A stretch of DNA of 62,839 nucleotides from Chloroflexota bacterium (GCA_010092845.1 JAADYW010000272.1:1-62839), one strand, 5' to 3'. Counted from the stretch's first letter, positions 1-62,839 are shown. Numbers and translations are program-made. The notes: generated by a model from the sequence alone, not told the origin.

Positions 1-222
1 CCATTCCCCACCCCGCTAAAGCAGGGTGTCCCCTGGCGCAAATTCTATGGATCATCAACCTACAGACACCCGGGTGCTGGCCGAAGTTCCATTTCTGAGC
101 AAACGCTAATCGCCGGTATCAACAATAATGCCGCAGGAAAAGCTGCAGCATCATTGCTTCTTCTATAATGGCCTACGCGAGGCTTTGAGCTCCAACCTCA
201 CGCCATCAGACTAACCCAAGTG

Positions 223-1395
223 TCATCCACCCTTGACGATATCGCTATCATCGATTTCCACGGTGGGCGCGGCTGGCTCATCACCCTCTTGTTCAGAATC
301 AGACTCGTCAGATGCCTCATCAGATTCTGATTCGTCGGATGGATCCTCGGTACTCTCGTCCTCATCTGTACCGGTACCGGTTCCCGTCCCTGGTCGATCT
401 GAAGGATTGCTGATGACCTCACCGGTTTCCGGATTGACCGAGCCGGCTGGTAGTATCGTGATGCGATCTCCCATGAATATCCAACGCGGGGGCTCTTCCC
501 AACCATTGCGCTCGAGCAAGTCGTCGCGCGTTACACCAAGATAACGGTACGCCACCAGAATGCTATCAAAGGTATCGCCTTCGGCAACCACATGCACCAC
601 GCTACCATCGGGTTGAGCAGACTGCGGTGACACAAATGGCACTGTTTGCGGTGGCTCTGGCAGCGGATCCTCTCCTTCTGGCGCGGCACCGGCATTCAGC
701 GGATTGCCCTCACCTTCGGGCAGCGCGACCAGGGAGGCATCGTCCCAGTAGGTTTCACGCAGCGCCGGGGCTGCTGCTACAGTAGTGTAGAAGAAGACGG
801 TCATCTGGGTCGACTCCGCCACAGCATCTACCGTCAATGCGTAGAACGCATCATAGGCTTCCTGAGGGGTGGACCACAGCACAGTGCTGGCCAGCCCATC
901 CGTGCCACCGGTGGGGTCAATTCCAACCTTAGCCCGCGCACCAAAACTTGTGTCTGACGAGCGGCCATCAGGGCCAGTACAGGAGAATTCGCGATCATCG
1001 CACGTCCAGAGAAAGCCATAGATCGTGAACCGATAGGTCTTGCCCGGCTCAACGGTAACCGTCTGGAAACCGCCGCCCGTCCAGGCAACATAGCCACCCT
1101 TCAGAATCCAGGAGCCAGGCGCAGAGCGGGCATATGGCAAGAACTGGTTGTAGTCGGTCGCCGGGGGCTGACCATCAGCCCACAAGTCCCAATTTAGTGG
1201 AATCTGGCCGTCAATACCCTCGCGGCCGTAGAACCCGTTTGAGAAATTTGTATTCTGCAACAAGTTAGGGCCTTGTGCTTGCGCAACATTGGACGGCGTA
1301 ATCTCCGCCGGCCCCAGTACCGGGATTGCCATCAAGATCATCATAGCAACGAGGGCTGACCGCAGGACCAACCCATTTTTAGCAGTCGTCAACAT
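223..1395 (-). CDS. Secreted protein: N-terminal signal/TM, jelly-roll (CBM-like) region, one LysM domain, acidic Ser/Asp/Glu-rich C-terminal tail
   Basis: Hydrophobic N-terminus (LVLRSALVAMMILMAIPVLG). LysM-like segment VHVVAEGDTFDSILVAYRYLGVTRDDLLERNGW...GDRITILP. C-terminal low-complexity tail DEDESTEDPSDESESDEASDESDSEQEGDE. Confidence 0.7.
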   Translation of the reverse strand: MLTTAKNGLVLRSALVAMMILMAIPVLGPAEITPSNVAQAQGPNLLQNTNFSNGFYGREGIDGQIPLNWDLWADGQPPATDYNQFLPYARSAPGSWILKGGYVAWTGGGFQTVTVEPGKTYRFTIYGFLWTCDDREFSCTGPDGRSSDTSFGARAKVGIDPTGGTDGLASTVLWSTPQEAYDAFYALTVDAVAESTQMTVFFYTTVAAAPALRETYWDDASLVALPEGEGNPLNAGAAPEGEDPLPEPPQTVPFVSPQSAQPDGSVVHVVAEGDTFDSILVAYRYLGVTRDDLLERNGWEEPPRWIFMGDRITILPAGSVNPETGEVISNPSDRPGTGTGTGTDEDESTEDPSDESESDEASDESDSEQEGDEPAAPTVEIDDSDIVKGG

Positions 1396-1553
1396 CTATC
1401 ACAAACTCCCGAGCCAAGCGGCCCCACATTTACCCACAGTTTTCGATGCCGCGTGTATCCATTCCGACAAGCATCGCCGGGATTCTAGCATGGTGTTCTT
1501 AAGCATGTCAACCAAGTTACAGCCTTCGACTGGCCAACGATTGCCTTCCACAC

Positions 1554-3362
1554 CTATGACAAAACCTCATAGTCAAGAGCAGCAGCCTCCGTTTCGGCCT
1601 CAACAACCATCTCCTCAACCAGATCCAGGCCCTGATTCCAGAAACCAGCATCCTGCAGATCAACCCCGAGGCGAGCGACCAACTCATGCGGCCAGACCGA
1701 CCCACCACGGGAAAGCACATCCAGGTAGGTCTCGGCAAACCCTTCCGGTTGCGACTGGTACCGAGCATATAGTGACCAGACGAGGAGTTCGCCAAAGGCA
1801 TAGGCGTATACATAACCCGGTACAGCCAGGAAATGCGGCACATAGCTCCACCAGAGCCGGTATGAGTCGCGCAAAACCAGGCTTTCCCCAAACATGTCTT
1901 GTTGGGTTTGTAGCCAGATGTCAGAGAATTGATCGGTTGTCAGCTCACCTTCGGCACGGAGCCGCGTATGCATCCCCTCCTCAAATCGGTTCATGGCAAT
2001 CTGACGGAATACAGTCGCGAATGTGTCCGCGATCTTTTCAAGGCGCATGGACAAGCGGCGGCGTGGATCGTCGGTTTGCTGCATCAAAGCGTCAAAGGTC
2101 AACATCTCCGCAAAGGTCGATGCCATCTCAGCCGTTGTCAGAGGCGTTGGTTGCTGAAGGCCACCCTGCTTTCGCGCCAAATACTGGTGAACCCCGTGAC
2201 CTAGTTCATGGGCCAGTGTCATAACGCTCTTCGCGTTGCCAACATAGTTCAAGAGGATATAGGGGTGCACGCTGGCGACAGCGCGGTGGCTATACGCGCC
2301 ACCACGTTTGTTCGGCGCCAGAGCAGCATCAATCCACTGATTGTCAAAGAACTGGCTGGCGATATGCGCCATACGTGGGGTGAACTGCTCGAATGCATCC
2401 AGCACCAATTTCTGGGCTTTGTTCCACTCGAAATGCCATTCAGTCTGTGAGACCGGCGCATAGCGATCATAATCATATAATGTATCATAGCCCAGCAGAC
2501 GTTGGATCAAACGATAGTAACGTGCAACAATACCGTACCGGCCTGTGACGCTCGTAACCAATGCCTCAACAGTGGCGTCGTCGGTCTGGTTGTCAATATT
2601 GCGTGACTCAATCCATGACTGGTGACCACGCATGTCGTCAAGAGTTGCTTTGTTCTGGCCCAGTGTGTTGAATATGAACGTCGTGGTATGCGTCAACGCG
2701 GATAAGCCGGTGGTTAAGGCTTCAGCCGCACGGTGGCGCAGATCGCGGTCCGGCGAATAGAGGGCCCGCAATACCTCTGACTGTGTTAGCGGTTTGCCAT
2801 CAAGATCATAGCGCGCCTTGCTCATGACCTCGCCAAAATACCGTTTCCAGGCCTGAGCTCCACTCAAGGACACCTCATGCAAAAGCTTCTCTTCAGGTTC
2901 AGTTAGCACAAACGGTGCTGACTGGCGCATCACGATAAGCCAGTGCCGGTAGGGCTTAAGGGCAGGAGTTTCCGCTTGGGCAGTAAGCGCCTCTGGCGCT
3001 GCTAGCAGTTCCAGCCGGAAGAAGACCAATTGTCGTTCAACACCAGCCCTGAACTTCCTGATCTTTGACAGAAACCGCCCAAAATCACTGTTCAAGGTGT
3101 CCGTTGTCCATTGCAAGTAGGCATAGGTCTCCAAGCGGTTCAGTGTCTCGGTTATTTCCTCGAAGCTTTGCAATGCAGAATAGAGTCCAGCGGCGTCAAG
3201 GGCCGCGATTCGGTCGCGATAGCGCTGATTGAAATCCGCTGCCTTTGCGGTCACTGCCTCCATATCGTTTTGGAGTTCAGTGGATTCCATGCCCGGATAG
3301 AGATCGTCAAGCTTCCAGCGAACACTCTCTGCGCCGGTTTGCTCGGGGGTTAGATTTGCCAT
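1554..3362 (-). CDS. pepF: Oligoendopeptidase F family (M3B) zinc metallopeptidase
   Basis: HELGH zinc motif (LAHELGHGVH) in a ~600 aa protein with M3B-like layout. Start set at MANLTPEQ (ATG 3362), preceded by AAGGAG. The ORF-track extension to 3413 is probably upstream read-through. Confidence 0.88.
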   Translation of the reverse strand: MANLTPEQTGAESVRWKLDDLYPGMESTELQNDMEAVTAKAADFNQRYRDRIAALDAAGLYSALQSFEEITETLNRLETYAYLQWTTDTLNSDFGRFLSKIRKFRAGVERQLVFFRLELLAAPEALTAQAETPALKPYRHWLIVMRQSAPFVLTEPEEKLLHEVSLSGAQAWKRYFGEVMSKARYDLDGKPLTQSEVLRALYSPDRDLRHRAAEALTTGLSALTHTTTFIFNTLGQNKATLDDMRGHQSWIESRNIDNQTDDATVEALVTSVTGRYGIVARYYRLIQRLLGYDTLYDYDRYAPVSQTEWHFEWNKAQKLVLDAFEQFTPRMAHIASQFFDNQWIDAALAPNKRGGAYSHRAVASVHPYILLNYVGNAKSVMTLAHELGHGVHQYLARKQGGLQQPTPLTTAEMASTFAEMLTFDALMQQTDDPRRRLSMRLEKIADTFATVFRQIAMNRFEEGMHTRLRAEGELTTDQFSDIWLQTQQDMFGESLVLRDSYRLWWSYVPHFLAVPGYVYAYAFGELLVWSLYARYQSQPEGFAETYLDVLSRGGSVWPHELVARLGVDLQDAGFWNQGLDLVEEMVVEAETEAAALDYEVLS

Positions 3363-3405
3363 GATACGCACAACTCCTTGCAGATGCCGGGATACGAGTT
3401 TACAA

Positions 3406-3421
3406 TTGCACAATTATGCAA
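3406..3421. promoter_or_regulatory. Operator candidate copy 1 (TTGCACAATTATGCAA, TTGCA-N6-TGCAA inverted repeat) in the pepF 5' leader
   Basis: Near-identical 16-mer recurs at 3529-3544. It lies just downstream of a minus-strand TTTAAA(3463-3468)-17nt-TAGAAT(3440-3445) promoter candidate. Confidence 0.5.
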
Positions 3422-3439
3422 CCGAAAGTATACGAGGCC

Positions 3440-3468
3440 ATTCTACCAGAAGCAAGCTGATATTTAAA
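3440..3468 (-). promoter_or_regulatory. Sigma70-type promoter candidate for pepF
   Basis: On the minus strand: -35 TTTAAA, 17-nt spacer, TGgTAGAAT extended -10. Confidence 0.45.
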
Positions 3469-3489
3469 GCCTATTGACGTGCGGACCTC

Positions 3490-3518
3490 TTGACTTCTGT
3501 CATCCAAAATGGTATATT
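3490..3518 (+). promoter_or_regulatory. Sigma70-type promoter candidate for the receiver-like gene
   Basis: TTGACT (3490-3495), 17-nt spacer, TATATT (3513-3518). Near-consensus. Confidence 0.6.
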
Positions 3519-3528
3519 GATACCACAG

Positions 3529-3560
3529 TTGCACAATTACGCAATTGCAGATTTGCACAA
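3529..3560. promoter_or_regulatory. Operator candidate copy 2 (TTGCACAATTACGCAA) plus adjacent TTGCAGATTTGCACAA half-sites
   Basis: Differs from 3406-3421 at one position of 16. Positioned immediately downstream of the 3490-3518 promoter. TTGCA pentamers cluster at 3378, 3406, 3529, 3545 and 3553. Confidence 0.5.
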
Positions 3561-3568
3561 GGAGGGTA

Positions 3569-4021
3569 ATGATGGCTCACCCCAACAATACGCGACCCCA
3601 GTCGATGGTTCATACGTTGCAGCCTGTAAGCTGCCCCGTCCAGCTCCTCGTTATCGACCGTTGCAACGGCGCGGCCGATATATTTGCCGATACCCTCAGC
3701 CGGCTTCTGCCATTGGATGTTACGCTCTACAGTGCCCGCGACCAGGCGTCGGCGATTGAGATCATGGACCAGCTCGAGGTCCATCTTGTCATTATTGGTA
3801 TTGAACATGACGCACCAGACAACATCGCACTTGCGCCCTATATCTGCAATAGCCACGACGTAGTCCCCATCCTTGTTGTTGGCCACCAGATTCACCATCG
3901 CTCACGTGCCCGGGCATACGAGTTCGGCGCGGATGAGGTGATCACTCTGCCCCGCCGAGCCCATGAGATGAAGATGATCGTCGAACAAATCACCCAAGCC
4001 TATCTCGAAGCCATTCACTAG
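3569..4021 (+). CDS. Stand-alone degenerate (pseudo-)receiver domain protein, CheY-like fold
   Basis: REC-like beta/alpha pattern (LLVIDR..., HLVIIGIEHD, PILVVGHQ, GADEVITLP). The Asp-Asp pair, phospho-acceptor Asp, Thr/Ser and Lys positions read DR, G, G and L. ATG 3569 follows AAGGAGGG. Confidence 0.65.
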   Translation: MMAHPNNTRPQSMVHTLQPVSCPVQLLVIDRCNGAADIFADTLSRLLPLDVTLYSARDQASAIEIMDQLEVHLVIIGIEHDAPDNIALAPYICNSHDVVPILVVGHQIHHRSRARAYEFGADEVITLPRRAHEMKMIVEQITQAYLEAIH

Positions 4022-4204
4022 GCGGTACGGGAGCTGGACTAGCTCGAGCTCCCCCGCCAGCTCTAATAGGTTGTTGTCGAAATGCTAATACTTCTCCGAT
4101 GGATCGCCTGTATAATCGTAGCGGCAATATCGTAAGTGCAGTCATCTGCGTTAGCAGGTTTTCAACCTGAAGACAATAATCGCATAAGGAAGAAAACGCA
4201 CCCC

Positions 4205-5284
4205 ATGCCCCATGTCGAAATAACATCCGACGATGAACTCGTCCCCACAATCCGGTTCCAGACATCATCCGTATACGAGATGATGATGAGTTTGACGACT
4301 CTGCTATACCCCAGGCGACGTACAGCATGGGCAAACCAGATCCGTCATGAGTTGCCCCGGGATCTTTGGGATGAGTTAAATGAGATCTACGGGTTGTTCA
4401 ACAAGGGTTTCGAGTTCTTCGAGCTAGCGGTTGATTATCCATCTCACCACGACGTGCCGGGCTTCATCCAATATCTCCGGCAGATGTCGCCAACCGTATT
4501 CGTTTTCTACATGGTGGGGCGGCGCATCACCCCTGAGATCATCGCCCAGACAGGGCTCGAGGCCGAAGCGATTATTGAGGCGATCAACGATAACTTTGGT
4601 GAATACTGCCCGCCAGGCAGTGATACGGGGTCCAACGAGACATCACTCAGTTTGATCCTGCGCGACGTAGCAGGGTTTCAGAACCGTGTAGCGGACCTGT
4701 GGCAGTACTACTGGGATGCCTATTTCGCCGAATTTGTGGACACGTTGCAGCCGCACTGGGAAAAAGGTCTGATGGAGACGGAGCGCATATTAACCCAGCA
4801 GGGCAGTGATGCGCTGGCCAAGCACCTCCTCGGCCGCAAACTCGAACTTCCCCCACCCCTGCCAGCCGATCTGCCTTTTACTGAAATCGTGTTCATCCCG
4901 TTGTACCTGCTACCGCATCGAGCGTTTATGTTCTTTGGCTACGGCAATGTCACTGTACTATTTGACAGCGAACACACTGAAGCACGCGCACTTCAGCTAG
5001 AAAGCGACAAAGAACAAGCCTTGGGTACGCTCCGCGCTCTGGGAGACAACACACGCTTGCGAATTCTGCGTCTGATCGCGCATAGCGGTGGCGAGATCAA
5101 CGGCAAAAAAATTGCGGCCAAGCTCAATCTATCGCCCTCAGCGGTGTCGCGACATCTAGCGCAATTGCGTGACGGGGGGCTAATCGTCGAGGAACCAATT
5201 GACCACCGTAACATCTCCTACCGTTTCCAGAAGGACACCATCGCTGAACTGCCCGACAAGCTCTTCGACTACCTCTATAGTTAG
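4205..5284 (+). CDS. ArsR-family winged-helix transcriptional regulator with a long N-terminal domain
   Basis: C-terminal ArsR HTH: LRALGDNTRLRILRLIA...IAAKLNLSPSAVSRHLAQLRDGGLIVEE. Start set at MPHVEITSDD. Confidence 0.8.
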   Translation: MPHVEITSDDELVPTIRFQTSSVYEMMMSLTTLLYPRRRTAWANQIRHELPRDLWDELNEIYGLFNKGFEFFELAVDYPSHHDVPGFIQYLRQMSPTVFVFYMVGRRITPEIIAQTGLEAEAIIEAINDNFGEYCPPGSDTGSNETSLSLILRDVAGFQNRVADLWQYYWDAYFAEFVDTLQPHWEKGLMETERILTQQGSDALAKHLLGRKLELPPPLPADLPFTEIVFIPLYLLPHRAFMFFGYGNVTVLFDSEHTEARALQLESDKEQALGTLRALGDNTRLRILRLIAHSGGEINGKKIAAKLNLSPSAVSRHLAQLRDGGLIVEEPIDHRNISYRFQKDTIAELPDKLFDYLYS

Positions 5285-5309
5285 CCATCATCGAGAGGAG
5301 CCAATCCTG

Positions 5310-5588
5310 ATGAGCACAACGCCCATGCTAGACCAGGCCCTAATTGACGAGTTTGTTCAGTTTTCTCACCAGAATCTGGGCAAAGTGAAACGCTTGCTGC
5401 TGCTTCACCCTGAACTTGTTGACGCGTGTGCAACCTGGGGCGAGACCGCAATGGAAGCTGCCGTGCACGCTGGCAAGACTGACATCCGTGACTTCCTACT
5501 CTCCGCCGGTGCCACACGCCACGAGTGTTGCGGGGGTTGCCAGGCCACAGTACATCGCTTGTCGTCCTCATTTGAATTGCCCCAGTAA
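5310..5588 (+). CDS. Short ankyrin-repeat-like protein, possibly C-terminally truncated
   Basis: GETAMEAAVHAGKTDIRDFLLSAGA resembles an ankyrin repeat. GAGAGGAG RBS lies before ATG 5310. The tail (RHECCGGCQATVHRLSSSFELPQ) does not look like a continuing repeat. Confidence 0.45.
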   Translation: MSTTPMLDQALIDEFVQFSHQNLGKVKRLLLLHPELVDACATWGETAMEAAVHAGKTDIRDFLLSAGATRHECCGGCQATVHRLSSSFELPQ

Positions 5589-5742
5589 AGCCTTGAACCC
5601 CAAGAATCACTACCACATCTACCAACTTGAGCGAGCAGTATCATGCCGCTGGCGACCCTTCACCCATACACTGGTTCGGTTGTGACCGTTTTCATGCTAG
5701 AATCGGTTCAAGTATCTGAATCGGGATATGGAGAACTGGAAC

Positions 5743-6048
5743 ATGCCAGCATATGATTACCGTTGCAAATCCTGTGACCACCGCTTTGAAGCGGTCCATA
5801 AAATGGATGCTTCACCACCACCCTGCCCTACCTGCGGCAGCACCGACCTCCAGAGGCTGATCACATCGGCACCAACGCTGGCTCGTGGTATACTCACTCA
5901 CGCCGGAGACGGATACCGTGCCAGCAAAGAACAATTGCAGGACAAGTGGCGCGAAGAAACCCCGAAACTACGCCGCAAACTCGTCGACAGATTGGGCGAA
6001 GACACCGTCTCGCGAATGGCACCATCACTTAATGCACCTGAGGAATAA
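5743..6048 (+). CDS. FmdB-family zinc-ribbon protein (CxxC...CxxC)
   Basis: MPAYDYRCKSCDHRFEAVHKMDASPPPCPTCGS matches the FmdB/CxxC_CxxC_SSSS N-terminal signature. Confidence 0.8.
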   Translation: MPAYDYRCKSCDHRFEAVHKMDASPPPCPTCGSTDLQRLITSAPTLARGILTHAGDGYRASKEQLQDKWREETPKLRRKLVDRLGEDTVSRMAPSLNAPEE

Positions 6049-6086
6049 ACACTTCTGTTGATCCCTCTAGACTATGGTGAAAACAT

Positions 6087-7697
6087 ATGCAACCCATCGC
6101 CTCAAATATTGACCCAAACGACGAGAAATTCAAAGCCAATGCAGCTCACAATCGGGCCCTGGTAGAAGAACTCAGGGAGCATCTTGACCGCGTTCGCCAG
6201 GGTGGCGCCCAGAAATACCACCAACGCCATGAGGAACAAGGTAAACTATTTGTCCGCGAAAGGATCGACCGGCTGCTGGATCCAGGGTCACCGTTCCTGG
6301 AGATTGGGGCTCTGGCTGCCTGGGACATGTACGACGGCAATGTACCTTCCGCGGGTATCGTGACGGGCATCGGGCGCGTATCTGGTAAGGAATGCCTGAT
6401 TATTGGCAACGACGCCACTGTCAAGGGAGGCAGTTACTATCCCATGACGGTCAAAAAGCATCTGCGGGCTCAGCAAATCGCACTCCAGAACAGGCTGCCG
6501 TGTGTCTACCTTGTTGACTCCGGGGGCGCGTTCCTGCCCATGCAGGACGAAGTTTTCCCCGATCATGACGATTTTGGGCGCATCTTCTATAACCAAGCCG
6601 TCATGAGTGCAGAGGGTATCCCCCAGATATCGGCCGTCATGGGGAGTTGCACGGCTGGGGGCGCCTATGTGCCGGCGATGAGCGATGAGTCGATCATCGT
6701 CAACAAAACCGGAACCATCTTCCTGGGGGGGCCACCTCTGGTGAAAGCCGCCACTGGCCAGGAAGTATCTGCCGAAGACCTCGGTGGGGCCTACGTGCAT
6801 ACCCACATCTCCGGTGTCGCCGACCACTTCGCCGAGGATGATATGCACGCTATCGAGATGCTGCGTGAGATCATCGCCTCCCTGAATACCGAGAAGACTG
6901 TTGAACTCGATATCGCCGCCCCGGAGGAGCCACACTACGACCAAGAAGAGCTGTATGGCATTATTCCTACCACGTTCCGTGAAACCTATGATGCCCGCGA
7001 GGTCATCGCCCGGCTTGTCGATGGCAGCCGGTTCCGGGAGTTCAAGACGAACTATGGAACGACGCTGCTCACCGGTTTCGCCCGTATTGAAGGCTACCTG
7101 GTGGGGATTATCGCCAATAACGGCATTCTTTTCAGCGAGAGCGCCCTAAAAGGAGCCCACTTCATTGAGCTGTGCGGCCAGCGTAAAATCCCACTACTTT
7201 TCCTCCAGAACATCACCGGCTTCATGGTCGGGCGCGAATATGAAGCGGGCGGCATTGCCAAAGACGGTGCCAAGATGGTGCACGCTGTCTCCAATGTCCA
7301 GGTCCCGAAATTGACAGTCATTATCGGGGGGAGCTTTGGTGCTGGGAACTACGGCATGTGTGGCCGGGCGTATAATCCGCGTTTCTTATGGATGTGGCCC
7401 AATAGCCGTATCAGCGTTATGGGCGGTGACCAAGCGGCTAACGTCCTGGCGACGATCAAACAGGACCAACTGGGACGTCATGGTGAAGCACTCATGACTG
7501 AAGACGAACTTAAGGGTTTCAAGCAGCCCATCCGCGAGAAATATGAGCGCGAGGGCAACCCTTATCACTCCACCGCCCGTCTGTGGGATGATGGCATTCT
7601 GGACCCAGCGCAGACGCGCCGGGTATTGGGCCTGGCGTTGAGCGCCTCCTTGAACGCACCTATCGAGACGACACGCTATGGTGTGTTCAGGATGTGA
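6087..7697 (+). CDS. mccB: 3-methylcrotonyl-CoA carboxylase beta subunit (acyl-CoA carboxyltransferase)
   Basis: 536 aa. N-terminal [26 protein letters not shown] motif ([32 protein letters not shown]), followed by two crotonase-like carboxyltransferase halves. Confidence 0.85.
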
Positions 7698-7703
7698 GTT
7701 TGC

Positions 7704-8330
7704 ATGACACTCGATTTCCTGCCAGCACACCACGCGGACGACACCGCGAAGATTCTGGCATCGAAATGGCAAGACCGCGGCGCCTCATACACTGCTGGGG
7801 ATGAGCACACCGGACGGGGATGGCACACGGCCAAATATCGTCGCACGCTTAGCTTCCCGGGCCCCGAGGTAGCAGCTGTTTTCGATCAGGCGCGTGCACG
7901 GCTTATCAATTGCGATTTTGTCCCCTTTCACCGGGCAACGTTCACGGGAATCTGGAACAGCCAGGGCCGCCTGCCCCAACCGGGCGACCTACTGTTCCAG
8001 CGCTTCCATCTCCTCCGGTTCGCTGGGCGAAGTCTACTCGACCTACTGGCAACAGCGCGGATCGCGGATCTTAATGACCAGCCCGGCTATTTCACCATAC
8101 AGACGAGCACCACCCGCGGCCACCCGATACCGGGAAGTGCAGACTACGCTGTTGCGGTTGAGCGTGGCGAGGTTGTGTTCGAGATGCAGGTTATCGCACG
8201 GCCAGGTACAATGTTCACGTGGCTAACCTGGCCGTTAGTAAGCTGGTATCAGAAGAAGTTCTGGCAAGCTATACTGACGACCATGGTCAAAGGTGTACGG
8301 CTCGATCTAACTGAGGGACCGAATGTTTAA
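7704..8330 (+). CDS. Hypothetical protein, DUF1990-like, embedded in the carboxylase operon
   Basis: 208 aa with no TM segment. TTRGHPIPGSADYAVAVERGEVVFEMQVIARP resembles the DUF1990 core as I recall it. Its stop overlaps the next start (ATGTTTAA). Confidence 0.5.
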   Translation: MTLDFLPAHHADDTAKILASKWQDRGASYTAGDEHTGRGWHTAKYRRTLSFPGPEVAAVFDQARARLINCDFVPFHRATFTGIWNSQGRLPQPGDLLFQRFHLLRFAGRSLLDLLATARIADLNDQPGYFTIQTSTTRGHPIPGSADYAVAVERGEVVFEMQVIARPGTMFTWLTWPLVSWYQKKFWQAILTTMVKGVRLDLTEGPNV

Positions 8331-9825
8331 AAAGATTCTGATTGCCAATCGGGGCGAGATCGCGGCCCGTATGATTCGCGCCTGCCATGAACTGGGGATC
8401 GAAACCGTTGCGGTCTTCTCCGAGGCGGACAGTGACGCGTTGCATACGCGTCTGGCTGACGAGGCGCATCTTATCGGCCCGGCGACCCCCGGCGAGTCCT
8501 ATCTTCGGGGCGATAAACTCGTTGAGGTCGCGCAGCGGACGGGCTGCGAAGCCATCCATCCTGGCTACGGCTTCCTCTCTGAAGCGCCCGCTTTTGCGCG
8601 GATGGTGCGCGATGCTGGCCTGGTCTTCATTGGACCGCCCGCCGAGGCGATCGAGAAGATGGGGGTGAAAACTGAAGCTCGCGCCATCATGGTCGCAGCT
8701 GGCGTACCAATCGTGCCTGGCTTCCAGAGTAGCACCGCCACACTCGATGACTTTGCGCGTGAGGCCGACAATATTGGCTATCCACTGATGGTAAAGGCCG
8801 CGGGTGGCGGTGGCGGCAAGGGCATCCGCATTGTCCACCAACCGGAACGGCTAACAGAGGCGATCGAGTCGGCGCGCCGCGAAGCGCTACACGCCTTCAA
8901 TGATCCCATGATCTTCCTGGAAAAGTACATCGCTGACGGGCGTCATATCGAGGTGCAGATTCTGGCTGACATGCATGGCAATGTGATCCATCTCTTCGAG
9001 CGCGAGTGCTCGATCCAACGCCGCCACCAGAAAATCATCGAAGAAACGCCATCACCGTTTCTCTCGGACGACGTGCGGTTGCAGATGGGCGAAGCAGCCG
9101 TGAACGCCGCACGAGCGGTCAATTATGTCAATGCGGGGACGGTCGAGTTCATCGTGGATAACCAGATGAACTTCTATTTTCTGGAGATGAATACCCGTCT
9201 GCAGGTCGAGCATCCGATTACTGAAATGGTGACAGGCACGGACCTTGTGAATGCACAGATCAGGGTCGCAGCCGGTCAGCCGTTGCACTTCAGCCAGGAC
9301 GATCTTTGCCAGCGGGGACACGCGATCGAATGCCGTGTCTATGCCGAGGACCCGGGCAACCACTTTTTGCCCGCCACCGGCCCGGTGTTGCGGACAGTTG
9401 AGCCGGCAGGACCGGGAATCCGTGTCGATGCCGGCGTCGTATCGGGCGATCAAGTGACAATTCATTATGATCCAATGATCGCCAAGCTGATCGTTTTGGC
9501 TGATAATCGGGCGGATGCGATCCGGAAAATGGATTGGGCGCTGGCCCAGTATGTCATCCTAGGACTGACAACCAACCTCCAATTTCTGCGCGATGTGATC
9601 CAGCACCCGGTCTTTGTTGTGGGCGAAGCCACAACCCACTTCGTCGACGACTATTTGAGTGAGTGGGAACCACCCGAAACATCGCTCTCGGATCACGTGT
9701 TAATCGCGGCAGCTATTGGCGAAATGCTCAAACAACAGATTGCGATGGGCGGCCGGAACGGGGGCTGCAACGGTGATCAATATAGCCCCTGGGCACGAAC
9801 AGATCGCTTTCGGATGGGACAATAG
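8323..9825 (+). CDS. mccA: Biotin carboxylase component of the acyl-CoA carboxylase alpha subunit (BC domain only)
   Basis: MFKKILIANRGEIAARMIRACHELGIETVAVFSEAD, ATP-grasp glycine loop MVKAAGGGGGKGIR, and EMNTRLQVEHPITE. Confidence 0.9.
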   Translation: MFKKILIANRGEIAARMIRACHELGIETVAVFSEADSDALHTRLADEAHLIGPATPGESYLRGDKLVEVAQRTGCEAIHPGYGFLSEAPAFARMVRDAGLVFIGPPAEAIEKMGVKTEARAIMVAAGVPIVPGFQSSTATLDDFAREADNIGYPLMVKAAGGGGGKGIRIVHQPERLTEAIESARREALHAFNDPMIFLEKYIADGRHIEVQILADMHGNVIHLFERECSIQRRHQKIIEETPSPFLSDDVRLQMGEAAVNAARAVNYVNAGTVEFIVDNQMNFYFLEMNTRLQVEHPITEMVTGTDLVNAQIRVAAGQPLHFSQDDLCQRGHAIECRVYAEDPGNHFLPATGPVLRTVEPAGPGIRVDAGVVSGDQVTIHYDPMIAKLIVLADNRADAIRKMDWALAQYVILGLTTNLQFLRDVIQHPVFVVGEATTHFVDDYLSEWEPPETSLSDHVLIAAAIGEMLKQQIAMGGRNGGCNGDQYSPWARTDRFRMGQ

Positions 9826-9827
9826 GC

Positions 9828-10352
9828 ATGGAATATCGTTATCGTGAGAACGAAACGGACTATAACGTCCGCCTGGAAACCAACGATGATGGCACTTTTT
9901 CCGCATATATCGGTGACCGCCACTATGAGATCCGCCTGCAGCGCGCCCAACCTGGTCAACTCAATCTCTGGATAGATGGACGGCGCTTGCACGCTTATAC
10001 CGCCAGCATGAAGAGCGATATCACGGGCGTGCTCCACCACTACATCGCGCTCGTTGATCGCGAAGCGCGGCACTACGAATTGGTTACGCCGACTTCAACT
10101 GCTCGTTCGCAGCGTCCCGGGGCAGCATCTGGTACGCTCAAAGCGCAGATGCCAGGTCAGGTGATGGATGTCCTGGTCGCGGAGGGCGATACTGTCGAAC
10201 AGGGCCAGACGTTGATGATTCTGGAAGCTATGAAGATGGAAATCCGTGTTACCGCCCCCACGGCCGGGCAAATCAGTAGCCTGAATGCACGCAAGGGGCA
10301 TACGGTCGAGCGCGGCCAACAACTCGCGACGATCACCCCATTGCCGGAGTAG
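9828..10352 (+). CDS. BT-like + biotinyl (BCCP) domain protein: the split-off C-terminal part of the carboxylase alpha subunit
   Basis: Biotinylation motif EAMKMEI. The N-terminal part aligns with the BT region of fused MCC-alpha proteins. It starts 2 nt after the BC stop (TAGGCATG), in a different frame. Confidence 0.85.
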   Translation: MEYRYRENETDYNVRLETNDDGTFSAYIGDRHYEIRLQRAQPGQLNLWIDGRRLHAYTASMKSDITGVLHHYIALVDREARHYELVTPTSTARSQRPGAASGTLKAQMPGQVMDVLVAEGDTVEQGQTLMILEAMKMEIRVTAPTAGQISSLNARKGHTVERGQQLATITPLPE

Positions 10353-10399
10353 ACATCGCGTTGCTGCCGATAAGCTAGCCCACACCTGCGCCCCGCAAC

Positions 10400-11293
10400 C
10401 TAGATGATACCAGCCGTGCGCGCGCGGGCAATAACCCGCTCAGCAGCCCGAATCATCGGCATGTCAATCATCTTACCTTCGTACGCAAAAGCCCCCTCAC
10501 CGCTGGCCTGATGTTCCTCGTGCGCCGCAATGAGTTTCTGGGCCGCGGCGATCTCATCTGCTGTCGGTGTGAAGACATCGACAATTGGCGCCACCTGGCG
10601 GGGATGGATCGCGAGTTTGCCGGTATAGCCCATGTGCATTGCTTCGGTGGTCTCCACACGCAAGCCCTCTACATCATCCAGATCAATGAAAGGTGTATCA
10701 ATGGCTTGCAAGCCAAAGGCAGCCGCATGAATAACGACTGCGCTTCGCGCATAGAAGACTTCAGCACCGGAGCGGGAGCGCACCGCCCCAATGTCGCCTA
10801 CCAGGTCCTCAGCGCCAAAAATCAAGGCTACCAGACGCTGATCGGCAGCGGCGATCTCACGCAGATTAACCACGCCACGTGCAGTTTCAATGATCGCGAG
10901 CAGCTTGATCATGCCCGGTTCCATACCCAGCAGCAATTCACGCTCTAGAAGCGCATGCGATATCAACTGGATGTCGCGCGCAGACTCGACCTTGGGCAGC
11001 ACATAGCCATCTGGCCGCCCAACGATGGTGGCCGCAATATCCTCAGCCTGCATGCCCTTGCGAGGCTGATTGACGCGCACCAGCCGCTCAGTAGCGCCAA
11101 AGTCGATCTCACCTGATGTCAGCGCCTGGGTAACGGTCCGGCGTGCTTCCGGTTTACGATTCAGCGCCACGCCATCTTCGAGATCCATGATAATCGAGTC
11201 GACGCCTAGTGATGCCCCTTTGGTGATCTTCTTGAAACTATCACCTGGCATAAACAAAAGAACACGACGAATTTGATGGTCGGCAAAGGGCAT
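10400..11293 (-). CDS. citE: HpcH/HpaI aldolase / CitE-like beta-hydroxyacyl-CoA lyase
   Basis: 297 aa. LLFMPGDSFKKITKG...DSIIMDLEDGVA and TIM-barrel lyase-like layout typical of citrate lyase beta / malyl-CoA / citramalyl-CoA lyases. Confidence 0.8.
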   Translation of the reverse strand: MPFADHQIRRVLLFMPGDSFKKITKGASLGVDSIIMDLEDGVALNRKPEARRTVTQALTSGEIDFGATERLVRVNQPRKGMQAEDIAATIVGRPDGYVLPKVESARDIQLISHALLERELLLGMEPGMIKLLAIIETARGVVNLREIAAADQRLVALIFGAEDLVGDIGAVRSRSGAEVFYARSAVVIHAAAFGLQAIDTPFIDLDDVEGLRVETTEAMHMGYTGKLAIHPRQVAPIVDVFTPTADEIAAAQKLIAAHEEHQASGEGAFAYEGKMIDMPMIRAAERVIARARTAGII

Positions 11294-11303
11294 ATCGCGT
11301 CTC

Positions 11304-11765
11304 CTATTTCGCTTCCAATGGTCGCTTGAGAAACATCACCGTTCTCTCCACTTCGCATATGGTGGTGCCATCCTGATTCTTGCCAATGTGGCGGAGCTTG
11401 ACAATCCCTCTATCAGGTTTTGAGCGGGATTCGCGTTTCTCCAGGACTTCGCTCTCAACGTAGATCGTGTCACCATGAAAGACTGGATTCGGGTGCACCA
11501 CGCGCTCATACCCCAGGTTAGCGACAATTGTGCCATCAGTGAGTTCGCCGACAGTCAGGCCCACCACAAGTCCCAGGGTGAAAATACCGTTGACGATTCG
11601 CTGGCCGAATTGCGTCCTGGCGGCAAAGTCCTCATTCAAATGGAGTGGTTGCGGATTCATCGTCAGGGATGAAAACAGAGTATTGTCCATTTCGGTCACT
11701 GTGCGCCCCAGCGTGTGACGCATTCTCAGGCCAACTTCTAGATCTTCGAAATATCTCCCAGGCAT
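11304..11765 (-). CDS. MaoC-like (R)-specific enoyl-CoA hydratase, hot-dog fold
   Basis: MPGRYFEDLEVG...FSSLTMNPQPLHLNEDFA...GDTIYVESEV is MaoC dehydratase-like. ATG 11765 is preceded by GGGGGAGGA. Confidence 0.8.
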   Translation of the reverse strand: MPGRYFEDLEVGLRMRHTLGRTVTEMDNTLFSSLTMNPQPLHLNEDFAARTQFGQRIVNGIFTLGLVVGLTVGELTDGTIVANLGYERVVHPNPVFHGDTIYVESEVLEKRESRSKPDRGIVKLRHIGKNQDGTTICEVERTVMFLKRPLEAK

Positions 11766-11915
11766 TAGGTCCTCCCCCTGATTATCCTGGATACGGTGAT
11801 AAGCGTACCCTAACTCGCGCAATCGTGAAAACATCTTCGCACTAGACTATATTCTCGGCTATTATCTCAAGAAAATACGTTCACATTCCTGGAAATCATA
11901 AGCGAGAGTAGTTAT

Positions 11916-12677
11916 ATGCAATTGGAGAACAAGGTCGCTATTGTTACTGGGGCATCGCGCGGTATCGGCAAAGCCATTGCCATCGCCTTTGCCCGTGAAG
12001 GGGCCAGGGTGGTGCTTGCCAGCCGCAAGCAGGAACTGCTGGACGATGTGGTCAGTGAGATCGAGGCTGACGGAGGCACCGCCCGCGCTGTGGCCACCCA
12101 TACGGGCGATCCGATGCAGTGCAAAGCCCTGGTCGACGCAGCAATTGGTGCGTTTGGAAAGGTCGATATCCTGGTAAACAATGCCGCCACCAATCCGCAC
12201 TTTGGGCCGCTACTTACTGCGGAGGCGAGCCACTGGCAGAAAATCCTGGATGTCAACCTCATGGGCTATTTCTGGCTGAGCAAGTTCGTTACCGAAGGCT
12301 CAATGCAAGCCAGCGGTGGTGGTAAGATCATCAACATGGCTTCGACGGCCGGTATCAATCCCGGCCCGCTGATGGGTGTCTACAGCGTCAGCAAGGCCGC
12401 GGTGATTATGCTCACCAAAGCACTGGCGCAGGAGCTGGGCGGCTTCAACATCCAGGTCAATGCGATCGCGCCTGGTATCGTCAAAACCCGTTTCGCCCAG
12501 GCGCTATGGGGAAGCCCTGATATCCTGAAACGCTATACCGACCGCACGCCTCTGGAGAGGATCGCAGCGCCAGAGGACATCATTGGCCCGGTGGTTTATC
12601 TGGCCTCAGACCAGTCCGGCTACCACACCGGGGATGTTTTGCTCCTGGATGGCGGCAATAGTATCATGGGGTTCTAG
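11916..12677 (+). CDS. Short-chain dehydrogenase/reductase (SDR) family oxidoreductase
   Basis: TGASRGIGKAIA cofactor motif, NNAA, and catalytic YSVSKAA. Confidence 0.88.
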   Translation: MQLENKVAIVTGASRGIGKAIAIAFAREGARVVLASRKQELLDDVVSEIEADGGTARAVATHTGDPMQCKALVDAAIGAFGKVDILVNNAATNPHFGPLLTAEASHWQKILDVNLMGYFWLSKFVTEGSMQASGGGKIINMASTAGINPGPLMGVYSVSKAAVIMLTKALAQELGGFNIQVNAIAPGIVKTRFAQALWGSPDILKRYTDRTPLERIAAPEDIIGPVVYLASDQSGYHTGDVLLLDGGNSIMGF

Positions 12678-12705
12678 CAGTCGGTTCTCGATAGGGAGAA
12701 TATAT

Positions 12706-13959
12706 ATGCGGTCACCACGGTCTGAACTCGGAAACTGGTGGTGGCTATTGATCTTGGTCTTCTTTGGGTTCTCGGTAACGGGATCAGTAGCCGTTTTCGT
12801 TGTGCAGTTGCTTGGTTTTCCGTGGGAGTGGTCTTTTGGGATCTCGATCCTGTTGCTGTTAGGTGCAGCCTATCTCCTGTTTCAGAGCTACTCGATTGAA
12901 GCCTGGTTCCTGCTCGGCTGTGTCGCGGTTGCCGGCTTGAGTGGATTGGCCATCGTGCGGGGCCTGACAGTCGCCGAGCCCGATCCGCCCAATGGTATTT
13001 CAGATGCAACGTTGGCTGCCATTCAGAAGCGCGCAGAAGCCGGCTACATTGACGCTTACGACACATACTATGATGATCTTGTTATCGAGCCCGAACAAGA
13101 CACGTTCACGATTGACCTCAGCTACCTGGATGAAGTCGCCCTCACGCTGGAATTTCCGCCAATTGACACCCTGGATGGTCAATGGGCCTTCGAGCGCGGC
13201 GCCGTCCGCGCCAATGGCGCACTCAACGGCTCTTTCCGTGCTAACCCGGATGACAATTGGTTCACAAATGAGGAGGTTATTTTCGAAGCATCTGAGTCCT
13301 CGATGCTGGAGTCCGTCTATCCGCGGCTGACGATCACATTGCCCATAAGCGATCGCGAGTCCGGGCAAATGTTGGCCCTGAGTGCAACCCTCACGATCAC
13401 GTATCCGTTACCGGCGGAGAATGAGGCCGGCTTCACGACAGAGAGGGAAGAGCTGACTCGTTCGCTCAGCGGGACCATTGACGACACGTTCAGCTATTAT
13501 GAGTACGAGACGGCCTACCGGAACTACGTGCGGGCCCGGGACGTTGTGGAAGACAGCCCGGGTTTGATCCCGATGGCTGTAGTCAGTGTATTGGGGATAG
13601 CAGCAGCTGGCTACTTTCTGTATCGGGGCAATTGGCGCGAGCGCAGCAGCGGGCTGACCGTACAGGTCCGCCAACTCAGCGGACTACAGCGGCTCGGTAT
13701 TGAGGCGCATAAGTTAGCGAGCATCAATGATGAGGCGCAATCGGTGTCGCAGGGAATATTCGTGGGCATGGTCAACGCGCAATCACCGGCCGGACGTGCG
13801 GGGCTCCAGTCAGGGGATATTATGACCCATTTCGCCAGCAAACCTCTCCGGTCCCCGGCTGAACTCAACCGGCTAGCGAGCCGGATTGCGCGCGGCGAAG
13901 TTGCCCAGGCGACGATTCTACGCGAAGGTCAGCAGATGGACCTGTTCATCAAGTTCTAG
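12706..13959 (+). CDS. Polytopic membrane protein with C-terminal PDZ domain
   Basis: N-terminal TM helices (WWWLLILVFFGFSVTGSVAVFVV...) and a later TM (LIPMAVVSVLGIAAAGYFLY). C-terminal PDZ-like GIFVGMVNAQSPAGRAGLQSGDIMTHF. RBS AGGGAGAA lies before ATG 12706. Confidence 0.7.
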   Translation: MRSPRSELGNWWWLLILVFFGFSVTGSVAVFVVQLLGFPWEWSFGISILLLLGAAYLLFQSYSIEAWFLLGCVAVAGLSGLAIVRGLTVAEPDPPNGISDATLAAIQKRAEAGYIDAYDTYYDDLVIEPEQDTFTIDLSYLDEVALTLEFPPIDTLDGQWAFERGAVRANGALNGSFRANPDDNWFTNEEVIFEASESSMLESVYPRLTITLPISDRESGQMLALSATLTITYPLPAENEAGFTTEREELTRSLSGTIDDTFSYYEYETAYRNYVRARDVVEDSPGLIPMAVVSVLGIAAAGYFLYRGNWRERSSGLTVQVRQLSGLQRLGIEAHKLASINDEAQSVSQGIFVGMVNAQSPAGRAGLQSGDIMTHFASKPLRSPAELNRLASRIARGEVAQATILREGQQMDLFIKF

Positions 13960-14771
13960 AGTAAGCCTTTGCGACGCAGTTCGGCTTCGAGCTTTCGAAA
14001 ACCACCCGGCTCGTCATTGACAAAATCGATGTATGGAACCCCTGCAGTCAGCAGCGTAGGTTCCATTTCGCGCACATGTAGCAGGAAGACAGGCGTTTGC
14101 ACCTGCTCGGAAAAGATGAGCTCTTTGGGGGTCCAGGGTGAGCGCTTCCAATCAGGGGACAAAACGCTTAGAGTGGCCACAGCTTCGCGGATTACGTCCT
14201 CAAGTTCCAGGAAGAGCTGGGTATGGTAATCCCGGTTGCTTTCCTGATAGTCCCAATAGCTATAGTCATGCTCCATCAGAAATTGACGTAGCCGTTGGAC
14301 AAAAGCCGTGTCTTCCTCGGCATAGCTGATAAACACGTAGCCCCGCGACTGCGCGCTCTTGCGGACCACCGGCTCGTTCTGGCGCGTATCCGCAGGCAAT
14401 CGTTCCAGCAAGCTTTCAAGAACGCCGGCATAGCCCTTGCGGACATCCAGCCAGTCGATGCCATAAAGTTGCTTCGGCATCGCGCGAAAACCCGGGAAAT
14501 CACGCACGACAGGAAAGACCGTCACGCCATTTTCCTGCGCAATCTCGAGATCGCTGAGCATCAACTTGGAGTTCATTGAGCCCCGGCTGGAGATATAGAC
14601 CACGGCATCTGCCTGGGCAATGGCCGCTCGGATGGCTTCGCCCCAATTCTGCCCGGGGGCGATCTCCTCGATACCGCGCCAGACATCGACGCCGGCCTGC
14701 TCAAGATCGTCTGATAGCTGCTCGGCAAAACGCTTGTCAGGACGCGCATAACGCACGAAAACGTAACCCAC
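13956..14771 (-). CDS. Stand-alone tandem-TIR domain protein (two TIR_2-like domains)
   Basis: Domain 1: GYVFVRYARPDKRFAEQLSDDLEQAGVDVW...AVVYISSRGSMNSKLMLSDLE. Domain 2: GYVFISYAEEDTAFVQRLRQFLMEHDYSYW...LSVLSPDWKRSPWTPKEL. Both show the (V/I)F(I/V)SY start and the S...S.W...E(L) element. GTG start. Confidence 0.75.
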   Translation of the reverse strand: MGYVFVRYARPDKRFAEQLSDDLEQAGVDVWRGIEEIAPGQNWGEAIRAAIAQADAVVYISSRGSMNSKLMLSDLEIAQENGVTVFPVVRDFPGFRAMPKQLYGIDWLDVRKGYAGVLESLLERLPADTRQNEPVVRKSAQSRGYVFISYAEEDTAFVQRLRQFLMEHDYSYWDYQESNRDYHTQLFLELEDVIREAVATLSVLSPDWKRSPWTPKELIFSEQVQTPVFLLHVREMEPTLLTAGVPYIDFVNDEPGGFRKLEAELRRKGLL

Positions 14772-14861
14772 CTCGGCCCCCTGTGCACACTCTTGGACAC
14801 CTGTCTCATATTATAGAACCAACCCCCCAGCCAAAACCAGTGCTCGAAGAAGACTGCGTCG

Positions 14862-14881
14862 CCAATCGCAGGGGCCGATTG
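14862..14881 (-). terminator. Hairpin just after the topA stop (CCAATCG-N6-CGATTGG), no clear U-tract
   Basis: 7-bp perfect inverted repeat within 30 nt of the topA stop codon. Confidence 0.3.
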
Positions 14882-14888
14882 GCAAGGT

Positions 14889-17453
14889 TTAGCTTTCCTT
14901 CTTCTTGCTGGATGACTTGCGCTTGGACGTTGATTTCTTAGAACTCCGCTTTTTGGCGAGCAACGTAACCGCCATCTCCAGCGTTACAGTGTCAGGTGGG
15001 GTATCCTTCGGGAGGCTGGCATTGGTGCGCTTGTGTTTGACATATGGACCGTAGCGGCCTGTATTGAGGGTGATCACGTCGCCGTCATCGGGGTGTGGGC
15101 CTAGCTCACGCAGGACACTCGAGGACGTACCTTTCTTCTGCCGGAGTAGCTCAACTGCCCGATCAAGCCCAATCGTCAAAATATCATCGTCTTTAGTCAG
15201 CGATTTATAGGTTTTGCCGCGCCGCACGTAGGGGCCATAGCGACCGATTCCGGCCTGGATTTCCTCACCGGTTTCAGGATCATCCCCCAACGTGCGAGGC
15301 AGCGCCAGCAGGCCCAGCGCCTGGTCAAGGCCAACAGAATCCGGAGGCATTGAGCGTGGCAGCGAAACGCGCTTTGGTTTCTCGCCATTTTCACCGGCTT
15401 CCCCCAGCTGGATGTAGTACCCGTAGGGGCCCTGCATCAAGAAGATGGACTGGCCGCTTTCGGGATCCTCACCCAGGACTGGTGGTCCTTCGTCTTTCTG
15501 GCGCAGCAGCTCCTCAATGACCTCGTGTTCTACGTCACCGGGGGCCATATCCGCCGGCAGCGAGGCCCGCAAGATATCATTGCCATTCTCTTTTTCGACA
15601 TAGGGACCGTAGCGACCAACACGTACCTTGGCCTCCAGTTCATCAAGATCCAGTGCGTAGATGTCGCGTGGATCGATATTCTCTTCTTTGCGCTGAACCT
15701 GCGCCTCGAGTCCGTCTTCTCCGCAATAGAAGTCGCGTAGATAGGGCAACCAGTCGGCGGCGCCGGTGGCAATCTCGTCGAGCGTCTGCTCCATGCGTGC
15801 AGTGAACTCGGCATTGACTAGATCAGGGAAATGCAGAGAGAGCAACCGCACCACTGCAAATGCCATGAAGGTGGGTATCAACTGGTTGCTGGATTTGACG
15901 ACATAGCCGCGGTCCTGAATTGTGCTGATAACAGTCGCGTAGGTACTGGGACGCCCCACGCCATCGCGTTCAAGGGCCTGGACAAGCGCCGCCTCAGTGA
16001 AGCGACTGGGTGGCTTGGTTTCATGACCAATGGCTTCTAGCTCCTGGCAGGCGACGCGCTCATCCACCTGCAGTGACGGCAAGATCACCTCCTGGTCATC
16101 GAGGGCCGCATCCGGATCATCCGAGCCTTCGACATAAGCTCGGAAGAAGCCCGGAAATTCGATACGCTTGCCAGATGCCTCAAATACCGCGTCTTCAACA
16201 CCGATCGAAACAGTCACAAAGCGTAAAATCGCTTCCGCCATTTGCGTTGCCATCGTCCGCTTCCAGATCATATCGTAAACGCGATATTCAACGCCTTTGA
16301 GACCCAGATCCTCAGCAGTTGGCATCTTATTGCCCGCAGGACGAATCGCCTCGTGTGCTTCCTGAGCACCCTTGGACTTCGTGGTGTACTGGCGGGGTTT
16401 ATCACTCAGGTACTCATCACCATAGCGTCGCGTAACGGCGGACCGCGCGGCCCCGATGGCCTCCTGTGACAGATGTACCGAGTCAGTACGCATGTACGTA
16501 ATATATCCCTGTTCGTAGAGGCGCTGTGCGACGCGCATGGTCTCGCGTGATGACAGACGGAGCTTGCGGTTGGCCTCTTGCTGGAGCGTACTGGTCACAA
16601 AAGGCGGCGGCGGACGGCGGCGCTGTACGCGTTCCTTGACATCAATTACTGTCCATTCACCATCAATCAGTCGCTCGCGCAATGCCAGTGCCTGGGCCTC
16701 GTCCAGAAGCAGGACCTTGGCCCGCTTCTTGAGCTTGCCCGTGTTATCATCAAAATCCTTGCCGGTGGCAACGCGCTGGCCACCCACCGACACCAACGTA
16801 GCTGGAAAAGTCTGCTTATGAGCCAGAATCGTGGCGCGCAAGTCCCAATAGCTGGCCGGTACAAAAGCCAGACGCTGGTTTTCTCGCTCCACCAAAATCT
16901 GTACAGCAACCGATTGAACCCGCCCGGCTGAGAGCCCCGGTGCAACCTTCTTCCACAGCAGCGGCGAGATGGTATAGCCAACCAGACGGTCCAGAATCCG
17001 CCGCGTTTCCTGGGCACGCACCAGTTTCTCATCGATCTGCCTTGTGGACTCCAGGGCAGCTTCAATCGCCTCGCGGGTGATCTCATGGAACACCATCCGC
17101 CGCACTGGGACTTTCGGCTTCAACACTTCTGTCAGGTGCCAGCCAATACTCTCGCCCTCACGGTCTTCGTCTGTCGCCAGAATCAGTTCGTCGGCTTCCT
17201 TAAGGCGTTGTTTCAGCTCTTTGATAACCTTCTTCTTGTCCGAAGGCACCACATATAACGGCGCGAAGTCGTTGTCGACATCAACACCGATACGTGACCA
17301 AGGTTTGTCCTTATAGGCTGCCGGGATCTCTTTAGCTGAAGGCGGCAGATCACGTACATGCCCCATCGAGGCCTCTACAACATAGTCCTCAGGCAGGTAA
17401 TTGCGTATTGTTCGCGCCTTCGTCGGGGACTCTACTATAACCAGTCGGCTCAT
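14889..17453 (-). CDS. topA: DNA topoisomerase I (type IA) with GRYGPYV C-terminal repeats and a lysine-rich tail
   Basis: Toprim start [13 protein letters not shown]. Active-site region [10 protein letters not shown]. Four (G)RYGPYV repeats. C-terminal [21 protein letters not shown]. Confidence 0.95.
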
Positions 17454-17575
17454 TCTATTGTTCCGTTAGATCACCCATGTCCACAATTTATCTTTGCCGC
17501 CAACAGGCTACACGACATACAATCATATTGTCAAGTAACCCATCGGCCAAATCTTGAACAGTCCGGAAGCAAACT

Positions 17576-18586
17576 ATGCTGCTACTCATCCGTATAATGC
17601 TTGCTGTATTCGGCGGGTTTTCAATCCTGCTGGCGGGTTTTCTGGAGAATCACAGCCCGGAAATCGCGCCGTCCTACCACCTGGCCTTTATCTCAACGCG
17701 CAGCGGTTATCTAGACTACCAGCTCTACCGAATGCGGGCAGACGGGCAGATCGTCCAACAACTCACCTATCGCGAGCCAGATAACCGGACCCAACGCTCA
17801 CCTGCCTGGTCGCCTGACGGTGAATGGATCACATTCACCTCCTATGGTACCCAAACCGAAATCTACCGAGTCCGGCCAGACGGCAGTGATCTGCAACCCT
17901 TCATCTCACCATTGCAGCAACGGTTCTTCGGCAGCGTCTCGCAACCCAACTGGTCACCAGACGGGCGTAAAGTCGCCTTCATTGCCAACGATGCCGGCAG
18001 CCCTGAGATCTTTGTGTTGGCAATCGACAGCAATAATATCCAGCAGGTCACTGAGTCAATTGGCACGATTCTGGAACCCAGGTGGTCGCCAGATAGCCAA
18101 TGGATTGCCTTTTCGTCGAACCGTACCGGCAAGACAGAGATCTACAAGATCCGGGCCGATGGCAGCGATGAAAAGCGGCTTACGGATAGCCCGGGCTGGA
18201 ATCGCTATCCGTCCTGGTCGCCGGATGGGCAATGGCTGACCTTCGCATCCGATCGTGATGGCGCCATGCAGATCTATCGTATGCGGGCCGACGGCAGCGG
18301 GGTACAGCAGTTAACGTCCGGTGCAGCCAGCACACTACCCGTCTGGTCTCCTGACGGGCACTTGATCGCTTATGTGAGCGAGGGCAGCGGCAAGCCTGAG
18401 ATCTATACGATGAAGCCGGACGGTAGCCAGCCACGCCAGATCACGCGGAGCACGGGTGACAACGTCTACCCCGTATGGGCCCCACCCCAGCGGGAGGAAC
18501 GGCCACCAATATGGGTACCAGCCCTGGTTGGCCTTCTGATCCTGCCCGCTAGCCTGAACTGGCGAGCCACGTTTTCGCGAAGCTAG
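17576..18586 (+). CDS. Membrane-anchored TolB-like PD40 beta-propeller repeat protein
   Basis: N-terminal TM, then five to six repeats of the WSPDG signature (AWSPDGEW, NWSPDGRK, RWSPDSQW, SWSPDGQW, VWSPDGHL). Hydrophobic C-terminal segment. Confidence 0.8.
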   Translation: MLLLIRIMLAVFGGFSILLAGFLENHSPEIAPSYHLAFISTRSGYLDYQLYRMRADGQIVQQLTYREPDNRTQRSPAWSPDGEWITFTSYGTQTEIYRVRPDGSDLQPFISPLQQRFFGSVSQPNWSPDGRKVAFIANDAGSPEIFVLAIDSNNIQQVTESIGTILEPRWSPDSQWIAFSSNRTGKTEIYKIRADGSDEKRLTDSPGWNRYPSWSPDGQWLTFASDRDGAMQIYRMRADGSGVQQLTSGAASTLPVWSPDGHLIAYVSEGSGKPEIYTMKPDGSQPRQITRSTGDNVYPVWAPPQREERPPIWVPALVGLLILPASLNWRATFSRS

Positions 18587-21255
18587 CGCGTGCCCTGCCA
18601 GCGCTGAACCGCGGCAAGCGCCTCAGGGGTACCGATACGCTGCAGCGACAACGCAGCGATCTCAGCGATAGTCTCGTCCTCGGTGGCATCGCCATCGGGC
18701 TCGATGAAGCGGTGGTCGCCAAGGCAATCTATCAATGGCTCGACCGCCAGCGGGCTGCCCGTCTCACCGAGTGTCTCTACCGCAATCGCCCGCCGGTAGA
18801 GATCAGCATCCTGGAGCTCGTGGATCAATGCCCGGATAGCGCGTTCATTGCCGGTCCAAGCAGCGGCAGAGGCCGCGGCGCGGTAGACATCGCCTTCAAA
18901 CTGTTTGATACTGACAGGATCCTCAAGGATCGCGACAAGCCCATCTACAGCAGGCTCACCATAGCTGGCGAGGGCATTGGCGACCGACCAGCGCACCTCA
19001 TATTCTGGGTCATAAATGCCGCCCAACAATGCCGGGAATGCGGCCACATCACCGATTTGCTGCAAGACCTGGGCAGCAGCGGCTCGGGTTTCCCAACGCT
19101 CGTGTTCTGCAGGATCAAGGCAATTACTGACCTCAGCGACAGCTGGTTTGCCGATACGTACCAGCGCCGGGATGACGAACTCACGCACATCATCATCGCC
19201 CAGCGCCTCTACCAGCACGGGAACTGCCGCCGGATGGGCGATTTCGCCCAGCGCCCAGGCCGCGATGCGCCGTTCATAGAGATCGCCATAAGCCATGTAC
19301 TCGATCATGATTTCGACGACGTGGGCCTCGCCCAGGCTGCGCAGCGCTTGAATCGCCGCCCGCGTCTGCCGCCAGTCGCCACGGTCGAATTCCTTTGTCA
19401 GGGCACTACGAATCTTGGCCAGGACGTCGTCAGAGATGCGTATGCCCGTTGTTACGGTTAGCCCCGCCAGATAGGGATCACGCCGCAGAACATCAACCAG
19501 GAGCGAGCCTGGCTGTTCTACCAAATGGCAGGCCATCTGGACAGCTTGATCCCAACGACCGGGTAGGCGCCGGTATTCCTTGGGGTCGAATACTGGCGGG
19601 TCAACTGTATCACCGATGCCTTGCCGCGTCAGCGCCTCACCGGCAAAGTAAGCCAGATACAAACGATGGCTGAAACGGACCGTATCCCGGTCTATGTCCA
19701 ACAAACCTAAGCGGTAGCCGACCTGGAGGAGTTGAAGCGCATCCTCGTCCGGCCCGCTTCGCAGCCAACGACGACGCCCGCCGATTTTAACCGCCGCCCA
19801 TGCCAGATCAGCGCCAACAGTTTCATCCTCGTCGATCATGCTGGCCGCTAATCCTGAGAAGCGTTCGATCATCTCATCATATGCAATCCACCCAGGCTGG
19901 CCCTGTGCTACTGACGACACCCAACGCGCCCGAACGGAAGCTCGCATCGCGGCCCCCAACTGCACCGGCAACGCCGCGTGGGGGTGTGCTTCGAAGATCT
20001 GCATAAGCCGCATCAACAAAAACGGCACACTCCCCAAAGGCAATTTTTCTCGCGGTGACCGTGATGGAAGCGATAACTGAGCCACAAAAGGCTCGCGAAG
20101 CTCGCTGGGGAGAAACTGCTGGGCAAACTGGCGGATATGGGCATGATCCAACGTATCAACGACCACCAATGGCAACCCTAGCTCACCGGTGTAACTGGCG
20201 GCGCGGCTAGCAATGACGACCGTTTCCGAGCATTCGTCACTGTCCAGCCACGCGGCCAGCACCTGGCGATTCCGCGGTCCGAGCTGATCAAAGCCGTCAA
20301 GGAATATGGTTACCGCTGACCAGTCAACTGCCAAAGAACCGGGCAGCATGCTAATTTCCTGCTCCAGATAGCGTCGCAGACGTGTGCCTTCGCGCCAACT
20401 ACTCAGGTCAGCGTAGACGGGTAGCCCATTCACTGTTGGATCGGAGCGGTAATCCCACACTGCGACCGCCACCAGGTGGTGGAGTGTCGTTGTCTTGCCT
20501 GTTCCGGCAGCGCCAAGGAGGGCAAATGAGGAATAGAGATCAGCAACGGCCAAAATACTTGGCAGCGGAATCAGTCCAGTTTCGTCAGCGGCAGGTGCTG
20601 GGTCGTCCTCATCCTCGTCTTCGTCGCTGGCATCCTCAGCGCCTGGTAGACGGGGTGGTTCCTTGACGACAGCGCCCAACTCCAGCGTCGGTTGGTCCGC
20701 GTCATCTTCATCAAGGGGCTCAGCATGAACACCCAATGGGATATACCCGACCAGACCACGATAGATCCGGGCCAGTAGCGCATTCAGATACTGATCAACA
20801 GACTCTGGGGGTTGGGTCAGCGCCGAACTTGCTCGTTGCCGGAGAGAATCGAGAATCGCCCCCAGCGCCGCCTGATACACCTCTTTGTCTTGCCAGGCTG
20901 ATGCCAAGATAGCACGATCACGCCTCAGACCGGAGGGCCAAGCGGCTACTGCCGCGCTCAACACCGGCAATATCGTGACGTTGCGTGCAGCCAGAAGTGC
21001 CAGCTCCTCCTGACGCTGCTCAACAAAGGCCGGGGACAGCACAATGATCCCTGCACAGCAGCGGGCAATGGCATCCTGCCGCACCGCCGGACCGTTCTCG
21101 TTTAACGTTCGCGGGTCTAGCTCAAAAGAATCGATCCACACGCGAACCCCGCGATTCTTGAGATCAGCGGCTAGTTGTGCAGCAAACCCACCGTCGGAGA
21201 CCACATATCCCAGATACACAAAGTCATCAGCCACGCGTGTTACTCTCCTGGTCAC
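18583..21255 (-). CDS. NLR-like protein: N-terminal TIR domain, P-loop STAND/NACHT-type NTPase, C-terminal HEAT (PBS-lyase type) repeats
   Basis: TIR: DFVYLGYVVSDGGFAAQLAADLKNRGVRVWIDS...IIVLSPAFVEQRQEEL. Walker A: LLGAAGTGKTT. Walker B-like: VTIFLDGFDQL. HEAT repeats: RRIAAWALGEIAHPAAVPVLVEALGD, RAAAAQVLQQIGDVAAFPALLGGIYD, RWSVANALASYGEPAVDGLVAIL, RRAIAVETLGETGSPLAVEPLIDCLGD. GTG start at 21255, or GTG at 21234. Confidence 0.8.
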   Translation of the reverse strand: MTRRVTRVADDFVYLGYVVSDGGFAAQLAADLKNRGVRVWIDSFELDPRTLNENGPAVRQDAIARCCAGIIVLSPAFVEQRQEELALLAARNVTILPVLSAAVAAWPSGLRRDRAILASAWQDKEVYQAALGAILDSLRQRASSALTQPPESVDQYLNALLARIYRGLVGYIPLGVHAEPLDEDDADQPTLELGAVVKEPPRLPGAEDASDEDEDEDDPAPAADETGLIPLPSILAVADLYSSFALLGAAGTGKTTTLHHLVAVAVWDYRSDPTVNGLPVYADLSSWREGTRLRRYLEQEISMLPGSLAVDWSAVTIFLDGFDQLGPRNRQVLAAWLDSDECSETVVIASRAASYTGELGLPLVVVDTLDHAHIRQFAQQFLPSELREPFVAQLSLPSRSPREKLPLGSVPFLLMRLMQIFEAHPHAALPVQLGAAMRASVRARWVSSVAQGQPGWIAYDEMIERFSGLAASMIDEDETVGADLAWAAVKIGGRRRWLRSGPDEDALQLLQVGYRLGLLDIDRDTVRFSHRLYLAYFAGEALTRQGIGDTVDPPVFDPKEYRRLPGRWDQAVQMACHLVEQPGSLLVDVLRRDPYLAGLTVTTGIRISDDVLAKIRSALTKEFDRGDWRQTRAAIQALRSLGEAHVVEIMIEYMAYGDLYERRIAAWALGEIAHPAAVPVLVEALGDDDVREFVIPALVRIGKPAVAEVSNCLDPAEHERWETRAAAAQVLQQIGDVAAFPALLGGIYDPEYEVRWSVANALASYGEPAVDGLVAILEDPVSIKQFEGDVYRAAASAAAWTGNERAIRALIHELQDADLYRRAIAVETLGETGSPLAVEPLIDCLGDHRFIEPDGDATEDETIAEIAALSLQRIGTPEALAAVQRWQGTR

Positions 21256-21296
21256 CCAGCACCACCGGCGTCGACAAACGATGCGCTGGGTAGATT

Positions 21297-22028
21297 CTAA
21301 TCCGTTTCACTATAGAACTCGTAGAAATCCCCCCGCAGATATGCGTACTCATATTTGCGTGACCGGCGCCCCTGGTCAGCCGGCTCGCCACCATCAATAA
21401 CACAGGCCAGGCCATAGGCGTAATCCTCATCCCCGAAATTGAAGAAAACCGTACTCTGTTCTCGAAAGACATCAACAGTGTCGGCATCAAAGATCCCGAT
21501 GTCGGCATCGTTGGGATCGAAGATGTGCGGGGATTGGTCGGCGTGTTCCTGCTTCCAGAATTGGCAAAGCGACTCCGCCGTGTCGAAAACCTGGCCATAA
21601 GAGTGGTTCATCTCCTGGCTAACTGCCACCTCAAAGAAACTCGGCATTATAAAGGGCGGAAAGCCCACCATCACCACCGCGGCCACCGCCAACAGCACGC
21701 TTAGATAGGAAGCGCGTTTCTGCAAGGCCAGGCGGCCGATCCGCAAGGCGCCGTAGGCGAGGATCGCCGCCAGGGCAAAACTCCCTAGGTGCCAGACCTG
21801 CTTGATAAAACTCAGCGCAAAATAATCTGGCGGACTAAGCTCGGCAAATAGAACGCGCAAGCCAAACCAGATCAAGGCCGCCACGAGAAGGGACACTAAT
21901 GACAATAGAAAGTTGCCGCGGGCTAGCGGGTGGAGATCTTCCCAGAGTAATAGCAAATTGCGGAGGCGCGAGGGCCTAGCCAAAGATTCGTTGTCGTGGT
22001 GGTTCACTGTAGTCATCGTCTTCTTCAT
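21297..22028 (-). CDS. Polytopic membrane protein of unknown function, paralog A (3 predicted TM + ~100 aa C-terminal domain)
   Basis: TM segments (FLLSLVSLLVAALIWFGL, LGSFALAAILAYGAL, LSVLLAVAAVVMVGFPPFIM). The C-terminal domain ...IGIFDADTVDVFREQSTVFFNFG...GLACVIDGGEPAD...YAYLRGDFYEFYSE is alignable to the upstream gene. Start uncertain (22028, 22016 or later) and overlaps the upstream gene end. Confidence 0.6.
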   Translation of the reverse strand: MKKTMTTVNHHDNESLARPSRLRNLLLLWEDLHPLARGNFLLSLVSLLVAALIWFGLRVLFAELSPPDYFALSFIKQVWHLGSFALAAILAYGALRIGRLALQKRASYLSVLLAVAAVVMVGFPPFIMPSFFEVAVSQEMNHSYGQVFDTAESLCQFWKQEHADQSPHIFDPNDADIGIFDADTVDVFREQSTVFFNFGDEDYAYGLACVIDGGEPADQGRRSRKYEYAYLRGDFYEFYSETD

Positions 22029-22661
22029 AGAAATAGAAACGGTCATCTTTTCGTTCGAAAGTATAGCGCTCAGTATCTTCGGGCGGTGCACCATCGGCAG
22101 GAATGCACACGTAGCCGATCTCACCCCGGGCCTCGCCTATCTCGATCCAGACGCGACCATCACGCCGCAGCCTGACTTCGGCATGGTTGAAGACACCAAT
22201 CTCCTGCTCATCACCGATTGCAGCCGCCCCATAGCCTTCCGCCAGCACCTGGTCGCAGACAGCTAACATCTCATCGCGCGAGCGCTGAAAGTCCCAATCG
22301 GTTCGAGCATCCAACACGACTTCTAGCAGCGGCAACCATACGGCCATGAGGATCATTACGATAATGGGCGCGGCCCAGACGGCAACAAGATTGCGCGTAT
22401 CAGTATAGTCCACCAGCTGGTGATAGCGAATATTGACGCGCAGCGCGTTCCAGAAGAGTAGCAGCAGGGAGAACATCGCCGCCAGAAGCCACACCCAGGG
22501 ATATACATCAACACAATGCCGACGACAGGGGCAACTGAGCTTGGAATAAGCATCAGGGTAATAATCAAGCCCAGTTGTGCCAAGATCAAAAAGAACAGAA
22601 ATGCCAGGTTGACCAGGGTAAGCGGGTGCCAGGCTTTCAAGAGTCGAGAAATCAGCATCAC
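21976..22661 (-). pseudogene. Membrane protein paralog B, apparently split by a frameshift near 22494-22500
   Basis: ORF 21976-22494 has only a GTG start and aligns to the C-terminal two thirds of paralog A. ORF 22356-22661 is in another frame. Its first ~56 aa (LLKAWHPLTLVNLAFLFFLILAQLG...) align to the paralog A N-terminus (LLLWEDLHPLARGNFLLSLVSLL) and end exactly where the other ORF begins. Confidence 0.5.
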
Positions 22662-22844
22662 TATCTCCTTGGCCCCAAGTTTAGCAACTCATTGCCGCTT
22701 CGGCGATTGACAACGCATACGGGCCTGCGGATTGGTTTTGAACATGGAGCGTTTCAGCCTTGTAATTTACATACAGGCACGGCATACTGCAACGGCATTA
22801 GACGATTTATGCAGAAACTGAAGAGTGTATAGGGTCGGTTTAGA

Positions 22845-23501
22845 ATGTCGGCAAAATCCAAAAAGCAAGCTCCCTTCTGGGAACAAAAATGGTTTCGCAA
22901 CGTCGCCTTGTTCACAATCGCGGTCCTGGCAACGGGCGGCCTGGCGCTGGCCTTTATCGAACTCAGCGACAACAGCGCCGTCATCGAATTTGTCAATGAA
23001 AGCAATTGTCCCCAGGTGGTCTGGACGTTACAGGGGGCTGATGGCACGAATTATACGGTTAGCCTCCGACCGGGCGAAACGGAAGAGATCGAGGTCAGCC
23101 CGGATGTCGAATACGACTACCTCATGGACACCAACTCTGATCCGGACATCAACAACATGGCCTGTTTCGATCGCGATGAGGGCACCGTCAATGTGCCGGC
23201 GGGTGGCAAGCAGACGTTCCGCTTGAAGTCGCAGACCCGGCCGACTATCGCCTTCATCAATGATACGGACTGCGAAGAGGCCTATCTCGAACTCACGTCA
23301 CTCCGCGCCGAGGACCAAAACGCCAGCGCAGCGCCCAACGAAACGTCTAACGTGGAAATCGCCCCTGACATCGAATATACCTACGAGATCGACGCGTGCG
23401 GCGTAACTAAAGAAGGCAAAATCACTCTCTCGCTGGATCGCTCCCAGACGTTCCGCGTCTCGGAAGTAGTAGCAGAGAGCGAAGACTCGGCGGAGTCTTA
23501 G
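22845..23501 (+). CDS. Single-pass membrane-anchored protein with two internal ~80 aa repeats, unknown function
   Basis: TM FRNVALFTIAVLATGGLALAFI. Repeat 1 VIEFVNESNCPQVV...EIEVSPDVEYDYLMD...QTFRLKS. Repeat 2 TIAFINDTDCEEAY...NVEIAPDIEYTYEID...QTFRVSE. Confidence 0.6.
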   Translation: MSAKSKKQAPFWEQKWFRNVALFTIAVLATGGLALAFIELSDNSAVIEFVNESNCPQVVWTLQGADGTNYTVSLRPGETEEIEVSPDVEYDYLMDTNSDPDINNMACFDRDEGTVNVPAGGKQTFRLKSQTRPTIAFINDTDCEEAYLELTSLRAEDQNASAAPNETSNVEIAPDIEYTYEIDACGVTKEGKITLSLDRSQTFRVSEVVAESEDSAES

Positions 23502-24622
23502 CTCTGCCAGACGAAGCGGCCACCCACTGAACGCCCGCTGACCGGTTTGTAGAGACCATCGTTCTGAAGCACCACCACCTCAACCGACCAGAGCAACTGG
23601 CGACTCTCGCCGGCAGCGGGCCGCAATTCCTGGGGCAGGATCAAGCTCGATGACTTCGTCTCACGTAATAAGATGACTTCCCCACTACCCTCGTCCGTAA
23701 TGGTCACCAAATAGCGTTCGTCAGCCTCCAGGGTGCGGCCAGGTAGGACCCAGCTTAACATCACAGGGTCTTCGACAGTCGCCCCATTAGGTGGCGAGAG
23801 CACCTCTGGCGGCAGAAAGGTTGGGGTTGGCGTAGCGGTCTCATCACCGGTGAAGGTTGGTGTCGAGGTTACGGTATGCGTCGGGCCGGGGACATTGAGG
23901 CACGTCTGATCACTGATCAATGGCGGATTCGGGCAATAGCCGACAGCGGATTCAGAGAAGTCGCACCCACGGCAATCTAAGCCATCCGGGCCGCTGTTGA
24001 GTTCACAGATCCGCTGATTCGAGGTGCCATGCTGGATGGCAATACTGGTCAGCGTATCCCCCTCACCCGGACAATAGGTGTAGATCGCATATTGGGTCGC
24101 ATTGCGCAGACGTGTCGGCAATGCCTGAAAGACCGCGGTAGCTGTCTGATCCAGCCCAAAGGGCGTCGGCGTCGATGTTGGATACGGTACCAGAACCTCC
24201 TGCCCCTCGCTCAAGGTGCACGATTCGTTCAACCCGTTCAACTCACGGATCGCCGCCACCCCACCGGGGAGTGACAGTCGATAGAACACTGCGAGTTCGC
24301 TGCATGTCTGGCCAGCACGCACCACATGGACGTAGGGCCCAGGCGTTGCCGTAGGAGGCGCAGGCGTAGCCGGTTGCTGCGTAGGTGAGGGCGGCGCCGG
24401 GGTCAACGTTGGAGGAAACGTCGGCGACGGGGTCCGCGTTGGACCACCCGGCGTCACAGTTGCGGTCGCGGTTGCTTCTTCGGCAACTTCAGTTGCGCGC
24501 AGTGTCGGTGCCCCCGTCGGCGATTCGGGCTCTTCCTCGTCACCACAAGCTACAATAAGGCCCAGGGCCAGTATCACCACAAGCAGCATTACGCCTGTAC
24601 GGCGATTGATCAATCGTTGCAT
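23498..24622 (-). CDS. Exported LysM-like / Pro-Thr-linker protein with conserved C-terminal ~95 aa domain (paralog of the next gene)
   Basis: Signal/lipoprotein-like MLLVVILALGLIVACG. PT-rich linker. LysM-like VHVVRAGQTCSELAVFYRL...GQEVLVP. C-terminal domain ...LSWVLPGRTLEADERYLVTITDEG...LLWSVEVVV...RFVWQS. Confidence 0.65.
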   Translation of the reverse strand: MQRLINRRTGVMLLVVILALGLIVACGDEEEPESPTGAPTLRATEVAEEATATATVTPGGPTRTPSPTFPPTLTPAPPSPTQQPATPAPPTATPGPYVHVVRAGQTCSELAVFYRLSLPGGVAAIRELNGLNESCTLSEGQEVLVPYPTSTPTPFGLDQTATAVFQALPTRLRNATQYAIYTYCPGEGDTLTSIAIQHGTSNQRICELNSGPDGLDCRGCDFSESAVGYCPNPPLISDQTCLNVPGPTHTVTSTPTFTGDETATPTPTFLPPEVLSPPNGATVEDPVMLSWVLPGRTLEADERYLVTITDEGSGEVILLRETKSSSLILPQELRPAAGESRQLLWSVEVVVLQNDGLYKPVSGRSVGGRFVWQS

Positions 24623-24645
24623 AAGCGCGTCCCTATTTCTTCTAA

Positions 24646-26073
24646 CTATCTCGAACGCCCTTGCCAGAAGAACTGGCGGGGAACCGTTGCCTCGCGCATG
24701 GACTGCACCTGGCCATCCTGAATGACCACGATACTCACCGACCACTCAAATCCCTGACTGCCACCATCGGTAGGCTGCCAGTCTGCCGGCACAACGAAAA
24801 ACAGATCTGTTGTGCGACCCTGGTAAGCTTCCCCGGTATCCAAGTTGCGCACACTGACCTGGTAGAATTCATTCGGCGCCAGTGAGCCGGTGGCGGTCCA
24901 ACGTAACGTAATGAGGCTATTAGCGTCGAAGCGAGTATCATCCGGTGGCTGGTTGGCCGAAGGCACGTTAAAGGTCGGCGAAGGGCTCGGTGTCGGCGTC
25001 TCACTACCGGACGGTGACGGCAAACTTGTCGGAGTCGATGTCGGCGCTGGCACCCGGATGCGCTGGCCTTCATAGATCATCACTGTACACGCCTCGCCCC
25101 CAAAGCGTTCGCTGAAATCACACTGGCCGAACTCGATCTCTGGGTTAACATCAGAAATGATCTTGGCATCTATTCCGTACTGGACTGCAATAGAGATCAT
25201 CGTCTCGTCCTGCTCGACGGTGTGCCACATCAAACCGGGACGGAGCGTTGGCTCCTGGCGCAATGTAGCCACGAGATCAGGTGTACCGAACTCGTTCACC
25301 GGGACTGTTGCCGCTGCGGCCACATCACTTTCCCCAGCAGCAAGCGCTGCGTCACTCTGGCCCTGGCCTGTCGACCCGCTCTCGACATCATCATCTTGTG
25401 TGTCTTCAGCCGTGGCTGTCTCGCCGCCTGGTGTCGCCGTTGGCAACGGGATTTCGATCGTCTGGCCTTCACGCAAGCAGGTTTCGCAATCGAGTCCGTC
25501 ATTCATCTCGATGATCACATTGACGATTGAGAAATCGCGGTGGCCGCACTCAAGGGCAAGCCCATAGATGGTGTCTTCAGCACCCGCCGTCTTGATGCAT
25601 GGCCCCGGGGTCTCAGTCGCCGTCGCGGTTGCTGGCATCGGTGTTACCGACGGGAAATTGACCGGCGCCGCGCGCGTATTGGTCGGCTGAGGCGTTATCG
25701 ATGCCGTGCGGGATGGCGCCGGAGACTCCGATCCCAGTGGTGCGCTGCCGGACGACACATCATCGCTAGAGTCATCACCATCCAGCGCTAGAAATGCGCC
25801 TGCGCCAGCAGCGAAAAGGACCATGACCAGCAAGACAAATCCGAAAGCGGCACCCAGCGGGGTGCTGCTTATTCCTTGTGCCAGGAGATCATCTTCCCCT
25901 TCATGCGAATCATAGACCCGCTCGTCCTGGGGTGTGGGTGTCTGTGCACGTTGTGATATGCGGCGTGGCGACTCAGCGAGGGCAGCACCACAGATCAGAC
26001 ATTGGCGTGCCTCAGGGTCATTCGCAGCACCACAGGTTGGACATCTTGGTTGAGATACACGGCCCATAATCAA
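24646..26073 (-). CDS. Zinc-ribbon / TM / LysM-like protein with the same C-terminal domain as 23498-24622
   Basis: N-terminal CPTCGAANDPEARQCLICGAAL. TM FGFVLLVMVLFAAGAGAFLAL. LysM-like segments. C-terminal ...LRWTATGSLAPNEFYQVSVRNLDTG...FEWSVSIVV...QFFWQG. Confidence 0.65.
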   Translation of the reverse strand: MIMGRVSQPRCPTCGAANDPEARQCLICGAALAESPRRISQRAQTPTPQDERVYDSHEGEDDLLAQGISSTPLGAAFGFVLLVMVLFAAGAGAFLALDGDDSSDDVSSGSAPLGSESPAPSRTASITPQPTNTRAAPVNFPSVTPMPATATATETPGPCIKTAGAEDTIYGLALECGHRDFSIVNVIIEMNDGLDCETCLREGQTIEIPLPTATPGGETATAEDTQDDDVESGSTGQGQSDAALAAGESDVAAAATVPVNEFGTPDLVATLRQEPTLRPGLMWHTVEQDETMISIAVQYGIDAKIISDVNPEIEFGQCDFSERFGGEACTVMIYEGQRIRVPAPTSTPTSLPSPSGSETPTPSPSPTFNVPSANQPPDDTRFDANSLITLRWTATGSLAPNEFYQVSVRNLDTGEAYQGRTTDLFFVVPADWQPTDGGSQGFEWSVSIVVIQDGQVQSMREATVPRQFFWQGRSR

Positions 26074-26217
26074 CTACTGCCCTGCTGTCCATCCTGCTGG
26101 GTGGGCAGCCCGACTTGTCCACAATACTGGATTACGGATTGGAGATTATACCAGGCTCCGCGAGCCGCGTATACGGTGGTCAGGCAGTCGTGATGTGAGC
26201 GCCGGCTTCACGTCGGG

Positions 26218-27174
26218 TCAAAATGGCTTAAGCCAGTTGTCCAGCCAGTCATAAGCCCGGTGCCGAGAGCGAAGGGTCATATATGGTTCTTCGGGTTCCT
26301 CAACGGCATAGTGATACAAAGAGATCCGGTTGGACGCACCGATGCGGGTATAGGCACGCTTGGCTTTCTCATAGAGTTCGACAACGTCCATGCTATCGGG
26401 ATCGTCCTGGCTGGCGGAGACGAGAAAAGGACGTGGTGCTGCCAGGCTCAAGACGCGGTCGAAATCTGCCACTTGCAGCAAGCGGGGCACGGCGAATTCG
26501 ACTTGCACGAAGTGCCCCAGATCGAGCGCTTTTTTCATGCTGCCGATACTGCCATGCGCCACAGCAGCGAAGACGCGTTCGTCAAAAGCCATCACCCAGA
26601 TGGCCATCTTTGCCCCATAGCCATGACCCATGAAGCCGATACGCTTGGCATCAACTTCGCGCCGACTGAGGAGATAGTCCAGTCCGCGGCTAGCATCCCA
26701 GATCACGGATTTTAGCAGTGTTTCGCCTCGCAACAAGCGGACAGCCAGCTCGGTAAAATTATGCATGTATGCGTCAAAGGGGTCGTCGGGGTCAATATCC
26801 GTCGGACAGCGGTCCTCAAAAGCAAGTGCATCTGGCGCGAAGACAACATAGCCACGCTTCACCAATTCCAACCCAAAGGCTTCGCTCGGATCCCCTCGCA
26901 CGCCCACCACCTCACTCTTGCCCAGTGTCCAGTCGCGATTATGGCGATGATGGCAGAATACGGCCGGCAACGGCCCCTGCGCCTTTTTGGGAATCAGGAG
27001 ATAGGCATAGCCCCATTCGCGTGGATTCACATGGTAGCGAACCTTCTCACGCCGATATGTCTCTTCCTCAACCACCTCAAGGATTTGCGGGTTAAGAGGA
27101 GCGCTATCCGGCGGCGCGCCGAGTACCGATTTGAGTGACTCGCGGTGTGCTTCGGATTGGTGTCGTAGATGCAT
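26218..27174 (-). CDS. Alpha/beta-hydrolase fold protein (dienelactone hydrolase / acetyl-esterase-like) with a non-canonical nucleophile elbow
   Basis: Overall ABH-like order. The elbow reads IGFMGHGYGA (G-H-G-Y-G) instead of G-x-S-x-G. ATG 27174 is preferred over the GTG at 27195. Confidence 0.6.
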   Translation of the reverse strand: MHLRHQSEAHRESLKSVLGAPPDSAPLNPQILEVVEEETYRREKVRYHVNPREWGYAYLLIPKKAQGPLPAVFCHHRHNRDWTLGKSEVVGVRGDPSEAFGLELVKRGYVVFAPDALAFEDRCPTDIDPDDPFDAYMHNFTELAVRLLRGETLLKSVIWDASRGLDYLLSRREVDAKRIGFMGHGYGAKMAIWVMAFDERVFAAVAHGSIGSMKKALDLGHFVQVEFAVPRLLQVADFDRVLSLAAPRPFLVSASQDDPDSMDVVELYEKAKRAYTRIGASNRISLYHYAVEEPEEPYMTLRSRHRAYDWLDNWLKPF

Positions 27175-27269
27175 GGTCAGTACTTTTGGTCCCACACATT
27201 AAGTAGATATAGAATAGACATAGAATAATTCTACATGAAACACGGAACATCCGCTGCAATCATAACAAA

Positions 27270-27857
27270 TTAGTGACCTGACGCCCCACCCTGACCAGCC
27301 AGCCCCAGGTTCGGGGCAATCTCCTGCATTGCAGAAAGTACCAATGGCACATGTTCTTCCCACAAATCCACCCCGAGCTCAGCACACCCTTCTTCTATCG
27401 ACTCACGGTGCGCACCGGCCGCGAATGATTTGTCTTTCCATTTCTTCTTGATCGACTTGACCTTGACATCACGGATATCTTGGGAGGGGCGCACCAGCGC
27501 CACTGCTATGATCAGCCCGGTAAGTTCGTCAACCGCATACAATACCTTGTCCATCAATGAGTCACGCGGTACGCCTGTATTGACGCCGTGGCTCAATATA
27601 CTGCGAATGATATCCTCAGGCACACCTCGCTCGCGCAGGATTGGCGCACCCTTCACCGGGTGCTCGTTCAGATCGGGATGGATCTCCCAATCAAAATCGT
27701 GCAAGAGGCCAGTGATTCCCCATTTTTCTGCATCAGCGTCGTACTTCTGGGCGTAGGCACGCATACCTGCCTCTACGGCGAGCATATGATTCCGCAGACT
27801 CTCGCTGTGGACAAATTCGGTGACGATATCCCAGGCATCTTCGCGTCGAAACGACAT
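27270..27857 (-). CDS. HD/HDIG-domain metal-dependent phosphohydrolase
   Basis: RNHMLAVEAGMRAYA (His) ... GLLHDFDWE (HD dyad). GGGAGAG RBS lies before ATG 27857. Confidence 0.8.
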   Translation of the reverse strand: MSFRREDAWDIVTEFVHSESLRNHMLAVEAGMRAYAQKYDADAEKWGITGLLHDFDWEIHPDLNEHPVKGAPILRERGVPEDIIRSILSHGVNTGVPRDSLMDKVLYAVDELTGLIIAVALVRPSQDIRDVKVKSIKKKWKDKSFAAGAHRESIEEGCAELGVDLWEEHVPLVLSAMQEIAPNLGLAGQGGASGH

Positions 27858-27874
27858 TGTGACCAAAGCTCTCC

Positions 27875-28843
27875 CTATACCGGAATACGTTTTTCCCGCA
27901 TTATAATAACATCTTGACAGGTCTCACCGGGAGCTACAGCACTATTACGTAAGACAATCGTCGAGGCAAGCTGCGCGCCTTCGCCAACGGTGCAGCCGTG
28001 TTCCAGGTAGACATACGGCCCGATTGTCGCGTAGTTCCCCACGCGAACACCGGGATCGATTCGGACCGGTGGGTGAATCGTGACGCCATTGGGTAACTCA
28101 CTCAAGATATGGGCGTCGCGCCCCTCATCAAGCGAGCTAGTGTTGACAACCATCAAGTCATGCTCGGTGAAAAGGCTATGGTAGCCAGTGGCGCCAAGAA
28201 ATCCCACACGGTTGCCATCTTCAACAAACAGGCGGATGGCATCCGTCAAATCACGTTCTCCCCGTGCAGCAGGCCGCACCTGCTTCAGGTAAGGGGAAAA
28301 CTCAGGACGAAAGGCATGCAAGAGGTACAACGCCGATACGGGCTCAGACCCCGTGTAAGGCGAACTGACGATAGCCTTCACGCACCTATCATCGTCTTCA
28401 ACGACGGCAACAGGTGCAGTGGCGTTATCCTCATAGGGAATAACACTGAGCACGCCGGCATAATCACCTTGATCAAACGCCGCCAGAAGCGCGGGTACAT
28501 GTTCCGGAGCTGTCAGGTTGTCCCCCGCTGCCACTACGAACGCCCCTTCCAGATAGTTCTCGGCCAGCAGCATAGCATCCACTGGGCCCTTGGGCACTGC
28601 CTGTAGCACGTATTGCACTTCGATATTGGGATACCAGGAGTTACTCAAGTAAGAGGCCAGCTCCCCCTCTTCAGCGCCAATGACTACCACGAAGCGGCGT
28701 ATCCCTGCTTCGCGCATTCGATCCATTACCCGAACCATAATGGGTTTGCCCAGAACCGGTAGCATTGACTTAGTACGATCGGGGGTCAGCGTGCCGAGAC
28801 GTGTACCTTGCCCAGCTGCCAGAATCAGTGCTTGCTCAATCAT
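27875..28843 (-). CDS. Sugar-phosphate nucleotidyltransferase with C-terminal left-handed beta-helix
   Basis: N-terminal ILAAGQGTRLGTLTPDRTKSMLPVLGKPIM (GxGTRL signature). C-terminal hexapeptide-like repeats (VRIDPGVRVGNYATIGPYVYLEHGCTVGEGAQL). Confidence 0.85.
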   Translation of the reverse strand: MIEQALILAAGQGTRLGTLTPDRTKSMLPVLGKPIMVRVMDRMREAGIRRFVVVIGAEEGELASYLSNSWYPNIEVQYVLQAVPKGPVDAMLLAENYLEGAFVVAAGDNLTAPEHVPALLAAFDQGDYAGVLSVIPYEDNATAPVAVVEDDDRCVKAIVSSPYTGSEPVSALYLLHAFRPEFSPYLKQVRPAARGERDLTDAIRLFVEDGNRVGFLGATGYHSLFTEHDLMVVNTSSLDEGRDAHILSELPNGVTIHPPVRIDPGVRVGNYATIGPYVYLEHGCTVGEGAQLASTIVLRNSAVAPGETCQDVIIMREKRIPV

Positions 28844-29148
28844 CAAAGTACTCTTTTCCCGTTTTCGTCAACCAAACGTGGCTGACCAGCCGTAAAACAA
28901 CTCGAAGGCACCAACGAATTACATAAGGATACCGCCAATTGCGAAATGCAACCTCAATGCATCTCTTAGCATCGATGACCAGCTACGAAGTGCAGTAAAC
29001 TTACAGGGTTGCGACCAATAGACCATCGGTCATGTACCATTCGGGCATGTTTTTGTTATACTCAATAAACAGCAACACACAAGACTTCGACCGTCACAGT
29101 TCCACATGTTGTTGTGGGTGATGGACGTAGAGACGGAGCATATACAAA

Positions 29149-29403
29149 ATGGCAGACGCTGAAACAAAGGTAATCCAATTCCATATCTCGCGCCTCAAGG
29201 ACAAGAATCCTGAGGTGCTGATGAAAACCATCAAAGAACTCGTGAAGTTTGGCGCGAAATCAAAAGAAGCGTTGCCGCACCTTGAGACGGTTTTCAAGTC
29301 TCATCCCGACGTAGAGGTCAGAAAAGCAGCACACGCCGCCGGATTACATATCTACAAACAGGTCCAGATGAGCGAAGATCATCAAGAGCCGACAGAGGCT
29401 TAA
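29149..29403 (+). CDS. Small HEAT-repeat protein
   Basis: 84 aa. DKNPEVLMKTIKELVKFGAKSKEALPHLETVFKSHPDVEVRKAAHAAGL resembles one to two HEAT repeats. Confidence 0.55.
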   Translation: MADAETKVIQFHISRLKDKNPEVLMKTIKELVKFGAKSKEALPHLETVFKSHPDVEVRKAAHAAGLHIYKQVQMSEDHQEPTEA

Positions 29404-29442
29404 GCCGATCTAGCTTAAGCCCCTTCCCTTCTCGCAAGATGC

Positions 29443-32064
29443 TTATAACGTACGCAAACGTTCCGTAACTGTCTCGATGCTTGCTGTTAGATCCTCTAGC
29501 TTAGCCTGCTCGCGTTGAACAACTTCTGGCTTCGCCTTCTTCAAGAAATCCTCATTGGCAAGTAGCTTCGTAACCCGTTCGCGCTGGCTCTCCAGATTAT
29601 TAAGCTCGTTCTCCAGCTTGGCGCGCTCCTTGTCAAGATCGACCATTGCTGCCAATGGCAGATAGACAGTAACGTCTGATGATACAATCGTGGCGGCCTG
29701 CTCCGGAACTTCACCATTGTCATTGACAAAGCTCACCTCGTTGACGTTGCATAGGCGCGCAAAAATGTAGTGATGGTCTAAAAGGACTTCGCGGTAGGAG
29801 CCCGTGTCGATAACAGCCGCGATCCGGTGTCCAGGCTCGACATCGTATTCCTGGCGCCTAGCGCGAATACCAACGACCAGGTCCATGAGAACTTGCATCG
29901 TGTTTTCAGCAGCATCGTCGACAAACGCCGCGTCAGCCTGGGGCCAGGCCGCGACAATCAAGGCCTCGCCTTCATGCGGAAGCGCTTGCCATAGCTCCTC
30001 AGTGATGAACGGCATATACGGATGCAACAGACGTAGCGAAGTATCGAGTGCATAACACAACACCGCCTGTACCATCGACTTGGCGTTGTCATCATCACCA
30101 TAGAGCGCATGCTTGCTGATTTCAACATACCAATCCGCCAGTTCATCCCAGATAAAGCTTAGAATCTGGCGCCCAGCTTCACCATACTGGTAGTTCTCGA
30201 ACAGGCGATCCACTGTCTGGATGAGACGTACTAGCCGGCTCATGATCCAGCGCGACGGGAGATCGAGTTGATTCCGCTCTGGAGGGCCTATCGGCGCTTC
30301 ATCCTCAAGATTGCCGAGCACGAACCGTGTAATCTGCCATAGCTTGTTGCCGAAATTGCGGCTATGTTCCACGCGACTCATCGCAAGATTCATGTCATTG
30401 CCGGGCGTGGATCCAGTGAGGAGGGTGAAGCGCAACGCATCAGCGCCGTATTCTTCCACGATCTCCAGAGGATCGATTACGTTGCCGAGCGTTTTGCTCA
30501 TTTTGCGGCCCTGTTCGTCCCGCACCAGGCCATGTAAGTACACCGTAGCAAAGGGCGCTTCATCGGTTAGCCACAAGCCCATCATGATCATACGGGCCAC
30601 CCAGAAAAACAGGATATCGTAGCCCGTTTCCATCATCGTGGTGGGATAGTACGTCGTCAGATCAGCGGTCTCGTCGGGCCAGCCAAGCGTACTGAATGGC
30701 CACAACCCACTGCTGAACCACGTATCGAGGACGTCCTCCTCCTGAACCCAGGTTCCTGTGCCGGGCGAAGGCGCCTCGCGAGCAACAACCACCTCGCCGG
30801 TATCGGTATTGGTCCAGGCCGGAATACGGTGCCCCCACCACAGTTGGCGGCTGACACACCAATCCTGGATATTCTCCAACCAATGGAAATAGACCTTTTC
30901 AAAGTGCTCTGGCACGATAGTGATCCGGCCATCGCGCACGGCCTGGATTGCCTTATCAGCCAGGGGTTTGGCGTTTACAAACCACTGCTCAGACACCAGC
31001 GGCTCGATAACCTCACCGCCGCGCTGGCTAATCGGCAACACCATCCGATGGGGACGCACTTCCACCGTTAACCCCAGCTCGGACATATCCTGCCAGAGTT
31101 TCTCGCGTGCTGCGAAGCGCTCCATACCGGCGTAGGGTCCAGCATGCTCGTTTAGCGTGGCATCTTTGTTCATAATATTGACAATTTCAAGGTCATGGCG
31201 CTGGCCGATCTCATAGTCATTGAAATCATGCCCAGGGGTTATTTTGAGCGCGCCAGTCCCGAATTCGCGGTCGACATACTCGTCCGCGATAACCGGAATC
31301 GCGCGGTTCAGCACAGGAACGTAAGCCGTCCTGCCGATCAGATGTTGGTAGCGTTCGTCCTCAGGATGAACGCATACCGCCGTATCACCAAGGATCGTCT
31401 CCGGGCGTGTTGTGGCCACGGGAATATGCTCACCGCCGTCCACCGGATAACGGAAGAAATAGAGCTTGCCATCAACTTCGACGTTTTCAACCTCAAGATC
31501 GCTGACGGCGGTCTGCAAGCCCGGAGACCAATTGATGAGACGTGTGCCTTTATAGACCAGGCCGTCTTCCCACAAGCGCACAAAAGCTTCGCGCACCGCC
31601 TTCGAAAGGCCTTCATCCAGCGTGAAGCGCTCGCGATCCCAGTCACATGACGCCCCAATACGCCGCAGTTGCTGCTGAATATGGCCGCCATATTTTTCCT
31701 TCCAGGCCCAGGTACGGCGCAGGAACTCCTCGCGGCCAACTTCCTCGCGGCTGGTACCTTCTTCGCGCAGCATCTTCTCGACCTGGAGTTGGGTAGCAAT
31801 GCCGGCGTGATCGGTGCCAGGAACCCATAGCGCGCGCCGCCCTCTCATGCGAGCATGCCGCATCATCAGGTCCTCCAGGCTAACAAACATCGCATGACCG
31901 TTGTGCAAAGCCCCGGTCACGTTGGGTGGGGGCATACTGATGATGTATGGCTGACCATCCTCAGACGCGTTTTCGGGTTTGAAATAGCCTTTTGCTTCCC
32001 ACCAGGAATAGATTCTCGTCTCGGCCTCATTGAAGTCGAAATTCTTGGTTAGCTCTTTTCCCAT
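29443..32064 (-). CDS. valS: Valine--tRNA ligase
   Basis: 873 aa. PPPNVTGALHNGHA (HIGH-type), KMSKTLGN (KMSKS), and a C-terminal coiled coil. Confidence 0.97.
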   Translation of the reverse strand: MGKELTKNFDFNEAETRIYSWWEAKGYFKPENASEDGQPYIISMPPPNVTGALHNGHAMFVSLEDLMMRHARMRGRRALWVPGTDHAGIATQLQVEKMLREEGTSREEVGREEFLRRTWAWKEKYGGHIQQQLRRIGASCDWDRERFTLDEGLSKAVREAFVRLWEDGLVYKGTRLINWSPGLQTAVSDLEVENVEVDGKLYFFRYPVDGGEHIPVATTRPETILGDTAVCVHPEDERYQHLIGRTAYVPVLNRAIPVIADEYVDREFGTGALKITPGHDFNDYEIGQRHDLEIVNIMNKDATLNEHAGPYAGMERFAAREKLWQDMSELGLTVEVRPHRMVLPISQRGGEVIEPLVSEQWFVNAKPLADKAIQAVRDGRITIVPEHFEKVYFHWLENIQDWCVSRQLWWGHRIPAWTNTDTGEVVVAREAPSPGTGTWVQEEDVLDTWFSSGLWPFSTLGWPDETADLTTYYPTTMMETGYDILFFWVARMIMMGLWLTDEAPFATVYLHGLVRDEQGRKMSKTLGNVIDPLEIVEEYGADALRFTLLTGSTPGNDMNLAMSRVEHSRNFGNKLWQITRFVLGNLEDEAPIGPPERNQLDLPSRWIMSRLVRLIQTVDRLFENYQYGEAGRQILSFIWDELADWYVEISKHALYGDDDNAKSMVQAVLCYALDTSLRLLHPYMPFITEELWQALPHEGEALIVAAWPQADAAFVDDAAENTMQVLMDLVVGIRARRQEYDVEPGHRIAAVIDTGSYREVLLDHHYIFARLCNVNEVSFVNDNGEVPEQAATIVSSDVTVYLPLAAMVDLDKERAKLENELNNLESQRERVTKLLANEDFLKKAKPEVVQREQAKLEDLTASIETVTERLRTL

Positions 32065-32072
32065 CAGATGTT

Positions 32073-32861
32073 CTACTCCTCCACCTTGTGCGCAATCATA
32101 ACGAGTTCGAGTCGATCACGGATAATCTCAATATCCTGGAAGCCCGCTTCGAGCATGGCGACCTGGACTTCGGTCGCGGTGAGCGCCCGATAGACAACCG
32201 GACGTTTGATCACACGATAGTCATCACCTTTGCCGCTTACTATGAAGCTATTGACGGTAACGGTTAGGGGCGGGCCATCATCCCAATCCCAGATATCGAA
32301 GGTGATGATCTGGGGTTCTTCGAGCTCAGGATCATGGACTCGCCCTGGGATGAAACGTGGACGATCCTCGATGAACGGCTCAAAGTCCTGCATCCCGACG
32401 ATAACCATACCCCCTGGCCGGAGCAAATTGTAAAAGACGCCGAGGGCATGGGCGATCTCTGCATCGGTCACCAGATGTGGGAAGGCATTGCCCTTGGTGA
32501 TTACAGCATCATATTGACCTGACACCTGTTCTGGCAGATCTGCAAAAGCGGCCTGGACAAACGCAATCTTGTCAGCAACTCCGTGCTCACTGGCATGACG
32601 ACGTGCGCGCTTCAACATACGTGGACTCGGATCGGCCCCGGTTACGGTATACCCCAGTTGTGCCAAAGCGATCGACTGCGTGCCGGGACCGCAAGAGGCA
32701 TCCAATACCTGCTCAACACCATGTGGGCGCAGCCAGCGCCGTAACTGCAACCCTTCACGTTCGAGGGTGCTCTCCCAATCGCGATACCACAGATGATAAT
32801 CATCGGCAACTGAGTCATAGAAGTCTACGATGTCATTGGTCGGATCCGATTTATTGTCCAT
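32073..32861 (-). CDS. Class I SAM-dependent methyltransferase, first gene of the T-box-controlled operon with valS
   Basis: Motif I VLDASCGPGTQSIALAQLG. ATG 32861 follows AGGGAGGG. Only 8 nt separate its stop from the valS start. Confidence 0.85.
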   Translation of the reverse strand: MDNKSDPTNDIVDFYDSVADDYHLWYRDWESTLEREGLQLRRWLRPHGVEQVLDASCGPGTQSIALAQLGYTVTGADPSPRMLKRARRHASEHGVADKIAFVQAAFADLPEQVSGQYDAVITKGNAFPHLVTDAEIAHALGVFYNLLRPGGMVIVGMQDFEPFIEDRPRFIPGRVHDPELEEPQIITFDIWDWDDGPPLTVTVNSFIVSGKGDDYRVIKRPVVYRALTATEVQVAMLEAGFQDIEIIRDRLELVMIAHKVEE

Positions 32862-32876
32862 AGCCCTCCCTATAAA

Positions 32877-32911
32877 CAAAAAAGCCATCCGTCATACAAG
32901 GACGAATGGGC
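32877..32911 (-). terminator. Intrinsic terminator of the T-box leader
   Basis: RNA: GCCCAUUCGUC-CUUGUAU-GACGGAUGGC followed by UUUUUU. The 5' arm overlaps the T-box antiterminator region. Confidence 0.75.
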
Positions 32912-33120
32912 TGCTATCCGCGGTACCACCTTGTTTCCCGAATTGATCGGGCACTCGGAACGCGATAACGGGCGATCCCGGATCCTTCTACTACCGGCCG
33001 CAGGCCAGTTTCAAGTGGATCACTCCGGAGCGACATCCAGCACAAGCGGCGTAGTTGCTTCCAGCCGATGGCAACTCTCTCTGTAACGCCCTTAAATGCT
33101 GAAACTCTCCTTCAGCGTGT
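32877..33120 (-). promoter_or_regulatory. T-box riboswitch leader, predicted valine specifier GUC
   Basis: T-box core AACAAGGUGGUACCGCGG (complement of 32918-32935). Stem I has an AGAGAG bulge and distal hairpin GUUGC-CAUCGGCUGGAA-GCAAC. Specifier-loop candidate GAU-GUC-G directly before the CUCC/GGAG helix (GUC = complement of 33032-33034). Terminator with U-tract. Confidence 0.8.
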
Positions 33121-33157
33121 TGGCGGTATTCTATGAAAATGTGTGGGCAATATTAAT

Positions 33158-33230
33158 AGCCATCCATGGGACTTGAACCCATAACCTATCGCTTACGAAG
33201 CGATTGCTCTGCCAATTGAGCTAGGATGGC
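33158..33230 (-). tRNA. tRNA-Thr (anticodon CGU), CCA not encoded
   Basis: Manual cloverleaf: acceptor GCCATCC/GGATGGC, D-arm GCTC-AATTGGCA-GAGC, anticodon arm ATCGC-TTCGTAA-GCGAT, T-arm ATGGG-TTCAAGT-CCCAT. Confidence 0.85.
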
Positions 33231-33312
33231 GTACAGCTAAATAGTAGCATCCCAATCCGGTGCCTGCAAGACTCAGTTTGGCCGCCAACAGCCATCTTTC
33301 ATAGCCTGATCT

Positions 33313-34536
33313 CTAGTCGGCAGCCCGCAAGGTCTCGATGATCGTTGACGCCAGGTCATCGAGCGCAACATCGGCTTCAGAGGCCGACTCCAATGCGTCG
33401 TCGATGGTGGGGAGCAAGACCTCCGCAAAGACGGGATAGGGTGAGACGGGACGAGCCCGCAAGAACTGGTTCCAGACCACAAGCTGAAACGGGCTAAGGC
33501 TATCTGCATCCGCCACAGTCAATGGTGCCTGGCCAGTCTGTTCAGTAATGAAGCGCTGGCCCTGAGCTGACAACAGGTAGCTCAGCAGCAGTTCGGCCGC
33601 TTGGATAGAGATATCGGGTGCGTTCTGGCTGATAACGACAGGGGTTACCCACATGAAGGGTCGCCATTCTACAGACTGGATCGGCGGGAGCAGATGGACA
33701 CTGACGTCTTCGCCAAGGGCTTCACTGATTTGAGGGTACCACGACGCATAGCCAACCTGAAGGGCCACCTCGCCCCGGGAAAAGGCTCCCGCGTCGGCGC
33801 TGAAACGGATCCCTTGATGGACATCCAGGAGCTGATAGGTACTGAAGTAGTCCATCAGCGGAAGCTGGCTGAAAATCACCCGGCCGTCGAGATCAATGAC
33901 TGATGAGGAGGTACCAGGATACAATCCGAGTGTCCCTTCCGCACCGGGATAGAGCACTACTGGTTGATTTTCAGCAACAGCGCGGAGCTCTTCGACCGTT
34001 CGTGGCGGTGCGCCAAGCATCGTCTGGTTGGTATACATCACCAACACATCGCCGGAGAGCGGCACGCCCCAGACACGATCGCGGTACCATAACGCAGGAT
34101 AGAGGCTGGCAAGGGCATTTGAGTCCACCTGCTGTGTGACATCGCTGCTGAGGGGCACCAGGTAACCGGCATCGGCTAGATCGGCAATCCAGCCAATCTC
34201 AGCAACCAGAACATCAGGCCCACCGCCCGCCGGCACCGCTTCTTCAAAATCAGAGCGCAGCGCTGACGGAACGCGGTACTCAAGAACAACCGAAATGTCC
34301 GGATGGTCTTCCTGGAAACGCGCCATAGCTTGTTGCAGGCCATCCAGCGCCGCGCCAGAAAGCCCATGCCACATGGTCAACTCAACCGGGAACGGCAGGG
34401 TGGGTGTCAGTTGCGCGGCTTGGTCTCTCGCTGGTTCCTGACTATCACCCTCATCCTTATCTTCACAACCGAGCAGAAGCATGCCGAACAGCAACATAAC
34501 CAGTGCCAAGATATAGTATCGACTTGATCGCATCAT
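33313..34536 (-). CDS. ABC-transporter extracellular solute-binding protein (family 1, sugar-type), lipoprotein
   Basis: Lipobox-like MLLFGMLLLGCEDK. Typical SBP_bac_1-like length and composition. ATG 34536 follows AAGGGGA. No permease or ATPase gene is adjacent. Confidence 0.7.
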   Translation of the reverse strand: MMRSSRYYILALVMLLFGMLLLGCEDKDEGDSQEPARDQAAQLTPTLPFPVELTMWHGLSGAALDGLQQAMARFQEDHPDISVVLEYRVPSALRSDFEEAVPAGGGPDVLVAEIGWIADLADAGYLVPLSSDVTQQVDSNALASLYPALWYRDRVWGVPLSGDVLVMYTNQTMLGAPPRTVEELRAVAENQPVVLYPGAEGTLGLYPGTSSSVIDLDGRVIFSQLPLMDYFSTYQLLDVHQGIRFSADAGAFSRGEVALQVGYASWYPQISEALGEDVSVHLLPPIQSVEWRPFMWVTPVVISQNAPDISIQAAELLLSYLLSAQGQRFITEQTGQAPLTVADADSLSPFQLVVWNQFLRARPVSPYPVFAEVLLPTIDDALESASEADVALDDLASTIIETLRAAD

Positions 34537-34639
34537 TTCCCCTTTGTTCAAGCATTGCAGACTCAGATGACTCCCGGTAGCGCCATTTACCAATTGCATG
34601 ATACACTGCCTAAGACATTTTGCGTAGTTCAGAAGAGGG

Positions 34640-35968
34640 ATGAAAAGGCTCATGAACGCCGACTTCGATCCTGTAGAGATGCTTAGCCGTGCCTTCCCCA
34701 ACGTCAGCAGTGATGTCCTATCGGCTATTGCAAGGTTAGCCAGAATCCGGTCGTATGAACCCGGCACCATCTTGTGCTACGAGGGCGAAACCGGGGACAC
34801 GTTCTACCTTGTAGGGTCTGGCTCCGTCGAAATCACCAAGAAGATGAACAACAACGAGGACCGCATCCTGCGGCAGGGCAAACCCGGTGAGTTTTTCGGG
34901 GAAATGGCCCTACTCCACGATACACTCCGCAGTGCGACGGTAAAGACAACCGACCAGACGACCGTTCTCGAATTGGACCGAAGCACCTTCGTCGCCGCAG
35001 TTCAGCAAAACCCGACCATGGTCCTGACCTTGATTCGCGTCATGATTGAACGCATCCGTGCCAATGATGCGCAGGCCCTCAATGACCTCCAGCAGGAAAA
35101 GGATAAGGTCGAGGCCGCATACCAGGAGCTGAAACGGCAAGAGCAGAAACGCGACGAGTTTCTGGACACCATTGCTCATGAGCTGCGCACCCCCCTAACC
35201 GCCGCGAAGGGCTACATCCAGCTCGTGAAATCTGGCATGGTCTCAGCAGAGCAACGTGACGCATCCATCGACAAGATTGATCGCTCCTTTAACCGGATTA
35301 TCAGCCTGGTCAATGATCTTCTCTTCGTGCAGGAAATGGAATTACTGGACTTCGGCTTCACCACAGTCAATATTGCTGATATTCTTGATGAAGCCCTTTC
35401 TACACTGCAACCTGGCACTGGCGACCAGAGCGCGCAGATTAGACGCGAACTCCCCGAGACGCTACCGGCGATCACCGCCGACCATGATGGGCTACTGCGC
35501 GCCTTCATCCACCTGCTGGACAATGCCGTCAAATTCAGCCCCGAAGGTGGCGAGGTTATCGTCAGGGCGACGCCAACCGACAGGCATATCGACCTTGATT
35601 TCATCGATCAGGGCGTCGGCATCCCCCCCGAGTTCATGCCACGCCTGTTTGAGCGATTCGAGCGGATTGAAACCTACAAGGAATTCCTCTTCGGGGGGCT
35701 AGGGCTGGGCTTGCCCATTGTCAAACATATTGTTGAGAGCCACGGCGGTACAATCACCGTCGAATCGGAGCTGGGGAAAGGCAGCCGGTTCCGCTTGCAT
35801 CTCCCCATTGACGCGCGCGCAGCCCGCAGAACACGGGTCGAGGCGCAGACGACGGTCCCTACCAAGCCCGAGGGTAACAGCAATGTACAGGAATGGGTTG
35901 ATGTACCCGAAGATGATCAGAATACACCGGCCGTCTCCGCCGAACCCACCACCGAGGATGAAGGTTAA
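34640..35968 (+). CDS. Cyclic-nucleotide-binding domain / histidine kinase fusion (soluble)
   Basis: cNMP-binding FFGEMALLHDTLRSATV. H-box IAHELRTPLTA. N/G boxes LLDNAVKFSPEGG, DQGVGIP, GGLGLGLPIV. Confidence 0.85.
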   Translation: MKRLMNADFDPVEMLSRAFPNVSSDVLSAIARLARIRSYEPGTILCYEGETGDTFYLVGSGSVEITKKMNNNEDRILRQGKPGEFFGEMALLHDTLRSATVKTTDQTTVLELDRSTFVAAVQQNPTMVLTLIRVMIERIRANDAQALNDLQQEKDKVEAAYQELKRQEQKRDEFLDTIAHELRTPLTAAKGYIQLVKSGMVSAEQRDASIDKIDRSFNRIISLVNDLLFVQEMELLDFGFTTVNIADILDEALSTLQPGTGDQSAQIRRELPETLPAITADHDGLLRAFIHLLDNAVKFSPEGGEVIVRATPTDRHIDLDFIDQGVGIPPEFMPRLFERFERIETYKEFLFGGLGLGLPIVKHIVESHGGTITVESELGKGSRFRLHLPIDARAARRTRVEAQTTVPTKPEGNSNVQEWVDVPEDDQNTPAVSAEPTTEDEG

Positions 35969-37020
35969 GCGACCAGATTCAGTCCCCAGTCGTATTTATT
36001 GAAGCGCACTTTGAATCGGTCAGGGTGGTGAAATAGGGCCTGCTGCGCTTCATCGTCCGCAATGTAACGTGCAATATACGCCAAAACATTCCGGAAGGAT
36101 CCCCGGCCAATCTGGTTGAGAACATTGCCGCCGAAATCGGGCGCATACCACTGGAAAATCCGCGACAGATGCACCTCATTGCGCTCAAGATCAACCCGTA
36201 CCTCACCGCCGTTAATGAAATTGTGGGCCGCTAGATCGAGTTGTTGGTCCAGTTGTTCGGGACTGTATATCCCGACAGGCGGGCAAGACTCGGAGGCACA
36301 CACCAGCGTGAAATGGATCCGGGGATCGACCTGAGAGACAACAAGCGCGAAGCGCGGGTCATGGAAGCGGAACTGAGGCCCCGGGATCGCAGGATTTCCT
36401 GCATTAGCACGCAGGATACCATGCTCAATATCATCGGCACTGAAGCGCAGCCCGTCAATAATGTAGGCTGCTTTGACAAAGAAACCCCGGACCTCATGAA
36501 CTGTTGCCTCGACACCAAAATGGATCACAGCATCAACAATGAGGATATTGTAGAGGTTAATCCAGAATGCCAGCCTCTCTTCCAGCGTCTTGAGTGATCG
36601 TAGCGGGAATGTTTGCAGTCGCCGTGTGGTCTGCCGGTAGCTCTGGTAAGCGGGGCTGGTCTTGAGGCGGCGGTAGTTCACGGCGCCGGTTTCTTCATCA
36701 AATGCGTCGAGCTTGATGGCATTGATTGCCTGTTTGAGCTCGAAGGCCAGATCGCGCGTGGCACGGCTGGAATCCTCGGTACAATTCAAGGCATTAGTTC
36801 GATCAACTCCGGCGAAGAGATGGTATACGCGCTGAGCGAGTGGTACCGCTGAAGGGCGGAAAAAGGGTGAACATGCCGTGGGCCGAACAGTCGATGACAT
36901 TGCGGTACGCTTCCTTAGTCTTGTGGTCGGAATACATTGGTCGCCTATCAGACGGGCCCATAACTGCAGAACTTTCGACTCATTCAGCGAGCCGAAAACG
37001 GAGACGGTCTGCGTCGTCAT
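35965..37020 (-). CDS. DUF547-domain protein
   Basis: ERLAFWINLYNILIVDAVI... matches the DUF547 core as I recall it. The true start may be the internal ATG near 36900, because 36980-37020 overlaps the NUDIX gene. Confidence 0.6.
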   Translation of the reverse strand: MTTQTVSVFGSLNESKVLQLWARLIGDQCIPTTRLRKRTAMSSTVRPTACSPFFRPSAVPLAQRVYHLFAGVDRTNALNCTEDSSRATRDLAFELKQAINAIKLDAFDEETGAVNYRRLKTSPAYQSYRQTTRRLQTFPLRSLKTLEERLAFWINLYNILIVDAVIHFGVEATVHEVRGFFVKAAYIIDGLRFSADDIEHGILRANAGNPAIPGPQFRFHDPRFALVVSQVDPRIHFTLVCASESCPPVGIYSPEQLDQQLDLAAHNFINGGEVRVDLERNEVHLSRIFQWYAPDFGGNVLNQIGRGSFRNVLAYIARYIADDEAQQALFHHPDRFKVRFNKYDWGLNLVA

Positions 37021-37513
37021 AGCTTACGTGAGCGAAAAAGGGGATCCTCCCGTCCTCAAAGATTCGCGGCAAGATCAGAGGCAGGTCCTCGACCAACGGC
37101 AGTTCGGGTTCAACGCTGTGGATGCTACGCAGGACGTCAGTTAGGCGAAGCCAGTGTAAAGTCCCTTCATCGCCGGAATGAACCTCCCGGCTTGACGCGA
37201 CAGCCGTAAAAATGAACAGCAGGATCCCGGTTGCCTGCCCGGCATCGATATGTGTCGTGCCGCAGTATCGTACCTGAGTGACTTCCAGCCCCGACTCCTC
37301 GCGAATTTCCCGAATGGCACTACGCAGCGGATCCTCATCACGCTCAATATGCCCCCCCAGGCCGTTGTAATAGCCTGGGTAAACGCGCTTGTGCTGGGCA
37401 CGCTTCAGTAGCAAAATCTCCTCACCATAGGTCACAAAGCACAGGGTCCGTGGTACCACCTGCCAGCGATCAGCCACGGCCACTGCATCAGCACCTTGAT
37501 CTTTTGCACCCAT
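36980..37513 (-). CDS. NUDIX hydrolase
   Basis: Nudix box GGHIERDEDPLRSAIREIREESGL (Gx5Ex7REUxEExGU). Confidence 0.88.
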   Translation of the reverse strand: MGAKDQGADAVAVADRWQVVPRTLCFVTYGEEILLLKRAQHKRVYPGYYNGLGGHIERDEDPLRSAIREIREESGLEVTQVRYCGTTHIDAGQATGILLFIFTAVASSREVHSGDEGTLHWLRLTDVLRSIHSVEPELPLVEDLPLILPRIFEDGRIPFFAHVSYDDADRLRFRLAE

Positions 37514-37907
37514 TTCGCCTCAATTTCCCTAAAGATAAACGTTTCCGATATACTACTCACAGTAAGAAGGGACAATGCACCCGACGCCTCCTTAGCTGCC
37601 CCCTAATTATAGGGCTAGCAGGTGCGGTGAACCATGATATGCTAGACTACAGAGTGGACTGTATCGGTGCCAGGCTGTCACCGCAATTGTGACGGGGAAT
37701 ACCCGGTCTCGTTGGCGTGGTCGTCTTGTCAGTTCTGGTACAGATTCAGGCGCGCATTTGGGAAACATCGGGGGATGAACGGGCCATAAAGCAGCATCAG
37801 CGTATCTGGCTGCCGGCTCTAGCTTGTCAGCAGGTCTCGATGAAACAGATAGCCGAGGCCACAAGCACAGTTTATGATATGCGATCGAGCTGAAGGAGCA
37901 CACACAC

Positions 37908-38429
37908 ATGGACGACCTCTATCAGAAACTCGTTGACCAGCGCCGCGGAATGGCCTGGCTAATAGGGAAAATGCCTGGCTTCCGTGGCTATATGGAACAT
38001 ACCACACGACGCACGGCCGATCGGTTGCTGCGCGATCACATTGCCAGCCAGTTCAAGCAGCTCATGAACGAGTACGTCAACCTGGAGACCAAATTACTTA
38101 AGGCTGGTGGATTGGCCTACATGTCCGATACCAAGAGCGCCAAGACCAAATTTCAGACGCTGATCGATCGCATTGCAACAGATGCACCCGGCTATTCTGG
38201 CTTTTTCGCGGCTAACAAGATCACGCCTGATGACCTTGAGGCCATCTATACCTTTGACGAGGCCATGATCCGCTACACTGAGGAGATCGCCGAAGCGTTA
38301 ACCGAGCTGAGCAATGCTATTCAGACCCAGGAGGGCATACCGGCGGCACTCGATCATCTGGACAGCCTTATGGTTGAAGCCAACCAGGCATACGACTTAC
38401 GCGATGACGTTATCAAGGGCATAGCCTGA
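37908..38429 (+). CDS. Helical hypothetical protein upstream of the SPFH-like gene
   Basis: 173 aa with no TM segment. GAAGGAG RBS. 45 nt upstream of the next gene on the same strand. Confidence 0.55.
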   Translation: MDDLYQKLVDQRRGMAWLIGKMPGFRGYMEHTTRRTADRLLRDHIASQFKQLMNEYVNLETKLLKAGGLAYMSDTKSAKTKFQTLIDRIATDAPGYSGFFAANKITPDDLEAIYTFDEAMIRYTEEIAEALTELSNAIQTQEGIPAALDHLDSLMVEANQAYDLRDDVIKGIA

Positions 38430-38474
38430 TTAGATCATTCCAATAAGGGGAACTGTAAATAAGGAGCAACCAGC

Positions 38475-39590
38475 ATGCCAAGAATCATTGATGTTGTTGA
38501 CCACCCGAATGTCATGGACGACGAACTGGTCTATCGCGAGCCACAGGCCGGCGCCGGTGACTTTCGGATGGGTTCACAGTGTATTGTGATGGAAAGTCAG
38601 GCGGCCGTCTTCGTCAACCGCGGCCAGGTCCTTGATGCCCTCGGACCAGGAGCCCACACGCTCAGCACTGCCAATCTTCCTCTGCTGTCAAGCCTGGTGG
38701 GGTTGGTGACCGGTGGTCGCAATCCGTTCACAGCCGAGGTCTACTTCGTCAATATGAAGGACCTGCCGCAGGTGCGCTGGGGGACTAACCCACCCGTCAC
38801 CATCTACACCCAGCAGGGCATCGGCGTCATGCAGTTGATGACCAATGGCGTGGTAGATATCGGTATTGATGATCCCGTACGCTTTGTCAAGCAGTACGGT
38901 GTCGGCAGACCAATTATACGACTGGACGACCTCAAGGACCGGATCCAGACACTTCTTCTGGGCGAAATCTCGCAAATACTGAGTCAACAGAACGTTCAGA
39001 CCGAGCAAGATGCCAATGCAATGCTGCGCGAGCTAGAGGGGGCATCTCTGGCCCTGCTGAACGAAGGATTTCAGGCGCTTGGAATGCGCATCAAGGCATT
39101 TGAGGCACGCCCATTCCAGCGTAAGCAGCTCACCCGCGAAGAAGCGCTCAATCTCGTCGGCAGCAAAGATGACTTCTTCCGTTTGGAAGAATTGGATGTC
39201 ATGCGCGCCGCAGCCGAGAACGATGGCATGGCGGGCGGACTGGCGGGTGCCGGCCTTGGTCTGGGAATCGGCCAGCAAATGGGCAACCAGCTCGGCCAGC
39301 AGCAAAACGCGGGTAACCAGCAGCAGATGCTTATGATGCAGATGATGCAGCAAATGCAGCAAATGCAGCAACAAATGGCTCAGCAGAACAGCCAGCAACC
39401 TGCCGCCCCCCAACAACAACAGCCCGCTGCGACCGGAGCCCCGCCAAGCAACCCCACAACGCCGGCCGAGATACGTGCCCTACTAGACAATCTTGACACT
39501 CGCCTGGCAGCCGGCGAACTCAGCGAGTCGATCTATGAGCGGCTCTATAGCAAATGGGAATCCCGCCTGAACGAGCTTGAAAACAAGTAG
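38475..39590 (+). CDS. SPFH/band-7-related (YdjI / virion-core-like) protein with Gln-rich linker and SHOCT-like C-terminus
   Basis: N-terminal MPRIIDVVDHPNVMDDELVYREP...AVFVNRGQV is YdjI/COG4260-like. Poly-Q/M linker. C-terminal GELSESIYERLYSKWESRLNELE. Confidence 0.6.
   Translation: MPRIIDVVDHPNVMDDELVYREPQAGAGDFRMGSQCIVMESQAAVFVNRGQVLDALGPGAHTLSTANLPLLSSLVGLVTGGRNPFTAEVYFVNMKDLPQVRWGTNPPVTIYTQQGIGVMQLMTNGVVDIGIDDPVRFVKQYGVGRPIIRLDDLKDRIQTLLLGEISQILSQQNVQTEQDANAMLRELEGASLALLNEGFQALGMRIKAFEARPFQRKQLTREEALNLVGSKDDFFRLEELDVMRAAAENDGMAGGLAGAGLGLGIGQQMGNQLGQQQNAGNQQQMLMMQMMQQMQQMQQQMAQQNSQQPAAPQQQQPAATGAPPSNPTTPAEIRALLDNLDTRLAAGELSESIYERLYSKWESRLNELENK
39295..39423 (+). repeat. Coding CAG/CAA/ATG low-complexity tract (poly-Gln/Met)
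   Basis: ATGCAGCAAATGCAGCAAATGCAGCAACAAATG and flanking CAG/CAA runs, in frame within 38475-39590. Confidence 0.85.
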
Positions 39591-39622
39591 GCTTGCCCCA
39601 CCGACGCCCAAAGGGCCATCCT

Positions 39623-39659
39623 GAGAGTCGGATCAGAAATCCGGCTCTCGTTCATTTTT
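39623..39659 (+). terminator. Intrinsic terminator after the SPFH-like gene
   Basis: GAGAGUCGGA-UCAGAAA-UCCGGCUCUC (10 bp, one G-U pair), then a T-run (CATTTTT). Confidence 0.6.
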
Positions 39660-39729
39660 GCAGTAGAATCGACATGTGCTGCGCACAAACACACTATCTA
39701 CCAGCCATAGCAGTATAGGATTTACACCC

Positions 39730-40182
39730 ATGCAGACGATATCATGCAGCCGCTGGATTGGCCGCTCCCCCTCAGATGTCTATGAGGTTCTGACCGACCC
39801 CGCAAAGCTTGTCACTATTGTCAAGCGCCTTGCCGGGATCGAGGTCTTGCATCGCGACGGAGATGTCGGGCGCGTCAAGGCCATTCTCGACCTCCCTGGT
39901 GGCAAGCATGTCGCTACTGAGGGTAAGGTCACCGGTCGTTCAGACAGCTTTCTAAGCTTCACGACTTCCACACCTTTCGAGCTTGAGATCACCTGGGAAT
40001 TGACCGCAGATCTCCGAGACGGCATAGCCGGGACTGACGTCGTCTATCGAGCGGGCGTGGATTTCGGCCCCATGATCGAATTCCTGTCAAAACTGGTCCT
40101 CAGCGGCTACCTTACAACTGAGATGGAACGCGATCTGGACAAGTTGGAGGGGTTTCTGGCCAACGAAGTTTCCCCAGCCTAA
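39730..40182 (+). CDS. SRPBCC (polyketide cyclase/START-like) family protein
   Basis: 150 aa. MQTISCSRWIGRSPSDVYEVLTDPAKL... shows the typical SRPBCC N-terminus and length. Confidence 0.6.
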   Translation: MQTISCSRWIGRSPSDVYEVLTDPAKLVTIVKRLAGIEVLHRDGDVGRVKAILDLPGGKHVATEGKVTGRSDSFLSFTTSTPFELEITWELTADLRDGIAGTDVVYRAGVDFGPMIEFLSKLVLSGYLTTEMERDLDKLEGFLANEVSPA

Positions 40183-42080
40183 TGCGCGGGTAGGGTAATC
40201 TCTCCCAGATAATAGCGCCCCTGATAACGCTCCTGGAGGGTAGGATCCGCGAGGGGCACGAGGTTCGCGGCATCGTAGGTTTCATACCACCCCACACGCA
40301 CGCCATACGTAGCCGGCGGCAATTCAACCGGCACTGGGACAGGGTCGCGAATCAGGACTCCGACCGGCCAGTGCTGGGTTGAGATCACGCCACCCTGGAC
40401 CCCGTGATCCAACACAGCAACTGCTGGCGCCATTGGTTGGCTAGGTTCTACGTGGCCAGGCGTCAGGTGCAGCAGGACACTGTAGTCGACGGCTGTCTGG
40501 CGCAGGGGTTCCCAGTAGAGCTGGAGTATAGTGCCGCCCTCGCCTCCTTGTAAGAGCGTGTAGCCCCGCAACAATGCTACATCGCCGAATTGCACCGTCA
40601 ACGGATAGTCGATTTCTCGGGATCGCACCTCACGGGCCCGGTACTGGATCACCCCTGCCCACGTATCCCCTGGAATATGCTGGGCATGGTCCTGGAAGTA
40701 GCGCAGTGCGTATGAGGTATTGGCATCAGCCAGGACATAAATGGCATCATGCTCTTCGAGTAAGGATGCAAAGAAGGCCTCGTCACCTTCGCTGCCGATC
40801 GACAGAAAGCGGACCTTACCCGGCCCTCGATAATAGTACTCCAGCGCGGGATCAGCAGAGCCGGATAATACGGCATCATATTGGGTGGTGCGCGCCTGAA
40901 GATAGGACGTCAGCCCTTCCCAATCCGGTGACTTGGGCGGATCGCTGTGAAAATAGTCATAGACCTCGCCTCCGGCCAGAATCAGATAGACCGCCACTCC
41001 GCCTGAAGCGGCATAGCGCCCTACCCGGGGGCCCCAGCGGCTCTTGGCAAGCGCGTACAAAATCGCAACGGTGCCGATTATCAACGCAGGAACACTGTGA
41101 ATGACATATCGAGGACGGAAGACTGTCATCCAGTTCCCCACAAGCAACAAGGTGGCGGGGGGCACAATCCCCCACAGGAGCAGCAGCGCTGCCCAGTCCT
41201 TACCGCGGTGCACAATCCAGGCCAGGCCACCTGCAAAAAGGATCACAAAAAGCATACCCCAATGCCAGGGTACGGTGTTAGCGCCCACCAGCAACGTCGG
41301 CACGAAATACTCAAACAGATCACCGAAGTCTGCGCCTGCGGCGGTGCCCTCGTAGTCAGTCACAAATCCCAGCCAGTATAGCTGCACCAGGTTTGGCAAA
41401 CATAACAAGCCAACCGTTACCCAGGCGCGAAATGCATGGCGCAGAGCGGCGCGTCGCCAGACAAACACGTAGATCATCTGCGCTAGTAGTGGAAACACCT
41501 CGAAGTAGTAGATGTAGAGACTGGCTGCCTGAACAATGATATAGGGCCACCAAACGCCGAAGTGCCGTCTCGGCTGCCGATGTTCCACGGCACGCCAGAG
41601 CAGATAGAAACTAAGAGGTGTGAAGAACCCGATAATTCCATAGTTGCGTGCGTCCTGAGCGTGCCAGATCAAGAAGGGATGGAACGCCCAGACGAGGCCA
41701 ACCATGAACGCCAACCACCAGTTCCGGAAAAGCCGACGACTGAACGCGATGACCACCGCGCTGCCAAGCACGTTAAACAACAGCGGCAGGACCCGGAGGG
41801 CGAACTCGCTGGTTCCCGCAAGCTCGGCCCAGAACCAGTAAACGATAAATATCCCGCCGGGATGAGGCTCGTAGCCAACCATATCGAACCACGCGCCCGT
41901 TAGGGGACGCTGGATCCAGTGAACGGCTGTATATGCCTCATCGCCACGAAGGTCAACGGCATCAAGCTGGTAGATACGAAGAGCAGCAGCCACGAGAAGC
42001 AAGGCCGCCAGTCCTAGCCAGAGCAACATGCCAGATTTTGCGCGAGGTGGGGAAGCTCCCGGATGCAGCGGCGATCCCAT
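40179..42080 (-). CDS. GT-C fold glycosyltransferase (family 39 / ArnT-PMT-like), polytopic membrane protein
   Basis: More than ten hydrophobic helices. First-loop motif LRGDEAYTAVHW. Large C-terminal soluble domain. Confidence 0.75.
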   Translation of the reverse strand: MGSPLHPGASPPRAKSGMLLWLGLAALLLVAAALRIYQLDAVDLRGDEAYTAVHWIQRPLTGAWFDMVGYEPHPGGIFIVYWFWAELAGTSEFALRVLPLLFNVLGSAVVIAFSRRLFRNWWLAFMVGLVWAFHPFLIWHAQDARNYGIIGFFTPLSFYLLWRAVEHRQPRRHFGVWWPYIIVQAASLYIYYFEVFPLLAQMIYVFVWRRAALRHAFRAWVTVGLLCLPNLVQLYWLGFVTDYEGTAAGADFGDLFEYFVPTLLVGANTVPWHWGMLFVILFAGGLAWIVHRGKDWAALLLLWGIVPPATLLLVGNWMTVFRPRYVIHSVPALIIGTVAILYALAKSRWGPRVGRYAASGGVAVYLILAGGEVYDYFHSDPPKSPDWEGLTSYLQARTTQYDAVLSGSADPALEYYYRGPGKVRFLSIGSEGDEAFFASLLEEHDAIYVLADANTSYALRYFQDHAQHIPGDTWAGVIQYRAREVRSREIDYPLTVQFGDVALLRGYTLLQGGEGGTILQLYWEPLRQTAVDYSVLLHLTPGHVEPSQPMAPAVAVLDHGVQGGVISTQHWPVGVLIRDPVPVPVELPPATYGVRVGWYETYDAANLVPLADPTLQERYQGRYYLGEITLPAH

Positions 42081-42090
42081 ACGAAACAGA

Positions 42091-43047
42091 CTAACCGGCC
42101 TGGTAAATCGTTTCGTTTTCGAGCGCTTCGATCTGTTCTTTGCTCAGGGTCACCCGTTCCTCATCCTTAATAGACTTCAGGTATTCCTTCAGCGTTGGGG
42201 ACCCCACATTCGTCGCAAAGACAACAGGCACAGACTGCTGACCTTCGAGCTCGACCTTGGCACGGGGACTGGTGAACACAATCAATGGCTGGACTTCGAC
42301 CCCGATTTCTGGAAATCTCTGGTCCACAATACGTTGAAAGAGCTGCGCCTCAGCGCGAGCGTCACGCGTCGGATTACCGATCGCTTCCTGGCGCATGAAG
42401 ATCAGCAATGAGCCTAGAAAACCGCCCGGCATCCGCCAGCGATCGTCGTTCACATACACCTGGCGATCCTGAAACATGGGATAGAGGACAAATACGCCCA
42501 TTGGTCCAATCAAGACATGGCGTGCGGGGAAAACAAAATGATAGAGAACTGCGTTCGGGTTCAAGCCACGGACGGCTTCCTGGAGGGATTCCCACGGCAC
42601 TGGCTCACGGATCCAACTATTGGCCATCCTGACCGCGAAGAGGATGATCAAGAACAGCGTTGGTAGAATGCCGCAGTTGAAGTACAGTGCCGCCGTTTCG
42701 TCATCACCAATAATTGTGCTACCAAAAATAAACGAGACCAGCAACGCAATGAGGCTGAAGAAGAAGCTCATCTGTGCAATACGCCGATTGCGCTGGATCA
42801 CCGCGTCGTTTTGGACCACTCGCATTGATTGCCTATGTCTTCCTACGTACCATTCAGAATAAGGACCGTCGGCTAGGGATGTTAACACAGAATCGGGGGG
42901 CGTGGGAGTAGAAAAACGAGGCAATCGCCACAACAGCCATTCCCGCCCATATGATTGCGTTTGCGCATGCCGCTGCAGGCGTTGTGCTGCAACAGCCATT
43001 CGCACACGCGCTATAATGATCCGAGGCACAACATCCGTTTTCGACAA
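42091..43047 (-). CDS. Membrane protein with NERD-like (nuclease-related) domain
   Basis: Two TM helices (FFFSLIALLVSFIFG, ILPTLFLIILFAV). Then LYHFVFPARHVLIGPMGVFVLYP...VNDDRW resembles the NERD core. Start uncertain (43047, 42999 or 42825). Confidence 0.5.
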   Translation of the reverse strand: MSKTDVVPRIIIARVRMAVAAQRLQRHAQTQSYGREWLLWRLPRFSTPTPPDSVLTSLADGPYSEWYVGRHRQSMRVVQNDAVIQRNRRIAQMSFFFSLIALLVSFIFGSTIIGDDETAALYFNCGILPTLFLIILFAVRMANSWIREPVPWESLQEAVRGLNPNAVLYHFVFPARHVLIGPMGVFVLYPMFQDRQVYVNDDRWRMPGGFLGSLLIFMRQEAIGNPTRDARAEAQLFQRIVDQRFPEIGVEVQPLIVFTSPRAKVELEGQQSVPVVFATNVGSPTLKEYLKSIKDEERVTLSKEQIEALENETIYQAG

Positions 43048-43073
43048 TAGCAGGCAAGGAGTGCAGACTACTC

Positions 43074-43409
43074 ATGGAAATCATTTTCTCGCTGGTGATC
43101 ATCATTATCATTATCACTGCCTACTGGTCGCTATTTGTGTTCCCCAGGCAACGCGAGTTCAAGAAGCACCTCCAATAAGTCCAAACGCTGCAGGTTGGTG
43201 ATGAGGTCATTACCTATGGCGGACTTATTGGGACGATCACCGAACTTGATGATGAGATCGGGGTTGGCAAGATACGGCTAGCAGAAAACCTAGAGGTCAG
43301 GATTCTGATGGCGGCGCTGCAACGCCCCTATGATCCGGAGGAACTGGCGCGTAACATCCGGCTGGCACAGGGGATTCCAGAGCCGCTGTCCGACCAATCA
43401 GACCAATAG
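43074..43409 (+). pseudogene. yajC: yajC (preprotein translocase subunit) interrupted by an in-frame TAA at 43176-43178
   Basis: MEIIFSLVIIIIIITAYWSLFVFPRQREFKKHLQ*VQTLQVGDEVITYGGLIGTITEL... aligns to E. coli YajC ...RPQQKRTKEHKKLMDSIAKGDEVLTNGGLVGRV. Both halves share one frame. Sits directly upstream of secD-secF. Confidence 0.8.
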
Positions 43410-43522
43410 CCATTGGCAAATAATGCCGCAAGTGGTAACATCTTTTGCCGCTACACCTTTAGGAAACATAATGCAAATGCAGCATGGATGACATTTGTTC
43501 TGACGCTATTTGAGGGCGCAAG

Positions 43523-45085
43523 ATGAGTAATTACCGCTTTTGGTTGGTGATCATTTTGATCATCAGCGTCGTCTCAGTCTGGATTGACCTACCTGATAAT
43601 CCTGGCCTACACATCGATTTCGGTGGGGATGGCGAAGATGATATTTCGATGGACTTCGAGGTCGTTCAGGGCCTCGATTTGCAGGGCGGATCACGAGTCC
43701 TGCTGAAGTCTGAGCTTGATGATAATGTCGATGAGGACGAGATGAACGTGGCTCGCGACATTATTGAACGCCGTGTCAATGGCCTGGGCCTCAGTGAGGC
43801 AGTCGTGCAGCTTCAGGGTGGTGACCGCATCATCGTTGAGTTACCAGGCGTGAGCGACCGGGATCTGGCGCTGGAAACGGTGCAAGAAACGGGTTTGCTG
43901 GAATTCGTCGATCTGGCTGGCTATACGCAATTAGGGCTTGGCGAGGGCGATTGTATTATAACAACAGAACAGGTCGCGATTGAACAAGCCCGCGCTCGCG
44001 CCGAGGCTGAGAATGAAGGCGACGAAGAACAACCGCAGCCGACGCCTCAGGAGGAAGCGCCTGCGCCTGAAGCAACGCCAAATCAACGTGTCTTTGGGAA
44101 GGCGGCAGCGCCGCCAACGAGCGCCTCAGTTGCCCAGGATGGGGGTGACGAGAACGTCCAGTGCGAGAACAGGACACCGGTCGGCACCAATGGCCAACCG
44201 GGAGGGCCGCCTTTCACCACGGTCATGACTGGCCGCGGCCTGGACGATGCAGCCGCCGTGATCGACCCCAACACCAACCAGTGGCAGATCCTGTTCACCC
44301 TCAATGATGAGGGATCGGATATCTTCCGCGCCCACACTGCTGCCAACCAGGGACAACCCCTGGCAATCGTCCTCGACGGGGTTATTCTTTCAGCTCCAAC
44401 CATCCAGGCAACGATTAGCAATGAAGGCACGATTACCGGTGATTTCACCCGGGATGAAGCCCGTTCTTTGGCTGTGCAATTGCGCTATGGTTCGTTGCCG
44501 GTGCCACTTGAGGTTGAGGCCTACGACCAAATTGGTCCGACGCTGGGTGAAGTCTCCGTCCAGCGCTCCATCCGGGCCGGCATCATAGGTGTCATTGTCA
44601 TCCTCGTGTTTATGATGATCTACTACCGGGTACCTGGGTTGGCGGCGGCATTGGCGTTGCTCATCTTTGCGGCGATCAACTTCGCGCTATATAAGGCCAT
44701 TCCCGTCACACTCACGTTGCCAGCGATCACCGGTTTCTTGATATCAATCGGTACTGCTGTTGACGGCAACATCCTCATCTTCGAGCGTATGAAGGAGGAG
44801 CTGCGCGGCGGCAAACGGCTTGAAAAAGCAGTCGAGCTGGGTTTCGAGCGCGCCTGGACCTCTATCCGGGACTCCAACATCTCGACGATGATTATCTGCG
44901 TCATTCTGTTTTTCTTTGGACGAACCTTCGGCGCGAGCGCTGTCCAGGGGTTCGCGATTACCCTGTTCCTCGGGTTAAGCATCAACCTGTTCACAGCCGT
45001 CATTGTGACGCGGACGTGGTTGGCTCTGTTCCTAGACGTATTCGGGAACTTCTTGCGCAAGAACCCCAAGGTCATGGGTGCCTAG
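43523..45085 (+). CDS. secD: Protein translocase subunit SecD
   Basis: N-terminal TM, LDLQGGSRVLL motif, six C-terminal TM helices, and an acidic/Pro-rich periplasmic insert. Confidence 0.93.
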   Translation: MSNYRFWLVIILIISVVSVWIDLPDNPGLHIDFGGDGEDDISMDFEVVQGLDLQGGSRVLLKSELDDNVDEDEMNVARDIIERRVNGLGLSEAVVQLQGGDRIIVELPGVSDRDLALETVQETGLLEFVDLAGYTQLGLGEGDCIITTEQVAIEQARARAEAENEGDEEQPQPTPQEEAPAPEATPNQRVFGKAAAPPTSASVAQDGGDENVQCENRTPVGTNGQPGGPPFTTVMTGRGLDDAAAVIDPNTNQWQILFTLNDEGSDIFRAHTAANQGQPLAIVLDGVILSAPTIQATISNEGTITGDFTRDEARSLAVQLRYGSLPVPLEVEAYDQIGPTLGEVSVQRSIRAGIIGVIVILVFMMIYYRVPGLAAALALLIFAAINFALYKAIPVTLTLPAITGFLISIGTAVDGNILIFERMKEELRGGKRLEKAVELGFERAWTSIRDSNISTMIICVILFFFGRTFGASAVQGFAITLFLGLSINLFTAVIVTRTWLALFLDVFGNFLRKNPKVMGA

Positions 45086-45100
45086 GAGAGAATATACCAA

Positions 45101-46336
45101 ATGTTTCTCTTTAATCTGGTTGAACGCCGTAAGTACTATTTCCTGTTCTCCGGGCTGATTATCACCGCGGGAATCGTCACGTTGATTATCTCAACGGTCA
45201 CTACCGGCGCGCCCCTCCAGCTCAGCATCGACTTCACGGGGGGCACACTGATGTCGCTCCAGTTTCGTGAGGCCGTCGAAGAGCAGGAAATCCGTGATGT
45301 TCTCGACGAATTTGATCTCGATGACATCATCGTCCAGAGATTGAGCGCCTTGGAAGAAGTCGACTACCCCGAAGACAGCCGCTGGTCATTCCGGACGGAC
45401 GTATTGCTGACAGACAATCAGTATGCCGTCGTGTTGAACACGCTCGATGCCCAGGTCGGCGCGGTTGATCGCGATCTCTCAACCAATGTTACCGATCGTC
45501 AGACCGAAGGTGGCGGGATCGTCATTGTCCACTTCGAAGACTCTGCTGATGAGGCTGAAATCCAGAGTGCCCTCGACAGTGTCCTTTTCAATGAGGTAGA
45601 GCTCGACTACCAGCAACTCCAAACTGAGACAACCGAATACCCTGAAGATAGCCGCTGGTCGGTCCGTACCGATGAGTTGACCCCTGAAGAGGTCACTACT
45701 ATCGAAGACCGGCTGGAGGAAGAAGTCGCCCCCCTAGACCGAGCCGCGACGACAGTGTCACAGGTATCCGAGTCCGTTGGTCGCGAAGTCACGCGCGCGG
45801 CTTTCCTGGCGACGCTGGCAGCGGCGGCCGTGGTTCTGGGATTCATCTGGTTCGCTTTCCGCAAGGTTCCCCACCCAGTACGCTATGGTGCCTCCGCGAT
45901 TGTCGCCATGCTCCACGACATCATGATTATGGTCAGTGTGATGTCAATCATGGGTATGCTGCTTGACTGGCAGGTTGATGCACTGTTCCTGACGGCCCTG
46001 CTGACGGTGGTCGGCTTCTCAGTGCAGGACTCGATCGTTGTTTTTGACCGCATTCGCGAGAACATCCCGCGCCGCCGAGGTGAGTCGTATGAGCTCATTG
46101 TGAACCGCAGTATCCTGGAGACCATTCACCGTTCACTGGCAACCCAGTTGAACGCCATGTTCGTGATGGTCGCCATTATCCTCTTCGGCGGTGAGACTAT
46201 CCGCCAGTTTGTGACCATTCTACTGGTCGGCCTGGTGAGCGGAACCTATTCCTCAATCTTCATCGCCGTTCCGCTGCTGGTCGCCTGGTCCAAGGGCGAG
46301 ATCCCCTTTCTGCGACAGGCGGAAGACGACGAATAG
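45101..46336 (+). CDS. secF: Protein translocase subunit SecF with a duplicated periplasmic segment
   Basis: SecF-type TM core (FLTALLTVVGFSVQDSIVVFDRIRE). Internal repeat (D/E)YPEDSRWS(F/V)RTD occurs twice, at DNA ~45362-45400 and ~45634-45676. Confidence 0.92.
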   Translation: MFLFNLVERRKYYFLFSGLIITAGIVTLIISTVTTGAPLQLSIDFTGGTLMSLQFREAVEEQEIRDVLDEFDLDDIIVQRLSALEEVDYPEDSRWSFRTDVLLTDNQYAVVLNTLDAQVGAVDRDLSTNVTDRQTEGGGIVIVHFEDSADEAEIQSALDSVLFNEVELDYQQLQTETTEYPEDSRWSVRTDELTPEEVTTIEDRLEEEVAPLDRAATTVSQVSESVGREVTRAAFLATLAAAAVVLGFIWFAFRKVPHPVRYGASAIVAMLHDIMIMVSVMSIMGMLLDWQVDALFLTALLTVVGFSVQDSIVVFDRIRENIPRRRGESYELIVNRSILETIHRSLATQLNAMFVMVAIILFGGETIRQFVTILLVGLVSGTYSSIFIAVPLLVAWSKGEIPFLRQAEDDE

Positions 46337-46358
46337 ACTGCTTTCCACGCCATACAAA

Positions 46359-46384
46359 GGGGTGGTTCCAAGCGGAGCCACCCC
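46359..46384. terminator. Hairpin between convergent secF and mutL (GGGGTGG-N12-CCACCCC)
   Basis: 7-bp GC-rich inverted repeat with no clear U-tract on either strand. Confidence 0.35.
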
Positions 46385-46398
46385 GCACCACGAAGCCA

Positions 46399-48318
46399 TT
46401 AACTCCGCCCAAATTCTCTCTCAAGCACGTCGTTACTCAGGTGAATCAGTGTTGGTCGGCCATGTGGGCAGGTATGCGGGTTCTGGCAGCGCTCCAACTG
46501 GCGCATCAGGCCCTGCATCTCAGCATGGCTCAGGATCTGGCCAGCTTTGACCGCGGCAGCTTTGCAGACTCGGCGCACGATCTTGGCTTCGATCGCTTGC
46601 GCGCCGGGCTCACGTCCGCTCTCGGCGTCCTGCAGAAGCTCAAGGAAAACATCCGCCGGGTCCCGGTCGGCCAGGATCGCAGGGACCGCACGAATGCGGT
46701 AGGTGTTTTTCCCAAATGGCTCAATCTCAAAGCCGACTGCAATCAACGCTTCCTGGACCTCATCCAGAACACGCGCCTCCATCGGCCCCAGATCAACCGC
46801 CATCGTTTCTAGTACCTGCTGAACCACAATTTCTTGGGCCTGGTAAGCAGCCATAAACTGCTCGTAGAGAATCCGCTCGTGGGCAGCATGTTGATCAATT
46901 AGATACATCCCGGCAGGGCCTTCAGCCACGATGTAAGTCGCAGCCACCTGGCCGATCACTCTGAGAATCGGTAGGGTGCGAGGGCGCTGAGGCGAGCCCA
47001 TGCGGTCTGGCAGCGCGGTAGGGTCGTCCGGTGATTCTTCACTATCCTGGCGGGCCAGATGGGGCGGCGTTGCAGCCTCGAAATGCGGATAGTAACGGTC
47101 TTCTTCGTCCCGCGTATCATATTCATCGGGATCAATCTGCTGACTATAGCGCCCCGGCGAAACGGACGCGATATCAAGGTCGAGTTGTTGGTTGGATACC
47201 GGCGAAGTTTCAATTGGTCCTAATGGACGCGGGCGAACAGGCACCGCAGATTCGGTATCGTGCGCCCCTGGGCTGGTCGAGGCATCGGATCCATAGCGCG
47301 CTGCTGGGACGTCCATCCGATCCACAATTGCCCGGCGCACAGCCCGTTGCACTGCGGAGAAGACCGCATCCGGCGACCGAAAACGCACCTCTGCCTTGGT
47401 GGGATGGACGTTGACGTCGACTTCGTCTGGCGGGATGGTGATCATCAGGACCGCCAGCGGATAGCGCCCGGAAGGCAGCAGTGTGTGATAAGCCTGCACG
47501 ACGGCATAGGTTAGCCGCTGATCGCTGATAAGCCGGCCATTTACGAAAAGGTGAATCTGGTAGCGGTTGGCGCGATGGAGATGCGGCGTGGTAGTGAATC
47601 CATAGACCTCGATCGGCGATAGATCGGCGCGCATGGGTGGCAAGGGCACGACCTCAACCATTTCGCGGAAAGTCTCCAGGCCAAGAACGGCAATCAATAC
47701 GTCAGCAAGATCACCGCTGCCGGTACTATGGAACATTTCTCGCCCGTCAACGACGAGCTGAAACCGTACATCAGGATACGCCATTGCGTACTGGGACACG
47801 ACAGTAACGATGTGACGCCGTTCGGTAGCATCGCTCTTGAGAAACTTGCGGCGCGCCGGGACGTTGTAAAAGAGGTCGGCCACCTCGACGACGGTTCCTG
47901 GCGGCGCGCCCACGCCCCGCATGTCCTGAACCTCACCGCCTTCGACCACCAGGCGTGCGCCTTTCTGGGCTTGCTGATGGCATGAAGTGAGTGTCATGCG
48001 ACTGACAGACGCAATACTATGTAGCGCCTCACCACGAAAGCCAAGGGTATGCAGACTAGCCAGGTCATCGATAGCATTGATCTTGCTGGTAGCATGACGC
48101 TGCAACGCCAACGAGATCTCCGCCTCGGGTATTCCATAGCCATTGTCACGCACACGAATGAGCTGCCGCCCCGCCCCCCGGATCTCAACATCGACGCTGC
48201 TCGCACCCGCATCCAGCGCATTCTCTAGCAGTTCCTTGACAACGGAGGCTGGGCGCTCGACCACCTCGCCGGCGGCGATTTGCGCGGCAACTGTTGGGGA
48301 GAGAACTTGGATCGGCAT
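46399..48318 (-). CDS. mutL: DNA mismatch repair protein MutL (endonuclease-type)
   Basis: GHKL N-terminus IAAGEVVERPASVVKELLENALDAG. C-terminal endonuclease motif DQHAAHERILYE (DQHAx2Ex4E). Confidence 0.95.
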   Translation of the reverse strand: MPIQVLSPTVAAQIAAGEVVERPASVVKELLENALDAGASSVDVEIRGAGRQLIRVRDNGYGIPEAEISLALQRHATSKINAIDDLASLHTLGFRGEALHSIASVSRMTLTSCHQQAQKGARLVVEGGEVQDMRGVGAPPGTVVEVADLFYNVPARRKFLKSDATERRHIVTVVSQYAMAYPDVRFQLVVDGREMFHSTGSGDLADVLIAVLGLETFREMVEVVPLPPMRADLSPIEVYGFTTTPHLHRANRYQIHLFVNGRLISDQRLTYAVVQAYHTLLPSGRYPLAVLMITIPPDEVDVNVHPTKAEVRFRSPDAVFSAVQRAVRRAIVDRMDVPAARYGSDASTSPGAHDTESAVPVRPRPLGPIETSPVSNQQLDLDIASVSPGRYSQQIDPDEYDTRDEEDRYYPHFEAATPPHLARQDSEESPDDPTALPDRMGSPQRPRTLPILRVIGQVAATYIVAEGPAGMYLIDQHAAHERILYEQFMAAYQAQEIVVQQVLETMAVDLGPMEARVLDEVQEALIAVGFEIEPFGKNTYRIRAVPAILADRDPADVFLELLQDAESGREPGAQAIEAKIVRRVCKAAAVKAGQILSHAEMQGLMRQLERCQNPHTCPHGRPTLIHLSNDVLEREFGRS

Positions 48319-48441
48319 ACGCATCGTAATCCTAATATATTCGCCAATCGGGTTTAGAACACACAATTCTACCAGAAAACAAACCTGCCCGGCGGGGTGA
48401 ATCGCCAGGCAGGCATGAACTAACCTCGTTGTTGTCGGTGG

Positions 48442-48900
48442 CTAAGGGCTAGAAGCAGCGATCATCGTATCGACATGAGCCACAGTGTCCGGCAGCGCGT
48501 GGCGCACGCATTCGCTCAATCCTTCGCCGAGCGAGAAATCCTGGCCAACAACCGATACCAACGCTGCCGCAGGGGCGTGTCCGTAAAGCAGTTGCGCTAG
48601 TTCCAGCAAACGCTGTGGATCCAGATGATGGACCAGCGGCCCGGCTGCCTCGGTCTCGGGCCCGGGTAGCAGTCGCCAGCAGGCGATCGTACCCGGCACA
48701 CCGTCGATACTGGCATCAATGAAGACCACCTGCCGGGCCTGGCTGATGGGTTCAGCCAATTCTGGCAGGAGTTGGTGAAGGCTCAGCACCTCTACGTCGG
48801 CAGCAGCACAACGTTGCGCCACACAGGCGGCAACTGCCGGCCCGATGCCATCATCTGTACGTAGGACGTTGCCATAGCCGATGACCAGAACGCGACTCAT
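48442..48900 (-). CDS. hoxW: Hydrogenase maturation endopeptidase
   Basis: VLVIGYGNVLRTDDGIG signature. ATGA overlap with the hoxH stop. Confidence 0.88.
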   Translation of the reverse strand: MSRVLVIGYGNVLRTDDGIGPAVAACVAQRCAAADVEVLSLHQLLPELAEPISQARQVVFIDASIDGVPGTIACWRLLPGPETEAAGPLVHHLDPQRLLELAQLLYGHAPAAALVSVVGQDFSLGEGLSECVRHALPDTVAHVDTMIAASSP

Positions 48901-50321
48901 CAGCGTTGGACCTGATCTACCACTGCACCATCCGGGCTAAGCAACTCGATGTGCAAGGGCATCTGGCCAACCGCATGCGTTGAGCAGCTCAGGCAGGGAT
49001 CAAACGCGCGGATAACGGCCTCTACGCGATTGAGCATCCCTTCTTCGATCTTCTCACCTTTGACAAAGTGCTTGGCCGCCTGGGCCACACCGCGATCCAT
49101 CGCCAGATTGTTGTTGCCAGTGGCGATTATGAGATTTGCCCAGGTCATGATCCCTTGCGTGTCAATCCGATAATGATGGATCAACGTGCCGCGCGGCGCC
49201 TCAGAGATACCAACGCCCTCGGGCGAGTTAGCACTGGCCGTCGCCTGAACACGGGGATCGAGGATGTCCGGCGCGTGAAGGAGTTCCTCAATCCGCTCAA
49301 TGCCATGCAGGATCTCAATCAAACGGGCGTAGTGGAAATAGAACGAACTCATGCGCTCCTGGAGGCTCAGCTGCTTGAACTCCTCCATCTCGGCATCAGC
49401 CAGAGGTGTCCCCGCACGTTCGGCGATGTTCAGACGCGCTAATGGCCCTACCCGATACAAGCCATCAGGGTAGCCTACGGGCCGGTAGTAGGGTGACTTG
49501 AGATAGGACCATTCTTCGGCGGCTTCACCGATGTAGTCCTGATACTCGTAAGGTGGGATATTGGGGTTGATGATGTTACCACCTGCATCCATCATGCGTA
49601 GTTGGCCATCATAGAATTCTAAGGTATTGTCTGGACCGACCAAGCCCATGAACATTGTCGAGAAGTTGGCGAACGCACTAATCTCCTCGCGATAGTCGCC
49701 AAGGATAGACTTAAACCACTCCAACGTGCGCTGCGTGGTAGCCTTGGCTTCAGGGATGCCTGCCAGGATTGCATCGCGTTTCTCCGGCGTCAACGGCTCA
49801 TTGACGCCGCCGGGAACGACCCAGGCAGGATGGATGCGCTTGCCGGCCAGGGTCTCAATGAGCTGCTGGCCAAATTGCCGCAGCCGGATACCGCCGCGCG
49901 CCATCTCCGGCTCGCGCTCCAGGATTCCAAAGATATTGCGTTTAGCAGGGTCAGAATCCATCCCCAGCAGGAAGTCCGGTGCCGATAGATAGAAGAAGCT
50001 GAGCGCATGTGACTGCACCATCTGGGCCAGGTTGAGGATCTTGCGTAGCTTGATAGCAGTTTCCGGAATGCGGACGGCCAGCAATTCATCACACGCTTTG
50101 GCCGATGCGATCAAGTGACTTACCGGGCAAATACCACACACGCGGGCAGTGAGGGACGGCATCTCACGAAAAGGCCGTCCCTCACACAGTTTCTCAAAAC
50201 CACGCAATTGGGTGACGTGGAAGTGTGCATCGTCGACCTCGCCAGCGTCATTGAGTTGAATCGAGATGTGAGCGTGGCCCTCGATGCGGGTAACTGGATT
50301 GATTGAAATCTGTTGTGCCAT
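48900..50321 (-). CDS. hoxH: Bidirectional [NiFe]-hydrogenase large subunit
   Basis: N-terminal RIEGH and [10 protein letters not shown] (L1/L2). C-terminal [10 protein letters not shown] with a cleavable extension. Confidence 0.93.
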
Positions 50322-50338
50322 GTTATCTCCCTAACCAA

Positions 50339-50872
50339 TCAACCAAAACGCGCGATATCGCTAAGGTCGGGTTTGCGTCCTTCGAGTAGTTCAGTGAGTA
50401 CGTGCTTGATTAGCGCGGCCGAAGGCGGGCAGCCAGGCACGTACACGTCCACTGGAACGATTGTGTGTACGGGCACAACCCACGGCCGGAGTTCCGGAAC
50501 GCCGATATGCGGCACCTGCGGGTTGATGGTGACGTTTTCGTTATAGGCACGATCAATAACTTCGTCGACGAAGAATGGATTGCGCATCGAGGGGACGTTG
50601 CCCGTAACCGCACAGTCCCCCAATGAGATCAAGGTTCGCGTATGCTGACGAATATACTGGATCTTCTCATAATCGTCCGCGTTGCTCACAGCCCCCTCGA
50701 CCAGCGTCACCTCCACCATCTCGGGGAAGTCTTTGTTGTCTACCAGCGGGCTGTAGACCAGCTCGATCTTATCCGCCAGATCCAGCAGGAACTCGTCGAT
50801 ATCCAGAAAGGACATATGACAGCCAGAGCAGCCATCAAGCCATACCGTGGCAAAGGTTGCTTTACTCATCAC
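50339..50872 (-). CDS. hoxY: Bidirectional [NiFe]-hydrogenase small subunit (NuoB-like)
   Basis: WLDGCSGCHMSFLD proximal cluster motif and ...GCPPS near the C-terminus. Confidence 0.9.
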   Translation of the reverse strand: MMSKATFATVWLDGCSGCHMSFLDIDEFLLDLADKIELVYSPLVDNKDFPEMVEVTLVEGAVSNADDYEKIQYIRQHTRTLISLGDCAVTGNVPSMRNPFFVDEVIDRAYNENVTINPQVPHIGVPELRPWVVPVHTIVPVDVYVPGCPPSAALIKHVLTELLEGRKPDLSDIARFG

Positions 50873-51576
50873 TACTTCGTCTCCCGCATTGTCTTGAGGT
50901 ACGGCAAGAATTCGTGCTCCTTAACCATCTCGGCCACGGCCTTGCTCTTCTTGAATAGCGCCCCTGTCGGGCATACCTGGATGCATTTGCCGCAGCTTGT
51001 GCAGGTTTCGGAATCACCCCAGGGTTGCATCAAGTCGGTGATAACCTGCGAGTCAATGCCATGCGACATCACGTCCCAGGTATGAGCGCCCTCGATCTCG
51101 TCACAGACACGCACACAGCGGGTACACAATACACAGCGGTTGTGGTCAATAGCGAAGCGGTAATGTGAGGCATCAACAGGTTTCTGCTGGTGTAGATAGG
51201 GCAGCTCATTGTGATCGACGCCCAGGCGCTGCGCGAGGTATTGCAGGTCGCAATGGCCGTTGGATACGCAGACCGCGCAGATGTGATTGCCTTCCGAGAA
51301 CAGCATCTCGATGACCATACGTCGGTATTTCTGCAGGCGTTCCGAATTGGTCAGAACCTCCATACCCTCCTGCACCTGCGTAACGCAAGCAGGTACCAGC
51401 TTGGAAGATCCCTTAATCTCAACCAGACACAGGCGACATGCGCCCACGGGTGAGAGGCCCTCCAGAAAGCACAGTGTTGGGATGAAGATGTCATGCTCGC
51501 GCGCAACTTGCAGGATGGTATCGTCCTCAGCCGCGCTCAAGTCCATGTCATCAATCTTGAATGTTTTGAAGCTCAT
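50872..51576 (-). CDS. hoxU: Diaphorase subunit HoxU (NuoG N-terminal-like, 2Fe-2S + 4Fe-4S clusters)
   Basis: [56 protein letters not shown]. Confidence 0.9.
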
Positions 51577-53228
51577 TATTGGGTGACCTCCGAGGTTTCA
51601 TCTGCCGCGACCGCGGCATCGGGATCGTAGTCGGTGAGTAGTTCGAGGTATTCGTGCCGGAAGTAGCGCAGGGTACTCACCACCGGGTTCGGTGCAGACT
51701 GCCCCAGGCCACAGAGGCTGGTTGCCTGTACCATGTCGCACAGTTCCTCGAGTTGGTGCAGGTCATGTGTTGTGCCCATGCCTTTGGAAATCCTATCCAG
51801 CAAATCGTGCATCTGGCGGGTGCCGACGCGGCAGGGAATACACTTGCCACACGACTCCGACATACTGAATTCCATGAAGTATTTGGCAACATCCACCATC
51901 GATGATGTTTCATCCATGACGATCATGCCGCCGGAACCCATAATGGAACCGAGTTCCTTAAGGGACTCGTATTCCACCGGCATGTCTAGATACTCCTCAG
52001 GGATGCAGCCGCCGGAGGGGCCACCAGTCTGGACCGCCTTGAATTTCTTGCCGTCAGGAATACCGCCGCCAATATCAAAGATGATTTCGCGCAATGTGAT
52101 GCCCATTGGCACTTCGATCAAGCCAATATTCTTGACGCGGCCCGAAAGCGCAAAAACCTTGGTTCCCTTGCTTCCCTCCGTTCCGATCGCTGAAAACCAT
52201 CCCGCACCATGGCGCATGATTGACGGCACATTCGCCAGCGTTTCTGCGTTATTGATGAGGGTTGGGTAGCCCCACAAGCCATATGCCGCGGGATAGGGGG
52301 GGCGCGGACGCGGGTTGCCCCGTCCGCCTTCGACAGAGGCAATGAGTGCTGTCTCTTCGCCACAGACAAAGGCACCAGCGCCTAGACGGATATCAACGTT
52401 GAAGCTGAACGGGGTATCGAAGATGTTGTCGCCAAGAAAACCGAGCTTCTTGGCCTGCCGAATCGCGTTCTTCAGGCGCTTGATGGCCAACGGATACTCC
52501 GCGCGGACATAGATATACCCCTGATCGGCACCAACAGCGTAGGCGGCGATCGCCATGCCCTCAAGGATGCGGTGCGGATCGGCTTCCATGATACTGCGGT
52601 CCATAAATGCGCCAGGATCACCCTCGTCGCCGTTACAAATCACGAACTTGCGCTCACCTTTGGCCTTGGCGACAGTGCTCCACTTGAGACCGGCTGGATA
52701 GCCAGCGCCCCCACGCCCCCGTAGACCACTGCGCATCATACGTGATATCACACCTTTGGGCATGACCTCGTTCAGGACTTTGTACAGCGCTGTATAGCCG
52801 TCGGCTGCGATGTAGTCCTGGATGCTATTTGGGTCGATCTTGCCGGCATTTTCGAGGACGATCTTGAACTGACGATTGAAGAATGGCGTGTCGGTCGGAT
52901 GTGACAGGCGTTCATCGGGTGATTTATCGATCGTGGCCACGATATCGGCGGCATGATCAGGGGTTATCTGTTCGTACAACACCCCGTCGGGGTCAACAGC
53001 GACCATTGGTCCTGCGGCACAGATGCCCATGCAGCCAACCCCTTTAACACGACATGTCTTGCTCATACCCTTGGCATCGATTTCAGCCTGGATAGCATCC
53101 TTTATAGCCTCACTGTTGGACGAGTGGCAACTAGATGAGACACAGACGTGTATTTCATGCTCATACTGTTCACGTTCTTCAAGCTCGGACTCGGCGAAGG
53201 GAATAAGCTCATCCAGCGTCATGGTCAA
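51576..53228 (-). CDS. hoxF: Diaphorase subunit HoxF (NuoF-like, FMN/NAD(H)-binding, N-terminal thioredoxin-like 2Fe-2S)
   Basis: [54 protein letters not shown]. Confidence 0.93.
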
Positions 53229-53718
53229 CCAACTCCTTTACACGTACTAACGCAGACTCAGTTTCCAGACGGCCAGCAACTTCGCCATCCAGTACGGCCA
53301 CAGGTGCCAGACCACAGGCACCAACACAGCGCGCAGTCATAAGCGACAATTTGCCATCAGGGCTGGTATGGCCCGGTTGCACCCGGTACGCGTCTTCAAT
53401 CCTCTCAATGATCTCGGCGGCGCCCTTGATATAGCAAGCCGTACCCGTGCAGACCACGCAGGTATGCTCACCTTGTGGCTTGAGGTTGAAGAAGTGGTAA
53501 AAAGTTGCTACACCATAGGCACGGCTCAACGGTACCCGCAGGCTTTGTGAGACAAAATGGAGTGCATCTCCATCGAGGAAGCCAAAAGCCTCCTGAACGG
53601 AATGCAATGTTTCAATCAGACCATCAGAACGATAACCGTGACGGCGCATGGTGGCATTCACAATCCGCCAGCGTTTGTCATCTGACGGAAACGTGATCTC
53701 GCCTCTTCGTAATAGCAT
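53209..53718 (-). CDS. hoxE: Diaphorase subunit HoxE (NuoE-like 2Fe-2S)
   Basis: CTGTACYIKG ... CVGACGLAPV cysteine pattern. 20-nt overlap with hoxF. Confidence 0.9.
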   Translation of the reverse strand: MLLRRGEITFPSDDKRWRIVNATMRRHGYRSDGLIETLHSVQEAFGFLDGDALHFVSQSLRVPLSRAYGVATFYHFFNLKPQGEHTCVVCTGTACYIKGAAEIIERIEDAYRVQPGHTSPDGKLSLMTARCVGACGLAPVAVLDGEVAGRLETESALVRVKELVDHDAG

Positions 53719-53923
53719 TGAAATCTCCCTTGCAAAGCAAAGCGATACTCCGTAATCCTAAACAATTCAGGTGGAAACGCCCACTGTTAAAACCCATATT
53801 CTAGGGCGCTAAATGTCACCAAACTCCATCACAAGGAAGCAAAAGACGGCCTAAAAGCTTGGCCTCAGCTTGTAGGCATGGATAAGGACTTTGGATATTG
53901 GCCAGAAAGAGGTGTTTCAGGGG

Positions 53924-55480
53924 TTATTGACCGCCAACGAGGTTTTCGCCATCAAGGGGAATGGTGATAGAGAACGTGCTGCCTTCGCCAACAACACTGT
54001 CAAGCGTTGCATAGCCCTGGTGCTTGCGGGCTACATTCGAGACAATGAACAAGCCGAGCCCCGAACCACGAATCCCCTTATGCTCTTTGCGTCGGATACG
54101 CTCACCCCGGGCAAAAAGGCGTTTCTGATCTTCAAGCGCGATCCCATAGCCATTGTCACTCACCGACAACACAAGGTTATCATCGCTGATCCGCGCGGCA
54201 ACCTCAACTTCGCCGCCATCTGGCGTATATTTGATGGCATTCTCAACCAGGTTCATCATCGCTCGCTCAATCATCAGTTCGTCAATGTTCATGATGGGGA
54301 CATCCGGCGCAACCTCAGCCGCCAGCGCAATACCCTTCTCCTGTGCCGGCGAGTTCAACGTCGAGACAACCTTATTGACGATCTGACTCGGATCACATGG
54401 CTCGCGACGGATGTCGTAGGCATCCATCTCAGGATCAAGCCGGCCAGCATCCAGCACCTTCTCCACCAGATTCGTCATATCATTAATGCTGGAGAGGATT
54501 TTGCCAATGAAGCGTTCCTGTTTTTCGTTTACACTACCCACCATCGCGATCATGTCGAGAAATCCTTTGGCGGCGGTCAAGGGAGACCGAATGTCATGCG
54601 AGACGGTGTGTAAGAAATCGCTCATATTCTCGCTCAATCGCTTGAAGCGTGTTACGTCCCGCAGGACCAATAGCCAGCCACGGAGGGTCTGGTTTTCTGA
54701 GCGGACCTCCGCAACATGCGGGGAAAAGGTGCGGCCATCTGCAGACGCATACTCAATATCAGCTGGCGCTTCAGTGCCGACATGCAGCATATCGACCAAT
54801 GCTTTGCTGGAGATAACTTCCTCAAACGGCTGACCGATAGCATCATCAACACGCATATCAAATAGCGACTCAGCCGCAGGGTTGAAGACTCGGATACGGT
54901 AGTCAGTATCAACGATGACGATCGGTTCGAAGTCATTGACCAGCAACGCCGTCAGCCGTTCGTGTTCTGCACGAGCCGCCTCGTTCACCAACGCAACGTT
55001 CAGCGCAATTGTTGCCTGATTGATGAGTAGATCCAATAACGTCTCCACCTGGTCATCAAATTGGGGTTCAGCGTCGAACCCAAGCCACAATGTTGCCACA
55101 GAGCCGCCATGCAGCTGCAAAGGATAAGCAACTATCATGACGAAAACCGACTGAAGCTCGGCCAGCGGGAGATCGGCGCGTACAGGATTCAGCAATAAGT
55201 GCCTCATCGGAGCCTGCGCCTGGCAGCGTTCATGTACAATCGAATCCGCAGCGAACAAGCGGTCATCTTGAAGACCGAAATGGAAACAGCGCGTTCCATC
55301 CAAAACAAGACGCGCACTTATAGCGCCGGTCAGTTGAGCTGCTGCATCGAGCGCCAGCAGCAACGACTCATCCAGCGACGTCGATTCAGCAATCCGCCGC
55401 GAAAGATCACCCAGGTACTGGATAAGTCGATCATAGCGGTCGAGTTGGGTTTGGGTCTCAGAAGGTGTCAGGTCACTCAC
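53924..55480 (-). CDS. GAF-PAS sensor histidine kinase (soluble), directly upstream of the hox operon
   Basis: H-box VSHDIRSPLTAAKGF. N box MNLVENAIKYTPDGG. G boxes DNGYGI and GSGLGLFIV. N-terminal GAF-like and PAS-like regions. Confidence 0.85.
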   Translation of the reverse strand: MSDLTPSETQTQLDRYDRLIQYLGDLSRRIAESTSLDESLLLALDAAAQLTGAISARLVLDGTRCFHFGLQDDRLFAADSIVHERCQAQAPMRHLLLNPVRADLPLAELQSVFVMIVAYPLQLHGGSVATLWLGFDAEPQFDDQVETLLDLLINQATIALNVALVNEAARAEHERLTALLVNDFEPIVIVDTDYRIRVFNPAAESLFDMRVDDAIGQPFEEVISSKALVDMLHVGTEAPADIEYASADGRTFSPHVAEVRSENQTLRGWLLVLRDVTRFKRLSENMSDFLHTVSHDIRSPLTAAKGFLDMIAMVGSVNEKQERFIGKILSSINDMTNLVEKVLDAGRLDPEMDAYDIRREPCDPSQIVNKVVSTLNSPAQEKGIALAAEVAPDVPIMNIDELMIERAMMNLVENAIKYTPDGGEVEVAARISDDNLVLSVSDNGYGIALEDQKRLFARGERIRRKEHKGIRGSGLGLFIVSNVARKHQGYATLDSVVGEGSTFSITIPLDGENLVGGQ

Positions 55481-55690
55481 TTTATAACCTGCTTGAACAT
55501 TTTACATAATCCAGGATATGGCACTGATTCCGCATTATAGCACCCAAAGTGCATAGAGCAAGTCGCGGGTGTGTGGTTCGCGTATAGCGGGTGTTAGGGA
55601 TTCGTTGTGCACACTCGCGCGCAAATGCGGTATCTTTGACGCGGATAGATCAACAATCTCGCAATTTCAAAAAACTGAAACAAGCTGCTG

Positions 55691-58105
55691 ATGCTAAAAC
55701 GAATGATTTCCTACACCAGAATCGTAGTCTTTGTCAGTGTTCTAGGTAGCCTGCTATCAAGCCTGGGTTGGCTAGAACGCCCAGACGTCGCAGAAGGACA
55801 GCGTGGAACGACAATCGGACAATATGAGCGCTTTGAGACGGTTTTTCCTGTCCGCGCCGATTATGAGAACCCGTACAATCCAGATGAGATCCGCGTGGCG
55901 GCCACGTTCACAGCCCCAAGTGGCACCCGCTTTGAGGTACCAGGCTTCTACATGCAGCCTTATGAAGATGATTGTCGCGATGACACGTGCTTCGCCGAGT
56001 CCCTGGTACCAGTTGGTGATGGCGAATGGCGCGTTCGGTTTTCTCCCCCCGAAACAGGCGATTGGACATACCGAATCGTAGCGATCGTCAATGGAGACGA
56101 ACGGGATGTGAGGACGGGCAGCTTTAAGGTCGTTGCCAGCAGTAATCCGGGATTCATCCGCATCGCTGCGAATCAACGCTACTTCGAATTCGATAATGGC
56201 ACTGCCTATTTCCCGATCGGTCAGAATCTCGGCTGGTCATGGGAACAGGGGGGCGGGATTTACACCTATATTGAATGGCTCGACCGGCTTGAAGCCGCTG
56301 GAGCGAACTATGCGCGTCTCAATATCGATGTCCCATGGTTCATCGGCATCGAATGGGGCTCCCCACCCGGGCAATACGGCGAAAGCGGCCAGGAGGCAGC
56401 CTGGCGACTTGACAGTATCCTCGAAGCAGCTCAGGAGCGGGGGATTTATCTGCAAGTCACGATGATATGGCACCAAGCATTTCGTGACTACAATGGATTG
56501 CCCGTCAACGTTCCCCGCTCGCCATCGCGCCCGGATGTCAGTAGCGATTTTGACAACCACCCTTACAACGTCCGGCAGGGGGGCAATATGCAGGTTCCCG
56601 GAGATATCTTCTTCAACACACTGGCGCAGGATTGGCTAGAAAGGCGGCTCTACTATATTGTTGCCCGGTGGGGCTTTAGCCCAAATATCTTCGCGTGGGA
56701 AATCGTTGATCGCCTGGATCAGATCGCCGGATTCACCCCCGAACGCGATATTGAATGGCTCAACGATTTGATCGCGAGAGTGCGGGACGCAGACCCACAC
56801 CAGCACCTTGTGACGGTCGGGAGCACCGATTTTCAGCCTGCTATTGAGGAAAACGCGAATATTGATTTCAGCCAGTCCCGAATCTACCAACGCCGGCCCA
56901 TAGAACAGGCCGAGGATCAAGTCCAGATCACGTTTTCGGCGCTTTCCGAAACCCTATCGCGGCTTTCACGGCCAGTAACCGTCACCGAATTCTCGCTCAA
57001 TCCGTGGTTCGAACCAACTGCCGACGATCCTGAAGGCATTCATATTCGGAAGACGATCTGGGCAACCGCTCTGTCAGGGGCTGCGGGCAGTGCCATGCCA
57101 ACCTGGTGGGATACCTACATCGCACCGCAGGACCTGTTCAGTCTATATGCCCCGCTGGCGCTTTTCACTGATGGCGTCCCCTGGAACACGGCTAATCTGC
57201 AGATGGTAGAACCCATCTTGACCACGGATGCTGCAGTCGAATATGCGCCTTTGCGCATTGAGGACTTCAGCCGGCAGTTTCGCGTCGCGCCCGGGCCAGA
57301 GATCAGCTATCGAATTACATCCGATGGTGCCTACCCACCAACATCGCGAATGTCCAGCTACCTGTATGGTACCGAATACAATACGCGTGACCGCCAGCCG
57401 CAGTCACTGGTATTGACGCCGCCAGTGGACACCACCCTGACGATCGGAATCCGTAGCGTTTCAACGGCGGCCGATGCTCAACTGATCGTCTCAATTGACG
57501 AGGTGAATGTGGCGACGTTGGACCTGTCGTCCGGCACTGAAGGGACGAACTTCACCATCCCGATCACGGCCGGGACTCATAAACTGGGTCTGGATAACCA
57601 GGGTGCGGACTGGCTTCAGCTCGAGTACCTGGAAATCGCCCAATACCGGGCCCCACTGCGGGCAATGGCCCTAGCCGACCGCGACCAGGGATTGGCGCTG
57701 GTCTGGGTACAGCATCGCGACTATACCTGGGAGAACATACAATCCGGCGTCGATATTGCCCCCCTGAACTACCGTTTAAGCCTGGATGACATGCCTGCCG
57801 GGGAGTATCGTGTAGAATTCTGGGACACCACAAGTGGTGCCGTCATCGGGGAAGAAGTGCTCCTCGTCTCCGGCGAAGCCGAACGTGGCCAACTGCAGGT
57901 CGACTTGCTGCCCATAACCGATCAACTCGCCCTACGGATTTTCCGCACCGCGGGACCAGCCGCCGAGACCGCCCCACCCCAAAACGAGACACCTACTGGT
58001 ACGCCAGCACCGCCTCTAACCCCTGGCGACACGACACCCGAGGCGACCATCCCGGCCCGCCGTGACCTAGCAAATGGTACAGAGGAGAGCAGTCCCACAC
58101 CCTAG
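55691..58105 (+). CDS. Secreted DUF5060-like + clan GH-A (GH5-like) glycoside hydrolase with C-terminal beta-rich region and Pro/Thr tail
   Basis: Signal-like N-terminus. YERFETVFPV...NPYNPDEIRVAATFTAPSG...GDWTYRI (DUF5060-like). FIRIAANQRYFEFDNGTAYFPIGQNLGW (TIM-barrel start). Confidence 0.6.
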   Translation: MLKRMISYTRIVVFVSVLGSLLSSLGWLERPDVAEGQRGTTIGQYERFETVFPVRADYENPYNPDEIRVAATFTAPSGTRFEVPGFYMQPYEDDCRDDTCFAESLVPVGDGEWRVRFSPPETGDWTYRIVAIVNGDERDVRTGSFKVVASSNPGFIRIAANQRYFEFDNGTAYFPIGQNLGWSWEQGGGIYTYIEWLDRLEAAGANYARLNIDVPWFIGIEWGSPPGQYGESGQEAAWRLDSILEAAQERGIYLQVTMIWHQAFRDYNGLPVNVPRSPSRPDVSSDFDNHPYNVRQGGNMQVPGDIFFNTLAQDWLERRLYYIVARWGFSPNIFAWEIVDRLDQIAGFTPERDIEWLNDLIARVRDADPHQHLVTVGSTDFQPAIEENANIDFSQSRIYQRRPIEQAEDQVQITFSALSETLSRLSRPVTVTEFSLNPWFEPTADDPEGIHIRKTIWATALSGAAGSAMPTWWDTYIAPQDLFSLYAPLALFTDGVPWNTANLQMVEPILTTDAAVEYAPLRIEDFSRQFRVAPGPEISYRITSDGAYPPTSRMSSYLYGTEYNTRDRQPQSLVLTPPVDTTLTIGIRSVSTAADAQLIVSIDEVNVATLDLSSGTEGTNFTIPITAGTHKLGLDNQGADWLQLEYLEIAQYRAPLRAMALADRDQGLALVWVQHRDYTWENIQSGVDIAPLNYRLSLDDMPAGEYRVEFWDTTSGAVIGEEVLLVSGEAERGQLQVDLLPITDQLALRIFRTAGPAAETAPPQNETPTGTPAPPLTPGDTTPEATIPARRDLANGTEESSPTP

Positions 58106-58138
58106 GATCAGGATAGAGCACTGGGAAAAACACCAACC

Positions 58139-58169
58139 GCCGGCCATCGCGTTTGACAGGATGGCCGGC
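58139..58169. terminator. Hairpin between convergent genes (GCCGGCCATC-N11-GATGGCCGGC)
   Basis: 10-bp perfect inverted repeat with no strong U-tract. Confidence 0.4.
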
Positions 58170-58192
58170 AAGTGGACTTGCGATACTGTGGA

Positions 58193-59824
58193 CTACTTGG
58201 TTAGATCACGCAGCGCCAGATAGGCCGGGCGCGGATTACCGGCTGGGTCCAGCAGGCTCCAGTAGCACCGAAAATCACCCAGGCCGTAGACCTCGCAGGC
58301 GTTCAGGTTCCAGACGAACATTGGGCCAACATAGCCAAGATTGCGCCCGATCTGGAAAGCACGAATGGTATACTGGGCTTGCTCGTCGAGCGTCACGTTT
58401 TCGACAAAGGCAAAGTTCTCATCAACGTCGACCTGGAATCCGTCCGAAGTACCCCAGCCGAATTCAGTAACCCAGATAAATGTGCCTGAGTCATTGTTCT
58501 CCTGCATAATCTCCCAGTAAGCCTGCAAAGTTTCCAGGAAGAAGAAACTGGGGTGATCGTCCCAATTCAGGATATTGGGATTATTCTCGCAACAGGTTGT
58601 ATCTGGTGGATTAGCCCAACCGTAGGGATGCGCGCCAATGGCATCGGAATACTGGGCAACACCAGCAGCATACATTTGCTGGAGATAAAGCCGATCATCT
58701 TCAGCGTTCACCCCGTCGCTCAGGCCAGTGGGGGCCAGGCCAGCGGTAACGACAACCGCTTCAGGATCGGCTGTCTTGATGGCACCTTAGGCAACCCGAA
58801 GCAGTTCAACATATTCGGCGCCGTTGATCGGTTTACCGTTCCAGTTCTGGCGAAGATTCGGCTCGTGCCAGATTTCATAGGCGTCCACGCGACCCTGATA
58901 GCGCTGGGCAAGGCGCCCAACGAAAATCGCATAGTCCTGATAATCGGTAGGCGGGCCGCTTTCTTCACTAGAGGCGCGTGCCCAAGTCGGTGCTGAGGTC
59001 ACAGTCAGCATAATGTTCACACCCGCGCTGTCAAGGTCGTCGATAATCACGTCCAGGTTCTCGAACGTATAGTTACCACGCGACGGCTCATGAAGCGCCC
59101 AATCTACTCGCTGTTTGGCCCAGCTTACCTCCAGCTCCTCAATGCGTTCGACCACTGGTTGGTTTTCCTGGTTCTGAAGCTGCACCACAACCCCGAAATC
59201 GAACGGCACTGATGCGGCCTCATTCTCAGCCTCATCGGGATCCCCAGGCACAAATGGGGTCTCAGTTGGTGTCTCGGTTTCATCGGGTTGATCCTCGTCG
59301 CCGTCACCGGATGGGGTATCCGTCGCCGTTTCGATTTCCTCGGCCGGCACAGGGGACTCCGTAGCATCTGGTGGTGCTTGTGTGCCGGGGATCCGAAGCT
59401 GCTGGCCGACAAAAATCCGGTTAGGATCGGTAATGCCATTCAGGTTCATGATCGCCTGGACAGTGGTTCCATAGCGATTAGCGATACGGAAGAGGTTCTC
59501 GCCAGCCTGGACAACATGAATGGTTTCGCCCGGTGCCGGTGTCATTGTCGGATCCTGTTCCGCTGGCTCGTTCCCGGTACCCGGGATCACAAGCACCTGG
59601 CCGGCAAACAGGGTACTATCGACCGTCAGGCCATTTGCTGCAGCCAGCGCATCGACAGTGACGCTGTATTGTTGTGCAATGCTGAACAGAGACTCCCCTG
59701 GCTGCACAGTATGCTGCATTGGGTCCGTTCCATCTTGCGCCGTGACAGACGGTGGCACCAGTGCAATCCCGCTGACTACCAGCGCCAATAAGAGCAGGAC
59801 AATAAAGACGCGTCGCATTAGCAT
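58193..59824 (-). pseudogene. Secreted 2xLysM + clan GH-A glycoside hydrolase interrupted by an in-frame TAA (58787-58789)
   Basis: ORFs 58787-59824 and 58193-58711 share one frame. Read-through gives ...AEYVELLRVA*GAIKTADPEAVVVTAGLAPTG..., where homologs typically have Tyr. The acid/base-type YEIWHEPN is upstream and the nucleophile-type WVTEFGW is downstream of the stop. Confidence 0.8.
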
Positions 59825-60004
59825 GGCCTCCTAATCAAGGAAGATTAAGTTCATTTTTCACTATGCAAATGATAGACCAGATTTGTAAGATACGCCATTG
59901 CCCGCCCGGATGGGATGCGCAGCAAAGGAATAGATGACACCGAGGTGGCAAGTGGTGTACAATATCCGACCGACCGTATACCCAGCGAGACTAGGAGCAT
60001 CGCC

Positions 60005-60874
60005 ATGTCCTCCTACACGAAGGAAGCAACCTTTGAGGTACCTCCTCCTGAGTTACGCATTCTACCTGTGAAGAGTCTGTTACCACATGAAGAATTTGAT
60101 GTGCAACGTGTTGAACCCTTAATGCACCGCATTGAGGACGCAGGAATCTGGCTGCACCCGCCGATTGTAACCCCCCTCCCCGACAGTGAGCATGAGTATG
60201 TGGTGCTGGATGGCGCCAATCGTTGTCATGCGATGTCACAGCTTGATTATCCGCATATTCTTGTTCAAGTTGTAGACTACAACTCAGCGCAGGTGGAGCT
60301 CGACACTTGGAATCACGTCATAGCAAATCTGGAGACAAGCACAATCGTCAGCAGCATTCAAGAACTCGCGGGGGTAGACATCCAATCTTCGGACAGGTTA
60401 TCCGCGCAAGCTGCAGTAGCGCAGCGTATCGCGCTGGCATTCTTGATCGACTTGCAAACCCAAGACACGTATGTTATGCGCGCGCAAGCTGACGCTGGCC
60501 AGAATGCGACGGCCATGCTCCGCCAGATTGTTAACCAGTACAAAGATCGCTGTATGTTGGAACGCATCAACACCGACGACGTTGAACATGTCCTCCAGAT
60601 GTTCCAGGAGGCAACAACTCTAGTTGTTTTCCCCCACTACGAGCCATCAGAGGTTCTGTACGCCGCCCGAGAACGGAATCTTCTGCCCCCTGGGATTTCG
60701 CGACACATTATTCATGGGCGGGCCATGCGGCTCATCTATCCTTTGCAGGCTCTACGAGATTCGAAGACCTCCCTGGAACGTAAAAATGCCGACCTCCAGG
60801 AGTGGGTCAACCGGCGGATTCAGCAGCATGCAGTACGCTACTATGCAGAATCAATCTACACGTTTGATGACTGA
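60005..60874 (+). CDS. ParB/Srx-fold protein, SbnI/SerK-like (putative small-molecule kinase or regulator)
   Basis: LRILPVKSLLPHEEFDVQRVEPLMHRIEDAGIWLHPPIVT...YVVLDGANRCHAMSQL shows the ParB N-terminal-like HE...DGxxR pattern. No HTH is evident. Confidence 0.5.
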   Translation: MSSYTKEATFEVPPPELRILPVKSLLPHEEFDVQRVEPLMHRIEDAGIWLHPPIVTPLPDSEHEYVVLDGANRCHAMSQLDYPHILVQVVDYNSAQVELDTWNHVIANLETSTIVSSIQELAGVDIQSSDRLSAQAAVAQRIALAFLIDLQTQDTYVMRAQADAGQNATAMLRQIVNQYKDRCMLERINTDDVEHVLQMFQEATTLVVFPHYEPSEVLYAARERNLLPPGISRHIIHGRAMRLIYPLQALRDSKTSLERKNADLQEWVNRRIQQHAVRYYAESIYTFDD

Positions 60875-60891
60875 AGATCAGCGAGGACCAG

Positions 60892-61323
60892 ATGGCCAAG
60901 ACCCCCCAACAAGCGCTTGCTGATTGCCAGCTCTACACCGACGAGATCGCCTATATCTTCATCAAGCTGCCGCCCAGCGCAATCTGGGCTGGGGCCGGTG
61001 TTCTGGCCGAGATTGGAGAAGCTTTTTGTGCGCTGATCGCCGACAAAGATGAACTGACTCTTGTCATGCCTGAAGATGCGTGGGAGGAATTTCAGCCACG
61101 TCTGCCAGGTGCCGAGCGGTCGGCTACCTATCACCTGATTACCTTCGATATCGAATTAGAGCATGAGATGGTTGGCTTTCTGGCGGCAATTGCCCAGCAC
61201 CTGGCGGCCAGCAAGATCCCGGTTATGGCCCTCAGCGCTTTCTCCCGGGATCACCTCCTGGTTCCAGAACAGCACTTTGACCAGGCCTGGGAATCACTGG
61301 TTAGTCTCAGACAGCAGACCTAA
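60892..61323 (+). CDS. ACT-domain-like small protein
   Basis: 143 aa. YHLITFDIELEHEMVGFLAAIAQHLAASKIPVMALSAFSRDHLLVPE resembles an ACT beta-alpha-beta-beta-alpha-beta unit. Confidence 0.5.
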   Translation: MAKTPQQALADCQLYTDEIAYIFIKLPPSAIWAGAGVLAEIGEAFCALIADKDELTLVMPEDAWEEFQPRLPGAERSATYHLITFDIELEHEMVGFLAAIAQHLAASKIPVMALSAFSRDHLLVPEQHFDQAWESLVSLRQQT

Positions 61324-61333
61324 CGGAGACAAT

Positions 61334-61759
61334 ATGACGATTAGCTTTTTCGAGCCTGGCGACGTTCCCCAGCCACCGGACAATGTCAAGATCGAGCGAC
61401 TGGACGCACTCCCGCATCCTGACGGGTGGCGTGTGAAAATCGAACTCCATGTCACCCCATTTCAGCAACGCCCCAATTTCGAGGTAATCCTCCTGCGGCG
61501 CGACGAGGATGGCACAGACAGCCAAATCGCAAATCTCAGTATCGTTGAGACCATGCACCCTAAAATGGAGTTCACCATGCATATCCGCGGCGTCGACGAT
61601 CCCAACGGTGACTATTTGCTACGAGCGATACTCTACTATCGTGAGCACGCTGAAGAGGGTGCCGAGGAACCACCCCCTGTGGAGATAAAGGATCAGCGTG
61701 AGATCATGTTCTCAATACCTCACCAGGTCGAAGAAACTGAGGAGTCCAAGGATGCTTGA
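61334..61759 (+). CDS. Hypothetical protein with acidic C-terminus
   Basis: 141 aa. ATG 61334 lies 10 nt after the upstream stop. No motif recognised. Confidence 0.5.
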   Translation: MTISFFEPGDVPQPPDNVKIERLDALPHPDGWRVKIELHVTPFQQRPNFEVILLRRDEDGTDSQIANLSIVETMHPKMEFTMHIRGVDDPNGDYLLRAILYYREHAEEGAEEPPPVEIKDQREIMFSIPHQVEETEESKDA

Positions 61760-62156
61760 CGATCAGGCAAAGCGCGAGATTCTCAGCAACGCCAAGACCA
61801 TTGCCGTGGTTGGTCATTCCGACAAACCAGCGCGGACGAGCTATCAGATCGCCCAATACTTGAGAAGGGCTGGGTATACGGTGTATGCTGTCAATCCGTC
61901 TGTCGAGGAAATAGACGGAGAGCGGAGCTATGCCAGCCTCAAAGATATTCCCCACCACATCGACATCGTCGATGTGTTCCGCCGGGCCGAGCATCTACCA
62001 GGCATTGTCGAGCAAGCCATAGAAGTCGAAGCAGGTGTCGTATGGGCACAGCTTGGCGTGGCAAATCAAGAGGCGGCGAAACGCGCTCATGAAGCTGGAA
62101 TGCCGATCATACAGGATACCTGCATCAAAGTTGAGCACGCCCGCCTGCTTGGCTAG
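61752..62156 (+). CDS. CoA-binding domain protein (YccU/YneT-like)
   Basis: TIAVVGHSDKPARTSYQIAQYLRRAGYTVYAVNP...DIVDVFR is the typical CoA_binding_2 signature. The start overlaps the upstream stop (ATGCTTGA). Confidence 0.85.
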   Translation: MLDDQAKREILSNAKTIAVVGHSDKPARTSYQIAQYLRRAGYTVYAVNPSVEEIDGERSYASLKDIPHHIDIVDVFRRAEHLPGIVEQAIEVEAGVVWAQLGVANQEAAKRAHEAGMPIIQDTCIKVEHARLLG

Positions 62157-62839
62157 AAGTCGCGGGCAATGACATAGTCAGCCAGCTCGATGAGTTCGTC
62201 AACTGCCGGGGACCATTTAACGTCCGAAAGTACGGCTTTCGCATTCTCAATATGTTCGTGGGCCACCTGGAGTGCGCGCTGAGGGGCTTTTTCTTCACGA
62301 ATCACCCTGATAAGCTCGCCGACCTTTGCTTTGTCGCGCGCTTCGGCCACAAAATCATCCGCCGCAATGTCGTTATCTGCAATATACAGCATAGCAGGTA
62401 GCGTAATATGCCCTTCGCGAAGATCGTGGCCGGCTGGCTTGCCGAGAGTCTCGGTAGTAGCCATGAAGTCTAGCGCATCATCAACGATCTGATAGGCCAT
62501 GCCAACCTCGCGCCCAAACGACTTGAAGGCCTCCACGGATGTATCGTCGTCAGGGCTGAGCAACGCCGGCGAGAGCGCCGCGGCCTCAAATAACGCCGCC
62601 GTCTTGCCATAAATCCGCTGCTGGTATAGCGCCAGATCTGGCACCTTCCAACGTGTCTGGGCTTGTAGGATCTCACCACGGCAGATGTTGACCAGAGCGT
62701 CAGAAAAAACCTGTACCACGGGAACGCTCTCGGCCTCAGCAGCCAGCGCTGCCGACTGCGCAAATAGAAAGTCTCCGGTGAGAACGGTTACGCCGAGGGG
62801 CAGTTTGGTATGCATCGTAGGGGTGCCACGTCGTTCATC
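62153..62839 (-). CDS. Long-chain trans-polyprenyl diphosphate synthase, 5'-truncated by the window edge
   Basis: RRGTPT...VLTGDFLFAQ and second Asp-rich motif YQIVDDALDF. The reading frame is open to position 62839. Confidence 0.85.
   Translation of the reverse strand, partial: DERRGTPTMHTKLPLGVTVLTGDFLFAQSAALAAEAESVPVVQVFSDALVNICRGEILQAQTRWKVPDLALYQQRIYGKTAALFEAAALSPALLSPDDDTSVEAFKSFGREVGMAYQIVDDALDFMATTETLGKPAGHDLREGHITLPAMLYIADNDIAADDFVAEARDKAKVGELIRVIREEKAPQRALQVAHEHIENAKAVLSDVKWSPAVDELIELADYVIARDF

Follow-up and report, generated by a model that had tools for sequence, protein, structure and literature searches.

The window analysed here is a stretch of 62,839 nucleotides from a Chloroflexota bacterium, and the locus of interest consists of three genes read in the same direction from its minus strand (Table 1). 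Two of them, A and B, encode membrane proteins and overlap each other, and the third encodes a large protein, here called the receptor. When translation of the receptor is taken to start at the GTG at 21234, as in the NCBI annotation, the protein has 883 aa and an AGGAG sequence lies 10 nt upstream of the start. Its self match in the protein searches, P0001, carries the name 'TIR domain-containing protein' and comes from a Chloroflexi metagenome-assembled genome (MAG).

The distance from the stop codon of B to the receptor is 41 nt for the longest reading frame and 62 nt for the annotated start, and no terminator-like structure was found between the two genes. The tight spacing had suggested an operon in the first-pass annotation, and the short gap without detectable terminator is compatible with one: A and B are probably co-transcribed with the receptor. 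The promoter of such a unit is presumed to lie between A and the divergent 218-aa gene; the number of matches in a promoter scan of 17400..23600 did not exceed that expected by chance, and no promoter-like match fell in this intergenic region.

Table 1. Features of the receptor locus, in window coordinates
Feature	Position	Strand	Basis
TIR-NACHT-HEAT receptor gene, longest ORF 890 aa	18583..21255	-	ORF list, Pfam
PBS-lyase-type HEAT array, residues ~616-889	18589..19410	-	Pfam, alphaRep/CpcE matches
NACHT-type STAND NTPase module, residues ~229-615	19411..20571	-	Family tally, profile, Foldseek
Walker B IFLDGFDQL, D320 codon	20296..20298	-	
Walker A GAAGTGKTT (residues 248-256), K254 codon	20494..20496	-	
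Acidic linker EDASDEDEDEDDPAPAADE, residues 183-223	20587..20709	-	Predicted disordered, pLDDT <50
TIR domain, residues 13-114	20914..21219	-	Pfam TIR_2
Putative catalytic Glu, E84 codon	21004..21006	-	Family alignment
Paralog B, 239 aa, GYB66_15210	21297..22016	-	Self match P0003; AF2 model
Paralog A, interrupted	21976..22658	-	tblastn with intact L001 homolog; L004 DNA alignment
Intergenic region between A and divergent 218-aa gene	22659..22844	.	Gene layout
Divergent membrane-anchored 218-aa gene	22845..23501	Opposite to A	Gene layout

Domains of the Receptor

The 890-aa reading frame is a genuine TIR_2/NACHT/PBS-type HEAT protein. Its initial description as an NLR-like protein with TIR, STAND NTPase, and HEAT parts is borne out by Pfam, by the domain architectures of its relatives, and by structure prediction. 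Among the top 48 relatives, Pfam finds TIR_2 in 46, NACHT in 44 (best E value 1.5e-15), and HEAT_2 in 42. The AF2 model (pLDDT 88.6, pTM 0.83) has its best Foldseek matches to NLRC4, NLRP3, NLRP9, and NAIP5, and to alphaRep/CpcE for the HEAT part. The acidic linker, the Walker A motif, and the Walker B-like DGFDQL that had been pointed out earlier are all present in the reading frame, and alignments show that the window receptor retains Walker A K254, Walker B D320, the sensor Arg (within IASRAASY), and E84 of the TIR domain.

The TIR domain scores 38.8 bits against Pfam TIR_2 (PF13676; cutoff 28). The TIR profile of the receptor clade matches AbTIR and other solved TIR domains with E values down to 3e-13, among them those of Roq1, RPP1, and RUN1. 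Catalytic NADase TIRs, such as AbTIR, SARM1, and the plant TIRs, have a conserved Glu in a (W)xxEL motif. E84 aligns with the Glu in the ..YEL of AbTIR, as expected from the earlier claim of a Glu at the catalytic position, and in the wider receptor family at least 90% of members carry Glu in this column. By analogy with these enzymes, the receptor TIR may have NADase activity.

The window protein itself scores 17.4 bits against Pfam NACHT (PF05729), which is below the curated cutoff of 26.7, and the identity of the NTPase therefore rests on its family and on structure. A profile of the NTPase part finds NLRP14, NLRP9, and NLRP5 on top in the PDB, and NLRC4 weakly. Together with the tally above and the Foldseek matches of the model, this places the NTPase in the NACHT clade, as judged by family-level and structural evidence. 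The features used for this assignment were a Walker A of the form GxxGxGK[ST], a Walker B hhhhD, the sensor Arg, winged-helix/helical domains, and NACHT proteins as nearest relatives.

The C-terminal repeats had been recognized in the first-pass annotation as of PBS-lyase type, and residues ~615-885 match both HEAT_2 (101.9 bits in three stretches) and HEAT_PBS (59.5 bits). The array is presumed to be the ligand-binding part of the receptor.

The Membrane Paralogs

A and B are true paralogs, as had been proposed: their alignments share invariant residues, two Cys among them. In B these are C151 and C205, and both lie in an acidic C-terminal alpha+beta domain. The AF2 model of B (pLDDT 75.5) has helices at residues 30-56, 69-98, and 104-123 followed by five strands. 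From the distribution of Lys and Arg an N-in, C-out topology is predicted for both proteins, so that A and B appear to be envelope proteins with three transmembrane helices and an acidic domain outside the cell, which is probably disulfide-bonded. What is predicted to face the cytoplasm is small, i.e., ~14-39 N-terminal residues and a loop of 12-14 residues, and the N-terminal part carries an HPL(A/T)R motif that is conserved in both paralogs.

The C-terminal domain had earlier been left without a family, and it stays so. Ten members of the A/B family gave no significant match in Pfam, NCBIfam, or PADLOC, and Foldseek gave no fold match (best E values 0.43 for the PDB and 0.21 for BFVD). A and B form an uncharacterised paralogous family, limited to one lineage.

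The three transmembrane helices first assigned to each paralog are found in B directly, and in A only after a frameshift has been corrected. In the window, A is split by a 1-nt deletion into a piece with the first helix (22658..~22508) and a 172-aa remainder in a different frame (22494..21976), and the A/B profile accordingly matches A in two frames. The L004 contig, 98-99% identical to the window, has one T more at ~22507, and there A is intact (P0005, 227 aa). When the deletion is taken as real, the three genes could be seen as a module that is decaying in this genome, heading for loss and with no function to assign. TIR and NTPase motifs have also eroded in some orthologs, one of which (L009) lacks the sensor Arg. 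However, neither B nor the 890-aa reading frame is disrupted and no motif is missing from them, L007 has kept B and the receptor without A, which is dispensable there, and a single-base indel in a run of two T on a MAG contig may equally well be an assembly or consensus error. We consider decay to be highly improbable.

Orthologous Loci and Their Neighbourhood

Had homologs of the membrane paralogs never occurred together with TIR-STAND genes, their link to the receptor would have had little meaning. The opposite is found: each A/B homolog whose context is visible has an orthologous TIR-NACHT-HEAT gene beside it, and all orthologous loci that were found have A/B next to the receptor. They represent six lineages, all of them Aggregatilineales-like Chloroflexota, and the adjacency is seen in L001, L003, L005/L006, L007, and L008. 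In all loci that show the region upstream of the receptor, B is kept beside it, either at a gap of 27-62 nt or packed tightly around an inserted alcohol dehydrogenase gene, and this argues for some coupling. The adjacency has been retained although A, B, and the receptor are only 36-49% identical between the loci. Together with the divergent 218-aa gene they are the fast-evolving members of a block in which topA is 75-78% and DLH 69-74% identical across the same loci.

These observations suit a reading in which A, B, and the receptor make up one system. The membrane paralogs, probably as an A/B heterodimer or a B homodimer, would then sense an event in the envelope, or else anchor the receptor; the outside domain would respond to an event such as phage adsorption or cell-wall damage, and the cytoplasmic N-terminus (W-x-D-x-HPLAR-x-N) would relay the signal to the HEAT array and from there to TIR activity. 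The co-directional, tightly spaced genes without terminator and the conserved motif in the cytoplasmic N-termini point the same way. Against this, the association is confined to the lineage in which the region from valS to topA is collinear. This block of ~17 kb is shared by the window, L001, L003, and L008, and when a whole block is collinear, adjacency alone is no proof of a functional link, since it may simply be inherited. Furthermore, a Zn-dependent alcohol dehydrogenase gene separates B from the receptor in three loci (L001, L008, and L009), very little of A or B is predicted to reach into the cytoplasm, and the catalytic Glu has been lost in three orthologs that keep the neighbourhood. 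Distant relatives weigh on the same side. At 28 more distant TIR-NACHT-HEAT loci (27 examined independently, with L036 and L037 duplicating L035) there was no A/B homolog and no consistent membrane neighbour, and searches of JGI metagenome contigs, IMG/VR, and plasmids found no A/B. The undescribed three-gene defence system that had been put forward from the window is for these reasons, and with A missing in L007 and frameshifted here, no defence island around the locus, and no system-level PADLOC match, not established, and we regard it as improbable. That the receptor functionally requires A/B is likewise unlikely.

How the receptor itself varies between the orthologs bears on a second alternative. 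Its TIR domain is the least conserved region (27-32% identity) and its HEAT array the most conserved one (47-51%, figures that are inflated by repeat consensus residues), which, with that inflation in mind, is the reverse of the pattern of an arms-race receptor. In the catalytic column of the TIR, four of the seven orthologs have Glu, L001 has Asp, L007 has Gln, and in L009 the position is deleted; in L008 a part of the TIR domain is missing. From this one may picture the receptor as a vertically inherited STAND protein for signalling or scaffolding in envelope or filament biology, and not as an antiphage or cell-death device. The ligand of the HEAT array would be a conserved self molecule, the TIR domain would serve mainly for oligomerisation with a dispensable NADase, and A/B, the 218-aa protein, two LysM proteins, and a PD40 protein would make up the envelope surroundings that the receptor serves. 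This fits a single-copy ortholog whose place, with envelope genes on one side and topA on the other, is the same in genomes that are only 75-78% identical in topA, in surroundings rich in membrane or wall proteins and with no tested flanking protein matching a PADLOC model. The window protein nevertheless keeps every catalytic motif, the Glu prevails in the wider family, and the patchy, varied contexts there are typical of conflict genes. Fast-evolving immune genes would likewise show the low identity seen between orthologs in the NTPase and TIR parts, and no specific non-immune role has positive support. We judge a scaffold of this kind to be rather unlikely.

The neighbourhood of the locus, seen by itself, is rich in membrane and wall proteins (two LysM proteins, a PD40 protein, and membrane-anchored proteins of no recognised family).

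The Wider Family and the Search for Known Defence Systems

An exhaustive search returned 714 representatives of the receptor family at 50% clustering with E<=1e-3, and 142 at E<=1e-30. Most of them match the receptor from the TIR domain through the NTPase, and the more distant ones are solitary genes in diverse surroundings, with no A/B beside them.

The proposed check for known defence systems was carried out with PADLOC-DB v2 (Avs, Thoeris, CBASS, Pycsar, and PDC candidates), and gave no system-level match for the components of the locus. The receptor has partial domain matches only (HEAT-ARM_XIII at 2e-10 and TIR pieces at ~4e-4), and A and B match none of the models. A location in a defence island was considered and rejected: the receptor sits at a fixed site in a collinear block of housekeeping and envelope genes, and nine flanking window proteins had no PADLOC match at 1e-5.

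Discussion

The explanation that we favour, and hold to be moderately probable, is that the receptor is a cytoplasmic bacterial NLR-like protein of the NACHT clade, and one ortholog in a large family whose members are mostly single genes. It has to accommodate a fixed, collinear genomic site instead of a variable defence island, the lack of a PADLOC system match, and the loss of the TIR Glu in three of seven orthologs.

Characterised NACHT and TIR proteins suggest by analogy how such a receptor would work. A ligand would be bound by the HEAT array, and this would release autoinhibition and allow nucleotide-dependent oligomerisation through the NACHT module. When the TIR domains are thereby clustered, composite active sites may form around E84. 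The clustered TIRs would then cleave NAD+, and the cell would stop growing or die, either from NAD+ depletion or through a signal made from NAD+.

The receptor is a clear member of a class that is widespread and already described for bacteria. TIR effectors and HEAT sensors are among the described architectures of bacterial NACHT proteins (bioRxiv 10.1101/2022.07.19.500537, Kibby et al.). These bNACHT proteins share with the receptor an N-terminal effector, a central NACHT, and C-terminal repeats, are usually encoded by single genes, and occur preferentially in bacteria that are multicellular or filamentous. The window receptor differs from them in having lineage-specific membrane genes upstream, in its collinear core-genome block, and in a TIR Glu that is not conserved among its orthologs. 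Avs/AVAST proteins (Gao et al.; Nature 2026, PMC13581612) likewise place an effector at the N-terminus of a STAND NTPase and a helical-repeat sensor at its C-terminus, and ligand-triggered oligomerisation is their presumed mode of action, as it is for the receptor; here, by contrast, there is no PADLOC Avs match, the NTPase is of NACHT type, and the locus is not in a defence island.

With plant TIR-NLRs (Roq1, RPP1) and animal NLRC4/NLRP3 the receptor shares the domain logic of TIR, STAND NTPase, and repeat sensor. Plant TNLs have, however, an NB-ARC NTPase and LRRs where the receptor has NACHT and PBS-type HEAT repeats, and animal NLRs are without TIR and sense with LRRs, so that this is a resemblance of design and not membership. 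The NTP-dependent conflict systems of multicellular prokaryotes (Kaur, Burroughs, Iyer, Aravind; eLife 2020, PMC7159879, and 2021, PMC8195603) resemble the locus in their filamentous Chloroflexota hosts and in their STAND NTPases, TIR effectors, and HEAT/TPR repeats, but what defines them is a vWA-MoxR, iSTAND, or EAD/Death-like adaptor partner, and the locus has no such partner.

A TIR protein next to small multi-transmembrane proteins also recalls Thoeris, Pycsar, and CBASS-type membrane effectors. In these, the membrane protein has a cytoplasmic nucleotide-sensing domain, whereas A/B have only one sizeable domain, and this is predicted to lie on the outside. Apart from generic TIR pieces, the PADLOC models for ThsA, ThsB, and effectors find no match in the three genes, and no model of the libraries matched the A/B family. 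Weak matches to TIR pieces from PADLOC are also found in a window-specific double-TIR gene beyond topA, which is the only TIR neighbour of the receptor.

A TIR-NACHT-HEAT Receptor of Described Architecture

The largest protein of the cluster, here called the receptor, had been read in the first-pass annotation as a TIR / STAND-NTPase / HEAT-repeat protein, and profiles, structure prediction and motifs all bear this out. Pfam places TIR_2 at residues 13–114 with 38.8 bits (cutoff 28), and HEAT_2 and HEAT_PBS at residues ~615–885 with 101.9 and 59.5 bits, respectively; the NACHT score of the protein itself is sub-threshold (17.4 versus 26.7 bits). When residues 8–640 were used as query in an exhaustive HMMER search of 1.84 billion cluster representatives, 714 relatives were found at E ≤ 1e-3 and 142 at E ≤ 1e-30, with alignments that mostly run from the TIR domain through the NTPase. 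TIR_2 occurs in 46, NACHT in 44 and HEAT_2 in 42 of the best 48 relatives, and from this follows that TIR-NACHT-HEAT is a large and recurrent architecture. With the whole receptor as query, a word-index search for homologs recovered no more than the receptor itself and one HEAT protein, and an exact-sequence search with its 890-aa and 883-aa forms gave no contig match.

The best solved relatives of the NTPase-region profile are animal NLRP14, NLRP9 and NLRP5, with NLRC4 weaker. An AlphaFold2 model of the receptor, made from a 48-sequence alignment, has a pLDDT of 88.6 and a pTM of 0.83, and pLDDT falls below 50 only at residues 1–7, 183–223 (the acidic linker) and 398–404. The Foldseek neighbours of this model are NLRC4, NLRP3, NLRP9 and NAIP5, and its C-terminus matches the HEAT arrays of alphaRep and CpcE. 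The Walker A (GAAGTGKTT, with K254) and Walker B (IFLDGFDQL, with D320) motifs noted at the outset are both retained, together with the sensor Arg (IASRAASY). The Glu proposed as catalytic is E84. At least 90% of family members have Glu in this column, and E84 is aligned with the ..YEL Glu of AbTIR.

The same architecture has already been described for bacterial NACHT proteins, where TIR is found among the N-terminal effectors and HEAT among the C-terminal repeats (bioRxiv 10.1101/2022.07.19.500537). The receptor belongs to this known family.

Gene Layout and the Membrane Paralogs

Upstream of the receptor lie two genes for membrane proteins, A and B, of which B adjoins the receptor.

Features of the window, with amino acid identity between the window and the syntenic loci
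Feature	Position	Strand	Remarks	Identity
Double-TIR gene	13956..14771	minus	271 aa; directly beyond topA	
topA	14889..17453		beyond the PD40 gene, downstream of the receptor	75–78%
PD40 beta-propeller gene	17576..18586	plus	converges on the receptor; 4-nt overlap with receptor stop	47–52%
Receptor, longest ORF	18583..21255	minus	890 aa; ORF list	36–40%
Receptor, NCBI call	GTG start 21234	minus	883 aa; AGGAG upstream; 'TIR domain-containing protein', Chloroflexi MAG	
Paralog B	21297..22016	minus	239 aa; identical to annotated GYB66_15210	36–40%
Paralog A	stop 21976	minus	upstream of B; stop overlaps B start	40–49%
A, first TM helix	from ATG 22658	minus		
A, other 172 aa	22494..21976	minus	second frame	
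Divergent 218-aa gene	22845..23501	plus	membrane-anchored; 186-nt spacer separates it from A	33–41%
LysM-like gene, downstream	23498..24745	minus		51–56% (one range for LysM)
LysM-like gene, longer	24646..26073	minus		
DLH gene				69–74%
Polytopic membrane-protein ORF	40179..42080	minus	633 aa	

That A and B are paralogs, as first proposed, is confirmed by BLASTP (E 8e-5 across 173 residues) and by the residues that are invariant in a ten-member A/B alignment, i.e., W75, R92, C151, G174, G195, G202, C205 and Y232 in B numbering; in the same alignment an HPL(A/T)R motif precedes the first TM helix. The AlphaFold2 model of B (pLDDT 75.5) has long helices at 30–56, 69–98 and 104–123, in addition to two more helices and a five-stranded sheet. 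The count of three TM helices originally given for A runs over a frameshift. A of the window is split over two frames, both of which are matched by the A/B family HMM, and the alignment of the intact homolog in locus L001 to it begins only at L001 residue 53. A contig that is 98–99% identical to the window (L004, SRR10018917) carries an intact 227-aa A (P0005) and has one extra T at ~22507. The frameshift may be genuine, or it may come from an error in the MAG consensus. Programmed frameshifting was rejected, since L004, L001, L003 and L008 all encode A in one unbroken ORF.

In all ten A/B members, counts of Lys/Arg versus Asp/Glu give a charge of +2 to +6 for the N-terminus, +2 to +4 for the TM2-TM3 loop and −10 to −23 for the C-terminal domain. 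By the positive-inside rule this distribution predicts an N-in, C-out topology, in which a domain of ~110 residues with two invariant cysteines would be placed outside the cell. The C-terminal domain had been called unassignable, and it remains so: A and B match nothing significantly in Pfam, NCBIfam or PADLOC, and Foldseek finds no fold match for the B model (best E 0.43 in PDB and 0.21 in BFVD). The A/B family is uncharacterised and phylogenetically tiny.

Scanning for promoters and terminators around A, B and the receptor gave no signals above chance, and folding of the B-receptor spacer gave no significant structure (z = 0.16). Nine flanking proteins of the window and the Zn-ADH of L001 had no match in PADLOC. 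The PD40 protein has hydrophobic segments at both ends.

Synteny of A, B and the Receptor

Homologs of A and B were found in only a handful of contigs, and every homolog with visible context is located next to an orthologous receptor. A lack of any co-occurrence with TIR-STAND genes, named at the outset as refuting evidence, is thus not what is seen.

Gene order at the related loci
Locus	Source	Order	Other coordinates
L001 = L002	Aggregatilineales MAG	A, B, Zn-ADH, receptor	Zn-ADH L001:10609-11556
L003	Logan assembly DRR538840	A, B, receptor	PD40-like L003:14073-16143
L005 / L006	ENA ERZ25074849 / Logan SRR18550247	A, B, receptor	
L007	Logan assembly SRR12681864	B, receptor; A absent, 470-nt AT-rich spacer instead	
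L008	GCA_054920675.1	A, B, Zn-ADH, receptor	Zn-ADH L008:5038-5997
L009	ENA ERZ25074611	contig start inside ADH, then receptor, topA	Zn-ADH L009:2-463

These loci share a block consisting of valS, small HEAT_2, NTP_transferase, HD, DLH, LysM twice, an unknown gene, A, B, receptor, PD40 and topA, and collinearity with the window spans 32064 to 14955. The identities and the fixed place within this block imply that A, B and the receptor evolve fast but are vertically inherited. As the whole block from valS to topA is collinear, the adjacency of A and B to the receptor is inseparable from general synteny. The distant receptor homologs were sampled in 28 loci (24 metagenomic loci, L010, L038, and L035 along with L036 and L037, which duplicate it), 27 of them examined independently; no homolog of A or B occurs there, and what lies upstream varies from locus to locus. 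JGI metagenome contigs, IMG/VR viral contigs and PLSDB plasmids gave no A/B match, and a pattern-limited scan of genome contigs returned only a contig already known. An undescribed three-gene system, as suggested by the first-pass annotation, is thus not established: the genes are adjacent only within general synteny, and A and B are absent from the distant loci. The receptor gene lies in a lineage-specific and probably co-transcribed unit together with A and B, whose envelope proteins match no known fold.

The Zn-ADH-like gene (ADH_N / ADH_zinc_N) found between B and the receptor in L001, L008 and L009 has a 4-nt overlap with the B stop in L001, and its end lies 3–17 nt ahead of the receptor start. 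It was rejected as a part of the system, being absent from the window, L003, L005 and L007. That a TIR gene should have an NAD(P)-dependent enzyme as its neighbour is curious but may be a coincidence.

Possible Modes of Action

The best-supported reading is that the receptor is a NACHT-clade NLR-like protein that would work like its relatives. In the scheme supplied by established knowledge of NACHT and TIR proteins, the HEAT array would bind a ligand, ligand binding would bring about nucleotide-dependent oligomerisation, and oligomerisation would cluster the TIR domains, leading to cleavage of NAD+. If this is true, the family gains one Chloroflexota ortholog group.

That the receptor should require B as a partner is improbable: an ADH can be inserted between the two, A is dispensable, all other family members lack A and B, and the only sizeable A/B domain is predicted to be outside. 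We are equally doubtful of the more specific proposal of a split receptor, in which B, alone or together with A, would be a dedicated partner in the membrane, and an extracytoplasmic, disulfide-bonded sensor would signal envelope events through the membrane to an NLR-like NADase in the cytoplasm. Such a device recalls the coupling of a transmembrane receptor with a TIR signalling protein, and we know of no such arrangement described for bacterial NACHT proteins. Were the partnership real, the locus would make a cytoplasmic NLR that is connected to an extracytoplasmic sensor readily accessible to study. A Thoeris- or Pycsar-like model, with A and B as TM effectors responding to a TIR-made nucleotide, was rejected, since the cytoplasmic parts of both are too small and effector models gave no match.

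Among seven orthologs, the TIR catalytic column holds E in the window, L003, L005 and L008, D in L001 and Q in L007, and it is deleted in L009, which has also lost the sensor Arg; the TIR of L008 is without the betaB/W-x-D segment. Identity to the window receptor is lowest for the TIR domain (27–32%) and highest for the HEAT array (47–51%), the latter figure being inflated by HEAT consensus residues. The fixed locus, the well conserved HEAT array and the fact that some orthologs have lost the catalytic Glu point towards domestication of the ortholog group for a non-immune, envelope-linked signalling function with the TIR as scaffold, a reading that we nevertheless hold to be unlikely. Vertical inheritance at a fixed core-genome position, together with loss of the TIR catalytic residue in some lineages and a HEAT array that is still the best conserved part, hints at a domesticated role outside the arms race for some bacterial NLR-like proteins.

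Other Genes of the Neighbourhood

The 218-aa protein, which matches no family, carries a single TM segment at its N-terminus. Its gene is found in syntenic position at all related loci, evolves at a rate like that of A, B and the receptor, and could be a member of their functional neighbourhood. The two LysM-like paralogs are 30–35% identical, have Pro/Thr-rich linkers and have orthologs with weak Pfam LysM matches; at the start of the longer protein, a zinc-ribbon-like CPTCG...CLICG motif precedes a TM segment. As the longest ORFs overlap by ~100 nt, the true start of the downstream gene is probably further in than the listed one. L003 has two PD40-like paralogs where the window has one.

The double-TIR protein contains two tandem TIR_2 domains (Pfam 131 bits), with Asp (..LSDLE) in the catalytic-Glu column of the first and Glu (..PKELI) in that of the second, and its PADLOC matches are partial only (SAVED_TIR, Aga TIR and ThsB pieces). 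Its gene is absent from all syntenic loci and marks the very point at which the window ceases to be collinear with L001 and L003, and so has the look of a lineage-specific insertion; it was rejected as a partner on account of that absence.

In the 41–42 kb interval the AT skew is unusually high (0.33); it coincides with the 633-aa polytopic membrane-protein ORF and seems to reflect coding composition, not a feature of its own.
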